Source: an uncultured Solirubrobacteraceae bacterium
GTDB taxonomy: Bacteria > Actinomycetota > Thermoleophilia > Solirubrobacterales > Solirubrobacteraceae
Reading direction: 5' to 3'
Assembly (NCBI GenBank): GCA_963746795.1
Contig: CAVVCR010000002.1
Span: 45,712-109,711 of the forward strand
Length of the DNA: 64,000 bases
The notes under the pieces are model-generated. The model ran no database searches. It was given only the letters and a program-made list of their open reading frames with translations, and was not told the origin of the DNA. The position numbers and the translations under genes were made by a program. Shown here piece after piece: positions 1 to 64,000 of the stretch; within the stretch, counting starts at the first letter, position 1, and each line of letters starts with the position of its first letter.

Positions 1-382
1 GCTCGAGCGTCGCGGCGGTCGGGCGGCGGCCGCCGGGCTTGAGCTCTCCCGCGGCGTCGACGAGCGCGTCGACGGCGGCCCGCTCGGCGGCTCCCGCGTC
101 GCGCAGCGCAGCCGCGCCCTTGCCGGCGACGGCGGCGTCCTGCGCCTTGCGCAGGCGCTCGCCGGTCGCGAGCAGGTCGTCGATCAGCCCGCGCTGCTCG
201 CGCGCCAGCGCGTTGGCGGCCCACGCCGCCTGCGAGGGCTTCGGCAGCTTCGCGACCGCGGCGGCCGCGTCCCGGTCCTTGGCCTTGCGGAGCTCGCGGG
301 CCGCCGCGTCCCGCTCGCGCGTGAACTCCTCCAGCGGCAGACCGTAGAGCCGGCCCGCGATGTCGTCGACCGGCTCAGCCAC
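1..382 (-). CDS. hypothetical protein (N-terminal part; the gene runs off the window edge)
   Basis: The minus-strand frame stays open to position 1. A GTG at 382-380 lies 5 nt upstream of the asparaginase stop codon. The translation is VAEPVDDIAGRLYGLPLEEFTRERDAAARELRKAKDRDAAAAVAKLPKPSQAAW..., with coding-like rather than shadow-like composition. It is absent from the ORF track because it leaves the window. No family was recognised. Confidence 0.45.
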   Translation of the reverse strand, partial: MAEPVDDIAGRLYGLPLEEFTRERDAAARELRKAKDRDAAAAVAKLPKPSQAAWAANALAREQRGLIDDLLATGERLRKAQDAAVAGKGAAALRDAGAAERAAVDALVDAAGELKPGGRRPTAATLE

Positions 383-1295
383 CCTCGTCGGGCCCGTGGG
401 CCGTGACCACCGGCCCGTCGCCCACCCGCCACGCGCGCGTCATGGCAGCCGAACTGAAGGTCGCGCAGACGTCGCCTTGGGCGCTGACCGCGATCAGGCC
501 GCCGTCCTCGCCCCAGCGGCCGAGCCCCTCGATCGCCAGCGCACACGCCTCCTCGAGCCCGAGACCGCGATGGCGCAGCAGCGCGTCGACCTCGTGGGCG
601 AGCGCCGACCGGATGATCGACTCCCCGTGGCCCGTGCAGGAGACGGCGACGGTCTCGTCGTCGGCCCACGTGCCCGCGCCGACGAGCGGGGAGTCGCCGA
701 CGCGGCCCAGGCGCTGGCCGGAGACGCCGCCGGTCGAGGTCGCGGCCGCCAGGCGGCCGTTGACATCGCGTGCGACGGCACCCACCGTGCCGCGAGCGCC
801 CGCCGTCCCCGCCGCGGTCAGGGCCAGGCGCTCGCGCTCGGTCACGAACCACGTCTCGGACTCGAACTGGAGCCCCGCCGTGGCCGCGAACTCGGTCGCG
901 GGCGCGCCGACGAGCAGTACGTGGCGCCCCTCCTCGAGGACCGCGCGGGCCGCCCGGATCGGGTTGCGCACGCCGCGGACCGCCGCCACGGCTCCCGCCC
1001 GGCGCGTCGTGCCGTCCATCATCGAGGCATCGAGCTCCACGCGGCCGTACTCGGTGAGCGCCGCCCCGCGCCCGGCGTTGAACTCCGGGTCGTCCTCGAG
1101 CACGACGACGGCGGCCTCGACCGCCTCGGCGGCCGCGCCGCCGGCGGCGAGCACGGCATGGCCCGCGGCGACTGCGGCCGCCGCGCCGGCGCGCATGAGC
1201 TCGAGCCGCTCCGGGTCGCGCGTCAGCGCCCCTGCACCGCCGTGCACGACGATCGCGATGTCGTCCATCGCGTCGGCAGAGTAATGACCCCCCAC
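375..1295 (-). CDS. isoaspartyl peptidase / L-asparaginase (Ntn-hydrolase family)
   Basis: 306-aa ORF. It has VVHGGAG near the N-terminus, GRGA, and the autoprocessing region GTVGAVARD...AAATSTGG typical of plant-type asparaginase/IaaA. Confidence 0.85.
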   Translation of the reverse strand: MGGHYSADAMDDIAIVVHGGAGALTRDPERLELMRAGAAAAVAAGHAVLAAGGAAAEAVEAAVVVLEDDPEFNAGRGAALTEYGRVELDASMMDGTTRRAGAVAAVRGVRNPIRAARAVLEEGRHVLLVGAPATEFAATAGLQFESETWFVTERERLALTAAGTAGARGTVGAVARDVNGRLAAATSTGGVSGQRLGRVGDSPLVGAGTWADDETVAVSCTGHGESIIRSALAHEVDALLRHRGLGLEEACALAIEGLGRWGEDGGLIAVSAQGDVCATFSSAAMTRAWRVGDGPVVTAHGPDEGG

Positions 1296-1333
1296 GTCGC
1301 GTGCCGCGTGCGCCTGGGCGAGTGGTGGGTGAG

Positions 1334-2770
1334 TCAGGCGACCGTGCTGATGATCAGGACGAGCGAGACGAGCAGGGCGGCCACGAAGAAGATGGCGCCG
1401 GCGCGCACGAGCCAGATCCCCGCGGGCGAGGAATGCGACTCAGGGACGCGGTGGGCCGCAGCGGCGCGCGCGGCCTCCGCCCGATGCTGGGCGGCGGCGC
1501 GGCCGACCTCGGTTCGACGGGCGGCCGCGAGCCGGCCGGCCGGGGTCGCCGCCACCGGCGTGTCGCCGGTGATGCCATTGGCCGCGGCCGTGGACGCCTC
1601 GCGCCGGTGCTGCGACGTCTCGGCCTGCACGGCGTCGAGCTCGCGGCGGAGGTGCCGCGCGGCCGCGCGCTCGTGCTCGAGCTCGCGGGCGATCCGCTCG
1701 TACATCCGCTTGGCGGCCGCCTCCGCCTCGCCGCCGTCGCCGCCGTTGAGCTGTGCGGGGCGGGCGGCGAGCTCCTCGCGCAGCCGCGCCGTCTCCTCTC
1801 GTTCGCTGATCAGCGTCTGCTCGGTCTGGTCGCGCTCGGCCTGCAGCTCCGCCCGCAGGCGCTCGGTCTCCTGCGCCTCGGCCTCGATCGCCCGCTGCGC
1901 CTCCTCGCGCGCGGTGGCCAGGCTCTCGCGCACCTCGGTCGAGCCGGCGCGCTCGGCCGTCAGCCGCTGCTCGACCTCCTCGCGGGTGGTCGCCGCCTCC
2001 TCGCGCGCAGCCGCGGCCTCCTCCTGCGCGGCCGCCAGATCCGTCCGCAGCCGATCGACCTCTCCGGCCAGTGCGTCGCGCTCCGCCGTCGCGGCGTCGA
2101 GCGCCGTGCGGGCGTCGCCCAGCTCGGCCACGAGGTCGTCGCGCCCGCGCTCGGCGTCGGCGACGCGCTGGTAGAGGTCGGCCTGCTCGGCGTCGAGCCG
2201 CTCGTGCTCGGCACGGAGCGGCTCCAGCTCCTCCCCGAGGCGCTTGACCTCGGCGTGCAGCTCCCGCTCGGCGGTGCGCCGGTCCTCGCGCTCGGACTCG
2301 TCCCCGGCGATCCTGGCACGCAGGGCCACGAGCTCGACGTCGCGCGCGGCGAGCTCCTCGCGCAGCGCCTCGAGCTCCGCCCGGGGCACGAGCTCGACGT
2401 CGCGCGCCGCGGGCTCGCTGCTCACCGGCCGCTCGGCGCGCGTCTCGGGAGCCGGCTGGGCCCGCCGGCGGCGCGGGCGCGGCAGTTCGGCGACGAGCCG
2501 GCGGCCGACCTCGAGCTCGGCACCGGTCACGGCCTCGGGATCGCCGTCGTAGGCGAACGCCGCCCGCCACTCGCCGGTGCTCGACGGCGTGAACTGGCCG
2601 CCGGGGAGTGCGGTGACGCGGCGGCGCAGGTCGCCGGCCTCGACGGTGAGGACCGGCCGGCCCAGCCGCTTGCCCTCGAGCCCGCTCCAGCGTCCCACGA
2701 CCTCGAGCCGGCCGGGTGCGGTGAAGCTGAAGCGCTCGAGCTCGAAGCCGACTTCGCGCACGCCGGTCAT
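1334..2770 (-). CDS. tail-anchored coiled-coil protein (about 100-aa N-terminal beta-rich domain, long coiled coil, C-terminal TM)
   Basis: This is the distal 478 codons of the 922-aa track ORF. The ATG at 2770 overlaps the upstream stop (ATGA). About 330 aa are E/R/A/L-rich and heptad-like. The last 20 aa, IFFVAALLVSLVLIISTVA, are hydrophobic. The N-terminal domain is clearly paralogous to 8865-10244. Confidence 0.7.
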   Translation of the reverse strand: MTGVREVGFELERFSFTAPGRLEVVGRWSGLEGKRLGRPVLTVEAGDLRRRVTALPGGQFTPSSTGEWRAAFAYDGDPEAVTGAELEVGRRLVAELPRPRRRRAQPAPETRAERPVSSEPAARDVELVPRAELEALREELAARDVELVALRARIAGDESEREDRRTAERELHAEVKRLGEELEPLRAEHERLDAEQADLYQRVADAERGRDDLVAELGDARTALDAATAERDALAGEVDRLRTDLAAAQEEAAAAREEAATTREEVEQRLTAERAGSTEVRESLATAREEAQRAIEAEAQETERLRAELQAERDQTEQTLISEREETARLREELAARPAQLNGGDGGEAEAAAKRMYERIARELEHERAAARHLRRELDAVQAETSQHRREASTAAANGITGDTPVAATPAGRLAAARRTEVGRAAAQHRAEAARAAAAHRVPESHSSPAGIWLVRAGAIFFVAALLVSLVLIISTVA

Positions 2771-3261
2771 CGCTCCTCCTTGCCCTCCTTGTCGGGCTTG
2801 GTCACCGCCACCGTGTCCGTCGTGTCCTGCCGGTGATCGACCACCGGGACGCGCTCGCGCACGTCGCGGTCCTCGACCGAGAAGGCGAAGCTGATCCGCC
2901 CGAACGTCAGGAGCGATCCCGTGCACATCACGAACACCGACCCGAACGCGAACCACGCTCCGGCGCCCAGATCCTGGTCGGTCGCGATCGGCGGGGGGTT
3001 GATGACCTGGGAGAGCACGAGCACCGTGGCGCCCACGGTCACCGGCGGCAGCCACCGGCGCTCGAGGTACCCCAGGTCGGGCAGCAGCAGGCCCGCCGCG
3101 ACGACGAGCGCCACGATCGCGAGCACGGCCAGGAGCACCTCGACGACCTCGAACGCCTCCCAGGCCGTGAGCGTGCCGTACCACTCCAGAAACAGGCTCA
3201 CGAGCAGCACAGCCGCCCCGAGGGCGACGAGCAGCGGCCCGACTTCGAATCTGCGCGTCAT
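2767..3261 (-). CDS. small integral membrane protein (about 4 TM) with a charged C-terminal tail
   Basis: 164-aa ORF with four hydrophobic segments. Its stop overlaps the start of the downstream coiled-coil gene (ATGA). Confidence 0.65.
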   Translation of the reverse strand: MTRRFEVGPLLVALGAAVLLVSLFLEWYGTLTAWEAFEVVEVLLAVLAIVALVVAAGLLLPDLGYLERRWLPPVTVGATVLVLSQVINPPPIATDQDLGAGAWFAFGSVFVMCTGSLLTFGRISFAFSVEDRDVRERVPVVDHRQDTTDTVAVTKPDKEGKEER

Positions 3262-3306
3262 GCGGACAGGATCGCAAGCCCCGCCGTCGGATCGCCCCGC
3301 CCCCGC

Positions 3307-4431
3307 TCAGCGAGCGATGGTCTCGAGCGGGTCGCTGCGCTGCCGCAGGGCGTTGTACGCCGACGCGCGGACCACTACCTCCCCCTCGACCCCGGGCTCG
3401 AGCACCACGTCCACGGTGCCCTCGGTGCCCTCCAGCTTCTCCGGGCTCTCGATGAGCAGCTCGCGCTCTTGACCCGGCTCGTGCACGGTGACCAGCAGGT
3501 AGGTGGCACGCCGCCGGAGCGCCGGGTCGGTCCTGTAGTCGACGAGCACGCGGTCGCCCTCCCGCCGCGCGTCGATCGAGAGCAGCTTGGGGTAGGTCGC
3601 GGTACCCGCGGCCTTGACGATCCGGCTCCCGACGCCGAGCGGCCTGCGCGCGCGGGCCTTCAGATGCCAGGCGCCCGGGTGGTCCCACTTCGCGCCCTGC
3701 CGGCCGGGGCTCTCCGGGCTGCGGCCACCGAACTTGCCGCCGAACCGGCCGCCGGCGACGCCCGTCGAGTTGCCCCACCGCCCGGTCCAGCGGTCCCATG
3801 CGCCGAACGGCTCGACGCGGGGGAGCACCGGAGGCAGCGAGTCGTCCGGGTTGTCGACCCCGATCACGTACGGGTGGGCGCCCGGCTCGAAGTAGCACGC
3901 GTGCGAGAGCGGCGCCACGAACACGATCGGGTGATCGCCCTGGCGCCGGACGTCCTCCCAGGCGCGCGCCTCCCCGCTCGTATGCTGGGAGAACGTCGCC
4001 ACCTCGGGCGCGCCGCCCTCCCCCAGGCCGACCTGCACGACCTCCCAGTCGCCCTCGTGCCGGCCCAGACCCAGCAGGTGCTTGGGGTTGTAGTACGACC
4101 ACATCCAGTACTGCAGCCAGACACGCCCGCCGTCCTCCTTCACGCGGCCGTAGACGCGCTCGCGATACGCGGCGTCGCCCTGGAAGCGGCGGGTGGCGGC
4201 GAGCGGGTCGCCGACCTCGTCGAGCCTGTCGCCGTCCTCGACGGCGTAGGTGCTGAGCAGCGCGAGCGAGAGCCCCGCCCCGGCCCGCGCGACGATCGCG
4301 CCGCCGCGGCGCTTGAGCAGGTTCTCCCCGTAGTCGGTGATCGAGGCCGCCGACATCGCCCGGTAGGCCTCCTGCGGGTCGTAGACCACGGCCGGGCGGT
4401 GCTTCTCGAGCCGCGGGTCGAGCGGGCTCAT
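3307..4431 (-). CDS. Vps62/DUF946-like domain protein with a C-terminal beta-rich domain
   Basis: 374 aa starting at MSPLDPRLEKH (ATG 4431, ATGA overlap with the GntR stop). The motif block WLQYWMWSYYNPK...GRHEGDWEVVQV...HACYFEPG resembles the YW.FY.YN / H.GDWE signature that I recall for the Vps62 (PF06101) family. No signal peptide. Confidence 0.55.
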   Translation of the reverse strand: MSPLDPRLEKHRPAVVYDPQEAYRAMSAASITDYGENLLKRRGGAIVARAGAGLSLALLSTYAVEDGDRLDEVGDPLAATRRFQGDAAYRERVYGRVKEDGGRVWLQYWMWSYYNPKHLLGLGRHEGDWEVVQVGLGEGGAPEVATFSQHTSGEARAWEDVRRQGDHPIVFVAPLSHACYFEPGAHPYVIGVDNPDDSLPPVLPRVEPFGAWDRWTGRWGNSTGVAGGRFGGKFGGRSPESPGRQGAKWDHPGAWHLKARARRPLGVGSRIVKAAGTATYPKLLSIDARREGDRVLVDYRTDPALRRRATYLLVTVHEPGQERELLIESPEKLEGTEGTVDVVLEPGVEGEVVVRASAYNALRQRSDPLETIAR

Positions 4432-5042
4432 GCGCCCGCCAGCGTCTCGGACGAGCGCCGCAGGTGCTCGCGCAGCACGGCGGGGCCCTCGAGCTCGAGG
4501 CCGAGGACGAGCGCGGCGTGCTCCTCGGCGAGCTCCCGGGGCTCGACGTGCGGGCGCAGCGCGAGCAGGAAGAGCTGCATCTCGCCGTTCAGGGCCGCGT
4601 GGGCGGCGGCGATGCGTGGGCTCCCGGCGGCGGCCACGATCGCTGCGTGGAGCCCCGCGTGGGCCTCGTTGACCTCGCTCCAGGCCGGATCCGGACCGCG
4701 ACATGCGGCCTGCAGCCGCGCGAGCGCTTCGTCCACCTCGGCGGGCAGCCGTCCGCCCCCGCGCTCGAGTGCGAGATGGGCGGCCTCGAGCTCGAGCGCG
4801 ACCCGCAGCTCGTACAGCCACTGGAGCTCCTCGCCGCTGAGCTCGGCGACGTGCGCGCCGCGATGCGGCTCGATCCGCACCAGCCCCTCGGCCGCCAGCT
4901 GCCGCAGCGCGGCGCGCAGCGAATGGCGGGCGACGCCGTAGGCGTCGCACAGCTCGCGCTCGCGCAGCCAGGCGCCGGGCGCCAGCTCGCCGTCGAGGAT
5001 CTGGCGGCGGAGGGCGCCCGCCAGCGCGTCGACCGTCGACAT
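4428..5042 (-). CDS. GntR family transcriptional regulator (FadR/FCD-type C-terminal domain)
   Basis: 204 aa starting at MSTVDALAGALRRQILDGEL. It has a winged-HTH region (ERELCDAYGVARHSLRAALRQLAAEGLV) followed by an all-helical FCD-like domain. Confidence 0.85.
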   Translation of the reverse strand: MSTVDALAGALRRQILDGELAPGAWLRERELCDAYGVARHSLRAALRQLAAEGLVRIEPHRGAHVAELSGEELQWLYELRVALELEAAHLALERGGGRLPAEVDEALARLQAACRGPDPAWSEVNEAHAGLHAAIVAAAGSPRIAAAHAALNGEMQLFLLALRPHVEPRELAEEHAALVLGLELEGPAVLREHLRRSSETLAGA

Positions 5043-5079
5043 GCGCTGGAGCGGACGGGCCGTGGTCTTCACGCAGTGA

Positions 5080-5970
5080 TCATGCCGTGGCCGGCCGCGA
5101 CGATGCAAGCGGAGGGAGCCGCGGCACGGCGAGCGCGAGCAGACCCGCGAGCACGCAGGCGCCACCGGCGGCGGACAGGCCGGTGACCGGCTCGGCGAGC
5201 ACGACCGCGCCGAGCACGCCGGCGGTCAACGGCTCGGCGAGCGTGAGCGTCGCCGTCTCCGACGCGCTCAGCCGGCGCAGGCCGCGTGCGAACAGGACGT
5301 ACGCGAGCGCGGTCGGGATCACGCCGAGGAAGAGCGCGAGCCCGACGCCGTCGGCATGCAGGAGCCAGGCAGGCTCGCTGGCGGCCAGTGCGGGGAGCAG
5401 CACGAGGGCACCGAGCCCGAAGGCGGCCGCCATCACGGTCTCGGGCGAGTGGCCCGCCTGCAGCAGCCGCTTGGCCGAGAGCGTGTAGGCGGCGTACGCC
5501 CCGCCTGCGGTGACGGCCATGGCGACGCCGGGCAGCGAGACGCTGGCCTCGCCGCCCGCCACGGCGAGCAGCACGACGCCGGCGCACGCGAGCGCCGTGG
5601 CGACTGTCCAGCGGGCCGAGGGCGCGCGGCGGTCGAGGACCCATTCGAAGAGGCCGGCGAGCGTGGGCGCCGAGCCGAGCGCGACGATCGTCCCGACGGC
5701 CACGCCGGTGTCCGCCACGGCGGCGAAGAAGGCGAGCTGGTAGACGGCGACGCCGCCGACGGCGGTGATCACGGGGCCGCGCGCCCACGGCCGCGCGCGG
5801 AAGCCGCTCCCGCGGAGCAGCACCAGCGCGACGAGCAGCGTGCCGCCGACGAGGATCCGCGCGGCGCCCACGCCGACGGGGCTTGTGCCGTGAGGGCCGA
5901 GCGCCTGCGCCGTGCCGGTGGTGGCGAAACACAGGGCGGCGAGCAGGACCTGAGCGCGTGCAATTGCCAT
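5080..5970 (-). CDS. EamA/DMT family transporter
   Basis: 296 aa starting at MAIARAQVLLAAL. About ten hydrophobic helices are arranged as two EamA-like halves. It lies 37 bp upstream of the GntR gene on the same strand. Confidence 0.8.
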   Translation of the reverse strand: MAIARAQVLLAALCFATTGTAQALGPHGTSPVGVGAARILVGGTLLVALVLLRGSGFRARPWARGPVITAVGGVAVYQLAFFAAVADTGVAVGTIVALGSAPTLAGLFEWVLDRRAPSARWTVATALACAGVVLLAVAGGEASVSLPGVAMAVTAGGAYAAYTLSAKRLLQAGHSPETVMAAAFGLGALVLLPALAASEPAWLLHADGVGLALFLGVIPTALAYVLFARGLRRLSASETATLTLAEPLTAGVLGAVVLAEPVTGLSAAGGACVLAGLLALAVPRLPPLASSRPATA

Positions 5971-5977
5971 GTGTGAG

Positions 5978-5990
5978 ATTGTTCCACAAT
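5978..5990. promoter_or_regulatory. candidate GntR-type operator palindrome ATTGT-tcc-ACAAT
   Basis: A perfect 5+5 inverted repeat with a GT-N-AC core lies 8 nt upstream of the EamA start codon. It sits in the only AT-richer stretch of the 5971-6086 divergent intergenic region. Confidence 0.3.
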
Positions 5991-6086
5991 TCCACCAAGA
6001 CTGCCAACCCCTCGCGCTCACCACGCGGGCGCGCCGGCCCGACATCACGGCCCGCGCGCGGTTCTCGCTCGTCAGACTGCCGCGAC

Positions 6087-6857
6087 ATGGATCTCGGGCT
6101 CGGCGACGCCGGCGTGTTGGTCACGGGCGGCTCGGGTGGCATCGGAGCAGCCACCGCGCGCCTGCTCGCGGCCGAGGGAGCGCGCGTCGGCATCCACTAC
6201 CACTCGAACCAAGGCGCGGCCGACGCGCTGGCCGGCGAGATCGGTGGCGTCGCGCTGCGTGCCGACCTGCGCGAGGAGGCCGAGGCCGACGCGCTCGTCC
6301 CGGCCGCGGTCGACGCGCTGGGGCGGCTCGACGCATGCGTGGCCTGCGCAGGCGTGTGGCCGTCCGAGGACGTGCCCGTCTCCCGCATGCCGCTCGAGCG
6401 CTGGCGCGCGACGCTCGACGCGAACCTGACCGCCACGTTCCTCACGGCCCGCGCATACGGGCGCCACGTCGCCGGCACCGGCGCCGGCTCGCTCGTGCTC
6501 GTCGCGTCGACGGCGGGCGAGTTCGGCGAGGCGGGGCACGCGGACTACGCCGCCGCGAAGTCGGCGATCGCGCACGGGCTGGCCCTCTCGCTCAAGAACG
6601 AGGTCGTGCGAGAGGCGCCGCTGGCGCGCGTGAACGTCGTCGCGCCGGGCTGGACGGTGTCGCCGATGACGGCCGAGGCGCTGACCGACGACGCGGTGGC
6701 CGCGGTGACCGCGACGATGGCGCTGCGCAAGGTCGCGTCCACCGACGATGTCGCGCGCACGATCGCGTTCCTGTGCTCGCCGCTCGCGTCCGGGCACGTG
6801 AGCGGTCAGGTGGTGACGGTGGCCGGCGGGATGGAGGGCCGCGTGCTCCACCCGTGA
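6087..6857 (+). CDS. SDR family oxidoreductase
   Basis: 256 aa starting at MDLGLGDAGVLVTGGSGGIGAATA (TGxxxGIG). The catalytic motif is YAAAKSA (YxxxK). Confidence 0.85.
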   Translation: MDLGLGDAGVLVTGGSGGIGAATARLLAAEGARVGIHYHSNQGAADALAGEIGGVALRADLREEAEADALVPAAVDALGRLDACVACAGVWPSEDVPVSRMPLERWRATLDANLTATFLTARAYGRHVAGTGAGSLVLVASTAGEFGEAGHADYAAAKSAIAHGLALSLKNEVVREAPLARVNVVAPGWTVSPMTAEALTDDAVAAVTATMALRKVASTDDVARTIAFLCSPLASGHVSGQVVTVAGGMEGRVLHP

Positions 6858-6870
6858 GACGATCCGTCGG

Positions 6871-8382
6871 GTGCTGCTCCGGGACCTCGTCGACGCCTCG
6901 GCCGCGGTGCGCGCGACGGCAGGCCGCAACGCGAAGGTGGAGACGCTGGCCGGCGTGCTGCGCGGAGCCACGCCGGCCGAGACGCCGGCGGCGGTCGCGT
7001 GGCTGTCGGGTGAGCTGACCCAGCGGCAGATCGGCGTCGGCTGGGCTGCGCTGCGCGATCTGCCGGCCCCGGCGGCCGAGCCGACGCTGGAGGTCGCCGG
7101 CGTGGAGGACGCGTTCACCCGGATCGGCGCGCTGGCCGGGCCGGGCTCGCAGACTGGCCGCCGGGAGGCAGTGCGCGACCTGCTCTCCCGCGCCACCGAG
7201 TCCGAGCAGCGGTTCCTCGTGGCGCTGCTGCTCGGCGACCTCGGGCAGGGCGCGCTTGCCGGCGTGATGACAGATGCCGTATCGAAGGCGGCCGGCGTGC
7301 CGCGCGCCGACGTGCGGCGCGCGCTGATGCTGCGCGGCGACCTCGGGGCGGTGGCGACGGTGGCGCTCGCCGACGGGCAGGCCGGCCTCGGCCGGATCGC
7401 GCTCGAGCCGCTGCGGCCCGTCCAGCCGATGCTCGCGGCGCCCGGCGACGACCTCGACGCGGCGCTCGCGCGGATCAGCCCGGCGGCAGTGGAGTTCAAG
7501 CTCGACGGCGTGCGCGTGCAGGTGCACCGCCGCGGCGACGAGGTGCGCGTCTTCTCCCGCACGCTCGACGACGTCACCGCGCGGGTGCCGGAGGTCGTGC
7601 GCGCGGCGCTCGCCCTGCCGGCGGACACGCTGGTGCTCGACGGCGAGGCGATCGCGATGCGCGCGGACGGGCGCCCCGAGCCGTTCCAGGTGACGGCGAG
7701 CCGGTTCGGCACCCGCCGCCCGGCCGGCGCGGCGCCGCTCACCGCACTCTTCTTCGACGTGCTGCACGCGGACGGCGAGGACCTGATCGACCGGCCCGGG
7801 TCCGAGCGCTTCGCCGCGCTCGCCGAGCTGGTTCCCGAGCCGGGCCGGATCCCCCGCGTCGCGGCGCCCGACACGGCTTCCGCTCGGGTCGTGCTCGACG
7901 ACGCGCTCGCGCGCGGCCACGAGGGCGTGATCGTGAAGTCGCTCGAAGCGCCGTACGCCGCCGGCCGCCGCGGCGCCGGCTGGCTGAAGGTCAAGCCGCG
8001 CCACACGCTCGACCTCGTCGTGCTCGCCGCCGAGTGGGGTCACGGCCGCCGCCGCGGATGGCTCAGCAACCTCCACCTCGGCGCGCGCGAGCCCGGCGGC
8101 GGCCCCGGGCACGTGATGCTCGGCAAGACCTTCAAGGGCCTCACCGACCGCATGCTCGAATGGCAGACCTCGCGGCTGCTCGAGCTGGAGGTCGCGCGCG
8201 AGGGCCACGTCGTGCACGTGCGCCCCGAGCTGGTCGTCGAGGTCGCGTTCGACGGGATCCAGGCCAGCTCGCGCTACCCGGGTGGCGTCGCCCTGCGCTT
8301 CGCCCGCGTGCTCCGCCACCGCCCGGACAAGCCCGCGGCGGAGGCCGACACGCTCGACGCGGTGCTCGCCGTCCGGGGGTAG
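6871..8382 (+). CDS. ATP-dependent DNA ligase
   Basis: 503-aa ORF with a GTG start. It has adenylation motif I (EFKLDGVRVQVH), then FFDVLH, GVIVKS and WLKVK, followed by an OB-fold tail. Confidence 0.9.
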   Translation: MLLRDLVDASAAVRATAGRNAKVETLAGVLRGATPAETPAAVAWLSGELTQRQIGVGWAALRDLPAPAAEPTLEVAGVEDAFTRIGALAGPGSQTGRREAVRDLLSRATESEQRFLVALLLGDLGQGALAGVMTDAVSKAAGVPRADVRRALMLRGDLGAVATVALADGQAGLGRIALEPLRPVQPMLAAPGDDLDAALARISPAAVEFKLDGVRVQVHRRGDEVRVFSRTLDDVTARVPEVVRAALALPADTLVLDGEAIAMRADGRPEPFQVTASRFGTRRPAGAAPLTALFFDVLHADGEDLIDRPGSERFAALAELVPEPGRIPRVAAPDTASARVVLDDALARGHEGVIVKSLEAPYAAGRRGAGWLKVKPRHTLDLVVLAAEWGHGRRRGWLSNLHLGAREPGGGPGHVMLGKTFKGLTDRMLEWQTSRLLELEVAREGHVVHVRPELVVEVAFDGIQASSRYPGGVALRFARVLRHRPDKPAAEADTLDAVLAVRG

Positions 8383-8392
8383 ACTCCGGCCG

Positions 8393-8551
8393 ATGCTGAT
8401 GGCGCTCAGCGAGGCCTGGATCTTCTCGATCGGCCTGATCGCGATCTTCGGCGTGCTCTTCCCCGCGCTGCTGACCGGCCTGATCCTGTTCGCCGTGGCG
8501 CAGGCGCTCGGCGAGCGCGCGGAGAACGCGGCGCGTCGCCACAAGCGCTAG
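8393..8551 (+). CDS. small membrane protein (52 aa, 2 TM)
   Basis: An ATG lies 10 nt after the ligase stop. The translation is MLMALSEAWIFSIGLIAIFGVLFPALLTGLILFAVAQALGERAENAARRHKR. No homology was recognised. Confidence 0.4.
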   Translation: MLMALSEAWIFSIGLIAIFGVLFPALLTGLILFAVAQALGERAENAARRHKR

Positions 8552-8581
8552 GCGGGTTGACCGCGCCTCGTTGCCGCCCGC

Positions 8582-8859
8582 GGGCAACGTCAAAGTCAAC
8601 TGCGGCTGGGTGAGGAGGAGCCCGGCGGCGGGAGGGTGCACTAACCGGCCACGAGCGCCGCGAAACCGCGAGCGTGGCGCGTTATACACCGCCCGCGGCC
8701 TGTAAGTGCACACGCCCACATTCCAGAGCGAGACATTGTCCACTTATGCACCGCCACGGCACCTCACCGGCCACGCCCTCGCCGGAACGACCGCGCGCGT
8801 CCACCTCTGCACCGCGGACGGCATCCCAACCTCCCTACCCAGCGCAGTTGACGTTCGCC
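8582..8859. repeat. copy 1 of a dispersed element with about 31-nt terminal inverted repeats (consensus GGCGAACGTCAACTGCGGCTGGGTAGGGAGG)
   Basis: The left end is gggcaacgtcaaagtcaactgcggctgggtgaggagg. The reverse complement of the right end (8830-8859) is ggcgaacgtcaactgcgctgggtagggagg. Both match the left terminus of the element at 55484-55514. The core is less GC-rich and non-coding. Confidence 0.7.
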
Positions 8860-8864
8860 GGGAC

Positions 8865-10244
8865 CTAGAACACGCCGGCCAACAGCAACCCAACGGCCGC
8901 GAACAGCGCGGCCACCATCGCGAGCGCGATGATGCGGACCATCCACAGGCCGCCGCCGGACGACGGCGGCGCGATGCGGCTCGTGGTGAACGGCTGCGGG
9001 GTCACGCGGATGGTCGGGCGGGGCTCGGGCGGCTCGACGCGCCCGGCCAGCTCGCGCTCGAGCCGCTTCCGATCCGAGCGCGCGGCGACCAGCTCGGCCT
9101 CGACGCGCTCGCGGCCGTCGCGCGCCGCGGCGAGCTCGGCCGCGAGGTGCTCCCGGTCCGACCACGCACCGGCGAGCTCCGCCTCGAGCCGCTGCTGCTC
9201 GGCACGGACTGCCGCCAGCTCGACGCTCTCCCGCCTGGCCGGCTCCTCCGGCGGGGCCTCGGGCTCAGCCAGCACGTCGTGCTCCACGGTCGCGCCGAGA
9301 AGCCGCTCGCGCTCGGCGGCGGCGGCCTCGAGCTGCGCACGCATCTCGTCCCCCTCGGCCATGGCGACCGCGAGCCGCTCCCGCGCTTCGTCGCGCTGGC
9401 GCTCCATGACCTCGAGCCGCTGCCGCGCCTCCTCGCGCTCACGCTCCGCGACCTCGAACCGCTCCCGCCCCTGGTCGCGCTCGGCCTGAGCCGCCTCGAG
9501 CAGCTCGCTGGGCTTGTCGCCCTCAGTGATCGCCGCAGCGAGGGCCTGGCGTGCCTCGTCTCGCTCGGCCTCGAGCCGGGCGTAGCTCGCCCGCGCGGCG
9601 GTGAGCTGGCGGCGCGCGAGGTCGAGCGCCGCCTCGGTGTCGCGCGCTCGGTCGGTGGCGCGGTCGAGGGCCTCCTGGGCGCGCTCGCGCTGGCGGTACT
9701 CGTCGTTGACGAGCCGCTCGCCGTCGGCGCGTGCCCGCTCGGCGGCCTCGACGGCGCGGTCGCGCTCGGCGCGCAGGCGCTCGAGGTCGCCGGCGTCGGT
9801 GGTGGCGGTGTCGAGCGCGGCCTGCAGCGCGCGGCGCTCGCGCGTGGCGGCTGTGAGCTCCTCGCGGGTGCGCTCGAGCTCGGACGGGCGGCGCGGACGG
9901 GCCGGGGTGCTGGGCGGGGGCTTGCGGCCCGGCAGCGGGAGCTCGACGACGAGCTCGCGGCCGACCTCGAGCTCGGCGCGGTCGAAGTCCAGCGCGCCGC
10001 CGTCCCAGGCGAAGGCGGCGAACCACGGGTCGCCGTCGTCGGCGGCCCACGGCTTGTGGTCGAGCACGGCGACGAGCCGCCGCCGCGTCTCCCCCCGGTG
10101 GAGCCACAGCACGGGGCGCACGAAACGCCGGCCGCGAAGCCCGTGCCAGTGCCCGGCGACCTCGAGGCGGTCGCCGGCTGCGCCGAAGCGCTCGACCACG
10201 AAGCCCGGCTCGATCACCGTCGTATCCGCGAGCGTCGCGCCCAA
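8865..10244 (-). CDS. tail-anchored coiled-coil protein, paralog of 1334-2770
   Basis: 459-aa ORF. The N-terminal domain (GFVVERFGAAGDRLEVAGHWHGLRGRRFVRPVL...AELEVGRELVVELP) aligns by eye with GFELERFSFTAPGRLEVVGRWSGLEGKRLGRPVL...AELEVGRRLVAELP. A long E/R/A coiled coil follows, then a C-terminal TM (IIALAMVAALFAAVGLLLAGVF). Confidence 0.75.
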   Translation of the reverse strand: MGATLADTTVIEPGFVVERFGAAGDRLEVAGHWHGLRGRRFVRPVLWLHRGETRRRLVAVLDHKPWAADDGDPWFAAFAWDGGALDFDRAELEVGRELVVELPLPGRKPPPSTPARPRRPSELERTREELTAATRERRALQAALDTATTDAGDLERLRAERDRAVEAAERARADGERLVNDEYRQRERAQEALDRATDRARDTEAALDLARRQLTAARASYARLEAERDEARQALAAAITEGDKPSELLEAAQAERDQGRERFEVAEREREEARQRLEVMERQRDEARERLAVAMAEGDEMRAQLEAAAAERERLLGATVEHDVLAEPEAPPEEPARRESVELAAVRAEQQRLEAELAGAWSDREHLAAELAAARDGRERVEAELVAARSDRKRLERELAGRVEPPEPRPTIRVTPQPFTTSRIAPPSSGGGLWMVRIIALAMVAALFAAVGLLLAGVF

Positions 10245-10316
10245 AGTCCCTGCACACTACCGCCCTGGACGAAATACCGGGTTTGAGCACAACAACACTC
10301 GGTCACTACTGACAGC

Positions 10317-11939
10317 ATGTCCCCGCTCCTCAGCCTACGCGCGCCGGTGAGCGTCAACGCCCGGCTGCTCGCAGCGTGCGCGGTCACGGCGGCGCTGGCC
10401 GCGGTCGTGGCGCTGAGCGCCGGGAGTCACCCCGAGTCGTCGGTCGCCGTGCCGGTGACGCTCGCGGTCGGCGCGATCTGCGCCGCGCTGGTCGCCCATC
10501 TCCTGCACGCTTCCGCGCGCGCCGTCAGCGATCACCGGCTGCGCTGGATGGCCGCAGGCGTCACCGTGGCCCTGGCCGGACAGGTCGCCGGCGTGCTCGG
10601 GCAGCCGACGCTGTTCCCCGACGGCGGGCCGGTCGACCAGGGCGCCGACGCCGCCGCCGCCCGCTACGTGATCTGGCACGCGGCCCTGCTCGTGGCGAGC
10701 GCGCTCGCGGTCGCGGGCGTCCGCGCCCGCTCGCGGACGCTGGTGATCTTCACCGGGACCGCGATCGCGCTGCTGGCCTACGCCTCCCTCTCCCCCGCTC
10801 CCCTCGGCGACCTCGCCGATCCCGACGGCGGCCACGCGCCCGCCCTCCGCGCCGCGGTCGCCCTCCTCGCCGCCGGCCAGCTCGCGGTCGTCGCCGCGTG
10901 GTGGCGCCGCGCGGGAGGCGCTCCGACCTGGGGCGAGGTGTGCGTGATCGCGCTCACCGCGCTGTCGGGCCTCGACGCCGTCTCCTACCTGCTCGCCACG
11001 GAGCAGTACGCGGGCGCGTGGTGGGCCAGCCTCACGCTCCGCGCCGGCCAGTTCGCGGTGCCCGCGGTCGGCCTCGTGATCGGCTTCGTCGCGGTCGCCG
11101 ACCGGCTGCGCGAGCTGCAGGAGGAGCTCGGCCGCGGCCTCGAGGCCGAGCGTGAGCGCGCCCGGCGGGAGGAGGAGATCGCCGGGCTCGACCGCCGCCG
11201 CCGAGAGCAGGCGCGCGAGCGGATCGCCCGGCTGGCGGGCGGCGACGGGCTCGACGTCGCGCTGCAGCCGATCTTCGCGCTCGACAGCGGCGGCGTCGTG
11301 GGCGCCGAGGCGCTCGCGCGGTTCACCGACTCCCACGGCGAGCCCCTGCCGACCGAGGAGACGTTCGTCGACGCGCATGCGCTCGGACTCGGCCCCGAGC
11401 TCGAGCTGGCTGTCGTCGAGCTGGCCATCAGCCGCGAGGACCGGCTTCCGGACGGCCTCTACCTGGCGTGCAACGTCTCCCCTTCCGTCCTCACCCGAGC
11501 CGACCTGGCGGCCCTCCTCGCCACCAGCGAGCGCCCGCTCGTCGTCGAGCTGACCGAGCACCACGCCGTGGAGGACTACGCCGAGCTCGACGCGGCGCTC
11601 GGGCGCCTGCGCGCCTTCGGGGTGCGCGTGGCGGTGGACGACGTCGGCTCGGGCTTCGCCTCCTTCCGGCACGTGACGCGCGTCAGGCCCGAGATCCTCA
11701 AGCTCGACCGCACACTCGTATGCGGCATCGACGAGGACCCGGTGCGCCAGTCGCTCGCCTCGGCGATCGTCGGCTTCGCCGGCGACGTGGGCGCCACCGT
11801 GGTATCGGAGGGCATCGAGTCCGAGGGTGAGCTGACCTGTCTCGTCGACCTCGCCGTCGGCTGCGGGCAGGGCTTCTTCCTCGGACGGCCCGAGCTCGGC
11901 CGCTTCGAATCGCGCGCCGCCCAGCTCGCCGCACGCTGA
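10317..11939 (+). CDS. membrane-sensor EAL-domain c-di-GMP phosphodiesterase
   Basis: 540 aa. About 7-8 N-terminal TM helices are followed by a coiled linker and an EAL domain. The catalytic motifs are intact: GAEALAR, NVS, ELTE, DDVGSG, KLD, EGIES, GQGF. Confidence 0.85.
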   Translation: MSPLLSLRAPVSVNARLLAACAVTAALAAVVALSAGSHPESSVAVPVTLAVGAICAALVAHLLHASARAVSDHRLRWMAAGVTVALAGQVAGVLGQPTLFPDGGPVDQGADAAAARYVIWHAALLVASALAVAGVRARSRTLVIFTGTAIALLAYASLSPAPLGDLADPDGGHAPALRAAVALLAAGQLAVVAAWWRRAGGAPTWGEVCVIALTALSGLDAVSYLLATEQYAGAWWASLTLRAGQFAVPAVGLVIGFVAVADRLRELQEELGRGLEAERERARREEEIAGLDRRRREQARERIARLAGGDGLDVALQPIFALDSGGVVGAEALARFTDSHGEPLPTEETFVDAHALGLGPELELAVVELAISREDRLPDGLYLACNVSPSVLTRADLAALLATSERPLVVELTEHHAVEDYAELDAALGRLRAFGVRVAVDDVGSGFASFRHVTRVRPEILKLDRTLVCGIDEDPVRQSLASAIVGFAGDVGATVVSEGIESEGELTCLVDLAVGCGQGFFLGRPELGRFESRAAQLAAR

Positions 11940-11953
11940 GCGATACTTCCCCC

Positions 11954-12922
11954 GTGATCGTCGACTGCGCCGTGTACGAGGACGGCTCCCGCTGCGCCGG
12001 CGATCTCCCGCTCGCCGAGGCGGGTGAGGCCGCCCAGCGCGACGGCTCGTTCGTGTGGATCGGCGTCTTCGAGCCCTCCGAGCAGGAGTTCGACGCCGTC
12101 GCGCGCGAGTTCGACCTCCACGAGCTGGCGGTCGAGGACGCCGTCAACGCCCACCAGCGACCCAAGCTCGAGGTGTACGGCGACACGCTGTTCGTCGTCC
12201 TCAAGACCGTCCGCTACATCGAGGAGCGCCACGACGTCGAGACGGGCGAGATCATGCTCTTCGTCAACCGCGACTTCGTTGTCTCGGTTCGCCACGGAGA
12301 GAGCCGACTGCACGACGTGCGGCTGCAGATCGAGCAGCGGCCGGACCTCTTGCGCTGCGGCGCCGGCGCCGTGCTGTACGCGATCGTCGACCGCGTCGTG
12401 GACGACTACGAGCCGGTCGTCCAGGCGGTCGAGGCCGACATCCAGGACGTCGAGCACGAGGTCTTCGCGCCGACGCGCAGCAACCCGGCCGAGCGCATCT
12501 ACACGCTCGAGCGCGAGGTGCTCGACCTTCATCGCGCCGTCACGCCCCTCACGCCGGCCGTCGACAAGCTCGCGCGCGGCCACTACGAGCTGATCGACCC
12601 GGAGCTGCGCACCTACTTCCGCGACGTGCACGACCACATCCTGCGTGTCAACGGCCGGATCGACGGCTTCCGCGACCTGCTCTCGAGCGCCCTGCAGGCC
12701 AACCTCACGCAGGCGGCCGTGCGCCAGAACGACGACATGCGCAAGATCTCCGCCTGGGTCGCGATCCTGGCCGTCCCGACCGGCGTGGCGGCGATCTACG
12801 GCATGAACTTCAACCATATGCCTGAGCTCGAGTGGACCTACGGCTATCCGCTCGTGCTGACGGTCACCGCACTCGTCTGCGTGATGCTCTACTGGCGCTT
12901 CCGGCGATCGGGATGGCTCTGA
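11954..12922 (+). CDS. corA: magnesium/cobalt transporter CorA
   Basis: 322 aa with the YGMNF signature before two C-terminal TM helices. The N-terminal domain has CorA-like architecture. Confidence 0.9.
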   Translation: MIVDCAVYEDGSRCAGDLPLAEAGEAAQRDGSFVWIGVFEPSEQEFDAVAREFDLHELAVEDAVNAHQRPKLEVYGDTLFVVLKTVRYIEERHDVETGEIMLFVNRDFVVSVRHGESRLHDVRLQIEQRPDLLRCGAGAVLYAIVDRVVDDYEPVVQAVEADIQDVEHEVFAPTRSNPAERIYTLEREVLDLHRAVTPLTPAVDKLARGHYELIDPELRTYFRDVHDHILRVNGRIDGFRDLLSSALQANLTQAAVRQNDDMRKISAWVAILAVPTGVAAIYGMNFNHMPELEWTYGYPLVLTVTALVCVMLYWRFRRSGWL

Positions 12923-12939
12923 CCGGGTAGGCCCACCGC

Positions 12940-13143
12940 ATGACGAGCACCACAGAGCTGGGCCAGGCAGCCCTCGCGAGCTGGCGCGGCAAGGTCGCCG
13001 ACGCCGTCGCCACCCCCGCCTCCAAGCGCACACCGTGGTCGGAGGACCAGGTGCGCGCCGCCGTCGGCGTCGCGTTCTTCGCGCTGGCGACGTTCTATGT
13101 CGTCAGCACCGCGGTGCGGATGATCAAGACGGCGCGAGACTAG
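12940..13143 (+). CDS. small hypothetical membrane protein (67 aa)
   Basis: The ORF lies 17 nt after corA and has one C-terminal TM (AAVGVAFFALATFYVVSTAV). No family was recognised. Confidence 0.4.
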   Translation: MTSTTELGQAALASWRGKVADAVATPASKRTPWSEDQVRAAVGVAFFALATFYVVSTAVRMIKTARD

Positions 13144-13205
13144 GGGGTGCCCAACGGGACATCGCTCCACACGGAATGGCCCGTTGGGCGGGGCCCCCAC
13201 CCGAT

Positions 13206-14639
13206 CTAGGCCGCGGCGCGGACGGCGCCGCCGGCCCAGTCGAGCGCCTCGCCGTAGGCGCCGGCGAGCTCTCCGCCCGCCGCGGGGAACTCGCCCTGCT
13301 CGTACGCCATCACGGTGCTCAGGAGCTCGCCCTTGGGGCCCTCGCGGGTCAGCAGCGCGTCGCGGATCTCGTCCGAGAACGGCAGCGTCTCCAGCACGTC
13401 GTCCATCGGAGCGTCGAGCAGCGCGTCGGCGACCGAGAAGAGGCCCACGGTGAAGTGCGCATCGGCGGCGTCGCCGCCCAGCTTCTCGCACATGCGCGCA
13501 CGCTGGAGCGCGAGCTCGATCAGCTCCTCGGGCGCGCCCGAGGCCGAGGCGAGCGCCATCACGGTCGCCCACCGGCGCACGGTCGCTGTCCCGAGAAGGG
13601 TGAGCGCCTCGTGGACGGACTCGACGTTGCGGGGGAGCGCGAAGAAGGCGGAGTTGACGTAGCGCAGCAGCTTCAGCGACAGCCCGACGTCGGAGCTGAT
13701 GGCGGCCTCGAGCTGCTCGAAGGTGGCGTCGGGCGCCGCGACCTCGGCCAGCGTGCGCAGCGCGGCCACCCCGCCCGTGCCGACCCGGCGCTGCCGGGTG
13801 AGGTCGGGCTTCGCGTAGAAGTCGCCCTGGAAGACGGTGAAGCCCAGCGCCCGGGCGCGAGCGAGCTCGGCCGGGCTGGCGACGCCGGTGGCCACGAGCG
13901 CGAGCCCGGCGGCGAGCGGAGCCTCGACGGCCGCGCGCAGCTCCTCGTCGCTGCGGCCGGGGACCGGCACCCTGAGCATCGCGCAGACCGGCGCGATCGC
14001 CTCGTCGAACTCCTCCATGACCAGCGTGTAGCCGCTGAACTGCAGGCGCTGGAGCGCAGCCACCACGTCCGGGGAGGCGGGGCCGGTGGTCAGCTGCAGC
14101 ACGACCCGGTCCGGGCGCACCGGCGGCGTGCCGATCTCGAGCAGGAACTCGGGCGTCATCGTCAGCCACGCGGGATGGCGGCCGGAGAGGCGCTCGAGCC
14201 CGATGTCGCCGAACGCGTCAAGCAGCAGCCCGGCGGTCGCCTGTGACCCGGCGGCGTCCTCGCCGCCCTCGACGACCAGCTCGTAGCCGAGCACGGAGCC
14301 GTCGGCGTCCGTCAGCGGGAGCCGCACGACCGCGATGTCGCGCGGGTCAGGCGCCTCCGCGGCGAGCACGGCCTCGAACTCGGGCTCGGGCTCGGGCTCC
14401 GCGGCGAGCTCCTCGAAGTCGTGCAGGGCGTACTCGGCCGGGAAGCCGTCCCCGAGGCTCTTGCGCGTGGTCTTGGCCGTGAAGCTCCGCTCCCCCACCA
14501 CGACGGTCACGGTCACCGCGCCGGCGGCGCCGTCGAGGCCGGCGCCGGTGAGCACGAGCGTGTCGCTCGAAGGCGCCGGCGGCGGTGGTTGCGGCGGGGG
14601 CGGGGTCCGGCGGCCGAAGAGCGAGCTGAAGAAGGACAT
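13206..14639 (-). CDS. degenerate-EAL plus HDOD domain protein (YuxH/CdgJ-like) with a Pro-rich N-terminal extension
   Basis: 477 aa starting at MSFFSSLFGRR. The EAL-like domain has lost catalytic signatures: GYELV replaces EAL and MEEFD replaces DDFG. It retains QGDFYAKP. An HDOD region follows (LKLLRYVNSAFFALPRNVESVHEALTLLG). Confidence 0.75.
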   Translation of the reverse strand: MSFFSSLFGRRTPPPPQPPPPAPSSDTLVLTGAGLDGAAGAVTVTVVVGERSFTAKTTRKSLGDGFPAEYALHDFEELAAEPEPEPEFEAVLAAEAPDPRDIAVVRLPLTDADGSVLGYELVVEGGEDAAGSQATAGLLLDAFGDIGLERLSGRHPAWLTMTPEFLLEIGTPPVRPDRVVLQLTTGPASPDVVAALQRLQFSGYTLVMEEFDEAIAPVCAMLRVPVPGRSDEELRAAVEAPLAAGLALVATGVASPAELARARALGFTVFQGDFYAKPDLTRQRRVGTGGVAALRTLAEVAAPDATFEQLEAAISSDVGLSLKLLRYVNSAFFALPRNVESVHEALTLLGTATVRRWATVMALASASGAPEELIELALQRARMCEKLGGDAADAHFTVGLFSVADALLDAPMDDVLETLPFSDEIRDALLTREGPKGELLSTVMAYEQGEFPAAGGELAGAYGEALDWAGGAVRAAA

Positions 14640-14683
14640 CCTCCGACGAGGATCGGCCGGCGCGGGGCAAGCTTGAGGCGGCC

Positions 14684-15814
14684 TCAGACGTCGACCCACG
14701 CGCCGCCGCCGGCGGCCGAGGCGAGCACGGCGTCGGTGATGCGGGCGGTACGCAGGCCGTCGGCGAAGCGCGGCAGGCCGTCCGGCTCGCCGCCGGCGAT
14801 CGCCGCGTAGGTGTCGGCCACGAAGGCGTCGAAGCACTCGAGATACCCCTGGGGATGGCCCACCGGGACGATCGCGTGGCGGGCGGCCGCGGGGCTGAGC
14901 AGCGTCGCGTCACGCCACAGCTCCTCGGTGCGCTCGCGCCGTCCGACCCACAGGGTCTCCGGCCGCTCCTCCTCGAAGCGCACGCTGGCGTGCTCGCACG
15001 CCACCTCCACGTGCAGGTGGTTCTTGCGGCCCGGAGACACCTGGCTGACCACCATGGTGCCGACCACGCCGGAGGCCGTCCGGAACATCACGGCGGCGAG
15101 GTCCTCGGTGTTCACCGCGCGCCGCGGAGCGTCGTCGTCGCCAGCGGCGGAGAAGGCCGGTGCCGACCCGCGATCGGCCCGCTCGGGCACGACCGTGGCG
15201 GTCTGGGCGCAGAGGGCGGCGATCCGCTCGCCGCTGACGAACTCGGTCAGGTCGCACCAGTGCGAGCCGATGTCGGCGAACGCGCGCGAGGCGCCGCTCA
15301 GCTCGGGATCGACCCGCCACGAGTCGTCCTCCGGCCGCGAGAGCCAGTCCTGCAGGTAGCCGCCGTGGAGGAGGCGCACCCGGCCCAGCTCGCCGGCGGC
15401 GATCCGCGCGCGCGCCTCGAGCGCCATCGGGTTGTAGCGGTAGACGAACGGCACGGTGGCGACGCGGCCGGCCGCCTCGGCGGCGGCCGTGACGGACTCG
15501 GCCTCGGCCCCGTCGAGCGCGAGCGGCTTCTCGCACACGACGTGCTTGCCCGCCGCCAGCGCCGCGCGCGCGAGCGGCGCATGGAGGTGGTTCGGCGTGC
15601 AGAGGTGCACGACGTCGACGTCGTCCGCCGTCGCGAGCGCCTCGGCGTCGGCCTCGGCACGCTCGGCGCCGAGCCGCGCGGCGGCCTTCCGCGAGCTCTC
15701 CGGGCTCGAGGCGGCGACGCCGACGATGCGCGCCCCGGCCAGGCGCGCGGACCGGGCGTGGACCGCGCCGATGAAGCCGGCCCCCACGATCGCCGCGCCG
15801 AGCGTCTCCTCCAT
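14684..15814 (-). CDS. Gfo/Idh/MocA family oxidoreductase
   Basis: 376 aa starting at MEETLGAAIVGAGFIGAVHA (Rossmann fold), with the EKP motif in VVCEKPLA. Confidence 0.85.
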   Translation of the reverse strand: MEETLGAAIVGAGFIGAVHARSARLAGARIVGVAASSPESSRKAAARLGAERAEADAEALATADDVDVVHLCTPNHLHAPLARAALAAGKHVVCEKPLALDGAEAESVTAAAEAAGRVATVPFVYRYNPMALEARARIAAGELGRVRLLHGGYLQDWLSRPEDDSWRVDPELSGASRAFADIGSHWCDLTEFVSGERIAALCAQTATVVPERADRGSAPAFSAAGDDDAPRRAVNTEDLAAVMFRTASGVVGTMVVSQVSPGRKNHLHVEVACEHASVRFEEERPETLWVGRRERTEELWRDATLLSPAAARHAIVPVGHPQGYLECFDAFVADTYAAIAGGEPDGLPRFADGLRTARITDAVLASAAGGGAWVDV

Positions 15815-15844
15815 GGTGCGGCACCGTAACGCAGCGGTATAACC

Positions 15845-16192
15845 GTGCGCTTGATCCTCGTCGACGAGCTCCGGGAGTACCCGCACACCACGCTCCCTTA
15901 CAAGCACTGGAGCCACATGGTCAGCGACGAGAGCTTCGACGAGCTGCACGCGTTCGCCGCGCGGCTGGGCATCGCCCGGCATCGGTTCCAGGGCGACCAT
16001 TACGACCTTCCGGCGTTCGTCCACGCGCGGGCTGTGGCCGCGGGGGCCGTGGAAGTGGGGACGCGCGAGCTGACCGCGCGCATGGTGGGACCTCGCGGGG
16101 ACCGCGTGCGAGCGCGGCGGCGGCAAGGCCGGGCGTCAGCGCCCCATGCGACGAAGGCCCCCCACGGCCAGCGCGCCCAGGAACAGGGCTAG
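15845..16192 (+). CDS. DUF4031 family protein
   Basis: 115 aa with a GTG start. MRLILVDELREY...WSHMVSDESFDELHAFAARLGI...FQGDHYDLP matches my recollection of DUF4031. The 3' end overlaps the convergent ABC permease gene by 57 nt. Confidence 0.6.
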   Translation: MRLILVDELREYPHTTLPYKHWSHMVSDESFDELHAFAARLGIARHRFQGDHYDLPAFVHARAVAAGAVEVGTRELTARMVGPRGDRVRARRRQGRASAPHATKAPHGQRAQEQG

Positions 16193-16903
16193 ACCCATGA
16201 GAGCGGCGACCCCCGGCAACGTGTGCGCGAGGCTCGGCTCGATCCCCACGACCGTCGCCTGCCGGGCCATCTCGAGCACGTAGGTGACCGGGTTGTACTC
16301 GGCGACCGCGGCCAGCCATCCGCGCAGCAGCACCACCGGCGTGTAGGCGGTCGAGAGGAAGACGGCGAGGAAGACGCCCTGCTGCATCAGCGGCCCGGCC
16401 TGCTGCGTGCGGAACGTCACCGCCATGAAGATCCCCCACAGCGCGGCGATCGCGCAGAAGCTCGCGGCGGCGACGTAGAGGAGCACGAGCCCCACCACGC
16501 CCCCGGTCAGCTCTGCGCCGATCGCGAGCCCCACGAGCAGCACCACGGTGGCGGGCACGAGCGAGCGGGTGACGGCGCCGAGGATCGGGCCGATCACGAG
16601 CACCGGGCGCGGCACGGGCGCGACCAGCAGGCGGTCGAACCAGCCCTGCTCGATGTCGCGCGCGAGGTTCGACCCCGTGGCGGCTCCCGCGAAGCCGGCT
16701 CCCTGGAGGCACGACAGCGGGACGATCCACGACAGGTAGGAGTCGGTCGGGAAGCCGTCGAGCCCGGTCAGGCGGCCGAACTGCCCGCTCATCCCGAGCA
16801 TGAAGACCACCGGCGCCACGGTGGCGGGCAGCAGGGCGCCGCGCACGCGCAGCACCTCGTTGAGCGAGCGGCGCCAGAGCGTAAGTGCGACGGCGGCGCT
16901 CAT
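16136..16903 (-). CDS. ABC-2 type transporter permease
   Basis: 255 aa starting at MSAAVALTLWRR, with 6 TM. ATGA overlap with the upstream permease gene. Confidence 0.8.
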   Translation of the reverse strand: MSAAVALTLWRRSLNEVLRVRGALLPATVAPVVFMLGMSGQFGRLTGLDGFPTDSYLSWIVPLSCLQGAGFAGAATGSNLARDIEQGWFDRLLVAPVPRPVLVIGPILGAVTRSLVPATVVLLVGLAIGAELTGGVVGLVLLYVAAASFCAIAALWGIFMAVTFRTQQAGPLMQQGVFLAVFLSTAYTPVVLLRGWLAAVAEYNPVTYVLEMARQATVVGIEPSLAHTLPGVAALMGLALFLGALAVGGLRRMGR

Positions 16904-17682
16904 GTGCGGCGCAGCCGCTCCTTCAGCGCAAGGGTCGACAGGGCGGTGGTGGCGATCGCCGTCCCGAGCGCGGCCAGCAGTCCGAGCCACGGGTCGCCGA
17001 GCTCGGCATCGCCGGCCAGCAGGCCCCGCACCGCCTCGACCACGTAGGTCAGCGGGTTGAAGGCCGAGACGTCCCGCAGCACCGGCGTGAGCAGCTCCTG
17101 CGGGAAGAACGCCGGCGCGGTGAAGAGCAGCACGAACATGAACGGGAACAGGCTCTGGAGCAGCGACAGCGAGCCCGTCCGCAGCGCGATCGCCGCCGAC
17201 ACGCCGCCCATCCCCACCGCGGTCACGCCCGCCAGCCCCACCGTGGCCGCGACGCCGAGTACCCCGCCGGGGTACTCCGCGCCGAACGGCAGCGCCACGA
17301 CGAGGAAGAAGCTCGCCTGGAGCAGCGCGAGGACGAGCGTCCCCCACAGCCGGCCGAGCACGAGGCTCGTACGCCGCACCGGCGCCGCCAGCAGCCGGTC
17401 GAAGAACCCGAACTCGATGTCCGAGGCCATCGCGATGCCTGTGGTCAGCCCGGCGAGGATCGTGCCCTGCACGATCGTCCCGGGCACCACGAACGTGAGG
17501 TACGAGGCGACGTCGGGAAAGCCGCGCAGCCCCTGTGCGGCGCTGGTCCCGCTGGCGATCACCGCGAGCAGCATCAGCGGGAGCACGAACGTCGGCATCA
17601 GGAGCTGGGCGCGGCGGAACTGCACGCTCGTCGCGCGGCGGCCGAGCGCGGCCACGACCCGCCACTCCTGCGCCACGGTCAT
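16900..17682 (-). CDS. ABC-2 type transporter permease
   Basis: 260 aa starting at MTVAQEWRVVAALG, with 6 TM. ATGA overlap with the ATPase stop. Confidence 0.8.
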   Translation of the reverse strand: MTVAQEWRVVAALGRRATSVQFRRAQLLMPTFVLPLMLLAVIASGTSAAQGLRGFPDVASYLTFVVPGTIVQGTILAGLTTGIAMASDIEFGFFDRLLAAPVRRTSLVLGRLWGTLVLALLQASFFLVVALPFGAEYPGGVLGVAATVGLAGVTAVGMGGVSAAIALRTGSLSLLQSLFPFMFVLLFTAPAFFPQELLTPVLRDVSAFNPLTYVVEAVRGLLAGDAELGDPWLGLLAALGTAIATTALSTLALKERLRRT

Positions 17683-18635
17683 GCGGGCGCCTCGACGGCC
17701 GCGCCCTCGAGGTGCGAGCCGGTCACGGCCATGAACACGTCGTCGAGCGTCGGGGTCTCGACCTCGACGCTCTCGACCGCGACCTCGCTCTCGTCCAGCG
17801 CGAGGATGATCGGCGCGATCGCCGCCTTGCCCGCCGGCGCGCGCACGGCCACGCGGGCGGGGGCGGCCGGGTTGGCCGGCTCCACCTCGCCGAGGTCGGC
17901 CAGCGCCTCGCGAGCCCGCGCCGCGCTCCCCGGGTCGGCCACCTCGACGTGCACGGTCGGCTGCCCCACGCGCGCCTTCAGCGACTCTGGGGTTCCCTCG
18001 GCCACGAGCGAGCCGCGCGCGATGATCCCCACGCGGCCGGCCAGCTGCTCGGCCTCCTCCAGGTACTGCGTGGTGAGGAACACGGTCGTCCCCTCGGCGT
18101 GCAGCGCGCGCACCTCGCGCCACAGCGCCACGCGGCTCGTCGGGTCCAGGCCCGTGGTCGGCTCGTCGAGGAACAGCACCTGCGGGCGATGCACGAGCGC
18201 CAGCGCGAGGTCGAGCCGCCGGCGCATGCCTCCCGAATAGCCGCCGACCCGCCGGTCGCCCGCCTCGGTCAGCCCGACGCGGTCCAGCAGCGTCACCGCC
18301 CGCTCCCGCGCCTCGCCTGTCCGCAGCCCGTGCAGCGCGCCCTGCATGCGCAGCAGCTCGCGGCCGGTCATCAGCGGATCGATGGCGGCCTCCTGGAGCG
18401 CGACGCCGATCGCCCGGCGGACCGCGTCCCCGTCCTGCACGACGTCGTGCCCGGCCACCGACGCGCTCCCCGCGGTCGGCCGCAGGAGCGTCGTGAGGAC
18501 CCGGACCACGGTCGTCTTGCCCGCGCCGTTGGGGCCGAGGAAGCCGTAGATCTCGCCCTCGGCGACCTCGAGGTCGAGCCCGTCGACGGCCCGGATGCCG
18601 CCTTTGAACTCGCGCACGAGGCCGCGGACCTGCAC
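17679..18635 (-). CDS. ABC transporter ATP-binding protein (DrrA/daunorubicin-type)
   Basis: Walker A is GPNGAGKTT, the signature motif is YSGGMRRR, and Walker B is LFLDEPTTGLD. The start was set at the GTG of VQVRGLVREF. The upstream part of the 406-aa track ORF overlaps a better small ORF. The start is uncertain by a few codons. Confidence 0.85.
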   Translation of the reverse strand: MQVRGLVREFKGGIRAVDGLDLEVAEGEIYGFLGPNGAGKTTVVRVLTTLLRPTAGSASVAGHDVVQDGDAVRRAIGVALQEAAIDPLMTGRELLRMQGALHGLRTGEARERAVTLLDRVGLTEAGDRRVGGYSGGMRRRLDLALALVHRPQVLFLDEPTTGLDPTSRVALWREVRALHAEGTTVFLTTQYLEEAEQLAGRVGIIARGSLVAEGTPESLKARVGQPTVHVEVADPGSAARAREALADLGEVEPANPAAPARVAVRAPAGKAAIAPIILALDESEVAVESVEVETPTLDDVFMAVTGSHLEGAAVEAPA

Positions 18636-18664
18636 CGCGGGGGTGCCGCTGACGGACGCGCCGG

Positions 18665-18862
18665 TCAGGGCTTCCGTGACCCGTCGTCGTCCGCGGGCTC
18701 GCCGTTGTTCGTCGTCGCGTCGGCGAGGCGCCCGCGCAGGCGGTCGCGCAGCTCGTCCGGCTCGAGATCGCTCTCCGGCCGGCGGTTGCGCGCGACGACG
18801 GCGCCGGTGGCGGCCACGCCTGCCACGCCCGCGACGCCTATCAGCTTCCAGGGAATGCGCAT
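18665..18862 (-). CDS. small membrane-anchored acidic protein (65 aa)
   Basis: MRIPWKLIGVAGVAGVAATGAVVA is a TM segment and is followed by a D/E/R-rich tail. It lies directly upstream of the ABC operon. No family was recognised. Confidence 0.4.
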   Translation of the reverse strand: MRIPWKLIGVAGVAGVAATGAVVARNRRPESDLEPDELRDRLRGRLADATTNNGEPADDDGSRKP

Positions 18863-18865
18863 GGA

Positions 18866-19498
18866 TTGCGTAGGTTACGGCCCGTGAGCGACCCGACATC
18901 CCTTTCCCTTGCCGATGCGGTGGCCACGGCGGCGACCGGCGACGTATGGCTGTTCCGCGGCCGCTCGCTCGCCGACCGCGCGATCCAGACGGTCACGAAT
19001 AGCCCGGTCAACCACGTCGGGATGGCCGTTGCCCTCGACGACCTCCCGCCCCTGCTCTGGCACGCCGAGCTCGGCCGCTCCCTGCCCGACGTGTGGACCG
19101 GCGAGCGCCAGCGCGGCGTGCAGTTGCACGTGCTCGCCGACGCCGTGCGCACGTGGGACGAGAGGTACGGGCAGCGAGCCTTCCTGCGCCAGCTGCACGG
19201 CACGCTCGAGCGCTCGAGCGAGGACGAGCTGATGAGGGTGATCGACCGCTACGACGGCCGCCCGTTCCCCACCACGCCCGGCCTGCTGCGCTCGTGGGCA
19301 ACCGGGCGCGTTCGCCGCCGGGAGGTCTCCAAGGAGGCGGTCTACTGCGCCGAGCTGGTGGCCACGACGTATCAGGCGATGGGCCTGCTGCCGGACAAGC
19401 GCCCCGCCAGCTGGTACGACCCGGGCCGCTTCTGGAGTGGCGACCGGATCGAGCTCGTCGAGCCGTTCGAGCTCGGCGAGGAGATCGCGATCACCTAG
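18866..19498 (+). CDS. permuted papain-like (YiiX/C92, NlpC/P60-superfamily) amidase-like protein
   Basis: 210-aa ORF with a TTG start; an alternative GTG lies at 18884. The His-before-Cys order (NHVGMAV ... VYCAELV) fits the permuted papain fold. Confidence 0.5.
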   Translation: MRRLRPVSDPTSLSLADAVATAATGDVWLFRGRSLADRAIQTVTNSPVNHVGMAVALDDLPPLLWHAELGRSLPDVWTGERQRGVQLHVLADAVRTWDERYGQRAFLRQLHGTLERSSEDELMRVIDRYDGRPFPTTPGLLRSWATGRVRRREVSKEAVYCAELVATTYQAMGLLPDKRPASWYDPGRFWSGDRIELVEPFELGEEIAIT

Positions 19499-19501
19499 CG
19501 C

Positions 19502-20382
19502 CTACTTGCGGCAGGCGGAGTACGAGCGCGACGCCTTGTACGTCTTGCGGTCGGACGCCTTCACGACGACCGAGATCGTGGTCCGGCGCGTGCTGAGCTT
19601 GCGCAGGGTGATCCGCTTCAGCGCCTTGCGGCCCTTGACCTTCGTCTTGCGGTTCACGGCAACCTTCGCGGACTGCAGCCGGCCGCCGTACGGAGCGCGC
19701 AGCCGGAAGCGCATCTGGCGCGCGCGCACACACGAGCCCGCACGCGGGAGCCCGAGCCGGTCGGCGAGCGACACGGTCGGCCCGGGGCGGGCGGGAGCAC
19801 GACGGGCGGCCCCGGGGGCGCTGGCGTCGGCGTCGGCGTGGCCGGCACGGCTATCGCGGTGGCGCCCCACAGGAGCCCGAGGGTCATCGCAGAGCCCTGG
19901 AAGCGGTTGGGGTCGCCGGTCGGGAGCGCGAGCGTGGCCGCGAACTCGTATTCGCGGGCGCCGCCGCCCGCCACGGTGCCGGCGGCGAGCTCGGTGAAGC
20001 CGGCGAGCGGGCCGTCATACAGGGTCGCGGGCGCGGCCGGGGCCGTGATGTCGACCACGCGCAACAGCAGCGAGTCGGAGAGCTTGCCCCCGCCCGCCCC
20101 CGGCACGTCGACGACCGCGCCTCGGCCGAGCACGAGCCGCCCGCCCAGCACGCCCGGGTTGGCGATCCGCACCGTGCCGCTGAGCTGGTCGCCCGGCCGC
20201 ATGCCGGCCGCCCCGAGAACCGCCAGGCCCTCGCGGGAGTTGACGATCGCGATGTCGCCGGTTCCGGACATGAGGCGCATGCCCTCGGCCTCCCGGCGGT
20301 CCTGCGGGGGAGCCGCGAACGCGAGCCCGAGCGCGGACAGGGCCATGCCGAGTGCGGCGACGAGGGGGAGCAGGCCACGCAT
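19502..20382 (-). pseudogene. TasA/camelysin-like secreted protein with a Pro/Thr linker and a K/R-rich C-terminal beta-domain; interrupted by a -1 frameshift as sequenced
   Basis: It has a signal peptide (MRGLLPLVAALGMALSALGLAFA) and a TasA-like core (MRPGDQLSGTVRIANPG, FQGSAMTLGLLW). After PATPTPTPAPPGPPVVLPPAPG the open frame becomes shadow-like. The coding-looking continuation (PTVSLADRLGLPRAGSCVRARQMRFRLRAPYGG...KASRSYSACRK) lies in another frame and ends at 19502. The span of 881 nt is not a multiple of 3. Confidence 0.55.
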
Positions 20383-22451
20383 CAGAAGTCCGAGTCCGCG
20401 GTGCCGCTCTCGGTGACCGTCGTGGTCGAGCTCGCCTTGCCGCTCACGTCGAGCGCCGAGGCGGAGGGGCGCCACGAGATCGCGCCCGTCGCCGTCGAGG
20501 TTGCCAGGGAGCCGCCACCCGAGACGACGCTTCCGAGCGTGACGGTGATCGTGTTGCCGTTGCGCACCATCGTCCCGTTGAGGACCACCGCCCCGCTGAC
20601 GTAGTTGCGGGCCAGCTGGAGGTCGGTCGCCGTGCGCACGAGGTTCAGCCGTGTCGTGTTGGCGGCGTTGTAGAAGTCCATCCGGTCGTTGTTCGCACTG
20701 TTCGTGAGGCGGACCGTGATCGCCGTCGCGCTGCCGTCCCAGCCGGTGAGCACGGAGGCGGGCGCGATCGGCTCGCTCCACGTCAGCGAGATCGTGTCGC
20801 CCGCGTCAGGCCGGCCGGCGATGGCGCCGCCCGACGTCGTCTGGACGCCCACGCCGAACGGCGCGACGTTCTCGACGAACCGCGACGTCACGACAGAAGA
20901 CGCGGTCCGCGGGAAGTTGTCGGTGGCCACCGCGCGGATGTCGTAGAAGGCGTCGGCGACCGCCGTCGTGTTGAACGAGCACGTATAGGGCGCGGCGGTG
21001 TCGGCGGCGCAGATGTTCGTCCACGTCCCTGCGCCCGCCGGCGAGCGCTGGAAGGTCACGTTGGCGATGCCGCCGCCGTCGGACGCGGTGGCGTTGAGCG
21101 TCACGGTCCCGGTCAGCGGAGTGCCCGGGTCGGTGAGTGAGACCGTAGGCGCCACGTTGTCGACGCGCCGGTTCGTGATGGTGGTCGACCCGAACTGGTT
21201 GCCCGCCGCGTCGGTGGCGAGCGCGCGCAGCTCGTACATGCCGTCGGCGACGGCCGCGGTCGCCCACGCGCAGGAGTAGTTGGACGGCGCGGTCACCGTC
21301 GTGTCGGTGCACCCGTCGAGCCACGTGGTGTCGCCCACCAGGCGGTACTGCGGCTTCCACGAGGCGATGCCCGAGCCGGTGTCGGTCGCCGTGCCGCTGA
21401 GCGTGACCGAGCCCGAGAGCGGCGAGCCCGGGTTGGTGAGCGTCGAGGTGGCGGGCACCGCGTTGTCGATCCGGAACGTCGTCACGGCGCTGGTCGTGAT
21501 GAAGCCCGCGTTGTCCTCCACGATCGCCTGCAGGTCGTACACGCCGTCGGTGCGGGTCAGGGTGTCGAAGCTCGAGCACTCCCACGGCGCCGCCGTGTCG
21601 ACGGCGCACAGGTTCGCCCACGCGCCGACGCCCTGCCGGATCTGGATCGTGACCTGCTTGACGCCGGAGCCGGCGCCGTCGCCGGTCGTGACCGGGACCG
21701 CGATGGTGCCCTTCACCGGCCCGAGGGCTGGGATCGAAGCGGTCGGAGCGTTGTTGTCGACGGTCCGCGTGGAGACGGAGTCGTGCTCGTTCCCAGCCGC
21801 GTCGGTGGCGCGGGCGCGCAGCTCGTGGGCGCCGTCGGCGAGCGTCGTGCTGTCGAGCGCGCACACCTGCGGCGACGTCAGACCCGAGCACAGCGTGGTC
21901 CACGACCCGCCGGCCGGGCGATGGGCGATGCTGAGCGAGGCCAGGCCGCTGAGGACGTCGCTGCCGGTCGCGGTCAAGATCTCGGTGCCCCTGACGACGC
22001 CGGGGTCGCTCAGGCTCGCCACCGGCAGCGCGTTGTCGAACAGCCGCGCGAGCACGGTCGACGAGCGCTGGTAGCCGGCCTGGTCGACGGCCGTCGCGCG
22101 CACGTCGCGCAAGCCGCCGGCCACGCCGGCCGAGTCCCAGTCGCAGGCATAGGGTGCCGAGGTGTCCTCGCAGGCGTCGGTCCACGTCCCGGCGCCGGCC
22201 GGAGAGGTCTGGAAGCGCACGCGGTCGATGCCGCGCTCGGAGCTCGCGGTGCCGGACAGCGAGACGACCCCGCGGTGCGGGGTCCCCGGGTCGTCCATCG
22301 AGACGGCCACGGTGTTGAAGTCGGCGGCCGCCGCGAAGGCGTTGCCCGGGGAGCTCGACGCGGGCACGAAGTCGGCGCCGGAGGCGGTCATCCCGGTGGC
22401 CGCGGCGACGACGGCCGCGATCGCGAGCCAGGTGGAGACGAGGCGCTTCAC
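20382..22451 (-). CDS. secreted Ig-like-domain repeat protein with a SipW-type signal peptide
   Basis: 689 aa with a GTG start that overlaps the sipW stop (GTGA). The N-terminus is KRLVSTWLAIAAVVAAATGMTASGADFVPASSSPGNAF. Five repeats of about 95 aa each carry a Cys pair and the motif ...ADG.Y.LRA.ATDAAGN...VDN.AP. A distinct C-terminal region of about 170 aa follows. Confidence 0.8.
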   Translation of the reverse strand: MKRLVSTWLAIAAVVAAATGMTASGADFVPASSSPGNAFAAAADFNTVAVSMDDPGTPHRGVVSLSGTASSERGIDRVRFQTSPAGAGTWTDACEDTSAPYACDWDSAGVAGGLRDVRATAVDQAGYQRSSTVLARLFDNALPVASLSDPGVVRGTEILTATGSDVLSGLASLSIAHRPAGGSWTTLCSGLTSPQVCALDSTTLADGAHELRARATDAAGNEHDSVSTRTVDNNAPTASIPALGPVKGTIAVPVTTGDGAGSGVKQVTIQIRQGVGAWANLCAVDTAAPWECSSFDTLTRTDGVYDLQAIVEDNAGFITTSAVTTFRIDNAVPATSTLTNPGSPLSGSVTLSGTATDTGSGIASWKPQYRLVGDTTWLDGCTDTTVTAPSNYSCAWATAAVADGMYELRALATDAAGNQFGSTTITNRRVDNVAPTVSLTDPGTPLTGTVTLNATASDGGGIANVTFQRSPAGAGTWTNICAADTAAPYTCSFNTTAVADAFYDIRAVATDNFPRTASSVVTSRFVENVAPFGVGVQTTSGGAIAGRPDAGDTISLTWSEPIAPASVLTGWDGSATAITVRLTNSANNDRMDFYNAANTTRLNLVRTATDLQLARNYVSGAVVLNGTMVRNGNTITVTLGSVVSGGGSLATSTATGAISWRPSASALDVSGKASSTTTVTESGTADSDF

Positions 22452-23002
22452 GCCGGGGCCTCCGCGCTGCGGCGAGCGGCCTCGGCGCCGAGGCGGCGCC
22501 ACAGGCCGGCGAGGCTGAGGGCGGCGAGCAGGAGCGCGGGGAGCGTGACGACCGCGGTCCGCACGTCGCGCCGCCCGAGGGCGGCGAGCGCATGGCCGGC
22601 GTAGGGGATGCCGTAGCGGACGCGGGCCTGGGTCGGCTGGCTGAGCCGGAACGTCCACGGGTCGGCGACCGGGTTCGCGTCGCCCCGCGTCCGGAACACC
22701 CGCTGGCCGGCGTCGTCGCGGCCCATCCAGGCGATGCGGTGGGTGATCAGGTGATCGGGACCCGCTCCGGCGGGAGGCTCGTAGGTGATGACGTCGCCGA
22801 CGCGCAGCTCGGCGACGGGGACGACCTCGGCGAGCACGAGCGAGCCCTGGTCGTACGTGCCGGTCATGGAGCCGGAGACGATCGCGTAGCGCTGCCAGCC
22901 CCAGAGGGCCGGAGCCAGCGTCGCCAGCGCGGCGAGCACCGCAACGGCGAGCGCCGCGCCGAACGCAAGGCGCCCGGCGCGGCGGATCATCCCGTTCCCC
23001 AT
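22448..23002 (-). CDS. sipW: signal peptidase I, SipW/archaeal-ER type (S26B)
   Basis: 184 aa with an N-terminal TM, the SGSM nucleophile motif, ITHRI (His), RGDAN and a C-terminal TM. It is embedded between TasA-like genes. Confidence 0.85.
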   Translation of the reverse strand: MGNGMIRRAGRLAFGAALAVAVLAALATLAPALWGWQRYAIVSGSMTGTYDQGSLVLAEVVPVAELRVGDVITYEPPAGAGPDHLITHRIAWMGRDDAGQRVFRTRGDANPVADPWTFRLSQPTQARVRYGIPYAGHALAALGRRDVRTAVVTLPALLLAALSLAGLWRRLGAEAARRSAEAPA

Positions 23003-23020
23003 GAAGCTGCCTGCTGCGGT

Positions 23021-23615
23021 CTAGGAGACCGCGTTGAAGTCGAACTCGACGCTCGACGTGTCGCCCTGGTAGTTGTCGTTCGCGCTGCCGTCGAGCTGGA
23101 CCGTGAACTCGTAACGGTGCTTCTCGTTCGCGTCGTAGGTGCCAAGGGCGTCGATCTCGTGGCCGGCGGTGCCCATCTGCGCGATGGTGCCGCCGGTGAA
23201 CTTGACGACGTCGTCGCCGCCGGCGCCACAGACCGGCGGGGTGCCGCCCACGAACTCGCCGCAGTCGGTGACCGTGATGTTGAGCTTGCCCGAGAGCGGG
23301 TTGGCGCCGTCGTTGTCGACAGGCGCGGTGCGCGAAAGGGTGAACGCGCCGCTGAGGCTGCCGGTGTTCTCGATGTCGACGGTGCCGGTGGCCGACGGGA
23401 CCGCCGGGGCGCAGGTCGCTGGCCGTCAGCACCGCGACGCCGTCCTTGGAGTTGTCGATGCTCAGGGTGCCCGCGGCGAACGTGTTCGCCGGGTTGGCCG
23501 AGGCAGCCGAGAAGTTGGCGCCCGAGCCGACGACGGCGCCGGCGGCGAGCAGCAGGGTGAGAAGCGCGCCCAGAGCGAGCTTCGGCTGGCCCACGAGGAC
23601 CTGGAGACGGGACAT
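23021..23615 (-). pseudogene. TasA/camelysin-like protein with a SipW-cognate signal peptide; interrupted by a +1 frameshift as sequenced
   Basis: The frame from ATG 23615 reads MSRLQVLVGQPKLALGALLTLLLAAGAVVGSGANFSAASANPANTFAAGTLSIDNSKDGVAVLTASDLRPGG and then turns shadow-like. The continuation (PSATGTVDIENTGSLSGAFTLSR...YQGDTSSVEFDFNAVS) lies in the frame of the 76-aa track ORF. The span of 595 nt equals 3n+1. Confidence 0.6.
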
Positions 23616-23667
23616 GTCGGGATGGCTCCTTGGGGGAGGATGGTGTGCCTATTCGGGCGTCGGATCT

Positions 23668-23765
23668 CGCCCTTGCCGGCAACCGAGCCATCTCGCGTGT
23701 GGACGAGACCTCTGGCTTTGCGTCCCCGCCTCACGACGGGTTTGCCTTGGTCAGCACCCTCGGTA
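23668..23765 (-). promoter_or_regulatory. c-di-GMP-I (GEMM-I) riboswitch aptamer in the leader of the tasA-like/sipW operon
   Basis: The minus-strand RNA reads AAGGCAAACCCGUCGUGAGGCGGGGACGCAAAGCCAGAGGUCUCGUCCACACGCGAGAUGGCUCGGUUGCC. The GGCAAACC, GNRA-capped hairpin, GGGACGCAAAGCC and GGUUGCC blocks match the Vc2 aptamer as I recall it. An AAGGAG RBS and ATG 23615 follow about 50 nt downstream. The boundaries are approximate. Confidence 0.8.
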
Positions 23766-23834
23766 TCGGGTGCCCACCCCATTTCCTTTAGGGACTGGAC
23801 GAATAGACACCAGCCTCCGCCTATGCTCCACGCC

Positions 23835-24302
23835 ATGTCAGACGGCGTCGTCATGACCGAAGCGGACCGCCGGTCCCTCGAGGCCGAGTTGCACGAGCTC
23901 GAAACCGAAGGTCGCGCGGAGATCGCCGACCGGATCCGGACGGCGCGCGAGTGGGGCGACCTCAAGGAGAACGCCGAGTATCACGACGCGAAGAACTCGC
24001 AGGCGATCCTCGAGACGAAGATCCTGCGCCTGCGCGACCGGCTGCTGCGCGCCGAGGTTGTGGAGGCGCAGCCGGGCTCGGCCGTCGCGCGCTTCGGGAG
24101 CCGCGTGCGGCTCGTCGACCGGGGATCGGGACGCGAGCTCGCCTACACGCTCGTGTCGGCGGTCGACGCCGATGCCGCACAGGGCCGGCTGTCGGTCGAG
24201 TCCCCGGTCGGCCAGGCGCTGCTCGGTACCGCCGCGGGCCAGACCGTCCAGATCGCGACCCCTCGGGGAACGCGCGACCTCGAGGTCGTCGCCGTCGACT
24301 AG
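23835..24302 (+). CDS. greA: transcription elongation factor GreA
   Basis: 155 aa. The sequence MSDGVVMTEADRRSLEAELHELE...REWGDLKENAEYHDAK shows a Gre N-terminal coiled coil and a C-terminal FKBP-like domain. Confidence 0.9.
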   Translation: MSDGVVMTEADRRSLEAELHELETEGRAEIADRIRTAREWGDLKENAEYHDAKNSQAILETKILRLRDRLLRAEVVEAQPGSAVARFGSRVRLVDRGSGRELAYTLVSAVDADAAQGRLSVESPVGQALLGTAAGQTVQIATPRGTRDLEVVAVD

Positions 24303-24559
24303 CGACGGCGGCGCCGGAAGAGCTCCGTCCGCATCCGCTCCAGCGCCCTCCGGGCGAGCGCGGCGCTGTCGGGCGGCGCGCTGAAGGTGACCTCGTCCGC
24401 GCCCGTGGTTCCGCCTGGGCCGGTCTCGAGGAACGCCAGCTGCCCCAGCAGCCGCTCGCAGGCCTCGCGCTCGTCGGGATGCGTGCACTCGATCACCGCG
24501 GCGCGGTAGCGGTGAAGCTCGCTCGCACGCACGGTGAGTGGTCCGGCCCCTGCCGCCAT
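24299..24559 (-). CDS. hypothetical protein (86 aa)
   Basis: The ORF has coding-like composition. It converges on greA with a 4-nt overlap. No family was recognised. Confidence 0.35.
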   Translation of the reverse strand: MAAGAGPLTVRASELHRYRAAVIECTHPDEREACERLLGQLAFLETGPGGTTGADEVTFSAPPDSAALARRALERMRTELFRRRRR

Positions 24560-24718
24560 GGGGATGGTTGGTTACCGGCGGACCGGCGAACCAAACCATC
24601 CCCATGGAGTCATGGCGGGGGCATCAGCCCTCGAGGCCGGCCTCGTAGCCGTGCCAGTACGCCTGCTGGACCTCGGGGCCGGTGGTCCGGAAGTCCTCGG
24701 GCGCTCGCCATCGTCCCG

Positions 24719-25537
24719 TTAGAGGTTGACCCCGTACGCCTCGGTGAACGCCTCCTTGGCGTAGGCGTCGGACGCGTAGGCGAAGCCCTTGTCTCCCCAG
24801 CCGGTGCCCCAGCTGTTGCGCACGATGAACACGCCGGCGCGGTAGCCGACGATCGCCACGGCGTGCCCGCCGTCCGCGCTCTCCTCGTCGTAGACGTCGA
24901 GCTTGCCCACGGTCTTCTTCGCGTTCATCCAGTTGTCGTCGACGTTCAGTCGCGTGAGGATCGGGCCCACTTCGGCGATCCAGCGCCGCCAGGTCTTGAC
25001 GTTGTTGCCGGAGAAGCCGAGGGTCAGGTTGAAGTAGTTGCGAATCCGCAGCTCGGACGCGAGCGTGTAGAAGGCTCCGACGTCACCCGGGAACAGGCCG
25101 CCGCCCGAGAACTTGAGCACGTTCTCATGGACGGCTCCGTACTTGCGCGCGACGTCGAGCGCCGACTTGATGCTCGTCCCGGCCAGCTCCACGAACGTCG
25201 TCGGTCGCTCGATGTACGAGTCGATCTCCTTCGACGCCATCCAGGCGAAGCGGACGGACAGGCGGTCGGCCTGCTTGACGCGCCCGGCCTTCACGAAGTG
25301 CCAACGCAGCACCGAGTCGGCCGAGGCCCAGCCGACGCAGGACCCCGTCGCCCTCTGGTCCCCCACCTCCCACCACGTCTCGCGCAGGTCCTTCGCGTTC
25401 GGCACGGTCGCCGCGGCATCCAGCGTCCCCGCCTCGACGGCCGTGTCGGCCGCCCAGTCGCGCTCCCGGTTCGGCGACGGGATGACGTTCAGCACCCGCC
25501 GCCCACGCACCGTCGTCTTGAAGGGTTTTTCGCTCAC
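24719..25537 (-). CDS. C1 family (papain-like) cysteine peptidase, no signal peptide
   Basis: 272 aa. It has QRATGSCVGWA (catalytic Cys), GGHAVAIVGY (His) and RNSWGTGWGDKGF (Asn/Trp). The gene looks less GC-rich than its neighbours by eye; this was not quantified. Confidence 0.8.
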   Translation of the reverse strand: MSEKPFKTTVRGRRVLNVIPSPNRERDWAADTAVEAGTLDAAATVPNAKDLRETWWEVGDQRATGSCVGWASADSVLRWHFVKAGRVKQADRLSVRFAWMASKEIDSYIERPTTFVELAGTSIKSALDVARKYGAVHENVLKFSGGGLFPGDVGAFYTLASELRIRNYFNLTLGFSGNNVKTWRRWIAEVGPILTRLNVDDNWMNAKKTVGKLDVYDEESADGGHAVAIVGYRAGVFIVRNSWGTGWGDKGFAYASDAYAKEAFTEAYGVNL

Positions 25538-25756
25538 CGCGCGACTCTAGTCGAGTCCCGCCGCGCCGTAAACCGGGCCTATTTGCTGCGGCGTGGTGAG
25601 GATGCACGCCCTGCGACGCAGGCGTCCTGGGCCTGCACGATGCGCTGACGGAGGGCGCTGAGCCCGGCGAGCGGGGTCGCCACGATCACTCGCGGCAAGC
25701 GGACTGCGCTCGGCGTCATCTTCCACGACTCGAAGTGAGACGGGCAGAATCACCCG

Positions 25757-26962
25757 ATGGATCGTGCCGACGTGCAGGCCTGGCTCGAGCCGCGGGCCGA
25801 CGACATGGCTGCGCTGCTGGAGGAGCTGGTCGCGATCGACACCGAGAACCCGCCCGGTCGTGGGCTCGGCCGGTGCGGGCGAGTGCTGCGGGACGCGATG
25901 GAGCGGCTGGGCCTGGAGCCCGAGCTGATCGAGCTCGCGCCTCGCGGCGATCTGGAGGAGCCGTGCCTCGTGCGCGCGGGCGTCGGCGACGGCCCGGGCA
26001 CGGTCTACTTCCACGGACACTTCGACGTGGTGCCGGCGCAGGACCCGGCGCAGTTCCGCCCTGAGCGGCGTGACGGCGGGATCACGGGTCGCGGCACCGC
26101 CGACATGAAGGGCGGCCTCGTGAGCATGCTCTACGGCGCCGTCGCGGCGCGGGAGCTCGGGCTGCTCGGCGGCCGCCGGATCGTGCTGCACCTCGTCTGC
26201 GACGAGGAGACCGGGAGCGAAGCCGGTTCAGGGCATCTCCGCGACGCGGGCCTGATCGATCCGGAGGCGCTTGCGATGCTGACCGCCGAGCCGACCGGCG
26301 GCGTCGTCTGGCACGCGTCCCGCGGCGCGATCACACTGCGTGTCGGCGTGCGCGGCCGCGAGGCCCACGTCGGCCAGGCGCATCTCGGCGTCAACGCGTT
26401 CGAGCACATGATCCGGGTGGCCGAGCCGCTCGGCCCGCTCACGCGCGAGCTGCTCGCCCGGCGCACGGCGTTCCCGATGGACAGCCACGAGGCGCGCGGC
26501 TCGATGCTCGTGGTCGGCGGATCGACCGGCAGCGGCGCGAACTTCAACGCCGTGCCGGGATCGGCCTGGTTCTCGGTCGACCGCCGCTTCAACCCGGAGG
26601 AGGACCTCGAAGAGGAGCTTGCCCGCCTGACCGACACGATCGCCCGGGCCGCCGCCGACGCCGGCGCCGCCGTCGAGGTCGACGTGCTCCAGCGCGCCCC
26701 GGCGGCCGGCACCGACGAGTCGCACCCGGTGGCGGTCACGCTGGCCCGATGCATCGAGGACGTCGAGGGAGCCGCGCCCCGCTTCGAGCTCTGCCCCGGA
26801 ACGCTCGAGATCCGCTGGTACGCCCAGCTCGGGATCCCCGCCTTCGCCTACGGCCCGGGACGCCTCGACGTCTCCCACGGCCCGCACGAGTACGTCGACG
26901 AGGCCGCGATGCGCCGCTGCGCCGCCGTCTACGGGCTGTTCGCCCACCGAGCGCCGCACTGA
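25757..26962 (+). CDS. M20 family metallopeptidase (ArgE/DapE-like)
   Basis: 401 aa. It has HGHFDVVP, GRGTADMKGG, CDEETGS and a dimerisation-domain insert. Confidence 0.85.
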   Translation: MDRADVQAWLEPRADDMAALLEELVAIDTENPPGRGLGRCGRVLRDAMERLGLEPELIELAPRGDLEEPCLVRAGVGDGPGTVYFHGHFDVVPAQDPAQFRPERRDGGITGRGTADMKGGLVSMLYGAVAARELGLLGGRRIVLHLVCDEETGSEAGSGHLRDAGLIDPEALAMLTAEPTGGVVWHASRGAITLRVGVRGREAHVGQAHLGVNAFEHMIRVAEPLGPLTRELLARRTAFPMDSHEARGSMLVVGGSTGSGANFNAVPGSAWFSVDRRFNPEEDLEEELARLTDTIARAAADAGAAVEVDVLQRAPAAGTDESHPVAVTLARCIEDVEGAAPRFELCPGTLEIRWYAQLGIPAFAYGPGRLDVSHGPHEYVDEAAMRRCAAVYGLFAHRAPH

Positions 26963-26965
26963 TCC

Positions 26966-28738
26966 CTAGACGTCCATGACGCCGTCGACGGTGAGGACGA
27001 CTCCGCACGCGACGAGCGCGGCCGCAAGCAGGCGGCCCGTCCACCGGAGGACCCGGCCGCCGGGACCCTCGATAGGTGACCCGGCCGTCAGCCCGATCAA
27101 CAGGGCGATGCCGATCGCCATCGCGCCGACGCTCTCGAGCACACCTCGGTCGGCGCCCGCCGCCAGCGCCAGCACGAGCAGGGCGGGGCGGGCGACGATG
27201 GGGATCGCGACCGGGATGAGCGCCGCGCGCCGGCCGGCGAGCGCGGGCTCGGGCGAAGGTGGTCGGCGGAAGAGGTCGCCGATGCCGGCGACCACGGCCA
27301 CGACCCCGGCCGCGGTGCGGAACGAAGGCTCGCTGACATCGAGGGCGTCGAGCAACGGGTCTCCTGCAGTGGCGGCGATGCACACGACGAGCCCGCCGAT
27401 CAGCCCGCCGACGGCGGCCATGCCGACGACGCTTCCCCGCGACCTCGCATCGCGAGGGAGCCCGAACGCCGCCCGGGCGGGGTTGAGCGCCAGCACCAGC
27501 GCGGCGACCCACAGCCAGCCCGACGGCGCGTCGTCGCCGGGGCCGCTCGGCGGGTCGCCCGCCTGAGCGATCGGGATCGTCCGCAACAGGGCGGCCAGCG
27601 CGTGTTGCTGGTCATCCATACGCGTCTCGCCATCGAGGAACCAGGCGCCCTCCACCCGTTGCGGGCGGGCGGCGCTCGCGGCATCCTCTCCGTCCGATTG
27701 CGCGCGCACGGCGAGTGCGGCGATGCAGGTCGCACGTTCGGCGAGCGGCCCACGGAGGTCGGCCAGCCGGGGCTCTTCCTGGGCGGTCAGCCACCACCCG
27801 GTGAGGGCCTCGCCGATCACGCCATACCCGCCTCCCCGGGGCACGTAGCTCCCCCGCACCAACTCGCCCCACGGCCCGAAACGCTGGCTGACCCACCGGG
27901 CCTGGATACCGAAGAGCTCGGCTTGCCGGCGCGCGTAGCCCACCTCGTCCTCGGTGAGCGGCGGCCGGGCGCGCTCCGGGAATTCCACGGTCTCGGCCAC
28001 GCCGTAGGCGGCCCAGTGATCGGGGATCGGGGGCCAGTGATCCTCGACCTCGTCGCGCGACGTCGCGAGGTAGGCGCCGATGCGGTCCGCGGCCTTGCCC
28101 CAGCCGTCGCCCGGGAAGGTTTGGTGGAGTCGCGCCAGAGCCCAGTAGGCCTCGCCGGTGAAGTACTTGGAGTACTCGCCGGGGACCGGTGCCCCGCGCG
28201 TCGCGGCGTACGCCGCCAGCACCGCGCCCGACGGCTCGGTCTGAGCGAGTAAGAAGCGCCCGAGCCGGCCCATGACCTCGTCGTAGCGCCGGTCACCGGT
28301 GGCCTCCCGGCGAATGTCGAGGCCCGCGACCAGGAGCGCGCTTGCGCCCGTCGCGATCCGCCCCTGTGAAGCGAGCGCGGCCCAGCCGTCGCGTTCGAGG
28401 AGTCTGTCGAGCGCCCACTCGGTGCCCCGGTCGGCCGAGCGCAGCGCCCCCGGCAATCCGGCCGCGGCGGCCTGGTAGAGACCCATCGTCACCCCGGCGT
28501 GGCGAACCGGGTTGTACTCGACCGGAGTCGAGTCGTCGTCGGCGTTGTAGAGGTACAGCCAGGTGCCCTCCGCCCGCTGGTTGCGGACGAACCAGCCGAC
28601 GGTGGACTCCGCCGAGCGCCGGAGCTCTCCGGCGCTGACCGTCGGGCAGCGCTCCGGCGGCGCCGCGACCGCGAACGCGACAACAAGGAGCAGCGCGAGC
28701 GTCAGGCCGGCCCGCAACGCGCGGCGGGTTGCGCTCAT
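26966..28738 (-). CDS. fusion protein: signal peptide, alpha/alpha-toroid-like (terpenoid cyclase/prenyltransferase-repeat-like) domain, and MarC-like 6-TM domain
   Basis: 590 aa starting at MSATRRALRAGLTLALLLVVAFAVAA (ATGA overlap with the HTTM stop). The middle has NQRAEGTW, NPVRHAGVTMGLY, GASALLVAGL and YSKYFTGEAYWALARL. The C-terminal region (LALNPARAAF ... SFRTAAGVV ... ALIPVAIPIVARPALL ... RLLAAALVACGVVLTVDGV) matches the MarC/UPF0056 pattern. The toroid family assignment is tentative. Confidence 0.6.
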   Translation of the reverse strand: MSATRRALRAGLTLALLLVVAFAVAAPPERCPTVSAGELRRSAESTVGWFVRNQRAEGTWLYLYNADDDSTPVEYNPVRHAGVTMGLYQAAAAGLPGALRSADRGTEWALDRLLERDGWAALASQGRIATGASALLVAGLDIRREATGDRRYDEVMGRLGRFLLAQTEPSGAVLAAYAATRGAPVPGEYSKYFTGEAYWALARLHQTFPGDGWGKAADRIGAYLATSRDEVEDHWPPIPDHWAAYGVAETVEFPERARPPLTEDEVGYARRQAELFGIQARWVSQRFGPWGELVRGSYVPRGGGYGVIGEALTGWWLTAQEEPRLADLRGPLAERATCIAALAVRAQSDGEDAASAARPQRVEGAWFLDGETRMDDQQHALAALLRTIPIAQAGDPPSGPGDDAPSGWLWVAALVLALNPARAAFGLPRDARSRGSVVGMAAVGGLIGGLVVCIAATAGDPLLDALDVSEPSFRTAAGVVAVVAGIGDLFRRPPSPEPALAGRRAALIPVAIPIVARPALLVLALAAGADRGVLESVGAMAIGIALLIGLTAGSPIEGPGGRVLRWTGRLLAAALVACGVVLTVDGVMDV

Positions 28739-29847
28739 CGTCTCGTCATGCGGCGGGAGAGCAGCGTCACCGGGAGCGCGAACCATGCCGTCAACGGAAG
28801 GCGGCTGAGCGCCAACGCGAGAGCCGGAGTCCCTCGGACGGTCGCGCCATCCCGGTCCACGACCTCCAGCCGGGAACCTGGCCGAGCCGGCTGGATGTGA
28901 AAGCGGGCCAGCCAGTCGAACGCGCGCGCCACCGACGCCCATCGCCCGTCGATGCGGAGCACCCGGTCCCGGGTGGACGGCACGGCCCAGATCACCAACA
29001 CGGCGATGCCGAGATACGAGAAGACCTGCACCGGCGCCGACACTTGGATCGCGACGTGAAAGGCGACGGCAACCCACACGGCGGCGTAGCGAGTGCCACG
29101 CCACCACAGGCCGAGCGCGATGAACAGCTCGGTGAGCACGACGATCTTGGCCGCTCCGGTGTGAACGGTCCGGTCGGTCAGGACCGACACCGCCCAGTCC
29201 GGCAGCGGCCACGCGTCCAGCTGGTCTCGTGCCCGCACGACGCGCTGCCAGGTGACGGTGCCGCCAAACCAGTCGGGATCGACGAGCTTGCTCACGCCGG
29301 ACGCCCCGTAGACCGCGGCGCACTCGAACCGGAGCAGCCACAGCGGCCAGGCCGGCGCCGTCGGGGCGAGTGCCGGTAGCCCCCGACGACGGCGGAGCCA
29401 CGCGTCGACCGACAGCTCACGCCCGCACGGCGCTATCGCCAACAGCCCCAGGACGATGACGAGATAGGCCCGGTTGTTGTGGAAGTGCGTCGTCGAGAGG
29501 AACAGGTTGTAGGCGACGATCACGAACGTCGTCGCCGTCGCCAGCCGGGTCTTCAAGCCGAGCGACATGGCGACGGCAGCCGCTGCGGCGAGCCAGAGCA
29601 GTGCGATGTACAGCGCGTCGGGCACCTCCGGGTACCAGGCGGCGTAGGGCTCATAGAAGGCGTCGCGGTACGTTCGCCCGTCCGAGGCGTCGGAGATGAA
29701 CGGACGCAGGTGCAACAGCACGACGGGGCCGACCAGCACCCGCAGCAACGCGAGCGCCCGCATGCTGATGGGGCGGCCGAGCAGCTCGTCGAAGGCGGCG
29801 ACCACGCCGCGGACGCGGCGCGGCGCGTCAACCGCGGACGCGTTCAC
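28735..29847 (-). CDS. HTTM (vitamin K-dependent gamma-carboxylase-like) membrane domain protein with a Cys-less DCC/DUF393-like C-terminal domain
   Basis: 370 aa with a GTG start that overlaps the upstream stop (GTGA). The sequence SMRALALLRVLVGPVVLLHL...FYEPY..., and the multi-TM layout, are HTTM-like. The tail (VLRIDGRWASVARAFDWLARF...LEVVDRDGATVRGTPALALALSRLP) resembles DCC1-like thiol-disulfide oxidoreductases, but WASV replaces CxxC. Confidence 0.65.
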   Translation of the reverse strand: MNASAVDAPRRVRGVVAAFDELLGRPISMRALALLRVLVGPVVLLHLRPFISDASDGRTYRDAFYEPYAAWYPEVPDALYIALLWLAAAAAVAMSLGLKTRLATATTFVIVAYNLFLSTTHFHNNRAYLVIVLGLLAIAPCGRELSVDAWLRRRRGLPALAPTAPAWPLWLLRFECAAVYGASGVSKLVDPDWFGGTVTWQRVVRARDQLDAWPLPDWAVSVLTDRTVHTGAAKIVVLTELFIALGLWWRGTRYAAVWVAVAFHVAIQVSAPVQVFSYLGIAVLVIWAVPSTRDRVLRIDGRWASVARAFDWLARFHIQPARPGSRLEVVDRDGATVRGTPALALALSRLPLTAWFALPVTLLSRRMTRR

Positions 29848-30290
29848 CCTGCCCCCTCGCGGAGACGGCTCCGGAGGACCTCGACCCGGCGAGGGTCGGC
29901 GTTGTGCCATGACGTCACCGTGGCCTCCAGGTACCGCGTCTCGCCGTCGCGTGGCGTGTTGCTCGCGACCCAGTCGAGCGCCGCCTCGAGAAACGCGAGC
30001 TGGTTGGCAAGCCCAGCGTCCGCGTGGTGGCGGACCGCGGGGTACCTCAGCCCGCGGTTCTGGACCATCTCGTCCCACTGGTAGCCCGACCACGGACGTT
30101 CGATCGGAACGCGTCGACCGTCGGCGGTGACCCGAACGACGTCGGCGCGCCAGGTGCTCGACTCGGGGAACATCTGGAACGCGAACGGCTTGTGGTCGGA
30201 CCAGTAGCCGCGTGCCACGAACCCGAGCTGCGCCGACACGACGGCGATGACAACCATCCGCCGCCCCACGACCCTGGTCCGCGACTTCAC
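29844..30290 (-). CDS. N-terminally anchored hypothetical protein, first gene of the HTTM operon
   Basis: 148 aa. It has one TM (MVVIAVVSAQLGFVA) followed by a soluble domain of about 115 aa. It is translationally coupled to the HTTM gene. Confidence 0.6.
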   Translation of the reverse strand: MKSRTRVVGRRMVVIAVVSAQLGFVARGYWSDHKPFAFQMFPESSTWRADVVRVTADGRRVPIERPWSGYQWDEMVQNRGLRYPAVRHHADAGLANQLAFLEAALDWVASNTPRDGETRYLEATVTSWHNADPRRVEVLRSRLREGAG

Positions 30291-30299
30291 GCGATTACG

Positions 30300-31133
30300 A
30301 TGACACGGCCCGGCGAGCGCCGCTTGTCGACTCCGTGTCCACGCACGGTCTTGTACTTCGAGCCCGACACCTCGCTGCTGGACGCCGCGCAGGCAGCGTG
30401 CGTCGCGCTGCCGGCCGCCGGTGTTCCGGCCGTGCTACTGCGGCTCGGTGGCCGCGGGTGGGCGCTGGTGGCTCCGGTATCGATCCTCGTGAGCGTCGGG
30501 CTCATCGCGCTTTCCGATGCGGGCGCGGACGTGATCACATGGATCGCGCTACTGCTCGTGCCGCTTGGCTGCGCGCTCGCGTTCGGCTGGGCGGCTCACG
30601 GCGCGCGCCCGTGGCTCGCGGTGCTCACCGTGCCGGCTCTGGCGGCGGCGATCGCGGCCCCCGACGATCCGCTCGGCCGCGTCGGACGCCTCGTCCTGAT
30701 CGTCGGCTCCGTCGTCACCGTCGGCCGTCTGCTGGCCGGCGCGGCGCCGCTGACGCTGCTCAAGGTCGGCGTGGTCGCGATGGCGGGCATCGACGCGATC
30801 GCGATCTTCGGCGACCTGTTCGGCGACCAGAACGAGCAGTTCAACGCGGCGGCCCCCGGGGGCCTCCCCCGTCTACAGGTCGCCGACATCGGTGACGTCT
30901 CGACCGACTACGGCGACTTCTTCGTGGCCGGGCTTGTCGGCGGGATCCTGGCCGCCGACCACCGGCACCAGGTCGCGGCTGCGATCGCGACGTTCGCGGT
31001 CGCGCAGGCGTGGAACCAGCTATTCCTCGTCCTCGACTCATTGCCCGGCACGATCCCGCCCGCGCTCGTGATGCTCGCCTTCGAGAGTCCGATCGGCCGG
31101 GGTGGATTCGCACCACCGCGCGACGGATCATGA
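30300..31133 (+). CDS. presenilin/signal-peptide-peptidase-like (A22 family) intramembrane aspartyl protease candidate
   Basis: 277 aa with about 9 hydrophobic helices. MAGIDAIAIFG (YD-like, TM6), DYGDFFVAGL (GxGD-like, TM7) and IPPALVML (PAL, TM9) occur in the canonical order. The start is uncertain; alternative TTG codons lie at 30324 and 30351. The last 13 codons and the stop come from a tRNA-Met fragment. Confidence 0.5.
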   Translation: MTRPGERRLSTPCPRTVLYFEPDTSLLDAAQAACVALPAAGVPAVLLRLGGRGWALVAPVSILVSVGLIALSDAGADVITWIALLLVPLGCALAFGWAAHGARPWLAVLTVPALAAAIAAPDDPLGRVGRLVLIVGSVVTVGRLLAGAAPLTLLKVGVVAMAGIDAIAIFGDLFGDQNEQFNAAAPGGLPRLQVADIGDVSTDYGDFFVAGLVGGILAADHRHQVAAAIATFAVAQAWNQLFLVLDSLPGTIPPALVMLAFESPIGRGGFAPPRDGS

Positions 31134-31134
31134 G
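31095..31134 (-). repeat. tRNA-Met 3'-fragment copy A (att-like direct repeat)
   Basis: ggccggggtggattcgcaccaccgcgcgacggatcatgag corresponds to the anticodon loop through the 3' acceptor of the tRNA at 34125-34197, with 3 mismatches in 40. The 5' half of the tRNA is absent. Confidence 0.75.
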
Positions 31135-31276
31135 AGCGCCCTGGCCCGAGGCGCTTGCCTCTACGGCGCGCTTCGTGCCTCCCGCTCGACGATCGACGCC
31201 CGCAATGCCTGCTCGTGGATCGGGGGGCCGCATCCTTCCAGCGCGGAACCGCACGAAGGCGATCGAGCGCCGGCGG

Positions 31277-31471
31277 CTAGGCTCGAGCGTCTTCCGCGTG
31301 CTCTGCCACGCGACTGGCGACCCGCTGGCGGTGATGTGCGACCGAAACCTCCTCCGCACGCACCGAGCGCGCATCCGCCTCGTCGACATCCCGGCGGACG
31401 CGCTCGATGTCGCTGCACTTCGCGGACCCGTGGGCCATGGCACTCGCCGGCTTGTCTCGATGGTCGGGCAT
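31277..31471 (-). CDS. hypothetical small acidic protein (64 aa)
   Basis: A GAGGAG RBS lies 8 nt upstream of the ATG. Composition is coding-like. It lies inside the tRNA-fragment-bounded segment. No family was recognised. Confidence 0.4.
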   Translation of the reverse strand: MPDHRDKPASAMAHGSAKCSDIERVRRDVDEADARSVRAEEVSVAHHRQRVASRVAEHAEDARA

Positions 31472-31697
31472 GCGGCCCGCTCCTCTCGTGATGGAGCATC
31501 ACGCGACGCTCTCTGTCGGTGTAGCAGGTCGCTGCGCCGCGACGACAGCTCGGGCTTGGGCGCCACCAGCGACGCGGCATGGGCCGCCACGACAGCTCGG
31601 GAGCGCATCCCAGTGCTCCCTGCCCGCGAACCGCCGTAGCCCGCACGTGCTCAGGCACCGCGCGCTGCTGGCCGACCGCGGCCACGGCGTGAACCGG

Positions 31698-32867
31698 TCA
31701 GGTCGGGCTGTCGGGTGGCGTGGTCCGGTGGCCGTCGGCCGGCGTGTCGGGCGGGTTGGCGAGCATTTCGTCGGTCGCGGCCTCGGCGAACGCGTCCTCG
31801 TCGGGCGTGCCGGCCTGCGCGGCGCGTATGAGGTCGGCGGCGGTGGAGCGGACCTGGCCGGCGATCTCGGTGAGCGCCAGGTCGGCATGGCGGGCCATCG
31901 CCTCGCTCGCGCGCGCCGCGGCCCGGAGCGCCAGCTGACGCGGTTGCTCGCGCGCCTCCGGGTCATCGAAGGCGGCGGCGAGCGCCCACACCGCCTGCCC
32001 AAGGCCGGCGACCGCGACGGCGACGTCGGGCACCGGGGAGCCGTTTGCGCGCACATAGCGCACGGTGTCGCGCGCGAGCACGCGCGTGTCACGGACCGCG
32101 AAGTCGAGTTGTCGACCGATCTCCTCTTGACGGTCGAGCGCGGCGCGATCGGCCCACCGCAGGGGCGCCGAGCGCGCCGTGTCGCGCCCGAGGCTGAGCG
32201 CCTCGCCGAGCGCCCGGATGTTGCCGTCGAGGTCGCGCGCCGCCTCCAGCGCACCGTGGGCGCGCCCCGCGTCCCCCGTTTCGAGCGCTGCGGCGAGTTC
32301 CTCGAGGGTGCGTCCCAGGCCACCGAAGACCGCGTGAGCGGCGCGGCTGACGTGGAGGAGCGGATTAGGCGGGAACACCAGCGAGTGCAAGCCGAAGGCG
32401 ACGATGCCGCCGATCAGCGCCTCGATCGGACGCGTCGGAAACAGCCCGAGGGTCGTCGGTGCCGCCGAGCCGATGATGATCGCCGACACCCCCGCCTCGG
32501 TCATCAGCAGCGTTCCACCGCCCACGAGCACCGCCGCCGACATGGCCAGCACCACCATCAGCCCGACCTGCGGCGGGCCGGTCCCGAGCAGCCGCACGAG
32601 CAGGTCCGCGATCAGCACCCCGACCACCACCCCGCCCATCAGTTCCAGCGCGCGCTCGCGCTGCTGTCCCAGCGTCGCGCCAAGACAGATCACGGCGGCA
32701 ATCGGGGCGAACCCGGTCTCCCGGTCAGACAGCAACAGCTGGGCCAGATACCAGGCGATCACGGCAGCGCCTGCCGTCTCCAAGATCGGCCACAGCTGTG
32801 CTCGCAACCGGCGCCGCCGAGCGGCCACGGAAGGCCTCAAGAGCATCAGGGGCGGAGCGTCAGACAT
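31698..32867 (-). CDS. FUSC/ArAE-like (aromatic acid exporter family) membrane protein
   Basis: 389 aa. An N-terminal 5-6 TM domain (WPILETAGAAVIAWYLA..., ALELMGGVVVGVLIA) is followed by a long helical cytoplasmic domain. Confidence 0.65.
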   Translation of the reverse strand: MSDAPPLMLLRPSVAARRRRLRAQLWPILETAGAAVIAWYLAQLLLSDRETGFAPIAAVICLGATLGQQRERALELMGGVVVGVLIADLLVRLLGTGPPQVGLMVVLAMSAAVLVGGGTLLMTEAGVSAIIIGSAAPTTLGLFPTRPIEALIGGIVAFGLHSLVFPPNPLLHVSRAAHAVFGGLGRTLEELAAALETGDAGRAHGALEAARDLDGNIRALGEALSLGRDTARSAPLRWADRAALDRQEEIGRQLDFAVRDTRVLARDTVRYVRANGSPVPDVAVAVAGLGQAVWALAAAFDDPEAREQPRQLALRAAARASEAMARHADLALTEIAGQVRSTAADLIRAAQAGTPDEDAFAEAATDEMLANPPDTPADGHRTTPPDSPT

Positions 32868-33091
32868 GCGACCGGCGAATCATCCGTGGGTCCTGGAGGG
32901 GCGTGCGCTAAGAGCGAGTCGCAATCGCGGTGGACCGCCAGGCGGCCGCCCGCTGCGGTCCACCCATGGTGACGACTGCGTCGGGGGCACCCCTGGGCGG
33001 TCGTTCGGCGACGCAGGACGCCCCAGGGACACGGCGGGACACGTTGCGGAGCGCGATTGCCGAAAGGTACTCTTTCGCAGGCCTTTCGAGT

Positions 33092-33132
33092 GGGCCGGGG
33101 TGGATTCGAACCGCCGCGCGACGGATCATGAG
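33092..33132 (-). repeat. tRNA-Met 3'-fragment copy B (att-like direct repeat)
   Basis: gggccggggtggattcgaaccgccgcgcgacggatcatgag has 3 mismatches in 41 against the tRNA at 34126-34166. It has 2 mismatches in 40 against copy A. Confidence 0.75.
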
Positions 33133-33281
33133 ATCGACCCGAGCGACCCCGCTTGGTTCTACAGCTCGGTAGCGGGGTCGCTCAGTTACGGGGTCGTGAC
33201 CCCGGCTCGGAGAGCGGGAGCGACGTCGCGTCGACGTCGACACGATCATCGTCCGTTGCTTCGGTGCGATGATCTGACGCC

Positions 33282-33845
33282 ATGCTGATCTTCTCGATGA
33301 GCGTCTCGGTGGACGGTTTCATCGCCGACCGCGAGGGCGCGTTCGAGTGGGGGGCCCCGAGCGAGGAGCTGTTTCGTTTCCACACCGCGCTGGTGAGCGA
33401 GCTCGGCGGTTGTCTGCTCGGCCGCAGGCTCTACGAGACGATGCTGGTGTGGGAGACGGATCCGTCGCCGCGCGACGACGAGCTCGGGGCCGCGTTCGCC
33501 GACGTCTGGTGCGCGATCCCGAAGGTCGTCTTCAGCCGCACGCTCGACAGCGTCAAAGGCAACGCCCGGCTCGCCCAGACGTCACTGGCCGAGGAGTTCG
33601 CCGCGGCGCTCGACGCGACCGACAAGGACGTCCAAGTCGGCGGCGCCGGCTTGGCCGCGCAGGCGATCGAGCTCGGCCTCGTCGACGAGCTGCGCATGTT
33701 CCGCTACCCGGTCGTCGTCGGAGGCGGCACGCCGTTCCTGCCGCCGGTCACCGAAGACGTCCCGCTGGATTTGATCGAGACCAGGACGTTCGGCTCGCGC
33801 GTGATCTACGAGCGCTACGGGCGCGCCCGCGAAGAGTCGGACTGA
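33282..33845 (+). CDS. dihydrofolate reductase-like (RibD C-terminal domain) family protein
   Basis: 187 aa. The sequence is MLIFSMSVSVDGFIADREG...LLGRRLYETM...VQVGGAGLAAQAIELGLVDELRMFRYPVVVGGG. Confidence 0.8.
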   Translation: MLIFSMSVSVDGFIADREGAFEWGAPSEELFRFHTALVSELGGCLLGRRLYETMLVWETDPSPRDDELGAAFADVWCAIPKVVFSRTLDSVKGNARLAQTSLAEEFAAALDATDKDVQVGGAGLAAQAIELGLVDELRMFRYPVVVGGGTPFLPPVTEDVPLDLIETRTFGSRVIYERYGRAREESD

Positions 33846-34124
33846 CTGCCACCACTTTCGCAATCGCCACGAGGGTCGGGATGTGTTTGTCGCCCTCGAC
33901 CTGCCATGCCGGGCTGTCCATGCCGGGCTGTCGAATGAGCCGGCGTGGCTCTCGAGATAGCGATACATCCATCGCCTCGTGTCTCCGGGCGTTACGGGCA
34001 TTCTCGGGGCGTTATTCGGCGCGGGTGGATCAGAGCAGGTCGGGCTCGCCGCCGCTGTAGCGATACACCGACACCTCTCGGTGCACGCTCGGTGCACGGC
34101 TGCGTCGCATTTGGCTCTAGATGA

Positions 34125-34197
34125 TGGGCCGGGGTGGATTCGAACCACCGCACGACGGATTATGAGTCCGCTGCTCTAACCCCTGAGCTACCGGCCC
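34125..34197 (-). tRNA. tRNA-Met (anticodon CAT; elongator-type, Ile2/lysidine not excluded)
   Basis: The reverse complement is GGGCCGG-TA-GCTC-AGGGGTTA-GAGC-A-GCGGA-CTCATAA-TCCGT-CGTGC-GGTGG-TTCGAAT-CCACC-CCGGCCC-A. This folds by hand as a canonical 73-nt cloverleaf. The G1-C72 pair argues against an initiator. CCA is not encoded. Confidence 0.9.
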
Positions 34198-34294
34198 TGC
34201 GGGCAATCTACGCCGGGCGGGGGCCGTGGGGGTGGTTGACACCCCGTCGGAGCCGTGACTAGGGTCGCGCAGGAAAGGCGACCTCGGAGGCGGC

Positions 34295-35893
34295 ATGGCG
34301 CATCACGGATTCGAGAGCTATTGGGTCGAGGGCGAAGGTGTGCTCTCCGAGTCCGGCGAAGGCCGCCAGGCGCCCGCCGTCGCTGCGAACGTCGACGCTG
34401 CCGTGCCGCCGTTCCGCTTCAGCCGGATGGGGCCGAAGGGGACCGGCAAGCAGCTCGGGGAGCCCAACCACCGCAAGCTCGCGCGGGCGATGACCGCCGG
34501 CCGTGGTGGCTTCGGGAACATCCCGGCGGGCTACACGTACCTCGGCCAGTTCATCGACCACGACCTCACGTTCGACAAGTCGACGGTCGCGCTCGGGGAG
34601 AACATCCCGCTCGCGCAGCTGCTGCAGGCGCGCTCGCCGAGCCTGGACCTCGACTCGCTGTACGGCGCCGGGCCGGGCGACCCCGAGTCGGCCAAGTTCT
34701 ACAGCGACGGCGTGCGGCTGAAGATGGGCAAGACGGACGCGGTCGGCCCGCCGCCGTTCCAGGCCCGCGACGGGTTCGACCTGCCGCGGGTGGGCGGCAG
34801 CGGCTCGAAGGCGAAGAAGCGCAAAGCCAACATCCCCGACCCCCGCAACGACGAGAACCTGGCCGTCGCCCAGACGCACCTGGCCATGATCCGCTTCCAC
34901 AACCGGGTCGTCGACAGCCTGCCGAACGCGATGCCCGCCACGCAGAAGTTCGCGACGGCGCGCGACATCGTCACCCGGCACTACCAGTGGATGCTGAAGA
35001 CCGACTACCTGCCGCGGATCGCCGCGCCGGGCGTGGTCAGCAACGTCTTCAACAGCGGTCGCAAGGCGTTCGAGGTCGGCGCCGCGGCAACCACGATCCC
35101 GACGATGCCGATCGAGTTCTCGATCGCCGCCTTCCGGCTCGGTCACGCGATGGTCCGCGACGCCTACGACTGGAACGCAGCGTTCCCGAGCGGCGACGGC
35201 ACGCTCGGCTTCCTGTTCGAGTTCTCCGGCCTCAGCGGCACGCTGTTCGGGGGCGTCCGGCTGCCGAGCAACTGGATCGCGGATTGGCGGCGGCTGTACG
35301 ACTTCAAGAAGGAGCAGAACCGCAACGACCTCGCGCCGCCCGGGTCGCTCAACAAGGCGATGCGGATCGACACCACGCTCGCCACGACCCTGCACGCGCT
35401 GCCGACGAACACCACCGGGGACCCCGCGGGCGGCATCCGCGACGACCTCGCGTTCCGCAACCTGCGGCGCGCGCGGATGGTCCGCCTCGCGACGGGCCAG
35501 CAGATGGCGACGTTCCTCAAGGGCAAGGGCGTCACCCTGACCAAGCTCACGAGAGCCCAGCTACGCGACGGCAAGAACGGCGCCAAGCTGGACGGGCTCG
35601 CCCCGGGCCAGCGCGACGGCCTGCTCACCAACACCCCGCTCTGGTTCTACATCCTGCGCGAGGCCGAGCTCAACAACGGCAGGCTCAACGGCGTCGGCGC
35701 GCGGATCGTCGCCGAAACGTTCCACCGCGCGATGGAAGGCAGCACGTCCTCGATCGTCCGCGACCCGACCTGGCGGCCCAACCTGGGGCCGAACGACGCC
35801 ACGTTCCGGATGAGCGACCTGCTGATGTTCGCCTTCGAGGGCAAGAAGAACCTGCTCGCCCCGCTCGGAGACACGACCGGCGGCGACATCTGA
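34295..35893 (+). CDS. animal-type heme peroxidase family protein (peroxidase-cyclooxygenase superfamily)
   Basis: 532 aa. It has the distal-His motif YLGQFIDHDLTFD, then RNDENLAVAQTHLAMIRFHN, and the proximal-His motif EFSIAAFRLGHAMV. No signal peptide. Confidence 0.8.
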   Translation: MAHHGFESYWVEGEGVLSESGEGRQAPAVAANVDAAVPPFRFSRMGPKGTGKQLGEPNHRKLARAMTAGRGGFGNIPAGYTYLGQFIDHDLTFDKSTVALGENIPLAQLLQARSPSLDLDSLYGAGPGDPESAKFYSDGVRLKMGKTDAVGPPPFQARDGFDLPRVGGSGSKAKKRKANIPDPRNDENLAVAQTHLAMIRFHNRVVDSLPNAMPATQKFATARDIVTRHYQWMLKTDYLPRIAAPGVVSNVFNSGRKAFEVGAAATTIPTMPIEFSIAAFRLGHAMVRDAYDWNAAFPSGDGTLGFLFEFSGLSGTLFGGVRLPSNWIADWRRLYDFKKEQNRNDLAPPGSLNKAMRIDTTLATTLHALPTNTTGDPAGGIRDDLAFRNLRRARMVRLATGQQMATFLKGKGVTLTKLTRAQLRDGKNGAKLDGLAPGQRDGLLTNTPLWFYILREAELNNGRLNGVGARIVAETFHRAMEGSTSSIVRDPTWRPNLGPNDATFRMSDLLMFAFEGKKNLLAPLGDTTGGDI

Positions 35894-35897
35894 CCCG

Positions 35898-36188
35898 TTA
35901 GGGATCCACGAGCCGGCGCAGCTCCTCCCGCGCCGGCTCGTCGAGCACCTCGAAGCGCACCGCATACGAGTCGTGCCCGGCCTGGCGCAGCACGCGCCCG
36001 CGGCCCACGATGCGCGGCGGTACCTCGATGACGAGCACCTCGTCGGTCGCCAGCGGGCGGGAGGTGCACACGCGCATGCCGCCCGGCCCCAGGTCGAGGG
36101 TGCGGCCGGAGATCGGCGTGCCGCTGCGGCGCCGCAGCGTGCACTGCAGCTCGACCCTGGCCCGTTGCGCTCGCCGCTGCTCGTTCAT
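35898..36188 (-). CDS. single-domain PilZ c-di-GMP receptor
   Basis: 96 aa starting at MNEQRRAQRARV (RxxxR), with LDLGPGGMRV (DxSxxG-like). It starts 17 nt downstream of the HExxH gene stop on the same strand. Confidence 0.75.
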   Translation of the reverse strand: MNEQRRAQRARVELQCTLRRRSGTPISGRTLDLGPGGMRVCTSRPLATDEVLVIEVPPRIVGRGRVLRQAGHDSYAVRFEVLDEPAREELRRLVDP

Positions 36189-36205
36189 CCGTCCCCCAGT
36201 ACCCG

Positions 36206-37363
36206 TCAGGCGCCCCCGGCCACCCGCCGCGCCAGGCCAGCCCGCGAGCCTATCGCGAGCGTGACATGTCCGCCGCGCCGCACGACCGCCGCGCCCGGGC
36301 GCCGCTCGCCCGCCCACTCGCGCAGGGCCCGCGCGAAGACCGCCTCGTCGCGCGCTGTATCCCAGCGCCAGCGCATCACGAGAACGCTCGCACCGGGCGC
36401 CCGCCAGAGCTCGTAGCGGTCCCCTCCCCACCCGGCCGCGGCCTCCGCAGAGCGGACCAGCTCGCGGGTCTGCAGCTCGCCCCACGTGCCGGCCCGCGCC
36501 CGCGACCAGCCGCGTCCGAGCACCGCGCCCGCCCGCAGCCGCACGCGCCGCGGCTCGTCGGCGGAGAAGTACGCCCGTGGGTGGATGACCTGCTCGGTCG
36601 ATGCCGGCGGCCGCAGCCGGAACGCTGTGTCGACCAGCGTCCAGCGCCCGCCGGCGCGCTCGAGCAGGTCGCCCACGAAGCGCTCGCCGCCCAGGTACGC
36701 GAACAGCAGCTGCGCCTGCAGGAAGGACGGCAGGTCGCCGGTGTCCTCGAACGCGGAGCCGAGCAGGCCGCCGAGCGCCTCCTCCACGCTGAAGTACCGC
36801 TGCACGTAGGCGTACATGAGGGAGGTCGCGCTCCCCTCGTACAGGGCGGCGCGGGCGAGCTCGCGGTCGTCGGTCGCTGCCGGCTCGGTCGGGAGGCCGA
36901 AGCGCTGGTCCTCGAGCGCATGGGTGAGCTCATGGGCGAGCACCATCTCCTCCAGCACCCGCGTGCCCGTGCCGGCGCCTTCGACGACCCGCAGGCGCCC
37001 GTCCTGCGGGTCGTAGTAGCCGGCCACGCCCTCGCCGAACAGCGACCGGCTGATCTCTCGCAGGTCCGCGTCGGGCTCGATCAGCCCGAGCAGCTTGTAG
37101 ATCTCCTCGTCGGCCTCCCGGCGCGCCGCCGGGTACTGGCGGTCGAGGTCGGCGAGGCCGTCGCGCTCGGCCTGCCGCGGGCTGACCGTGACGGGATCCG
37201 GGAGCCGCGCGAAGCGCAGCGAGCGCAGCGCCTCGACCCGGCGGGCGATCACGTCGACCGAGGCCGCGGCGGGAGCGGCCGCGCCCTCCTCGTCCTCGGT
37301 CAGTGCCCACAGGCCCAGCAGGGCCACGATCAGGACGGCGATCACCGTGAGCGGCATGCGCAT
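36206..37363 (-). CDS. membrane-anchored putative zinc metallopeptidase (HExxH)
   Basis: 385 aa. It has an N-terminal TM (LTVIAVLIVALLGLWAL) and the motif MVLAHELTHALED. No precise family was recognised. Confidence 0.55.
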   Translation of the reverse strand: MRMPLTVIAVLIVALLGLWALTEDEEGAAAPAAASVDVIARRVEALRSLRFARLPDPVTVSPRQAERDGLADLDRQYPAARREADEEIYKLLGLIEPDADLREISRSLFGEGVAGYYDPQDGRLRVVEGAGTGTRVLEEMVLAHELTHALEDQRFGLPTEPAATDDRELARAALYEGSATSLMYAYVQRYFSVEEALGGLLGSAFEDTGDLPSFLQAQLLFAYLGGERFVGDLLERAGGRWTLVDTAFRLRPPASTEQVIHPRAYFSADEPRRVRLRAGAVLGRGWSRARAGTWGELQTRELVRSAEAAAGWGGDRYELWRAPGASVLVMRWRWDTARDEAVFARALREWAGERRPGAAVVRRGGHVTLAIGSRAGLARRVAGGA

Positions 37364-37407
37364 CCCTGATTGGATAGCGGGTCCCAGACCGAAAGGACTC
37401 CAGCTCC

Positions 37408-38130
37408 ATGCCAGACCGCGCCGCGCTCGTCACCGGAGCCTCGAGCGGGATCGGGCTCGCCATCGCTCACGCGCTGGGCGAGGACGGCCATGCGCTGACC
37501 GTCGCGGCGCGCCGGCCCGAGAAGCTCTCGCACGCGGTCGAGGAGCTGCGCGCCGCCGGCCACGAGGTCGAGGAGGTCGCCGCCAACCTGACCGAGGAGG
37601 ACGACATCCGGCGCGTGGTCGCGGCCCATCGCGAGCGGTTCGGCCGGCTCGACGTGCTCGTCAACAGCGCCGGCGTCGGCTTCGGCGCGCCCGCCGGCGA
37701 GCACCAGACCAAGCGCGTGGACATGCAGCTCGACCTCAACCTGCGCGCAATCGTGCTCTTCTACCGCGAGGCGCTCGACCTCCTCAAGGCGGCCGGCGGC
37801 GAGCACCGCAACGCGCTCGTCGTCAACCTCTCGTCGATCTCCGGCAAGGCCGGCCAGCCCTGGCTGTCGGTGTACTCGGCGACCAAGGCCGCGGTGATCG
37901 GCTACACGCAGGCGATGAACGCGGAGCTCAACGGCGACGGGATCAAGTCGGTCGCTCTCTGCCCCGGGTTCGTCGACACCCCGATGACGGACTTCATCAA
38001 GGAGCAGGTCGCGCCCGAGGCGATGATCAGCACTGCCGACGTGGTTGCGGCGGTGCGCTTCGTGCTCCAGACCTCGCCCGCCTGCGTGGTGCCCGAGATC
38101 GTCCTCCAGCGGCCCGGCCAGAATCTCTGA
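37408..38130 (+). CDS. SDR family oxidoreductase
   Basis: 240 aa with TGASSGIG, NSAG and YSATKAAV. Confidence 0.85.
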   Translation: MPDRAALVTGASSGIGLAIAHALGEDGHALTVAARRPEKLSHAVEELRAAGHEVEEVAANLTEEDDIRRVVAAHRERFGRLDVLVNSAGVGFGAPAGEHQTKRVDMQLDLNLRAIVLFYREALDLLKAAGGEHRNALVVNLSSISGKAGQPWLSVYSATKAAVIGYTQAMNAELNGDGIKSVALCPGFVDTPMTDFIKEQVAPEAMISTADVVAAVRFVLQTSPACVVPEIVLQRPGQNL

Positions 38131-38213
38131 ACGGATTTGCGCAAGAGATCCGCGCCACGAGCGTTATCGCTGTCGGTACCGTGGACACCGCGGTGGCAGG
38201 ACGTGTGACCGAC

Positions 38214-38939
38214 ATGGACGAAGACACCCTCCTGCAGGCTCGCCTCGACCGCACCGAGCGGGAGGCCCACGCGCGCCAGCAGCAGCTCGAGCGCTACGCC
38301 GCCGACCTGCGCGAGGTCTTCAAGCAGGAGCGCAGCCGCGCGCAGCAGCTGCGGCAGTCCTACAAGGCCACCGTGAGGGCGCTCTCGAACGCCGTCGAGG
38401 CCCGCGACGCCTACACCGGCAAGCATGCCGAGCGTGTCACGGCGTACGGGATCGCGCTGGCCGAGGCGATCGGGATCGACACGGTCGGAGCGCCCGGGCT
38501 CGAGTTCGGCTTCCTGCTGCACGACGTGGGCAAGCTCGCGGTGCCCGACGCGATCCTCTTCAAGCCCGCCGCGCTCAGCGCGGAGGAGTTCTCGCTCGTC
38601 GCCCGCCACCCGGAGGTGGGGGCCGAGATCCTGCGCGACGTGGACTTCCTGGGCGAGGGCAAGCTCGTCGTCCGCCACCACCACGAGCGCTGGGACGGCG
38701 CCGGCTACCCCGACCGCCTGGCCGGCGACGCCATCCCACTCCCCGCGCGCGTGTTCGCCGTCGCCGACGCGCTGGACGCGCTCACCACGGACCGGCCGTA
38801 TCGCCGCGCGACCCGCTTCTCGCGGGCGCGCGAGGAGATCCGCTCGAACGCGGGCTCGCAGTTCGATCCCGCCGTCGTGGCCGCCTTCGACACGATCCCG
38901 GACGCGCGCCTGGCCGAGATCCGGGACGCGGTGACGTGA
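38214..38939 (+). CDS. HD-GYP domain c-di-GMP phosphodiesterase
   Basis: 241 aa. An N-terminal coiled coil is followed by TGKHAERV, LLHDVGK and HHERWDGAGYP. The start is approximate. Confidence 0.85.
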   Translation: MDEDTLLQARLDRTEREAHARQQQLERYAADLREVFKQERSRAQQLRQSYKATVRALSNAVEARDAYTGKHAERVTAYGIALAEAIGIDTVGAPGLEFGFLLHDVGKLAVPDAILFKPAALSAEEFSLVARHPEVGAEILRDVDFLGEGKLVVRHHHERWDGAGYPDRLAGDAIPLPARVFAVADALDALTTDRPYRRATRFSRAREEIRSNAGSQFDPAVVAAFDTIPDARLAEIRDAVT

Positions 38940-39310
38940 CCCGGACGATCCTGATCGTGGACGACGACGCCGCGATCCGGCGCCTGATCGCCACGACGCT
39001 CGAGGACGTGTCCGGCTACCGCCTGCAGGAGGCCGCCAACGGCGCCGAGGCGGTCGAGCGGGCCGTCGACTCGCGGCCCGAGATCGTCTTCCTCGACGTC
39101 GAGATGCCGCGCCTGGACGGGATCGAGGCGTGCCGCCGGCTGCGCTCGGACCCCGCGACGGCCGAGGCGACGATCGTGATGCTCACCGGTGCCTCCGGCC
39201 CCCAGGCCGAGAGCGGCGCGCTCGCCGCGGGTGCGGACCTCTTCCTCACCAAGCCGTTCTCGCCGCTGCACCTGCTCCGCCTGGTGGACCGGATCGGCGC
39301 GACCGGCTGA
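38936..39310 (+). CDS. stand-alone response-regulator receiver (CheY-like)
   Basis: 124 aa with a GTG start that overlaps the HD-GYP stop. It has ILIVDDD, the phospho-acceptor in FLDVEMPRLDG, LTG and KPF. Confidence 0.85.
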   Translation: MTRTILIVDDDAAIRRLIATTLEDVSGYRLQEAANGAEAVERAVDSRPEIVFLDVEMPRLDGIEACRRLRSDPATAEATIVMLTGASGPQAESGALAAGADLFLTKPFSPLHLLRLVDRIGATG

Positions 39311-39326
39311 TAGCGTCGCCGCGCCC

Positions 39327-40400
39327 GTGAAGCTCGGCCTGCACATCGGATACTGGGGGCTCGGCCTGAGCTCGGACGAGCAGCTGCGGCTCGTGCAGGA
39401 GGCCGAGCGGCTCGGGTACGACTCCGTCTGGAGCGCGGAGGCCTACGGGTCCGACGCGGCGACCATCCTCGGCTGGCTGTCACAGGCCACGACGAAGATC
39501 CGGCTCGGGTCGGCGATCTTCCAGATGCCCGGGCGGTCGGCGGCCATGACCGCCATGACCGCCGCCACGATCGACCAGCTCTCCGGCGGGCGGATGATCC
39601 TCGGGATCGGCTCCTCCGGGCCGCAGGTGGCCGAGGGATGGCACGGGCAGCGCTTCGCCCGCCAGCTCCAGCGCACGCGCGAGTACGTCGACGTCGTGCG
39701 CAAGGCGCTCTCGCGGGAGCGCCTCGAGTACAAGGGCGAGACGCTCGAGCTGCCGCTGCCCGACGGCCCTGGGCGGGCGCTCAAGCTCACGATCGCGCCC
39801 GTGCAGGAGCGGATCCCGATCTACCTGGCCGCGATCGGGCCGAAGAACACGACGCTCGCCGCCGAGATCGCCGACGGCTGGATCCCGACCCTGTTCTCGC
39901 CCGAGCACGTCGCCGAGTTCCGGCCCCTGCTCGAGGAGGGGTTCTCCAAGGCCGGCCAGCGAAGCGGCGGCGAGGCATCTGGCCGAGACGGCAGGAAGGG
40001 GTTCGGCGACTTCGAGATCGCGCCGAGCGTGAACGTGATGGTCACCGAGGACGCCGCCGGTGCGCGCGACGCCATGCGGCCGTTCGTGGCCCTCTACGTG
40101 GGCGGGATGGGGTCGCGCGAGAAGAACTTCTACAACGCGCTCGTGCGCCGCTACGGCTTCGAGGACGCCGCCCAGCGCGTGCAGGACCTCTACCTCGAGG
40201 GCAAGCGCGACGAGGCGGCCGCGGCACTGCCCGAAGAGCTGATCGACACCGTCTCCCTGTGCGGCCCGCCCGACCGCGTGCGGGACCGGCTGGCGGTGTT
40301 CCGCGACGCCGGCGTCGGGACGCTCATGGTCTCCCCGATGGCGTGGACGTTCGAGGACCGCCTGCAGCAGCTCCGGCACGTCGCCGAGCTCGCGGCATAA
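39327..40400 (+). CDS. LLM-class F420-dependent oxidoreductase
   Basis: 357 aa with a GTG start. VKLGLHIGYWG...YDSVWSAEAYGSDA...GIGSSGPQVAEGWHG resembles the Rv3520c-like luciferase-like monooxygenase family. Confidence 0.8.
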   Translation: MKLGLHIGYWGLGLSSDEQLRLVQEAERLGYDSVWSAEAYGSDAATILGWLSQATTKIRLGSAIFQMPGRSAAMTAMTAATIDQLSGGRMILGIGSSGPQVAEGWHGQRFARQLQRTREYVDVVRKALSRERLEYKGETLELPLPDGPGRALKLTIAPVQERIPIYLAAIGPKNTTLAAEIADGWIPTLFSPEHVAEFRPLLEEGFSKAGQRSGGEASGRDGRKGFGDFEIAPSVNVMVTEDAAGARDAMRPFVALYVGGMGSREKNFYNALVRRYGFEDAAQRVQDLYLEGKRDEAAAALPEELIDTVSLCGPPDRVRDRLAVFRDAGVGTLMVSPMAWTFEDRLQQLRHVAELAA

Positions 40401-40407
40401 GGGCCTG

Positions 40408-41613
40408 TTGAGGATCTTCCTCGGCGCCTTCGGGGATCCCGGGCACGCGTTCCCGATGCTCGCGCTCGGCGAGGCGCTCGTGGCCCGCGGGCACGAGGTG
40501 ACGCTGCAGACCTGGCGGCGGTGGGAGTCGGCGGCGACGGGCGCGGGGATGGGGTTCGCGGCGGCGCCCGAGTACCAGGTCTTCCCCACGCGCGAGCGGC
40601 CGCTCAAGCCGTACGCGGCGGCGGTGCGCGGGGCGCGGGAGACGCAGCCGGTCGTACGTGAGACGGCGCCGGACGTCGCGGTGTCGGACATCCTCACGCC
40701 CGCCCCGGCGCTGGCCGCCGAGCTCGAGGGCGTCCCGGTGGCGACGCTCGTGCCGCACCTGCACCCCGACCTGCCGCCCGGCTTCCCGCCCTACTCGATC
40801 GGCGCCCGGCTCCCGCGCACCGCCGCCGGGCGCGCCCTGTGGCGGTCGACCGACCGACTCGTCGCGCGAGGCCTCGAGCAGGGGCGGCGCGAGTACAACG
40901 ACTGCCGCGCGCGGCTCGGGCTCGGCCCGCTGCCGTGGGTCCACACCGGCGTCTCGCGCTCGCTGGCGCTGGTCGCCTCGCTCCCGCAGCTCGAGTACCC
41001 GCGCGACTGGCCGCCGTACCTGCGGGTCGTCGGGCCGCTGCTGTGGGAGCCGCCCGCCGAGCCCGTGGCACCGCCGCCGGGCGAGGGCCCCGTCGTGCTC
41101 GTGGCGCCCTCGACCGCGCAGGACCCCGGCCACCGGTTGCTGCGAGCGGCGCTCGAGGGCCTTGCCCGCGAGCCGGTGCGGGTCATCGCGACCTGGAACG
41201 GCCGTGAGCCGTCTCCCCCGCTGCGCGCGCCCGCCAATGCTGTCCTCGTGCCCTGGCTGTCGTACTCGCGCACGATGCCCGCGTGCGACCTCGTGGTCAC
41301 CCACGGCGGGCACGGCACGCTCACGCGCGCGCTGTCGTGCGGGTGCCCGGTCGTCGTCTCGCCCGCGGGCGGCGACATGGCCGAGAACGCCGCCCGCGTG
41401 GACCGAGCGGGCCTCGGTGTGCGTCTGCCGCGACGGTACGCGACACCGCGCGGCGTCCGGCTCGCAGTGCGGCGTGCGCTCGCACGCCCCAGGCTGGGCG
41501 AGAACGCGCGCGGCGTGGCGCGCTGGATCGCCGCCAACGACGCGGGCGAGCGAGCCGCGCAAGCGCTCGAACGCTGGTCACAGCATGCCGGGCTCGCGCG
41601 AGGAATTGGGTGA
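40408..41613 (+). CDS. GT1 family glycosyltransferase (MGT/UDP-glycosyltransferase-like)
   Basis: 401 aa. It has GDPGHAFPMLALGEAL at the N-terminus and the donor-binding motif THGGHGTLTRALSCGCPVVVSPAGGDMAENA. Confidence 0.8.
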   Translation: MRIFLGAFGDPGHAFPMLALGEALVARGHEVTLQTWRRWESAATGAGMGFAAAPEYQVFPTRERPLKPYAAAVRGARETQPVVRETAPDVAVSDILTPAPALAAELEGVPVATLVPHLHPDLPPGFPPYSIGARLPRTAAGRALWRSTDRLVARGLEQGRREYNDCRARLGLGPLPWVHTGVSRSLALVASLPQLEYPRDWPPYLRVVGPLLWEPPAEPVAPPPGEGPVVLVAPSTAQDPGHRLLRAALEGLAREPVRVIATWNGREPSPPLRAPANAVLVPWLSYSRTMPACDLVVTHGGHGTLTRALSCGCPVVVSPAGGDMAENAARVDRAGLGVRLPRRYATPRGVRLAVRRALARPRLGENARGVARWIAANDAGERAAQALERWSQHAGLARGIG

Positions 41614-42162
41614 ATGCTCCCTGCCGCCCTCTCCCGCTTCGTCCTCCCCGCGGCGCTGGGCGGCAGCGCGCTCATCGTCGGCGGCCTGGCCGGCTTTCTG
41701 CTCGGCTTCGTCGGCGTCCTGCTCGGCATCGATCGCGCGCTGGGCTTTGCGGGCGTGAGCCGGGTCGAGGCCGAGCGCGCGTACCGCCGGGTCGCCCGCC
41801 GGCGCGCCGGCACCCTCGCGTACCTGCCCGACGACGCCGGCTGGGGGGCCACGGCGCCGCGGCGCACGCTCGGCGTGCAGGCGATCGCGGTCGACTCGAT
41901 CGCCGGTACCACCGACCGCCACAAGGCGGAGAGCTTCGACGCCGCGTTCCGCCCGCCGGAGTGGAGCCGCGAGCGCTGGCTGCAGCTGTGGCTCGCCGCG
42001 CGGGCCGGCGGCTCGCTTCCGCCGATCTCGGTCTACCGGGTCGGCGAACGCCACTTCGTGCGCGACGGCCACCACCGCGTCTCCGTGGCCCGCGCGCTCG
42101 GCGCCGACAGCATCGAGGCGTCGGTGGTCGAGCTACGCGCGGCTGGGCAGCGCGCCGCGTAG
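41614..42162 (+). CDS. membrane-anchored ParB/sulfiredoxin-like domain protein
   Basis: 182 aa. The ATG directly follows the GT1 stop (TGAATG). It has an N-terminal TM and the block ISVYRVGERHFVRDGHHRVSVARALG (DGHHR, ParB/Srx fold). Confidence 0.55.
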   Translation: MLPAALSRFVLPAALGGSALIVGGLAGFLLGFVGVLLGIDRALGFAGVSRVEAERAYRRVARRRAGTLAYLPDDAGWGATAPRRTLGVQAIAVDSIAGTTDRHKAESFDAAFRPPEWSRERWLQLWLAARAGGSLPPISVYRVGERHFVRDGHHRVSVARALGADSIEASVVELRAAGQRAA

Positions 42163-42735
42163 GCCGCGGACGGCTTCGGCGGCGGCGGTGCGAGCGTCGC
42201 GCCCGCCGGGCTTGCGGCCGTGGGCGAGCAGGCGAGGCGGGGTCAGCACGGCGGAGACCTTCACGCTCTCCAGGCCGTCGAAGAACACCTCGCGCACGGC
42301 CTGCTCGCTGAAGCGGTAGTAGTCGAACTTGAAGTGCACCCGGTACGTGACGGTCGACCGCCCCTGGTCGTCGTCACGCTTGGTGTAGCCGGGAACGCCG
42401 ATCACGAGCATGCCGCCGGGGCGCAGCACGCGCTTCATCTCGGCTACCGACAGCCAGAAGTGCTTGTCGTGCTCGAGCGTCGAGCAGCACAGCACGAGGT
42501 CGAACGAATCGTCCTCGAACATGTCCATCTTGTTGGCGTTGCCGGTGATCGAGGTGATGCCGTCGGCGCTCGGCATCTCGGCGAGGTTGAGGCAGAAGCG
42601 CTCGGCTCCCGCCAACTCCGGGAAGCGCAGCAGCGACCCCTTGCCCATCACGCCGCCGACCTCGAGCGCGCGCTGCGGCTTGACGCCCGTCCGGCGGAGG
42701 ATGTTGTGGAACCGGCGCATGATCTCTGGGCTCAC
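42133..42735 (-). CDS. class I SAM-dependent methyltransferase
   Basis: 200 aa. It has ALEVGG, FDLVLCCSTLEH and LRPGGMLVI. Its 3' end overlaps the convergent gene by 30 nt. Confidence 0.75.
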   Translation of the reverse strand: MSPEIMRRFHNILRRTGVKPQRALEVGGVMGKGSLLRFPELAGAERFCLNLAEMPSADGITSITGNANKMDMFEDDSFDLVLCCSTLEHDKHFWLSVAEMKRVLRPGGMLVIGVPGYTKRDDDQGRSTVTYRVHFKFDYYRFSEQAVREVFFDGLESVKVSAVLTPPRLLAHGRKPGGRDARTAAAEAVRGLRGALPSRA

Positions 42736-42797
42736 GGGGCGCGAACCTAGCAGCCCGGCGCGCCGTGATTCCGCGTTCTGCCGGAGGATGTGCTCAG

Positions 42798-44288
42798 ATG
42801 TCGCCGGCAGTGCTGGGCTTTCGGGGCACGCACATCGTTCTCTTCTGCGTGGCGTGCGCCGCGCTGTTGAGCGCTGCCCGCCCCGCGGTGGCAGCCGCGC
42901 CGCCGGGCGAGGTCCGTCCGCCGAACATCGTCTACGTGCTCGCCGACGACCTGTCCTGGGACCTCGTGCAGCACATGCCGCAAGTGCGCAAGCTGCAGCG
43001 CCAGGGGATGACCTTCGACCAGTTCGTGGTGGCCGACTCGCTGTGCTGCAGCTCGCGGGCCACGATCCTCACCGGGCAGTTCCCGCACAACACGCGCGTG
43101 CTCACCAACTCGCCGCCAGAGGGTGGATACGGCGCGTTCCGCGACCACGGCGCACAGAAGCGGAGCATCGGCATCTCGCTGCAGAAGCTGGGCTACCGCA
43201 CCGCGCTGATGGGCAAGTACCTCAACCACTACGTCCCGGCGCGGCACGGCGTCGAGCCGGGGTGGGACGAGTGGCTGGTGACCAACCAGGGCTACAGCGG
43301 CTTCCGCTACACGATGTCCGACAACGGCAACCTCGTGCGCTTCGGCCGCAGGCCGGAGGCCTACCTGACCGACGTGCTCGCCCGCCGCGCGCTCGGCTTC
43401 ATCCACCCCGGCAAGCGGCCGTTCTTCATCAAGATCTCGAGCTTCGCCCCGCATCGCCCGGCGCGGGCCGCGCCGCGGCACCGGTGGATGTTCCGCGACC
43501 TCCCGCTGCCGATCCTCCCCAGCTACGACGCGCAGAACCTGAACCCCCCGACGTGGCTCGGCCAGCGGCCACCACTGACCCTCGAGTTCTACGAGCGGCT
43601 GCTGCGGCACAACCGGCGGCGCGCGCGGTCGGTGCAGGCGCTCGACGAGCTGATCGGCGCGGTGCGGAGGAAGCTCAAGCGCGAGAAGCTTGCCGACAAC
43701 ACGTACATCGTGATCGGCTCCGACAACGGCTACCACCTCGGCCAGCACCGTCTGACGTTCGGCAAGCGGACGGCGTTCGACCACGACGTGCGCGTGCCGC
43801 TCGTCGTCGCCGGGCCGGACGTGCCCAAGCGCGCGGTCTCCTCGCACCTCGCCGGGACCGTCGACCTGGCCCCGACGTTCGAGGAGTGGGCCGGGCGGCG
43901 ACGCCCCAACTGGCGCCGCAACGGCCGCTCCCTCGCCCCCCTGATCGCGGGCGAGCAGCCCCGGCGCTGGCGCCGGGCGCTGCTGATGGAGCACCTCCAC
44001 CCCCGCCTCGTCGCCGGCGATCCGGACATCCAGGGCTGGCCGATGGGGATGCCGAACTCCTACACCGCGCTGCGCACCCCGAACATCACGTACGTGGAGT
44101 ACGAGAACGGCGACCGCGAGTTCTACGACCGCCGCACCGACCCGGCCGAGCTCAACAACACCTACCCCGTCCTCACCGGCGAGGATCAGGCGAGACTGGC
44201 CGCGGCGCTCGAGCGCTACCGCCGCTGCCGCCGCGCCGCGAGCTGCTGGTCCGCAGGCCAGGCCCGCGGCATCCCGCCCGGCTTCTAG
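42798..44288 (+). CDS. sulfatase family protein (secreted)
   Basis: A GGAGGA RBS lies 8 nt upstream of ATG 42798. It has a signal peptide, PNIVYVLADDLSWD, CCSSRATILTGQFPHN (formylglycine-site region) and GSDNGYHLGQH. Confidence 0.8.
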   Translation: MSPAVLGFRGTHIVLFCVACAALLSAARPAVAAAPPGEVRPPNIVYVLADDLSWDLVQHMPQVRKLQRQGMTFDQFVVADSLCCSSRATILTGQFPHNTRVLTNSPPEGGYGAFRDHGAQKRSIGISLQKLGYRTALMGKYLNHYVPARHGVEPGWDEWLVTNQGYSGFRYTMSDNGNLVRFGRRPEAYLTDVLARRALGFIHPGKRPFFIKISSFAPHRPARAAPRHRWMFRDLPLPILPSYDAQNLNPPTWLGQRPPLTLEFYERLLRHNRRRARSVQALDELIGAVRRKLKREKLADNTYIVIGSDNGYHLGQHRLTFGKRTAFDHDVRVPLVVAGPDVPKRAVSSHLAGTVDLAPTFEEWAGRRRPNWRRNGRSLAPLIAGEQPRRWRRALLMEHLHPRLVAGDPDIQGWPMGMPNSYTALRTPNITYVEYENGDREFYDRRTDPAELNNTYPVLTGEDQARLAAALERYRRCRRAASCWSAGQARGIPPGF

Positions 44289-44422
44289 CTTCCATCGTCC
44301 GAACCTCGACGGAAGACCAGCACGGGGCTGCGAGCTGCGGTTCGGCCTGCCCGTAATTCACCGAGGATTGGATCATCGGCCGGGGCGGGGCGTAAGCACC
44401 AACCCGGGAAAGGACGCCTGGG

Positions 44423-45049
44423 TTGGATTCCGAGAAGACGCGCGGCGCGGTGCGCGCACTGCATGCGGTCGCGGCGGCATCCGTCGCGATCGCGCTGGCG
44501 AGCGCCGGATGCGGTGGCGGCGACAGCTCGGCCTCGCAGGCCGGCAGCAGCTCGGGTACGGCGGCCACGCCTGCGGCGGAGCCGACACCCGATACGCCCA
44601 CCAAGGCCGCCTACGTCAAGCAGGTCACCGCGATCTGCTCCGGCGAGGGCAAGGCGAAGGCCCGGAAGGCCGGTCGCGCGATCGACAGCGCGATAGCCGA
44701 GGCGGGGAGGGATCTCAACGCGGCGATCGCCTCAGGCGCCGACGCCGAGGCGATCCTCGATCGCGTCGGCCGGCTGCACGTCCGACTCGCCGACAACCTC
44801 GACGCGGCCATGCGGCGCATCAAGGCGGTGACCGCGCCGGCCGACGGCGGGGCGACCGCCTACCTCAGCGACTTCGCTCGCACCACCGAGCTGACCCGCG
44901 AGTTCGCCGCCGACGTGCAGAAGATGGATGGCCCGTCGAGCGCATGGCTACCGAAGCTCAACCGAAGTGCGACCGCGATCTCCCGCGCGGCGGCCCGCGA
45001 GAGTAGAGCCGCGCGGTCCTACGGGATCAAGGAGTGTGCCCGTCTCTGA
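44423..45049 (+). CDS. lipoprotein, helical, function unknown
   Basis: 208 aa with a TTG start in the track. The lipobox is LASAGC. The mature part is Ala-rich and helical. Confidence 0.55.
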   Translation: MDSEKTRGAVRALHAVAAASVAIALASAGCGGGDSSASQAGSSSGTAATPAAEPTPDTPTKAAYVKQVTAICSGEGKAKARKAGRAIDSAIAEAGRDLNAAIASGADAEAILDRVGRLHVRLADNLDAAMRRIKAVTAPADGGATAYLSDFARTTELTREFAADVQKMDGPSSAWLPKLNRSATAISRAAARESRAARSYGIKECARL

Positions 45050-45064
45050 GTCGTCATCTCACAC

Positions 45065-45388
45065 TCACGAACCGAGGACCGGACGCAGCCGATGTCCGCC
45101 CGACGGTGCAGGCGGTCGATGACCTAACCCGAACCGATCCAGGCATGACGTGCAGCATTCGCGCACGACCTCGTGGGCGCCCGCAACCTCATGGACGCGA
45201 CGCCGGCGCGCTCCGACTGTCCATAAGCCGCACGTTCGCAGCCAGTGCCGCACGACGGTGGGACGTCGTGCGACCTCCGCGGCGATCTCGCGAACCGAGC
45301 GGCCACTCTCCACGAGCGGCTCGAGTTGCTCGCGCGTGAGCCCGCGCGCGGTGCGTGGCGAGACGGCCTGGGACGACGCCAAGACCAT
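45065..45388 (-). CDS. small HTH-containing hypothetical protein (possible gene remnant)
   Basis: 107 aa. LTREQLEPLVESGRSVREIAAEVARRPTVVRHWL looks like a helix-turn-helix. It lies next to tRNA-Asn. The C-terminal half has low complexity. Confidence 0.35.
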   Translation of the reverse strand: MVLASSQAVSPRTARGLTREQLEPLVESGRSVREIAAEVARRPTVVRHWLRTCGLWTVGARRRRVHEVAGAHEVVRECCTSCLDRFGLGHRPPAPSGGHRLRPVLGS

Positions 45389-45527
45389 GCGTGCTCACCC
45401 AGTACGCCGATGGTCGCCGGGGGCTTCGCCGAGGAAGTTCCAGTGGCACCGCCGCGGCAAGTCAGATTGGAAGTCGACGCACGTCTTCACGTGGAACGAG
45501 ACGTTCTGCGCGACTTGACCCTCTGTA

Positions 45528-45600
<73 letters not shown>

Positions 45601-45658
45601 CCGAGTTGCCCTGACCCGTTGATCGGCCAGGGCTGGCCGGAGTGTAGCGGCAGCTTTG

Positions 45659-47431
45659 TCAGCTCAGGCGGTGGCGGATCTTGTCGAGCACCTGCTGGCG
45701 CTCGGTGGCGAGCGGGATGGTCTCGTGGCCGTCGCTGCGGGCCGTGGCGATGCGGCGGTCGAGGTTGTGGAGGTCGAGCTGGAGGGCCTCGAGCTCGAGC
45801 TTTGCCGGGGTAGCGTCGAGCTGGCCCGCGCGGATGACGAGCTCGGCGACGAGGCGGGCGAGCGGCTCGTCGCCGGCCGGTAGCTCGCCGGCCGGGGAGC
45901 GCAGGCGCCCGCGGAGGTACTCGGCCGCGCGACGGGTCGCCGGCGCGGAGAAGAGCTCGTCGAGGTCTGCGGCCGCGAGCCGCGCCTCCCCCTCCTCCGG
46001 CAGCGCCAGGCACAGCGCCAGGAACGCTCGCTCGGACTGCTCGCGACGGTCGAGCGCGGCGCGTGCACCGTTCGTCGGCGTCGGCGACGAGGCACCTGGA
46101 GAGGGTCGGGAGCGGCCGCTGAGGGCCGACGCCACGAGGCTGTCGCTGAGGCCGAGGCGGCCCGCGACGAGCTGGACGAGCTCGTCGCGCAGCACGCTCG
46201 CCGGCAGCGGGCGGATGGCGGTGGCGGCCTCCTCGAGCGCGCGGTCGCGGCCCTCGGCGGTCCGTGTCTCCCCGCGCTCGAGCGCCCGCTCGACCGTGAA
46301 GCGGGCCAGCGGGACCGCCCGCGCGAGCAGCTCCCGGAGCGCGTCGCCGCCGTCGCGCCGGACGACGTCGGCCGGGTCCGAGCCGCCAGGCAGCCGCACG
46401 ATCCTGAACTCGACGCCGCGCCCGGCCCGCGAGCGGTTCACGTCCCGCAGAGCGGCCACGCTGCGCGACACCGCCTCCTGCCCCGCGGCGTCCGGGTCCT
46501 GGCAGAAGAGGGCCGTCGGCGCCAGGCGCGCCAGGGCCGCGACCTGCCGCTCGGTCAGCGCGGTGCCCATCGAGCCGACCACCTCGGCCACGCCCGCCTG
46601 CCGCAGCGCGACCGCGTCCGTGTACCCCTCGACGAGCACCACCCGTCCCGCCCGAGCCGCCGCCGCGCGCGCGAGATCGGCGCCGTAGAGCAGCTCGCCC
46701 TTGTGGAAGACGTCGTTGTCGGAGGAGTTCAGGTACTTGGGCTGATCGTCGGCCCGCAGCGCCCGCGCGCCGAAGCCCAGCACCCGGCCGCGCTCGTCGC
46801 ACAGCGGGAACATGATCCGGCCGCGGAAGCGGTCGATGACGCCGCGGCCGTCCCGCCGCCGGGACGCCAGGCCGCAGGCGAGCAGCTCCTCGGCGCGGTA
46901 GCCCGCCCGCTCCGACGCCCCCACCACGCGGTCGAACGCCCCCGGAGAGAAGCCCACCCGGAACTCGCGCAGCGCCCCCTCCTCGAGCCCGCGACCGGCC
47001 AGGTACTCACGCGCGGGCGCCGCCTCCGGGCTCTCCCACAGCAGGCGCACGTAGTACGCCGCCGTGCGCTCGAGGAGCGCCAGCAGCCGGTCGCTGCGCT
47101 CGCGGCGCGCCGCCGCGGCGGGATCCTCGGCCTCGCGCTCGAGCTCGACCCCGTAGCGGTCGGCGAGCGCCTCCAGCGCGCCCGCGAAGTCGAGCCCCTC
47201 GGTCCCCATGACGAAGGAGAAGACGTCGCCTCCCACCCCGCAGCCGAAGCAGTGGTAGAGCTTCTCCACGGGGTCGATGCCGAACGAGGGCGTGCGCTCG
47301 TCGTGGAACGGGCACAGCCCCTGCAGGCGGCGCGCGCCGGCCCGCTTGAGCTCGGTCCGCGCGCCGACGAGCTCCTCGAAATCGACCGCGTCGCGCACGC
47401 GCTCGCGGGAGTCCTGCGTGTAGCGCGCCAT
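45659..47431 (-). CDS. dnaG: DNA primase
   Basis: 590 aa. It has a CHC2 zinc finger (CPFHDERTPSF...YHCFGCGVGGD) and a TOPRIM domain (VLVEGYTDAVAL). Confidence 0.95.
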   Translation of the reverse strand: MARYTQDSRERVRDAVDFEELVGARTELKRAGARRLQGLCPFHDERTPSFGIDPVEKLYHCFGCGVGGDVFSFVMGTEGLDFAGALEALADRYGVELEREAEDPAAAARRERSDRLLALLERTAAYYVRLLWESPEAAPAREYLAGRGLEEGALREFRVGFSPGAFDRVVGASERAGYRAEELLACGLASRRRDGRGVIDRFRGRIMFPLCDERGRVLGFGARALRADDQPKYLNSSDNDVFHKGELLYGADLARAAAARAGRVVLVEGYTDAVALRQAGVAEVVGSMGTALTERQVAALARLAPTALFCQDPDAAGQEAVSRSVAALRDVNRSRAGRGVEFRIVRLPGGSDPADVVRRDGGDALRELLARAVPLARFTVERALERGETRTAEGRDRALEEAATAIRPLPASVLRDELVQLVAGRLGLSDSLVASALSGRSRPSPGASSPTPTNGARAALDRREQSERAFLALCLALPEEGEARLAAADLDELFSAPATRRAAEYLRGRLRSPAGELPAGDEPLARLVAELVIRAGQLDATPAKLELEALQLDLHNLDRRIATARSDGHETIPLATERQQVLDKIRHRLS

Positions 47432-48426
47432 CAGACGGCCAGGCCCTGCGGCACGAAGCGCTCGGACCAGGCGCGGATCGCGTAGCGGTCGGTCATCCCG
47501 GCGAGGTAGTCGATCACGCGGTCGGCCTCGCTCGCTCCGGTATCGGGCAGGGCCTCCGGGTGGGAGCAGTACCAGTCGAAGAGCCCGCGCAGGACGCGCT
47601 CGATCTTCGCGTGCTCGGCGCGCGCGGTCGGCGCCAGGTAGACGTGCTCGAACATGAACGTGCGCAGGCGCAGCATCGCGCCCCCGACCTCGGCGCCCTG
47701 CGCGATGTCACCCGCCCGCTCGGAGTGCTCGACGAGGTCGTGCACGAGCCGGTCGATCCGCGCCGAGCCCGTGTCCCCGAGCACGGCGATCTCCTCGGCC
47801 GGGAGCTGCTCGAGCGAGAGCACGCCGGCGCGCAGCGCGTCGTCGATGTCGTGGTTGATGTACGCGATCCGGTCCACCAGCCGCACGATCTTGCCCTCGA
47901 GCGTGGCCGGCTCCCCGGCCCCGCTCGAGTGGCGCAGGATCCCGTCGCGCACCACGGCGCTCAGGTTGAGCGGCTCCAGGTGCTCGACGACCCGCAGGGA
48001 GTGCTCGTTGTGGCGGAAGCCGCGGCCGAAGCGCTCGCGCCCGCAGGCGTCGAGCACCGCCTCGCCGATGTGCCCGAACGGCGGGTGGCCGACGTCGTGC
48101 CCCAGCCCGATCGCCTCCGTGAGGTCCTCGTTGAGCCGCAGCGCGCGGGCCACTGTGCGGGAGATCTGCGTCGCCTCGAGCGTGTGCGTGAGCCGGGTGC
48201 GGTAGTGGTCGCCCTCCGGGGCCACGAAGACCTGGGTCTTGTGCTTGAGCCGCCGGAAGGCCTTCGAGTGCACGATCCGGTCGCGGTCGCGTTGGAACGG
48301 CGTCCGCAGCCCGCAGTCCGCCTCCTCGCGCTCCCGCTCGGCCGGATACGAGCGCGCGGCCAGCGGGGAGAGGTGCGCCTCCTCCCAGGCCTGCATGCGA
48401 GCGGCGTAGTCATCGGCGACGAGCAC
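47431..48426 (-). CDS. dgt: dGTPase-like deoxynucleoside triphosphate triphosphohydrolase (HD domain)
   Basis: It has FQRDRDRIVHSKAFRRLKHKTQVF, RLTHTLE and GHDVGHPPFGH. The start was set at GTG 48426; an ATG at 48396 is possible. It sits immediately upstream of dnaG with a 1-nt overlap. Confidence 0.9.
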   Translation of the reverse strand: MLVADDYAARMQAWEEAHLSPLAARSYPAEREREEADCGLRTPFQRDRDRIVHSKAFRRLKHKTQVFVAPEGDHYRTRLTHTLEATQISRTVARALRLNEDLTEAIGLGHDVGHPPFGHIGEAVLDACGRERFGRGFRHNEHSLRVVEHLEPLNLSAVVRDGILRHSSGAGEPATLEGKIVRLVDRIAYINHDIDDALRAGVLSLEQLPAEEIAVLGDTGSARIDRLVHDLVEHSERAGDIAQGAEVGGAMLRLRTFMFEHVYLAPTARAEHAKIERVLRGLFDWYCSHPEALPDTGASEADRVIDYLAGMTDRYAIRAWSERFVPQGLAV

Positions 48427-48467
48427 ATGCCCATTGTGACCGCCTCCTCGGCGCGCACCGCCCACTG

Positions 48468-51074
<2,607 letters not shown>

Positions 51075-51086
51075 GAAAGCGCGATC

Positions 51087-51809
51087 CTATCCCCGGCCGA
51101 CGGGGCGAAGGCGCAGGTGCGCGTGGTGCTCGAGCGTCTCCAGGATCGCGCGCTCGGCCTGGGCGAGCGCGCGCGGCGAGGCGTCCGGCGCCGCGGCCAG
51201 CGACTGCCCGACGGCGGCGACGAGGAAGTCATGCGCCTCCTGGTCGAGCGGGAAGGCGCTCGCCTCGCACGCGCCGCAGACCACGCCACCCGCCGCGCCC
51301 GAGAAGCCGGCGAGGTGCTCCCGCTCGCCGCACGACGCGCAGGCGCCCAGCTGGGGCGCGAAGCCGGCCGCCAGCAGGAGCTTGAGTCGGAAGGCGAGCG
51401 CGTTGGGCCGCCCGGCACGAGCCGGCTCGCGGTCGAGCAGCGCGAGCTCGTTGGCGAGCAGGTGGTAGACGCCCCGATGCGGGTCGCCGTCGTCGAACAC
51501 GCGCGCGACGGCCTCGCACGCGCGGGCCGCGCCGTCGAGCGCCGCGGCGTCCTCCCGCAGCCGCGGATGGGCGGCGACCGTCTCCGCACTGGTGACCGTG
51601 AGCAGGTCGCTGCGGCCTTCGTAGAGCACGAGGTTCAGCCGGAAGAACGGCTCGAGCCGGCCCCCGAAGCGCGAACGCGCCCGCCTCACACCCTTGGCGA
51701 TCGCGCTCACCCTGCCGCGATCCGGGGTATAGAGGTGCAGGATGCGGTCGGCCTCTCCGTAGCGGAGGCTGCGGAGGACGATGCCCTCGGTCTTCAGACT
51801 GGAGCCCAC
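51087..51809 (-). CDS. recO: DNA repair protein RecO
   Basis: 240 aa. It has an N-terminal OB fold (TEGIVLRSLRYGEADRILHLYT) and a Cys cluster (CASCGE...CGAC). Confidence 0.9.
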   Translation of the reverse strand: MGSSLKTEGIVLRSLRYGEADRILHLYTPDRGRVSAIAKGVRRARSRFGGRLEPFFRLNLVLYEGRSDLLTVTSAETVAAHPRLREDAAALDGAARACEAVARVFDDGDPHRGVYHLLANELALLDREPARAGRPNALAFRLKLLLAAGFAPQLGACASCGEREHLAGFSGAAGGVVCGACEASAFPLDQEAHDFLVAAVGQSLAAAPDASPRALAQAERAILETLEHHAHLRLRPVGRG

Positions 51810-51827
51810 GCTATTTTTACTGAAGTA

Positions 51828-52088
51828 ATGAACCGGGTCACGATCTACACGACTGAGCCGTGCGGCTTCTGCCGCGTCGCCAAGTCACTCCTCGACAAGC
51901 GCAACATCGCCTACCACGAGATCAACCTCGCCAAGGACGCACTGGGTCGCACCGAGCTGGTACGGATGACCGGCATGATGACGTTCCCCCAGGTCGTCAT
52001 CGACGACCAGGTGCTCGGCGGGTACCAGGAGCTCGCTCAGGCGGACAAGGCCGGCCGCCTCGCCGACCTCGCCGAAGCTGCGGCATAG
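51828..52088 (+). CDS. glutaredoxin
   Basis: 86 aa. It has VTIYTTEPCGFCRVAK (CxxC) and TFPQVVIDDQVLGGY. Confidence 0.9.
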   Translation: MNRVTIYTTEPCGFCRVAKSLLDKRNIAYHEINLAKDALGRTELVRMTGMMTFPQVVIDDQVLGGYQELAQADKAGRLADLAEAAA

Positions 52089-52152
52089 CGCATCCGCCGC
52101 AGCGCATGGCCTCGAGCGCCGCTGGCGCTAAGCCGTGCCGCGTAGCCTGGAT

Positions 52153-52983
52153 TCAGGCTCTGCGCGGGCGCGGCTGGCAGCCCTCGCAGACGTACGTGCC
52201 GCGACCCGCGGCGCGCAGCTTGCGAACGATCCGGCCGCAGCGCGGGCAGGGCTCGCCCTCGCGGCGATGGACGAGGAACCGGTCCTGGAACGTGCCGCTC
52301 ACGCCGTCGGGGTCGCGGAAGTCGTCGATCGTCGCTCCCTTGGCGGCGATGCCGGCGTCAAGTGACGCGAGGATGGCGTCGCGGAGGGCCTGCGCCTGGG
52401 GCGTCGTCAGGCGGTTGGCGGGTCTGAGGGGATGCACGCGGGCGCGGAACAGCGCCTCGTCCGCGTAGATGTTGCCGACGCCCGCGATCCGCTTCTGGTC
52501 GAGCAGGAACGCCTTGATCGGCGCCCGCGAGCGCTTCGCGAGCGCGTGGAGGTGTGCGGCAGTGAACTCCGGGCCGTGGGGCTCGACCCCGAGGCGGGCG
52601 GCGAAGAACGCGTCGCGCTGCTCGGCGCCGAGCGCGAGCTCGCCGGTGCCGAAGCGGCGCGGATCGGTGAACGCGAGGTCGCATCCGTCGAGCCGGAGCC
52701 ACACGCGCGTGTGGGGCGGCGCCCCGGGCGGGTCGAGCAGCAGCGTGCCGGTCATGCGTAGGTGCACGAGCAGGAAGACTTCGTCCTCGAGCTCCCAGAC
52801 GAGGTACTTGCCGCGCCGCGCGAGCCCGGTGACGGTGCGGCCTTCGACGGCGGCGGCCAGCTCCAGCGGCGCCAGCGGCCGCGACCAGCGCTCGTCGAGC
52901 ACCTCGAGACGGCGCAGCGTGCGGCCCTCCACGTGCGGCGCGAGGTGGCGGCGGATCGTCTCGACCTCGGGCATCTCGGGCAC
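52153..52983 (-). CDS. mutM: formamidopyrimidine-DNA glycosylase
   Basis: 276 aa. It has the MPEMPEVET N-terminus (catalytic Pro2), H2TH, and a C-terminal zinc finger (CPRCG...CEGCQ). Confidence 0.95.
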   Translation of the reverse strand: MPEMPEVETIRRHLAPHVEGRTLRRLEVLDERWSRPLAPLELAAAVEGRTVTGLARRGKYLVWELEDEVFLLVHLRMTGTLLLDPPGAPPHTRVWLRLDGCDLAFTDPRRFGTGELALGAEQRDAFFAARLGVEPHGPEFTAAHLHALAKRSRAPIKAFLLDQKRIAGVGNIYADEALFRARVHPLRPANRLTTPQAQALRDAILASLDAGIAAKGATIDDFRDPDGVSGTFQDRFLVHRREGEPCPRCGRIVRKLRAAGRGTYVCEGCQPRPRRA

Positions 52984-53016
52984 GCCGTCCCAGGTTACGA
53001 CCGGCCCTGACCCGGG

Positions 53017-54213
53017 TCAGGGCAGGACGTCGTCCAGCGAGATCCCGAGCACGCGGCGGACGGCCCGGTTCGCGAGCCGCGGGCCCGAGCGGCCACGCAG
53101 CGACGGCTCGTTGAAGACGTCGTAGAGCCGCAGCAGCCGCCGGCGACCGAAGCGCTCCGCGAGCGCGAATGCGGCGGCCGAGCTGGCGGCGTAGGCGTCG
53201 GACTGGGCCGTCCCCGCCAGCCGCGCGATCGCCTCGGACCTCGACAGTGACGCAAGGTCTGCGCCGGGCGGCGCGACGCGGCGGTCGCCGGAGACGTAGA
53301 GCGCGACGCCCTCGCTCAGCCAGGCCGGGACGCGCCCCGAGCTCGAGCCGGCCAGCGCGGCGTGGGTCAGCTCGTGGGTCATGGTCGTCGCTCGCTCTGC
53401 CGGCGACAGCGTGGCGAACGTCTGCCACACGACGAGCAGCCGCAGCCCCACGACGTCCTCGACCTGGGCGGCAGGACCGCTCAAGATGACCGTCGCGTCG
53501 GAGATGGCGGCGAGCGTCTCGACCCCCTGAATCTCGGTCGTGAGCGCGCGCGTCTGGGCGGCGTCGGCCGTGACGATCACGAGGTAGCGGCGCTCGAGCC
53601 GGCTGCGGGGGAGCAGGTCGCGCATCGCGGCGTAGCCGTCCTCGAGCGCGGACGGCAGGTCGCTGATGTCGAGGCCTTGGGGCGCGAGCACGACGAAGTG
53701 GCGCGTTCGGTGCGCGACGAATTCGCCGGCCTCCCAGGGCGGCGCGCCACGCCGGGCCTGCACCCGGGTGACGCGCCAGCCTCCACGGTGGCGGAGGGTG
53801 ATCCGTCGCTTGACGCGGAACTCGCCCCGGACGCCGGCGAGCGAGTAGAGGGTCGTCACGCGAGCCGTCGCCCGCCTGCCCCGGACCTCGATGTCGCGGG
53901 CGGTGAGGAAGACGTCGCGCAGCCGGAGGCGCCGGGCGCGCCGGGCGTGCACGCGGTCGGAGCGCCGCAGGGCGCCGGCCGCGGTCGCGGCGTAGGCCTG
54001 CGGCCTGCCCGCCTCGAGCGCAGCGGCACGAGCGTCGAGCACGGCCGCGATCTGCTCCTCCGCGGTCGGCTCGGCACGCTCGACGGGCGACCCGGGGGTC
54101 GCGGTCGGCCGCAGCGCTGGCTCACCGCCGCCGCAGGCCCCGACGACGACGAGCAGCGCCGGAAGGGCGCGAACGGCTCGTCGCCGAGGGCCGCCGGCGC
54201 GCGGGATCCTCAC
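53017..54213 (-). CDS. lipoprotein with a peptidase-MA-like HExxH domain
   Basis: 398 aa. The lipobox is VVVGACGG. THELTHAAL ... PAWLSEGVALYVSGD resembles the peptidase_MA_2 pattern. Confidence 0.55.
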   Translation of the reverse strand: MRIPRAGGPRRRAVRALPALLVVVGACGGGEPALRPTATPGSPVERAEPTAEEQIAAVLDARAAALEAGRPQAYAATAAGALRRSDRVHARRARRLRLRDVFLTARDIEVRGRRATARVTTLYSLAGVRGEFRVKRRITLRHRGGWRVTRVQARRGAPPWEAGEFVAHRTRHFVVLAPQGLDISDLPSALEDGYAAMRDLLPRSRLERRYLVIVTADAAQTRALTTEIQGVETLAAISDATVILSGPAAQVEDVVGLRLLVVWQTFATLSPAERATTMTHELTHAALAGSSSGRVPAWLSEGVALYVSGDRRVAPPGADLASLSRSEAIARLAGTAQSDAYAASSAAAFALAERFGRRRLLRLYDVFNEPSLRGRSGPRLANRAVRRVLGISLDDVLP

Positions 54214-55370
54214 GGGACGAAGGGCTCGCCCGGGAGCGCGGGGGCTTCGCGGCGGGTGAGCCAGCGGAGCACGGAGGCGCCGACGTCGGCGAACGGGCCG
54301 TCGTTGCGGCGCGAGCCGTGGCCCGCGAAGGTCGCGAGCAGCGGGACGTGCTCGCGCGTGTGGTCGGTGCCGGGGTGGGTCGGGTCGCAGCCGTGGTCGG
54401 CGGTCAGGACGAGGAGGTCGCGCTCCGGGTCGAGCCGCTCGAGCCAGTCCGCGACGGCGGCGTCGATCTCGCGGAGCGCCCCGTGGAAGCCTGGGACGTC
54501 GTTGCGGTGCCCGTAGACCTGGTCGGTCTCGACGAGGTTGGCGAACACGAGGCCGGCCTCCAGCTCGTCGATCAGCCGCCTGGTCTCGGCGATCCCCGCT
54601 GCGTTCGTGGCCGCCTTGTGCTGCTCGTCGACGCCTACGCCGTTGAACACCTGGCCGATCTTGCCCACCGTGTGGACGGGCACACCGGCGTCTCCGAGCT
54701 CTTGCAGGTAGGAGCGGCCCGGCGGGTCGAGCGCGATGTCGCGCCGGCCCTCGGTGCGCCTGAACGCGCCCGGCTCGCCGTCGAACGGCCGCGCGATGAC
54801 CCGGCCGACGGCATGCTCGCCGGTCATGATCCTCCGCGCTGCGGCGCAGGCCTCGTACAGCTCGGGGAGCGGGACGACGCGCTCGTGGGCTGCGATCTGC
54901 AGGACCGAGTCGGCCGAGGTGTACACGATCAGGTCGCCTGACTCGAGGTGGCGCTCGCCGAAGTCCTGGATCACCTGGGTGCCGGAGTACGGCCGGTTGC
55001 AGAGCGCGCCGCGGCCGGTTGCCTCGCGCAACGCGTCGAGCACCTCGTCGGGGAAGCCGTCGGGGTAGGTGCGCAGCGCGACGGGCGTGATGACGCCCAT
55101 CAGCTCCCAGTGCCCGGTGATCGTGTCCTTGCCGGGTCCGAGCGGGTGCAGGCGGCCGTGGACGACGGGCTCCGCGACCGGCTCGACGCCCACCAGCGGC
55201 ATGATGTTGCCCAGGCCGAGCGCGGCCATGGCCGGCAGCTCGAGGCCGCCGGCCGCCTCCGCGACGTGGCCGAGCGTATTGGCGCCGGCGTCTCCGTAGT
55301 CGCCGCTATCGGGCAGCTCTCCGGCGCCGCAGGCGTCGATGACCACGACGAAGGCGCGCACCAGGCGCAC
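54210..55370 (-). CDS. deoB: phosphopentomutase
   Basis: 386 aa from GTG 55370. It has VVIDACGAGELPD, GKDTITGHWE, ETDQVYGHRND and TADHGCDP. The further N-terminal extension in the track ORF is made of 23-bp tandem repeats and was rejected. Confidence 0.9.
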   Translation of the reverse strand: MRLVRAFVVVIDACGAGELPDSGDYGDAGANTLGHVAEAAGGLELPAMAALGLGNIMPLVGVEPVAEPVVHGRLHPLGPGKDTITGHWELMGVITPVALRTYPDGFPDEVLDALREATGRGALCNRPYSGTQVIQDFGERHLESGDLIVYTSADSVLQIAAHERVVPLPELYEACAAARRIMTGEHAVGRVIARPFDGEPGAFRRTEGRRDIALDPPGRSYLQELGDAGVPVHTVGKIGQVFNGVGVDEQHKAATNAAGIAETRRLIDELEAGLVFANLVETDQVYGHRNDVPGFHGALREIDAAVADWLERLDPERDLLVLTADHGCDPTHPGTDHTREHVPLLATFAGHGSRRNDGPFADVGASVLRWLTRREAPALPGEPFVP

Positions 55371-55382
55371 GATAGCCGCCCC

Positions 55383-55483
55383 GTCGCCGCCAATGGCGAA
55401 GCCGGGTCGCCGCCAATGGCGAAACCGGGTCGCCGCCAATGGCGAAGCCGGGTCGCCGCCAATGGCGAAACCGGGCCGCCGAT
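55383..55483. repeat. tandem array, 23-bp unit GTCGCCGCCAATGGCGAA(G/A)CCGG, about 4.5 copies
   Basis: Four units lie head-to-tail at 55383, 55406, 55429 and 55452, and a partial fifth merges into the element terminus. Each unit contains the palindrome CGCCA-A-TGGCG. The unit length is not a multiple of 3. The array lies 13 nt upstream of the deoB start. Confidence 0.85.
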
Positions 55484-55724
55484 GGCGAACGTCAACTGCG
55501 GCTGGGTAGGGAGGCGTGGTGTCATGCTGCCGACACTCCACTTTCGCGTGGGGTTGGAAACTCGTGCATAGCGCCAGTTTCCAGACCCACTACTTTCCTG
55601 ACCGGCGAGAACTGCGACGAAACCGTGCAAATCGTTCCGGAACTCCGCACCGCGGCGCCGACTCGCCCGCGGGGCCGCCACGGCACTTCAGACCCTCTCT
55701 CAATGCCGCAGTTGACGTTCCCGG
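55484..55724. repeat. copy 2 of the dispersed inverted-repeat element (same family as 8582-8859)
   Basis: The left terminus is ggcgaacgtcaactgcggctgggtagggagg (55484-55514). The reverse complement of the right terminus is gccgggaacgtcaactgcggcattgagagag. The core of about 190 bp is less GC-rich and contains the hairpin GGAAACT-N13-AGTTTCC at 55556-55582. Confidence 0.7.
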
Positions 55725-55920
55725 CAAGCGCTAAGACCGCAGCCGACGTTCCCGCCAGGCGCCCCGACCGCAGCCGACGTTCCCCCCAAGCGCGAAGACC
55801 GCAGGTGACGTTCCCGCCAAGCGCCAAGACCGCAGCCGACGTTCCCGCCAAGCGCGAAGACCGCAGCCGACGTTCCCGCCAAGCGCGAGGACCACAGCCG
55901 ACGTTCCCGCCAAGCCGCTA
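55704..55920. repeat. tandem array, 31-bp unit GACCGCAGCCGACGTTCCCGCCAAGCGCGAA, 7 copies
   Basis: Units start at 55704, 55735, 55766, 55797, 55828, 55859 and 55890. The unit is an inverted relative of the element terminus (GGGAACGTCGGCTGCGG). There are no unique spacers. The last unit overlaps the xerD stop codon. Confidence 0.85.
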
Positions 55921-56856
55921 CGGCCCGCGGTGAGCCCGCGGGTGCGCCTGGTGGTAGACGTCCTTCAGACGCTCGGCGGAGAGGTGGGTGTAGACCTGCG
56001 TGGTGGCGATGTCGGCGTGGCCGAGCATCTCCTGCAGGGAGCGGAGGTCGCAGCCGCCCGCCAGGAGGTGGGTGGCGAAGGTGTGGCGGAGCGTGTGGGG
56101 GCTCATCTTGCCGTCGAGCCCGGCCGCGCGCGCGTGGCGCTGGACGATCTTGTACAGCCCCTGGCGGGTGAGCCGGGCGCCGCGGTGGTTTACGAACAGG
56201 GCGGCCTCGAGCCGATCGCCGACGAGCCGCGGCCGCCCGCGGCCGACGTAGGCGACGAGCGCGCGCGAGGCGGCCGCGCCGATCGGGACGAGCCGCTCCT
56301 TGGAGCCCTTGCCCCGTGCGCGCAGGATCCCGGCCTCGAGGTCGACATCACCCAGCTCGAGCCCGATCGCCTCCGAGGCGCGCAGCCCGCACGCGTACAT
56401 GAGCTCGAGCAGCGCGCGGTCGCGCAAGGCGGGCGGCTTGGTCCCGCGCGGGGTTTCGAGCAGCTTGCCCACCTCGTCGCGGCTGAGCACCTGCGGCAGC
56501 CGGCGGCTCTGCTTGGGGGCGCGCAGGTGGACGGTCGGGTCGTCGGTGATCACGTCCTGGCGGCGCAGGTGCCGGTAGAACGAGCGCAGGCACGCGACCT
56601 TGCGCTGCAGGGTGGCGGGTGAGGCCGGCGGCCGGTCCTCTCCCCCGGCCGCGAGGTCGGCCACGAAGTCGGCGAGGTCGCTGTGGCGAGCGACGAGCGC
56701 GTCCGTCTGCGTACGCCGCAGGTGGGCGCCGAGCTGCTGCAGGTCGGAGCGGTAGGCCTCGAGCGTGTTGCGGGAGAGGCCTCGCTCGAACTCCAGGTAG
56801 GCCAGGAAGTCGAGCAGCAGGTGCTCGAACGGCTGCGTCGGAATCGCGATCGCCAT
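55918..56856 (-). CDS. xerD: site-specific tyrosine recombinase XerD
   Basis: 312 aa starting at MAIAIPTQPFEHLLLDFLAYLEFERGLSRNTLEAYRSDL. The C-terminal catalytic residues are in RASE...HTLRHTFATHLL...LGHADIATTQVYTH. Its position after pyrG-NUDIX matches actinobacterial xerD synteny. Confidence 0.85.
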   Translation of the reverse strand: MAIAIPTQPFEHLLLDFLAYLEFERGLSRNTLEAYRSDLQQLGAHLRRTQTDALVARHSDLADFVADLAAGGEDRPPASPATLQRKVACLRSFYRHLRRQDVITDDPTVHLRAPKQSRRLPQVLSRDEVGKLLETPRGTKPPALRDRALLELMYACGLRASEAIGLELGDVDLEAGILRARGKGSKERLVPIGAAASRALVAYVGRGRPRLVGDRLEAALFVNHRGARLTRQGLYKIVQRHARAAGLDGKMSPHTLRHTFATHLLAGGCDLRSLQEMLGHADIATTQVYTHLSAERLKDVYHQAHPRAHRGP

Positions 56857-56983
56857 GGACGTGACTCCTTCGCCGCGCCGCACGCGGACCGCCCTGCGGG
56901 TGCAACGAGGCTGTCAGCGCGCCGGACCGCACGGCGCGCGGGAACAGCGAGGCAGTCAGTCGCGCGCGGCCTGCCGGGCTGTG

Positions 56984-57526
56984 TCAGCGCTCGCCGAGCC
57001 GGTCGCGCAGGCGGTAGAGGCCGATCAGGGTCTTCGAGTCGGTCGTCTCGGCGAGGATCGCGTCGAGCTCGGCGAGGGGACGGGACTCGGCGTCGATGCG
57101 CTCGTCCTCCTCGACCTTGGGGCGCTCGTCGAGGTCCGAGATGCCGGTGGCGAGGAAGAGGTGCACCTCCTCGTCGGTGAAGCCGGGCGACGTGTGGAAC
57201 GAGCCGAGCGGCTCCCAGTCCGACGCCTGCTTGCCGAGCTCCTCGGCAAGCTCACGCTTTGCCGTCTCGAGCGGCGACTCGCCTTCCTCGTCGAGCTTGC
57301 CGGCGGGCAGCTCGAGCAGGTTCGGGACGCCGATCGCCTCGCGGGGCTGGCGCACGAACCACAGCCGGTCGCCGTCGAGCACGACCGCCGCGGCAGCGCC
57401 GGGGTGGGTGGCGATCTCGCGCTCGACCTCACCGCCGTCCTCGTGGCGGAAGGTCGCGCGGACGACGGTGAAGAAGGCGCCCTCGTAGACGGTGTCCGTC
57501 CGGATCCTCTCGAAGCGGGAGCTCAT
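56984..57526 (-). CDS. NUDIX hydrolase (ADP-ribose pyrophosphatase-like)
   Basis: 180 aa with the Nudix box GKLDEEGESPLETAKRELAEELG. Confidence 0.85.
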   Translation of the reverse strand: MSSRFERIRTDTVYEGAFFTVVRATFRHEDGGEVEREIATHPGAAAAVVLDGDRLWFVRQPREAIGVPNLLELPAGKLDEEGESPLETAKRELAEELGKQASDWEPLGSFHTSPGFTDEEVHLFLATGISDLDERPKVEEDERIDAESRPLAELDAILAETTDSKTLIGLYRLRDRLGER

Positions 57527-57527
57527 G

Positions 57528-58646
57528 TCAGACCGCGGCGGCCTCGTCGAGCAGCGCCAGCGCAACGTCGAGCATCCCCTCGAGCGCGGGCACCGAAACG
57601 CGCTCGGTCGGCTCGTGATTCCGCTCGGTCCCGTTCGCGAGGTTGAGGCACGGGAAGCCCGCCGCCTGGAGCGCATTGGCGTCCGACCCGCCGCCGGTCA
57701 GGATGCGCTTCGGCGCGTAGCCACAGGTCCGCAGGGCGCCCTCGGCCGCCGCCAGCTCGGGCGCGCCAGGGCGGACCCGGAAGCCGGTGAACAGCTTCTC
57801 GGAGATGACGTCGACGTCGCACTCCGCCTGCGCGGCGCCGTCGTGCAGCGCGTCGACCATCCCCGCGACCACGTGCTCGACGCGCGCGGGGTCCAGCGAG
57901 CGCGCCTCGGCCAGCACGCGGCAGCGTTCGGCCACGACGTTGGTGGAGCCCACCCCGCCCCGGACCGAGCCGACGTTGGCGGTCGTCTGGTCGTCGATAC
58001 GGCCGAGCGGCATGGCGGCGATCGCGAGCGCCGCCGCCAGCACCGCGCTTCGCCCGTCCTCGGGCCGGATGCCGGCGTGAGCGGCCTTGCCGAGGAAGCT
58101 GGCCTCGAGCCGGAAGTACGTGGGCGACGCCACCACGATCTCCCCGATCGGCGTCGCGTGATCGAACACGTAGCCGAACTCGGAGGTCAGCCGCGAGACG
58201 TCGAACGCCTTGGCGCCGGCCAGAGCGTCCTCCTCGGAGACGGTGAACAGCAGCTCGAGCCCGACCGGCGAGCCTTCGACCGACACGCGGCGGGCGACCT
58301 CGAGCATGACGGCCAGTGCGGCCTTGTTGTCGGCGCCCAGGATCCCGTCGTGCGCGTTCTCCCAGCCGCCGTCGACGAGCACGGGGTCGATCGGCGCCTC
58401 GGTCTCGACCGTGTCCAGGTGCGCGCACAGGAGCACCGAGCGATCCGACCGGGCGGGTGAGCTGGGTGGAATCCGGGCCAGCAGGTTGCCCGTCGCGTCC
58501 TCGTCGGCGGCGATGCCCATGCCGCGCAGCTCGGCGAGCACGCGGTCCGCGCACTGGCGCTCGTGCCCGAACGGGCTCGGGATGCGGCAGAGCGCGACGA
58601 ACAGGTCGGCGAGCCGGGCCTTCTCGGCCTCGGACGCCGGCCTCAC
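57528..58646 (-). CDS. M20/M25/M40 family metallopeptidase (PepT-like)
   Basis: 372 aa. It has LLCAHLDTVE, GADNKAALAVMLE, FTVSEEDALAG and GGSDAN. Confidence 0.8.
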   Translation of the reverse strand: MRPASEAEKARLADLFVALCRIPSPFGHERQCADRVLAELRGMGIAADEDATGNLLARIPPSSPARSDRSVLLCAHLDTVETEAPIDPVLVDGGWENAHDGILGADNKAALAVMLEVARRVSVEGSPVGLELLFTVSEEDALAGAKAFDVSRLTSEFGYVFDHATPIGEIVVASPTYFRLEASFLGKAAHAGIRPEDGRSAVLAAALAIAAMPLGRIDDQTTANVGSVRGGVGSTNVVAERCRVLAEARSLDPARVEHVVAGMVDALHDGAAQAECDVDVISEKLFTGFRVRPGAPELAAAEGALRTCGYAPKRILTGGGSDANALQAAGFPCLNLANGTERNHEPTERVSVPALEGMLDVALALLDEAAAV

Positions 58647-58703
58647 GGCGCGTCCAGCCTCGCGGGTGCCGGGCTCACGGCACTTCCAGCCTCGCGGCTG
58701 GCC

Positions 58704-60401
<1,698 letters not shown>

Positions 60402-60473
60402 CTAGATGCCGTACCGGCGGGTGAGCGCGTGTGCGCGTGCCGCCGAGGCGGCGTGCCGGAGGATCAGTTCGCA

Positions 60474-62195
60474 TCATGCGGCCTTCAGCAGCTCGCGGGC
60501 GTGGCGGCGAGCGGCGGCGTCGCCGTCCTCGGCCCCCAGCATGCGCACGAGCTCGCCCACGACGGCGCCCTTCTCGAGGCGCGTGACGGTGGTGCTCGCC
60601 GTCGCGCCCGACGTGTCCTTGACGATCGTGAAGTGCCGGTCGGCGAGCGAGGCGATCTGCGGCAGGTGCGTGATGCAGATGACCTGTCGGCCCCCGGCGA
60701 GCCCGCGCAGCTGCTCGCCGACGGCGCGCGCGGTTTGGCCGCCGATGCCGGCGTCCACCTCGTCGAAGACCAGCGTCGCCGGCCCGACCTGGGCCGCCAC
60801 GCCCATCAGCGCGAGCATCACGCGCGAGAGCTCGCCGCCGGACGCGGTCTCCCGCAACGGCCCGGCAGGCACCCCCGGGTTGGGCGCGATGAGGAACTCC
60901 ACGTCGTCGCCCCCGGCCGGCCCGTAGCCGTCCCGCGGCTTCAACCGCGCCTCGAACGTCGCGCCGTCCATGGCGAGTGCCGCCAGGCGCTCGCGCACCG
61001 CGCCGGCGAGCCCGTCGGCGGCCACCGCGCGGGCCTCGTGCAGCGCCTCCGCCTGCGACGCGAGCGCGGCGCGCGACTCGGCCAGCCGCGCCTCGCCGGC
61101 CTCGAGCGCCTCCTCGGCGCCCGCCAGCTCGGCGCGCCGGCGGCGGCACTCCGCCCCGTGGGCGAGGACGGCCTCGATCGCCCCGCCGTGCTTGCGCTTG
61201 AGGCGGTCGAACAGCGCGAGGCGCTCCTCGACCTCGTCGAGCCGGCCGGGCGGCGCGTCGACCGCCTCGCCGTAGCGGCGCAGCTCGCCGGCCAGGTCGT
61301 CGGCCTCCACGACGAGCGCCCGCGCGCGCTCGGCGAGCGCGTCGAGCGCGGCGTCGACTCCGGCGGCCGACTCGAGCGCGGCCACCGCAGCCGCCAGCGC
61401 TTCGACTGCGGCGCCCGGTGGTCCGCCGTCGAAGTCCGACGCTCCGGGTCCGCCGTAGCCGGACCCGTCGTAGCCCAGCGCGCCGTCGCCGGCCAGTGCG
61501 GCGGCGCCGCCGGCGGCGGCGCCCAGCAGCGCCGCGAGGTGGCGCAGGCGCTCGCGCTCGGCGAGCAGCGACGCCTCCTCCTCGACGCCGGGGTCCGCGC
61601 GGTCGATCTCCTCGAGCTCCCAGTCCAGGAGGTCGAGCTCGCGGTCGCGCGCTCCGGCGCGGGCGCGCAGCGCCTCGAGCTCATCACGCAGCCCGCGCTC
61701 GCCCGCGTAGGCCGCCGCGAACGCCTCCCGACGCGCCGCCTGCTCGGGCCCGCAGAAGCCGTCCAGGATCTCGAGCTGGGCCGACGCCAGCGTCAGCCGG
61801 CGGTGCTCGTGCTGTCCGTAGAACGAGAGCAGGGCGCCGCCGATCTCGGCGAGGTCGCCCGCGGTCGCGCTGCGGCCGCCGAGGTACGCACGCGTGCGGC
61901 CCTCAGCGCTCACCCGACGGGCCAGCACCAGCTCGTCGGCATCCTCGGGCAGGCGGTCCGCCAAGGCGGACCGCAGCGCCGCGGGCAGGGCGAACACCCC
62001 CTCCACATAGGCCTCGCCGGCGCCGGGGCGCACGATCCCGGACCGCGGCTTGCCGCCCAGCAGCAGGTCGAGCGCATGGGCGAGCACGGTCTTGCCCGCC
62101 CCCGTCTCCCCCGTGAGGACGTTCAATCCGGGCGCCAGGCTCAGCTCGGCTCGCTCGATCAGAAGGAGGTTCTCGACGCGCAGCTCGTGAAGCAC
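60474..62195 (-). CDS. recN: DNA repair protein RecN
   Basis: 573 aa from GTG 62195 (VLHELRVENLLLIERAEL). Walker A is GETGAGKT. A long coiled coil follows. The C-terminal motifs are SGGELSRVMLAL and LVFDEVDAGIGG. The upstream extension in the track ORF was rejected. Confidence 0.9.
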   Translation of the reverse strand: MLHELRVENLLLIERAELSLAPGLNVLTGETGAGKTVLAHALDLLLGGKPRSGIVRPGAGEAYVEGVFALPAALRSALADRLPEDADELVLARRVSAEGRTRAYLGGRSATAGDLAEIGGALLSFYGQHEHRRLTLASAQLEILDGFCGPEQAARREAFAAAYAGERGLRDELEALRARAGARDRELDLLDWELEEIDRADPGVEEEASLLAERERLRHLAALLGAAAGGAAALAGDGALGYDGSGYGGPGASDFDGGPPGAAVEALAAAVAALESAAGVDAALDALAERARALVVEADDLAGELRRYGEAVDAPPGRLDEVEERLALFDRLKRKHGGAIEAVLAHGAECRRRRAELAGAEEALEAGEARLAESRAALASQAEALHEARAVAADGLAGAVRERLAALAMDGATFEARLKPRDGYGPAGGDDVEFLIAPNPGVPAGPLRETASGGELSRVMLALMGVAAQVGPATLVFDEVDAGIGGQTARAVGEQLRGLAGGRQVICITHLPQIASLADRHFTIVKDTSGATASTTVTRLEKGAVVGELVRMLGAEDGDAAARRHARELLKAA

Positions 62196-62381
62196 GCCCG
62201 AGGGTCTATCAGCGGGACCCGACGGAGCCGCCCCGATTCGGCCCACGCCGCCGAATTCGGCACGGAGTTGGAACGGATCCGTGACGATTCGCGGGCGCGG
62301 CACCAACGATTCGGGCGCGGGCACGAACGAAGCGGGCTCGATGAGCGGGCGCGGCACGACGTTTCGGACCAGGCGGGCCGA

Positions 62382-63230
62382 TCAGCGAGCGAGGCGGCCG
62401 AAGCGCTCGCGCAGGCGGTGGTAGAAGCTCGCGCCCGGGAGCTGGGCGAGCGTCCCGTGGCTCCGGGCGAACTCCACGTGCAGGTCCTCGCCGGGCGGCA
62501 GCTCGCAGCTCGGGCGCCCGTCCACATGGACCTCGACCGGCTCCTCGCGCGATGCGTTGTTGATCGTCAGCAGGTCATCCGGCGCGATCACCAGGGACCG
62601 GGCCGTGAGCGAGTGGGGCGCCACGAAGGACACGACGTACCCCTTCACGCCCCACGCCATCACCGGGCCCCCGTTGGCCAGGTTGTAGCCCGTCGAGCCC
62701 TGAGGCGTCGCGACCACCAGCCCGTCGCACCGGACGCGGCCGATCTCCTCGCCGGCCAGGCCGTAGGCGAGATCGGCCACCCGGTGACCGGGCTTCCGAT
62801 GGACGGAGATGTCGTTGACCGCGGTCCAGGTTCCCTCGGGACGGCCGACGGCGATCGTGGGCAGCTGGAGGACCTCGAAGTCACCCGCGAAGGCGCGATC
62901 GAAGTGCGCCGGGAGGCCGTCCGGATCGACGGTGGCGAGAAACCCGACCTCGCCGAAGTTGACCGCGAACACCGGGACGCCGGTGCCCGTGAACACGCGC
63001 AAGGCCGTCAGGATCGTGCCGTCTCCGCCCATCACCAGGCAGAGGTCCACGTCATCGCGGCGGTCGGAGTTCAGCTCGATCCCCTCCGCCGGCTCGAGGT
63101 CGTGCTTGCGGGTCTCGTCCGCGTCGAAGCGCAGCAGGACGCCGGCGCGCCGCGCCGCCGCGATCAGCTCGCGGAGCGCGCCCGCGGTGTCGGAGACCCG
63201 GCGGTGGGTGAGCACGGTGGCCGCTCTCAC
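62382..63230 (-). CDS. nadK: NAD kinase
   Basis: 282 aa with a GTG start that overlaps the tlyA stop (GTGA). It has GGDGT, NFGEVGFL and ATPQGSTGYNLANGGP. Confidence 0.9.
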   Translation of the reverse strand: MRAATVLTHRRVSDTAGALRELIAAARRAGVLLRFDADETRKHDLEPAEGIELNSDRRDDVDLCLVMGGDGTILTALRVFTGTGVPVFAVNFGEVGFLATVDPDGLPAHFDRAFAGDFEVLQLPTIAVGRPEGTWTAVNDISVHRKPGHRVADLAYGLAGEEIGRVRCDGLVVATPQGSTGYNLANGGPVMAWGVKGYVVSFVAPHSLTARSLVIAPDDLLTINNASREEPVEVHVDGRPSCELPPGEDLHVEFARSHGTLAQLPGASFYHRLRERFGRLAR

Positions 63231-64000
63231 ACGTCCACCTCGGCGATCGCGGCGTCGACGTCGGCCACGGCGCGTTCGCGGCCGGGCTCGCCCAGCCACA
63301 CGAACGTCTCGCGGTTGCCCGCCGGGCCGGGCAGGCCGGAGGGAGCAAAGCCCAGCACGGCGGCCGGCGCCGCCGCGCGAGCGACCGCCGCGATCGCGTC
63401 CCGGCGCAGCCCTGGGTCTCGCACCACGCCGCCCTTCCCCACCAGTCCTCGCCCGACCTCGAACTGCGGCTTGACCATCGCCAGGCAGTCGAACCGCTCC
63501 GCCGCGCACGCCAGCACCGCGGGGAGCACCTTCGCCAGCGAGATGAACGACACGTCGACGAGCACGAGGTCGGGGGCGAACGGCAGCTGCGACGGCTCCA
63601 GCGCGCGCGCGTTGACCCGCTCGACCACGGTCACCCGCTCGTCGCCGCGCAACCGCCAGTCGAGCTCCCCGTAGGCGACGTCGAGCGCGACCACGTGCCC
63701 GGCGCCGCGTTGCAGCAGGCAGTCGGTGAATCCGCCGGTCGAGGCGCCGACGTCGAGCGCCAGGCATCCCGAGACGTCGATCCCCAGCGCGTCGAGCGCG
63801 TTGGCGAGCTTGACGCCGCCGCGGGAGACGAACGGCGCGGGCGCCTCGACGTCGAGCTCCACGTCGGCGGCCACGAGCTGGCCGGGCTTGGCGGCGCGGG
63901 AGCGGCCGGGACCCACGTGGACCTGCCCGGCGATCACGGCGGCGGCCGCCCGCGAGCGGGACGCGAAGAGCCCACGCTCCGCCAGCAGGCTGTCGAGGCG
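63227..64000 (-). CDS. tlyA: TlyA family rRNA (cytidine-2'-O)-methyltransferase (the N-terminus lies beyond the window)
   Basis: It has an S4-like start (LDSLLAERGLFASRSRAAAAV), FVSRGGVKL, the SAM motif LDVGASTGGFTD and VKPQFE. The frame is open to the window end. Confidence 0.85.
   Translation of the reverse strand, partial: RLDSLLAERGLFASRSRAAAAVIAGQVHVGPGRSRAAKPGQLVAADVELDVEAPAPFVSRGGVKLANALDALGIDVSGCLALDVGASTGGFTDCLLQRGAGHVVALDVAYGELDWRLRGDERVTVVERVNARALEPSQLPFAPDLVLVDVSFISLAKVLPAVLACAAERFDCLAMVKPQFEVGRGLVGKGGVVRDPGLRRDAIAAVARAAAPAAVLGFAPSGLPGPAGNRETFVWLGEPGRERAVADVDAAIAEVDV

Follow-up and report, generated by a model that had tools for sequence, protein, structure and literature searches.

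A c-di-GMP-I riboswitch aptamer in the leader of a TasA/SipW-type operon of Thermoleophilia, with a predicted WhiG-type promoter and a predicted translational expression platform

The window analysed here is the whole 64,000-nucleotide stretch of DNA from an uncultured Solirubrobacteraceae bacterium. Its minus strand carries an operon which the initial annotation had described as SipW/TasA-like, and profile searches bear this description out, since gene 1 matches Pfam Peptidase_M73 (TasA/camelysin) and gene 2 matches TIGR02228. The genes of the operon are the following.

23021..23615, minus strand: gene 1, TasA/camelysin-like secreted protein of about 197 aa with a SipW-type signal region (..SGANFSAASANPANTFAAGTL..) (PF12389)
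22448..23002, minus strand: gene 2, SipW-type (archaeal/ER-type) signal peptidase I, 184 aa (NCBIfam TIGR02228)
20382..22451, minus strand: gene 3, Ig-like-domain protein of about 689 aa, with Big_7, Big_13 and Big_3_3 domains (Pfam; tblastn with the L001 and L002 orthologues)
19502..20382, minus strand: gene 4, another TasA-like protein, containing a Pro-rich linker and, C-terminally, a basic domain (tblastn; 301 aa in L002)

Two of these reading frames are broken in this assembly: that of gene 1 by one extra G in a homopolymer near 23393, and that of gene 4 near 19787, where the DNA alignment with the relative L001 differs by a C4 versus C5 run. An open reading frame of 1077 aa spanning 20382-23615 was rejected as a gene, being an off-frame read-through across three real genes in high-GC sequence. 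The frame-corrected gene 1 protein scored 23.5 bits against PF12389 (Peptidase_M73; cut-off 22.5), with only the N-terminal 70 residues covered, and the same family was matched by all 14 aligned homologues (best E value 1.4e-6). Homologues of gene 1 numbered 1392, and the best 120 were full-length and nearly all of 194-197 aa; many of the homologues have been named 'spore coat-associated protein N' by JGI. Its best sequence matches in PDB were to TasA (5of1 and 8aur) and were weak (E 0.03). The AlphaFold2 model is all-beta and of low confidence (pLDDT 63.6), and a Foldseek comparison of this low-confidence model with PDB returned weak, generic beta-sandwich matches, among which the TasA-like archaeal bundling pili 7ueg took rank 15 (E 5.6e-3). 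The predicted structure thus speaks neither for nor against homology to TasA. Gene 2 reached 71.2 bits with TIGR02228 (archaeal-type signal peptidase I; cut-off 51.85) and 50.7 bits with the SipW equivalog, which is below the cut-off of the latter. The N-terminal signal region of gene 3 is similar to that of gene 1, and the N-terminal domain of gene 4 gave a weak tblastn match to gene 1. Gene calls were inspected for the relatives L001-L006, and there too the leader is followed by these four genes in this order, the tasA-like and sipW genes being adjacent.

It was also proposed at the outset that EAL, HD-GYP and PilZ proteins are encoded nearby. The first two kinds were recovered, at the positions given below; no PilZ protein was found by a motif scan and two Pfam batches covering part of the open reading frames of the window.

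10317-11939, plus strand: EAL protein
13206-14699, minus strand: EAL-HDOD protein
38181-38939, plus strand: HD_5/HD-GYP-type protein

Separately, the EAL-HDOD gene is preceded by a WhiG-like promoter motif, the second in the window and weaker than the one described below.

The operon and the divergent greA gene (plus strand, start at 23823 or 23835) are separated by an intergenic region that takes up all of 23616-23834. The features of the leader are listed in the order of transcription, each with its basis.

23787..23790, minus strand: -35 element TAAA of a predicted WhiG/sigma-28-type promoter (motif match, conserved spacing)
23763..23770, minus strand: -10 element CCCGATAC of the predicted WhiG-type promoter (motif match, conserved spacing)
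23674..23756, minus strand: c-di-GMP-I (GEMM-I) aptamer (cmscan, fold conservation in orthologues)
23655..23672, minus strand: spacer hairpin GGGCG-AGAUCCGA-CGCCC in the interval between the aptamer and the Shine-Dalgarno (SD) sequence (MFE folds)
23642..23649, minus strand: GGCA-C-ACC element (RNAduplex, MFE folds)
23635..23639, minus strand: CCUCC tract, candidate anti-SD (local fold)
23621..23631, minus strand: AAGGAG SD sequence at 23631-23626 with the overlapping GAGCCAUC at 23628-23621 (RNAalifold, 16 leaders)

All the sequence blocks by which the aptamer had initially been recognized were located on the minus strand, the same strand as the operon: AAGGCAAACC-CGUC-GUGA-GGCG-GGGACGCAAAGCC at 23748-23714, the GUCUCG/CGAGAU hairpin at 23709-23704 and 23695-23690, GGUUGCC at 23684-23678, AAGGAG at 23631-23626 and the ATG at 23615. 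The aptamer does end upstream of AAGGAG, as claimed, at a distance of 43 nt rather than the approximately 50 nt given originally, and 58 nt before the ATG. The central proposal, that a c-di-GMP-I aptamer lies in the 5' leader of a SipW/TasA-like operon of a high-GC actinobacterium, was upheld by cmscan, in which the sequence scored above the gathering threshold of the Rfam clan CL00126 and was the single riboswitch match in the full 64-kb window (63.9 bits, E 8.9e-13). The top model was RF03167 (the 'GGC' variant; cut-off 59 bits), of which positions 1-80 of 80 were covered. The initial annotation had named RF01051 as the model to be matched. The search reports the best clan model only, and the window's own RF01051 score is thus inferred rather than displayed; one hidden clan match lies above its cut-off of 35 bits, and since the count of hidden matches equals that of RF03167-best matches in three other scans (1, 13 and 10), while tRNAs add none, the hidden match should be RF01051, at 35 bits or above. 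Orthologues with RF01051 as the top model scored 54.6-64.3 bits against the same cut-off of 35.

The fold is that of RF01051 and of the Vc2 aptamer of V. cholerae, with which it shares two hairpins closed by P1, the core GGCAAACC...GGGACGCAAAGCC...GCC, a GNRA loop on the first hairpin and the occurrence in 5' leaders of genes of the surface or adhesion type. P1 is formed by UGCUG (23756-23752) and CGGCA (23678-23674), the first hairpin is CCCGUC-GUGA-GGCGGG (23740-23725), whose GUGA loop is replaced by GCGA, also of the GNRA type, in some orthologues, and the second hairpin spans 23717-23681. The latter is compact, unlike that of the RF01051 consensus, and lacks the CUAAG/UAUG 11-nt tetraloop-receptor segment, which appears as gaps in the alignment; docking of the GNRA loop into a plain helix is possible. 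Further differences from RF01051 and Vc2 are the host, a high-GC member of Thermoleophilia, and the tasA/sipW type of the downstream operon.

The aptamer is kept at the same place in about 35 orthologous leaders from metagenome-assembled genomes (MAGs) of Solirubrobacteraceae and other Thermoleophilia, and all 33 aptamer-bearing orthologous leaders that were scanned scored at or above the gathering threshold of a c-di-GMP-I clan model. A consistent P1/hairpin fold in such leaders, on which the initial proposal depended, was indeed recovered: in 25 leaders 98.3% of cells were paired, in comparison to 31-48% in slid-partner controls, and the observed fold values were reached by 0 of 500 shuffles. 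Compensatory changes were found at four aptamer pairs of these 25 leaders, in P1 and the second hairpin, the first hairpin being nearly invariant and the overall variation small. The minus-strand sequence 23756-23674 is a canonical c-di-GMP-I (GEMM-I) aptamer, and a chance match is far excluded by the E value of 8.9e-13 and by the same distance to the start codon in about 35 independent loci.

A separate problem is whether this RNA belongs to the c-di-GMP-I-GGC variant (RF03167), with an altered ligand-binding core and possibly another ligand. RF03167 is the top model not only for the window but also for 24 of the 33 orthologous leaders scanned (25 of 34 with the window included). We consider such a membership highly improbable in view of the core itself. 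The window and all tasA leaders carry A at the site of the G in the RF03167 consensus (GACGCGAAgCc), reading GACGCAAAGCC as in the RF01051 consensus, and the match line of the RF03167 alignment is blank at this variant-defining column in the window. In Vc2 numbering, the ligand-contact positions G20, A47 and C92 presumably correspond to G23746, A23719 and C23679, and the cmscan alignment places the canonical G, A and C there. G23746 is aligned to the G preceding GC-AAA, A23719 to the position after GACGC, at which RF01051 has A and RF03167 has G, and C23679 is the second unpaired base between hairpin 2 and P1. We take the name 'GGC' to denote positions 20/47/92, its middle G being the core position after GACGC. 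The sequence GACGCAAAGC is common to all tasA leaders, and U occurs at the C92 equivalent in L013, L016 and L030. True G-variants from metagenomes (L064, 70 bits; L070) have the same compact high-GC architecture and do not lie beside tasA or sipW; it is because of this common architecture that RF03167 attains the top score. No natural G-variant was found in tasA leaders among the loci examined, and a metagenome scan for the G-variant core yielded 56 stretches, many of them chance matches within genes, with none adjoining tasA or sipW. Judged by its sequence, the RNA thus resembles RF03167 in architecture and sequence but is not a member of the GGC variant, and annotation based on Rfam would mislabel it.

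Two elements of the leader go beyond the initial reading, namely a WhiG/sigma-28-type promoter and a long-range aptamer/SD helix as the expression platform. The motif TAAA-N16-CCCGATAC (23790-23763, minus strand) is the sole match to TAAA-N15-17-CCGAT on both strands of the 64 kb, with 0.05 expected, and T(A/C)AA-N15-16-(G/C)CCGA recurs in about 24 of some 34 distinct leaders with the aptamer, its spacing to the latter being fixed. The published WhiG2 consensus is T(A/C)AA-N16-GCCGATAA (PMC12871210, PMC8325347), and by the definition used in PMC12871210 (at most 200 nt from the start codon, CGA exact, at most one mismatch at -10 positions 1-2) the motif of the window fits a WhiG/sigma-28 (FliA, SigD) promoter. 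The -10 element ends 6 nt before the 5' strand of P1, so transcription should begin at the aptamer or slightly upstream of it. A scan of 23500-23950 returned no sigma-70-like promoter, and the leader is most likely transcribed from this predicted promoter directly upstream of P1. WhiG and RsiG have been reported in Thermoleophilia (PMC8325347, PMC12871210), WhiG together with single-motif RsiG in Conexibacter, Patulibacter and Thermoleophilum (PMC8325347). The promoter would thereby come near the (RsiG)2-(c-di-GMP)2-WhiG switch of Rubrobacteria and Thermoleophilia (PMC8325347), to which it is linked by a motif match alone. In Rubrobacter, WhiG drives genes for surface filaments (type IV pilus) and for DGC/PDE enzymes (PMC8325347, PMC12871210). 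Neither of these two papers mentions a c-di-GMP riboswitch in the leader of any WhiG target, or uses the word 'riboswitch' at all.

The expression platform is suggested by sequences downstream of the aptamer which can pair with its 3' half. GAUGGCUC (23692-23685), in the second hairpin of the aptamer, has its complement in GAGCCAUC (23628-23621), and GGU-UGCC (23684-23678), which includes the C92 equivalent and the first base of P1, has its own in GGCA-C-ACC (23649-23642); this last element would make up the proximal half of the alternative, ligand-free fold. The long-range aptamer/SD helix was predicted by RNAalifold on 16 leaders, where the counterpart of G23689-C23624 is intact throughout, as G-C in 10 leaders and as A-U in 6, and where U-A to U-G changes are also seen; the six A-U sequences may stem from a single evolutionary event. 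Pairing between the aptamer and the SD region amounted to 68% in register and 34-47% when shifted. From the aptamer 3' half to AUG, the window sequence folds with -33.8 kcal/mol (z -3.57; matched by 0 of 200 shuffles), 8 of 15 other leaders reach a z value of at most -2.6 for the alternative fold, and the alternative helix appears in the full-leader MFE structure of the window and of many orthologues. AGGCA is kept in most leaders, and L030 combines UGUC in the aptamer with GACA in the platform, a variant of the UGCC/GGCA helix. The GAGCYAUC element is absent in about one third of the leaders (e.g. L013, L026, L030 and L034), so other pairings are needed there. The minimal leader L054 shows direct pairing between its SD and hairpin 2 (5' strand), and there the initiation region is sequestered more by the real aptamer than by any of 25 shuffled aptamers.

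One plausible mechanism, to which we give a somewhat better than even chance as a whole, is that a GEMM-I riboswitch at the 5' end of the operon mRNA, transcribed from a WhiG-type promoter, acts as a translational ON switch. Transcription would start at the WhiG/sigma-28-type promoter immediately upstream of P1. In the ligand-free RNA, the aptamer 3' half GAUGGCUC-GGU-UGCC (23692-23678) would pair with GGCA-ACC (23649-23642) and also with GAGCCAUC (23628-23621), which overlaps the SD, the spacer hairpin bringing these two platform partners together. Such a fold would destroy P1 and the second aptamer hairpin and bury the ribosome-binding site. Binding of c-di-GMP, which we predict for this aptamer, would lock it, release the SD region and allow translation of the operon, control thus being exerted at translation initiation. 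That translation is ON with c-di-GMP bound has moderate support, and the pairing pattern suggests rather than fixes this direction.

The opposite direction has to be weighed on account of the CCUCC tract. The initial annotation had envisaged a sequestering CUCC/GGAG hairpin around the ribosome-binding site; the hairpin exists, with CCUCC at 23639-23635, while its stability (-7.4 kcal/mol) does not exceed that of shuffled sequence (z -0.57). In an OFF switch, the bound aptamer would withdraw its GAGAUGG strand, and the freed pyrimidine tract CCAUCCUCC (23643-23635) would pair with the SD and block translation; in the ligand-free state the tract would be held by the aptamer strand and the SD left free, following the logic of the thiM switch. 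The window shares the CCUCC...GGAG hairpin with roughly two thirds of the leaders, CCAUC(C)UC is partly complementary to GAGAUGG, and closure of the aptamer leaves the SD paired in the predictions. An OFF switch would also act in the same direction as the inhibition of WhiG by c-di-GMP and RsiG, and the WhiG-type promoter together with the published RsiG-(c-di-GMP)-WhiG biology (PMC8325347) would make expression at low c-di-GMP coherent. We nevertheless regard it as rather unlikely, though worth keeping in mind. Apart from the ordinary stability of the hairpin, similar C/U tracts also precede the SD in leaders of homologues devoid of the aptamer (L046, L048), the clade whose aptamer carries GAUAGCUC has the SD-overlapping GAGCUAUC as the only complement, with no upstream anti-SD, and the full-leader MFE structure pairs the aptamer strand with the SD side. 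The long-range aptamer/SD helix is better supported as the platform than the local CUCC/GGAG hairpin.

Accessibility calculations do not favour the ON reading. For the window, folding predicts an SD that is largely paired in either state (probability of being unpaired 0.07 vs 0.11) because of the local CCUCC/GGAG hairpin, and among leaders the effect of the aptamer on this probability was mixed. The mean energy required to open the SD/AUG region was 8.2 kcal/mol for full leaders, 5.5 with the aptamer removed and 7.5 with dinucleotide-shuffled aptamers; it was not significantly above the last value, the real aptamer exceeding the shuffled mean in 21 of 33 leaders. In such GC-rich leaders the C-rich initiation region finds a partner in whatever G-rich sequence lies upstream, so this test does not discriminate between ON and OFF.

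The spacer hairpin might point to yet another level of control, with the elongation or stability of the transcript as the main target of the aptamer, through Rho-dependent termination, a U-less 'I-shaped' terminator at GGGCG/CGCCC or access of RNases. The hairpin at 23672-23655 is stable and has no U tract after it, its position is occupied by a hairpin, of differing sequence, in most longer leaders, and the C-rich leader 3' of it would suit Rho loading; translational riboswitches often cause Rho termination as a secondary effect. Such a main role appears improbable to us, however. No intrinsic terminator or terminator-like site was found in the leader scan, and the hairpin is missing from the compact, functional-looking leaders L026, L034, L038, L041 and L054. 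Moreover, it lies inside both conformers and is compatible with each, and the covarying complementarity involves the SD region. A translational ON switch remains our preferred reading.

In this respect the leader differs from c-di-GMP-I riboswitches of Firmicutes, where terminators are common and not the translational platform predicted here. The expression platform and promoter type of Bc2, a class I switch of Bacillus thuringiensis, also appear different from those described here. Nevertheless, Bc2 precedes cap, the gene of a collagen adhesion protein, so that in both cases such a switch stands before a secreted surface or adhesion gene, and it activates this gene at high c-di-GMP (PMC4933901), a precedent for the direction which we predict. 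The two systems belong to different phyla, with a single adhesin controlled by Bc2 and a fibre-assembly operon following the leader studied here. The tasA operons of Bacillus are under the control of protein repressors (SinR) and are not known to be governed by a riboswitch. In tapA-sipW-tasA of Bacillus subtilis and sipW-tasA/calY of B. cereus, as in the operon described here, the TasA/camelysin gene adjoins those of a dedicated SipW-type peptidase and accessory secreted proteins (PMC9674648, PMC4292775), and the SipW-type signal region of the subunit is also common. Gene order differs, being tasA-like, sipW, Big-domain protein and second tasA-like gene here, and sequence similarity to Bacillus TasA is distant (Pfam 23.5 bits; TasA in PDB, E 0.03), the fibres of this lineage being putative.

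In relatives WhiG is held inactive by RsiG when c-di-GMP is high; should the same apply here, promoter and ON riboswitch would work against each other, which counts against the ON reading. Both sensors would then gate the operon in opposite ways, RsiG shutting the WhiG promoter while translation through the riboswitch needs c-di-GMP, which amounts to an incoherent circuit. We put forward this dual gating as a speculation that is unlikely to hold; were it true, TasA-like fibres would be made only at intermediate c-di-GMP, or in a pulse when c-di-GMP rises on pre-made mRNA. We know of no description of protein-based and RNA-based c-di-GMP sensors placed in series on one transcript.

The riboswitch class itself is known, while its association with a TasA/SipW-type operon and with this lineage appears undescribed; we found no earlier description of a c-di-GMP-I switch in a TasA/SipW context or in the Thermoleophilia/Solirubrobacteraceae lineage. 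About 35 conserved, compact, high-GC representatives, apparently with a translational platform, are thereby added to c-di-GMP-I RNAs, and an annotation pitfall is exposed, as the Rfam 'GGC variant' model outscores its parent on canonical aptamers of Thermoleophilia. The possibility is also raised that the riboswitch and the RsiG-WhiG switch both read c-di-GMP on the same gene. Thermoleophilia are deep-branching, abundant and poorly studied soil actinobacteria, and the relatives considered here are known from MAGs only. A direct link of c-di-GMP to a TasA/SipW-type extracellular-fibre operon in this group would offer a testable handle on how Thermoleophilia decide to build surface fibres.

The 220 nt that separate the ATG at 23615 from the divergent greA gene (plus strand; start at 23823 or 23835) contain, on the minus strand, all the sequence strings in which the initial annotation had recognized a c-di-GMP-I riboswitch. 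That claim was borne out by an Rfam scan of the whole 64-kb window, where the site gave a full-length match of 63.9 bits (E 8.9e-13) to RF03167, whose gathering score is 59, and chance resemblance is thereby ruled out. The scan returned this one riboswitch and two tRNA genes unrelated to it (minus strand, 34125-34197 and 45528-45600; 71.6 and 71.8 bits), and a permissive scan of 23550-23900 gave no further credible match. The features of the locus are:

23790-23763, minus strand: predicted WhiG/sigma-28-type promoter, TAAA-N16-CCCGATAC, ending 6 nt before P1, the closing helix of the aptamer
23755-23674, minus strand: c-di-GMP-I riboswitch, best model RF03167
23615-23021, minus strand: gene 1, TasA/camelysin-like, 197 aa (Pfam Peptidase_M73, 23.5 bits against 22.5)
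23002-22448, minus strand: gene 2, archaeal-type signal peptidase I, 184 aa (TIGR02228, 71.2 bits against 51.85)
22451-20382, minus strand: gene 3, Ig-domain protein (Big_7, Big_13)
20382-19502, minus strand: gene 4, second TasA-like protein, with a basic C-terminal domain

The top model, RF03167, describes the 'c-di-GMP-I-GGC' variant and was placed ahead of the parent model RF01051. The scan displays only the top model of a clan and counts lower-scoring matches without their scores; one such hidden match, above its own cut-off, lies at the window aptamer. Because hidden counts equalled the RF03167-best counts in three further scans (1, 13 and 10), tRNA matches contributing none, we infer that it is RF01051, so that the threshold check proposed for this model in the initial annotation would yield at least 35 bits. 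In orthologous leaders with a few base differences, RF01051 ranks first (54.6-64.3 bits). In the cmscan alignment, the RF03167 consensus GACGCGAAgCc stands against GACGCAAAGCC in the window, and at the single core position separating the two models, which we take to be A47 of Vc2, the window has A, as in the RF01051 consensus. In Vc2, A47 intercalates between the ligand's two guanines. The 'GGC' of the model name presumably denotes positions 20, 47 and 92; G23746 and C23679, which correspond to G20 and C92, are canonical too, and membership of the variant was therefore rejected. All collected tasA leaders have A at the variant-defining position, including those 24 of 33 orthologous leaders (25 of 34 if the window is counted) whose scan ranked RF03167 above RF01051. 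The high RF03167 score is explained by a compact high-GC architecture shared with genuine G-variants from metagenomes (L064, 70 bits; L070, 59.3 bits), next to which neither tasA nor sipW was found. Thus, by sequence and predicted fold, the window RNA is a canonical c-di-GMP-I aptamer; aptamers of this Thermoleophilia lineage would receive the wrong label, that of the GGC variant, from automated Rfam annotation. In three leaders (L013 3864-3942, L016 3-81 and L030 3864-3942), U replaces C at the C92 equivalent (GGUUGUCAGC), which could alter ligand affinity or specificity.

An aptamer lies about 130 nt upstream of the start codon in about 35 of the 56 fetched loci encoding gene 1 relatives, and all 33 aptamer-bearing leaders scanned reached the gathering score of a clan model; it is absent from more distant homologues, such as L033, L037, L040 and L043-L053. 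The consistent P1/hairpin fold expected of orthologous leaders was indeed observed: in an alignment of 25 distinct leaders, 98.3% of cells of the canonical fold are formed, as against 31-48% when partners are slid as a control, and compensatory changes occur at four pairs, in P1 and the second hairpin. There is little variation in this alignment. Its first hairpin, CCCGUCG(U/C)GAGGCGGGG, is near-invariant (CCCGUCG-GAGGCGGGG, 23740-23725, in the window) although the proteins behind these leaders are only 57-97% identical. Several MAGs each have a pair of paralogous tasA-like loci (L012/L043, L019/L033, L020/L047, L017/L022, L021/L031, L013/L041, L027/L028); some MAGs have the riboswitch in both copies, others in one only. 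Directly upstream of the aptamer-less homologue in L040, on the opposite strand (3697-3839, minus strand of the locus), lies a c-di-AMP riboswitch (RF00379, 60 bits), which presumably controls the divergent gene.

The SipW/TasA-like operon proposed downstream was supported by the Peptidase_M73 and TIGR02228 matches. The former recurs in 14 of 14 aligned gene 1 homologues, the SipW model is the second-best match of gene 2, and the leader is followed by the same four genes in close and distant relatives. The predicted structure of the gene 1 protein is all-beta, at low confidence, and fold searches were uninformative, so the grounds for calling it TasA-like are the profile match, its SipW partner and its signal region (..SGANFSAASANPANTFAAGTL..). 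A 1077-aa ORF at 23615-20382 (minus strand) was rejected from the third-position GC plot as an off-frame, stop-free read-through across three genes, and a 509-aa ORF at 16136-17665 likewise spans two ABC-2 permease genes; mechanical ORF lists mislead in such GC-rich sequence. Gene 1 has a frame break near 23393 (minus strand; an extra G, GTCGGCC against GTC-GCC in L001, L007 and L008) and gene 4 near 19787 (a C4 run against C5 in L001). Both genes are in frame at these sites in the L001 contig, which is 97-99% identical and has a separate break at about 11080 that fuses genes 3 and 4. From these comparisons, the breaks look like long-read homopolymer indel errors rather than pseudogenes. Nearly all homologues belong to MAGs labelled Solirubrobacteraceae, Gaiellaceae or Thermoleophilaceae, which identifies the host as a Thermoleophilia actinobacterium. 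As for the c-di-GMP proteins listed in the initial annotation, the window encodes an EAL, an EAL-HDOD and an HD_5 (HD-GYP-type) protein; no PilZ protein was found among the ORFs scanned.

No sigma-70-like promoter was found in the leader. The motif TAAA-N15-17-CCGAT occurs a single time in the two strands of the window taken together, with 0.05 occurrences expected; the published WhiG/sigma-28 consensus is T(A/C)AA at -35, N16 and GCCGATAA at -10 (PMC12871210; PMC8325347). Most aptamer-bearing leaders have T(A/C)AA-N15-16-(G/C)CCGA(T), with 15-19 nt from the end of its -10 element to GGCAAACC, and several aptamer-less homologues have it near the start codon. WhiG was reported in Thermoleophilia and Rubrobacteria, together with a single-motif RsiG anti-sigma factor that needs c-di-GMP to bind it (PMC8325347). 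We infer from the motif that a WhiG-type promoter is used for the riboswitch leader. In L033 and L047 the WhiG-like promoter is kept and the aptamer is absent, which suggests that at the tasA-like locus the promoter predates the riboswitch. A second such motif, TCAA-N15-GCCGAT (14652-14676, minus strand; weak alone, with a chance expectation of 0.39), falls in the gap that separates an oxidoreductase stop codon (14684) from the probable start of the EAL-HDOD gene (13206 to about 14618, minus strand). WhiG promoters stand in front of DGC/PDE genes in Rubrobacter (PMC8325347).

The CUCC/GGAG hairpin suggested initially to sequester the Shine-Dalgarno (SD) sequence is present, but the expression platform by itself, at -7.4 kcal/mol (z -0.57), is no more stable than its shuffles. 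C/U tracts of a similar kind stand before the SD in leaders that lack the aptamer. Better support was obtained for a long-range helix, in which the aptamer's 3' half, GAUGGCUC-GGU-UGCC (23692-23678), pairs with GGCA-C-ACC (23649-23642) and with GAGCCAUC (23628-23621), which overlaps the GAG of the SD, a GGGCG/CGCCC hairpin (23672-23655) lying between the two partners. Folding of complete leaders gives this structure as the MFE for the window and for many orthologues. Between the start of the aptamer's 3' half and the AUG it has -33.8 kcal/mol (z -3.57; 0 of 200 shuffles as stable), part of which is contributed by the spacer hairpin, and z is -2.6 or lower in 8 of 15 other leaders. RNAalifold recovered the helix from 16 leaders, with the G23689-C23624 equivalent G-C in ten, A-U in six and broken in none; the six with A-U may belong to a single clade. 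In three leaders U-G replaces the adjacent U-A, and L030 has UGUC/GACA in place of UGCC/GGCA. Pairing depends on the register (68% in register, 34-47% shifted), and about a third of leaders use other complementarities; in the minimal leader L054, the second hairpin's 5' strand pairs directly with the SD. Codons 2-4 of gene 1 (UCC CGU CUC; 23615-23603) repeat the first hairpin's 5' strand, CGU being a T-ending Arg codon unusual at this GC3. They pair with the hairpin's 3' strand in the full-leader MFE, and the start codon may thus be covered by a further sequestering helix.

As the alternative fold would use up P1 and the second hairpin and cover the SD, binding of c-di-GMP would free the SD and the operon would be translated; we consider such a translational ON switch moderately probable. 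Predictions favour the alternative fold over aptamer plus platform by 5-22 kcal/mol, a gap that ligand and tertiary energy could close, as could kinetic trapping while the leader is being transcribed. On the other hand, the window SD is predicted to be paired in both states, and the opening energy of the initiation region shows no significant excess over shuffled aptamers (8.2 against 7.5 kcal/mol). An OFF switch, in which ligand binding releases the CCAUCCUCC tract to block the SD, would agree in sign with RsiG-WhiG control, and we regard it as rather unlikely. The leader yielded no intrinsic terminator; the riboswitch probably acts on translation, and mainly transcriptional or Rho-mediated action appears very improbable. 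A direct repeat flanks the SD (CCAUCC...CCAUCC, 23643-23638 and 23625-23620, in the window; AUCCGUC...AUCCGUC in the L012/L017/L020/L021 group), and its upstream copy is left unexplained by the proposed ON mechanism.

The c-di-GMP-I riboswitch class has been known since 2007-2008, and the Bacillus tapA-sipW-tasA operon is controlled by protein repressors. Class I and II c-di-GMP riboswitches before adhesin and pilus genes are established, Bc2-cap being promoted at high c-di-GMP (PMC4933901). Full-text searches of incomplete coverage gave no paper in which TasA, SipW or camelysin is connected with a c-di-GMP riboswitch, and riboswitches are not mentioned in the WhiG papers PMC8325347 and PMC12871210; provisionally, both the TasA/SipW association and the Thermoleophilia lineage are new for this class. 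A c-di-GMP riboswitch before a surface-fibre operon will be of little surprise to a specialist, and the finding is useful and testable. As judged from the leaders compared, a canonical c-di-GMP-I riboswitch is conserved across Thermoleophilia before a TasA/SipW-type operon, and it is plausible that c-di-GMP would control this operon doubly, through the WhiG-type promoter and the riboswitch.

Follow-up and report, generated by a model that had tools for sequence, protein, structure and literature searches.

We identified in the window (the whole 64,000-nucleotide stretch of DNA of a soil actinobacterium that was analysed) a conserved three-gene unit which joins the HTTM and the widespread MarC/UPF0056 membrane protein families via an unannotated toroid domain. 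Our best guess, which is tentative and more open to doubt than to belief, is that the three products may form one outer-face membrane machine of Actinomycetota that carries out a menaquinol-driven, ATP-independent modification. To our knowledge, what bacterial HTTM (GGCX-like) proteins do is settled for one antibiotic pathway only, and the MarC/UPF0056 family is without settled function. No description of the gene trio or of the fusion it contains was found in the literature, in agreement with a preliminary description of this DNA in which neither was recognized as a described system.

The three genes lie on the minus strand and overlap by four bases, GTGA between g1 and g2 and ATGA between g2 and g3. 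The coordinates and overlaps reported previously were exact, and both peptides quoted with them are present in the translated sequence. The features are:

29844-30290, minus strand: g1, 148 aa, GTG start, from the open reading frame and the GTGA overlap
28735-29847, minus strand: g2, 370 aa, GTG overlapping the g1 stop codon as GTGA
28984..29775, minus strand: HTTM domain of g2, residues 25-288, Pfam PF05090
28735..28983, minus strand: C-terminal tail of g2, residues 289-370 and stop codon; contains an additional hydrophobic segment
26966-28738, minus strand: g3, 590 aa, ATG overlapping the g2 stop codon as ATGA
27554..28738, minus strand: anchor (residues 7-25) and (alpha/alpha)6 toroid (residues ~30-395) of g3, from AF2 and Foldseek
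26966..27523, minus strand: C-terminal MarC/UPF0056-like six-helix membrane domain of g3, residues 406-590 and stop codon
30300..31133, plus strand: gM, polytopic membrane protein of ~260-277 aa, divergent from g1, candidate fourth gene

The same genes with the same four-base overlaps were found in two related genomes with independent gene calls, and such overlaps occur in every gene pair of the operon, here and in the two related genomes, and also in Acidimicrobiia gene calls. Order and strand of g1-g2-g3 are kept in 62-63 of the 80 closest genome loci (g1 adjoins g2 in 62 of these 80), so that synteny of the trio in related genomes is far beyond chance. The cluster lies on the chromosome. 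It is conserved in hundreds of uncultured Actinomycetota, and at least 480 species-level genomes from soil and aquatic members of the phylum carry it; its flanking genes differ between genomes, indicating that the unit is self-contained. An HTTM gene neighbours the toroid gene in 99 of the 119 loci whose upstream flank reaches 1.5 kb or more, and ~17% of the toroid loci with sufficient flank lack a nearby HTTM gene. In 72 of 80 metagenome loci, toroid and MarC-like part occur either as a fusion or as adjoining overlapping genes. The operon had been called HTTM-centred: the HTTM gene is indeed linked, but the toroid/MarC pair, fused or split, is at least as constant. In Acidimicrobiia (gene calls of five genomes), separate overlapping genes encode the toroid and the MarC-like part. 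They face a divergent pair, one gene for an HTTM protein of a second, remote subfamily and one for a different small protein with an anchor. A predicted N-terminal single-pass anchor with a small outward domain is encoded beside an HTTM gene both in the window and in the Acidimicrobiia version. A fused/split gene relation usually marks physically interacting parts, and the fused and split forms of toroid and MarC, together with the two gene arrangements, argue for a physical complex.

The designation as a three-gene operon has to be widened, since the trio is real but often forms part of a set of four genes. In 33 of the 57 related loci that have at least 1.1 kb of flank on each side, gM is an immediate neighbour of the operon, upstream or downstream and on either strand, and the gene calls of one of the two related genomes (L167) contain it as well. 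No match to gM was obtained in Pfam, NCBIfam, PADLOC or PDB sequences; its invariant residues include D165, D203, D206, C34, C91 and those of a PGT.PP motif. We consider gM a candidate member of the unit in more than half of the related genomes.

The assignment of the second gene product to the HTTM family was secured by its Pfam match (PF05090, residues 25-288; E = 1.7e-24), which at 87.3 bits lies over the cut-off of 27.7. When the HTTM profile of both subfamilies was compared with 177,635 PDB sequences, human GGCX was the sole match (E ~3e-5). In GGCX, Lys218 is the catalytic base and Trp223 stacks against it; the two make up the site that deprotonates vitamin K hydroquinone, and Asn159, His160, Phe299 and Tyr395 bind the glutamate substrate and hold CO2; MloH is a bacterial vitamin K-dependent carboxylase (PMC12647623). 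In the profile alignment of g2 with GGCX, K187 corresponds to Lys218, W193 to Trp223 and N124/N125 to Asn158/Asn159; the Asn159 equivalent is retained, the His160 position is occupied by Arg126, and Asp263 and Phe299 could not be aligned. K187, W193, H121, E240 and H264 are invariant across both HTTM subfamilies, which have a mutual identity of ~21-25% and were linked by hhalign at 95.6%. The quinone-dependent process at the outer face that had been suggested earlier gains some support from the alignment, in which K187, W193 and N125 pair with GGCX residues and GGCX is the only PDB profile match; the Lys/Trp pair may, though, be conserved as a common trait of HTTM proteins, in which case it would not prove quinol chemistry. 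The C-terminal tail of g2 gave sub-threshold matches only, to NfeD in five of eight tails tested (E between 3e-5 and 0.04) and to a DCC1-like domain in one of the eight (E = 0.026). It contains no CxxC motif, is absent from the Acidimicrobiia HTTM subfamily and, judged from these matches, is possibly a DCC1-like remnant that has lost the motif.

The first gene product had been described as an N-terminally anchored protein of 148 aa, which is supported by a single hydrophobic helix at residues 7-25 that follows an Arg/Lys-rich N-terminus in the hydropathy profile. The AF2 model, of low confidence (mean pLDDT 66), places this helix at residues 2-26 and gave zero fold matches. The protein further has an alpha/beta domain of ~115 aa, predicted to face outward. 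Searches with g1 against Pfam and NCBIfam returned zero matches at E ≤ 1, no similarity to DUF5819, SdpA or the Acidimicrobiia small protein was detectable, and all 2182 homologues are named 'hypothetical', none of them with a Pfam domain. The Acidimicrobiia small protein, which has two invariant cysteines, likewise had no Pfam or NCBIfam match at E ≤ 10, DUF5819 and SdpA included. We propose g1 as a partner subunit of the HTTM protein. The outward orientation of these domains is supported by positive-inside N-termini (hydropathy), by the conserved cysteine pair C31/C338 of the toroid and by the two invariant cysteines of the Acidimicrobiia small protein.

The third gene product starts with a helix at residues 7-25 and ends, after a Pro/Gly/Asp-rich linker, with the MarC-like domain. 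Residues 406-590 matched Pfam MarC (PF01914) marginally (25.0 bits, cut-off 23.9; E = 1.5e-5) and aligned with E. coli MarC/YchE/YhgN over 169 columns by hhalign (94.2%, E = 1.1e-7). Four NCBIfam NAAT models gave colinear sub-threshold matches, and the AF2 model has six helices, with low pLDDT. The fusion of the toroid to a MarC/UPF0056-like domain with six transmembrane helices, as reported before, is upheld. Against the Pfam model, E < 0.1 was reached by 7 of 49 g3 family members only, and separate-gene versions scored 22.8 and 15.1 bits. The JGI label of the 590-aa protein, 'SnatA amino acid transporter', covers only its last third, and two thirds are an outward-facing barrel as predicted; the database name needs correction.

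This barrel (residues ~30-395) is an (alpha/alpha)6 toroid with AlphaFold pLDDT of 85-95. A Foldseek search gave 83 PDB matches at E ≤ 0.001, and the best 50 of the 83 are all alpha/alpha toroids. Pfam recognized no family over threshold in the g3 toroid, including glycosidase, epimerase, Prenyltrans and SQHop_cyclase families. Conservation was read from the columns that are invariant among 49 sequences sharing 31-71% identity. Six alternate helices carry the conserved polar residues at their N-terminal ends: R79/H80, G131, G195/E196, D240/H241/W242, E310 and D375-H379. The earlier wording, terpenoid-cyclase/prenyltransferase-like, was right about the toroid fold but too specific in its cyclase label, as the domain has a single QW-like motif and no conserved DxDD. 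The Foldseek comparison proposed at the time likewise returned the alpha/alpha toroid, with sugar isomerases and glycosidases, not cyclases, as top matches.

The analysis shows which domains are present, how the genes are linked, that toroid and MarC-like part occur fused or split, and that the GGCX-aligned residues are conserved; complex formation, quinol dependence, the chemistry and the substrate are inferred, as follows. With its kept Lys/Trp pair, g2 would be a GGCX-type HTTM membrane enzyme, and g1, encoded in the overlapping frame, would be its single-pass partner. For a DUF5819 single-pass protein and an HTTM-DCC protein, a complex that resembles whole GGCX has been predicted (bioRxiv 10.64898/2026.08.19.745780), and g1 might play the role that DUF5819, or the fused lumenal part of GGCX/MloH, plays for other HTTM enzymes. 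Using menaquinol and O2, g1 and g2 would produce a strong base or oxidant on the ATP-free outside of the cell. This would power a modification of some envelope component or small molecule bound by the toroid, whose conserved polar funnel in the outward barrel could be a substrate-binding or second catalytic site. The MarC/UPF0056 module would carry substrate or product across the membrane, or dock the barrel to the complex. Carboxylation is the sole precedent for such chemistry. In its most specific form, g1 and g2 would be a split bacterial GGCX-like enzyme that acts on a toroid-presented, MarC-carried non-peptide substrate, powered by menaquinol and O2 outside the cell; stated this fully, the proposal is rather unlikely. 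The best fold matches of the toroid, sugar isomerases and glycosidases, have no link to quinones, which counts against the quinol reading. So do the Arg in place of GGCX His160, the missing counterparts of Tyr395 and Met401, the lack of similarity between g1 and DUF5819 or SdpA, and the toroid loci that have no HTTM gene close by.

These fold matches would instead fit remodelling of an envelope glycan or glycolipid, with the toroid as glycoside hydrolase or sugar epimerase/isomerase on a wall polysaccharide, the MarC-like domain importing or exporting the sugar set free, and HTTM and g1 acting as scaffold or in non-GGCX chemistry. Foldseek ranked YihS sulfoquinovose isomerase, cellobiose 2-epimerases, mannosidase MmpH and GH76 alpha-1,6-mannanases highest (E between 2e-6 and 1e-4, TM 0.54-0.65 by target), and the conserved Arg, His, Asp, Glu and Trp residues occupy the N-termini of six alternate helices, the usual place of the active-site funnel in six-hairpin enzymes. 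By eye, in a non-significant alignment, the stretches PDHW (240-242) and DDQQH (375-379) look similar to two motifs of YihS, GHW and the C-terminal His motif. H241 and H379 do not vary in the 49 sequences, and their equivalence to the AGE/YihS catalytic His pair is putative. GlcNAc_2-epim gave weak matches (E = 0.033) in 2 of 49 family members, but hhalign against YihS gave a probability of 0.4%, which is not significant, and all glycosidase and epimerase Pfam families stayed below threshold. A glycan substrate would also leave unexplained the linkage to an HTTM protein with GGCX-aligned Lys/Trp in 99 of 119 loci and two independent arrangements, and we regard this explanation as an unlikely one. 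A role in isoprenoid or quinone housekeeping, in which the toroid would be class II cyclase-like or prenyl-binding and act on a polyprenyl lipid or an HTTM-made menaquinone epoxide while the MarC-like domain handles the lipid head group, appears improbable to a higher degree. The best PDB sequence-profile match of the toroid is 8paj, a 365-aa squalene-hopene/curcumene cyclase-like protein (E = 5e-4, via QW-like repeats), which together with the type II cyclase MstE is also among the fold matches and has the highest identity (19%). Residues 54-60 form a QxxxGxW motif; NQRAEGTW fits this QW-like pattern, which is that of squalene-hopene cyclases. Against this, one such motif is all there is, neither a DxDD acid nor prenyltransferase Zn ligands are among the invariant or near-invariant columns of the 49 sequences, the DDD at residues 67-69 is variable, and the SQHop_cyclase_C hits (E = 0.012) come from 2 of the 49 members. 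Moreover, the toroid is predicted to lie in the aqueous exterior with a polar funnel, and small cyclases rank below sugar-acting toroids in the fold search.

The operon could also serve the maturation or export of a secreted peptide or protein that is processed by HTTM and its small partner, with toroid/MarC in recognition, export or immunity. In the sdpABC system of B. subtilis, the HTTM protein SdpB and its small companion SdpA act on the toxin SdpC, and the layout of small partner and HTTM protein is the same. An HTTM protein of unknown role is also carried by linaridin gene clusters (PMC9927463). No precursor-peptide gene or conserved precursor-like small open reading frame is present in or beside the operon, where genes overlap and flanks vary, and no RiPP enzymes are encoded nearby. 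The SdpB model matched at E = 0.13 and the SdpA model was unmatched; a chromosomal and widely conserved cluster is, furthermore, unlike a typical bacteriocin locus. We give this explanation little credence.

If the reading of g1 and g2 as a split GGCX-like enzyme is true, it would provide a physiological role for housekeeping bacterial HTTM proteins and for MarC/UPF0056. Residues K187 and W193 of g2 and H241 and D375-H379 of the toroid are targets for the question whether vitamin K-type chemistry may serve as an ATP-free energy source, a question that concerns envelope or extracellular chemistry in bacteria.

Compared to known systems, the toroid of g3 shares its fold, its size (~360 aa) and polar residues at one barrel end with YihS/AGE, MmpH, GH76, 8paj and MstE. 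It differs from these enzymes in sequence (10-19% identity, rmsd 6-10 Å), no catalytic motif of their families is demonstrably kept, and unlike them it is membrane-anchored at both ends. The C-terminal domain resembles MarC/UPF0056 proteins (NAAT, SnatA) in its six helices, the NP motif in helix 1 and PxxxPxxxxP in helix 4, but it is a very remote member. It is always fused to an outward-facing toroid or coupled to one in translation, an architecture not so far described for MarC. With SdpA/SdpB of Bacillus subtilis the operon shares a small protein and an HTTM protein encoded side by side; it lacks a toxin precursor and immunity genes. The DUF5819 and HTTM-DCC1 pairs are similar to g1-g2 in that a single-pass protein with an outward domain of ~120-160 aa is encoded beside an HTTM protein with an extra C-terminal part. 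The tail of g2 is at best a Cys-less DCC1 remnant, g1 is unmatched to DUF5819, and DUF5819 pairs are not reported with a toroid/MarC gene. GGCX has a large lumenal domain with Tyr395, Met401 and the propeptide site, for which the 370-aa g2 has no counterpart, its likely partner being the separate 148-aa protein. The linkage of g2 to toroid/MarC has no counterpart in GGCX or MloH, and g1-g2-g3 come without a Gla-type substrate or a biosynthetic gene cluster. What g2 has in common with GGCX and MloH is the HTTM membrane domain with its active side non-cytoplasmic, in which the equivalents of Lys218, Trp223 and Asn158/159 are kept.

The genes of the locus are arranged as follows:

30300-31133 (+): gM, candidate fourth gene, family-less polytopic membrane protein, divergent from g1
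29844-30290 (-): g1, 148-aa single-pass protein, start codon GTG
28735-29847 (-): g2, 370-aa HTTM protein, own GTG overlapping the g1 stop as GTGA
26966-28738 (-): g3, 590-aa fusion of a toroid and a MarC-like domain, own ATG overlapping the g2 stop as ATGA

The three minus-strand genes with GTGA and ATGA overlaps that had been read from the sequence match exactly the ORFs at 26966-30290, and the same genes with the same 4-base overlaps are present in two related genomes according to the collection's own gene calls. An M20 peptidase gene converges on g3 at a distance of 3 bases from its end and a membrane-protein gene starting at 30300 runs divergently from g1, so that the g1-g2-g3 unit is bounded at either side. 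As antisense frames in this DNA (window G+C approximately 73%) misled both naive stop-to-stop ORF clustering and a GC3-based gene caller, both were dropped, and profile matches together with the collection's own gene calls were used as gene evidence instead. At the operon, an Rfam search detected no riboswitch or other Rfam element, and a search for promoter and terminator consensus sequences gave none of note. PADLOC returned 0 matches, and a role of the operon in anti-phage defence was rejected.

Several other genes in the window were recorded. A c-di-GMP-I-GGC riboswitch [RF03167, 23674-23755 (-), 63.9 bits, gathering score 59] immediately precedes a gene [20382-23648 (-)] whose 1088-aa product carries the bacterial Ig-like domains Big_7 and Big_13, which suggests a surface or adhesin protein under c-di-GMP control. 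The stretch 24299-25537 (-) contains a gene for a papain-family C1 peptidase (272 aa) and, after it in the same direction, a family-less 86-aa ORF, which could encode a cognate inhibitor or partner. A tRNA gene [34125-34197 (-)] precedes the gene for a 544-aa protein [34259-35893 (+)] with an animal haem peroxidase domain (PF03098, E=1.5e-16).

An exhaustive search of cluster representatives identified 1451 of them at E<=1e-3, of which 225 reach E<=1e-30; a relative is encoded in 480 candidate stretches of species-level genomes, and metagenome contigs give at least 600. Named relatives belong to Thermoleophilia and Acidimicrobiia, and the nearest are in MAGs labelled Thermoleophilaceae, Solirubrobacterales or, more broadly, Actinomycetota. 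The trio is syntenic: g1 and g2 lie directly upstream of g3, in the same order and on the same strand, in 62-63 of the 80 closest genome loci. According to the gene calls of five Acidimicrobiia genomes, a gene for a small protein and then one for an HTTM membrane protein run divergently from the adjacent toroid gene. A count of every locus in which the toroid gene has 1.5 kb or more of upstream sequence (119 loci) found HTTM beside it as the co-directional g1-g2 type in 71 and as the divergent type in 28, with 20 of neither type.

Fifteen close g3 relatives with fused toroid and MarC domains have no HTTM or g1 gene within approximately 2-6 kb upstream (L005, L008, L012, L028, L033, L036, L047, L048, L050, L052, L056, L066, L070, L076, and L078) and may represent second copies or genes that have moved. 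In L008, the toroid-MarC gene is preceded by an unrelated ORF for a soluble protein of 219 aa. The HTTM gene of three Acidimicrobiia genomes ends in a 4-base overlap with a SIR2-family gene (L161, 4835-5596; L169, 3900-4649; L170, 3901-4656), with a ThiF-rhodanese gene further downstream, directly after SIR2 in two of them; two other Acidimicrobiia genomes carry different genes at that position, an AlaDh_PNT gene and an APH/EcKL kinase gene.

The Pfam MarC model matches residues 446-587 of g3 at 25.0 bits, marginally above its cut-off of 23.9. As an independent test, the C-terminal domains of 27 family members were aligned and set against MarC, YchE, and YhgN of E. coli (K-12 record) by hhalign, giving a probability of 94.2% and E=1.1e-7 over 169 columns, a span of nearly the whole MarC length in which both the NP motif (helix 1) and the PxxxPxxxxP motif (helix 4) are included. 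The MarC/UPF0056-like assignment thus holds, the profiles placing the domain as a remote member. Two architectures occur among the cluster representatives, a 560-600-aa fusion, with identities as low as 33%, and a stand-alone toroid of approximately 385-410 aa, whose C-terminus coincides with the start of the linker in the fusion. Of 80 loci with a stand-alone toroid gene, 72 have a MarC-like ORF 3' of it in the same orientation, most of the other eight being cut by a contig end. In the five Acidimicrobiia genomes, toroid genes (374-405 aa) overlap by 4 bases with genes for membrane proteins of 174-191 aa, the MarC matches of which are below threshold (22.8 and 15.1 bits). Fusion in one lineage and adjacent genes in another are classic evidence that the toroid and the MarC-like part work together. 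JGI labels the 590-aa fusions 'small neutral amino acid transporter SnatA (MarC family)', a label that hides the toroid domain, since the MarC-like part is only the last third of g3.

An AlphaFold2 model of g3 built from 28 sequences predicts a helical repeat for residues ~30-390 (pLDDT 85-95), with a pLDDT of only 30-50 for the membrane domain. Foldseek against PDB gave 83 matches at E<=0.001 for the toroid, and the best 50 of these 83 are all (alpha/alpha) toroids (E-values 2e-6 to 1e-4, target-normalised TM-scores 0.54-0.65). Among these 50, the top matches are the sulfoquinovose isomerase YihS, cellobiose 2-epimerases, the mycobacterial mannosidase MmpH, and GH76 mannanases; the small squalene-hopene-cyclase-like 8paj, which has the highest identity (19%), and the type II cyclase MstE rank lower. 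The g3 sequence matched no PDB chain, no Pfam toroid family reached threshold for g3 or family members, and hhalign against E. coli YihS was not significant. A 49-member toroid profile matches 8paj weakly (E=5e-4), with the repeats aligning to the sole QW-like segment, at residues 33-61. Across the 49 aligned sequences (31-71% identity), invariant or near-invariant residues are E29, C31, W49, G58, Y62, Y75, R79, H80, G131, G195, D240, W242, R281, E310, C338, Q347, G364, and D375-D376-Q377-Q378-H379. According to the helix list of the model, most of these residues map to the N-terminal ends of six helices, one hairpin apart (beginning at ~77, 130, 191, 241, 304, and 374), and they would thus sit where six-hairpin enzymes form their active-site funnel. 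The toroid fold is thus confirmed, and the domain has the look of an enzyme or of a site for specific binding. The 'terpenoid cyclase/prenyltransferase' naming in the preliminary description is just one option among several, and no DxDD motif is conserved among the 49 sequences.

The second gene had been described as encoding an HTTM domain, and Pfam HTTM indeed covers residues 25-288 of g2 (E=1.7e-24). A DCC1 domain in the g2 tail was discarded, with a single weak match only. The Acidimicrobiia HTTM protein (288-315 aa; weak or full HTTM matches) shares only ~21-25% identity with g2, and hhalign links the two subfamilies (95.6%, E=1.2e-8, 244 columns). With a joint profile of both, the sole match among all PDB sequences was human vitamin K-dependent gamma-carboxylase (GGCX; E ~3e-5), aligned over residues 56-227. 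In GGCX, Lys218 is the base deprotonating vitamin K hydroquinone and Trp223 stacks on it, while the substrate carboxylate is held by Asn159 and His160 and CO2 by Phe299 (2025 cryo-EM, PMC12647623). GGCX G215-V-K-K218-L-D-A-D-W223 aligned to G184-x-x-K187-L-x-x-x-x-W193 of g2, and the Lys/Trp pair is invariant across both subfamilies; given these roles, the quinol-activating pair is kept in g2. GGCX W157-N158-N159-H160-S-Y162 aligned to H123-N124-N125-R126-A-Y128, and because His160 is replaced by Arg, the substrate site appears to be kept in part only. When the second half of the HTTM domain, towards its C-terminus, was compared with GGCX to place Asp263 and Phe299, there was no match.

The g1 protein has a single hydrophobic helix (residues 7-25) preceded by an Arg/Lys-rich N-terminus, matches no Pfam or NCBIfam family, and has 2182 homologues, all of them unnamed. 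A likeness to the GGCX lumenal domain or to DUF5819 was not supported, since the AlphaFold2 model of g1 is of low quality (pLDDT 66) and no structure matched it in Foldseek at E<0.5. The small Acidimicrobiia protein (131-149 aa, without family) equals g1 in position, size, and single-pass topology, and both have a short '...MF' motif right after the helix. BLAST, hmmsearch, and hhalign comparisons of the two were all non-significant, and a merging of both families by iterated HMM search was discarded because the search drifted (280 ORFs, all 162 loci). We therefore regard the two as positional equivalents only.

In 33 of the 57 related loci that extend for 1.1 kb or more to each side, a gM homologue lies within approximately 100 bases of the operon. 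Such homologues occur both upstream and downstream of it, in both orientations. Because adjacency persists while side and orientation vary, gM is likely to be functionally linked to the operon, as a candidate component. D165, D203, D206, C34, and C91 are invariant. Its motifs IDAIAIFGD (IDAVFIFGD in most relatives), DYGDFF, and PPAL are reminiscent of the YD/GxGD/PAL motifs of presenilin/SPP-type GxGD proteases. Searches of Pfam, NCBIfam, and PDB sequences gave no family match, and we do not claim such a protease. A 201-211-aa gene 3' of the MarC-like gene in three Acidimicrobiia loci encodes a soluble protein unrelated to gM.

From positive-inside N-termini and conserved cysteine pairs, and from analogy with GGCX, whose active site is lumenal, we predict that every module not embedded in the membrane faces outward. 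The best-supported reading, which we favour tentatively, is a quinol-driven membrane complex at the outer face with a toroid-bound substrate and MarC-like transport or docking. In such a complex, g1-g2 would use menaquinol and O2 to power a reaction outside the cell, in a place without ATP; the toroid funnel would bind the substrate, and the role of the MarC-like module would be either transport of substrate or product or docking of the toroid. The main rival, a glycan-acting toroid enzyme, would leave the role of HTTM open, and we consider it unlikely. An SdpAB-like peptide maturation system is highly doubtful, as it would come without any precursor gene, and an isoprenoid or quinone-lipid role of the toroid seems very improbable to us with the cyclase motifs absent. 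The remaining probability goes to explanations outside these four.

The preliminary description knew neither fusion nor trio as a described system, and full-text literature searches likewise retrieved no paper joining HTTM to MarC or describing the g1-g2-g3 cluster; source annotations read 'hypothetical' or, for g3, 'SnatA (MarC family)'. The components are known folds and families; neither the system that they form nor the toroid family has been described. All carriers in this analysis are uncultured. The cluster, well conserved and with a function that we infer, yields testable hypotheses for two long-unexplained protein families. In GGCX, Tyr395 and Met401 come from the lumenal domain (2025 cryo-EM, PMC12647623); g2 itself is without such lumenal contributions. 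Single-pass DUF5819 proteins are predicted to bind adjacent HTTM-DCC proteins in a complex resembling whole GGCX, and in MloH, a bacterial vitamin K-dependent carboxylase, the two parts are fused (bioRxiv 10.64898/2026.08.19.745780). With the DUF5819/HTTM-DCC pairs, g1 shares the architecture but not the family.
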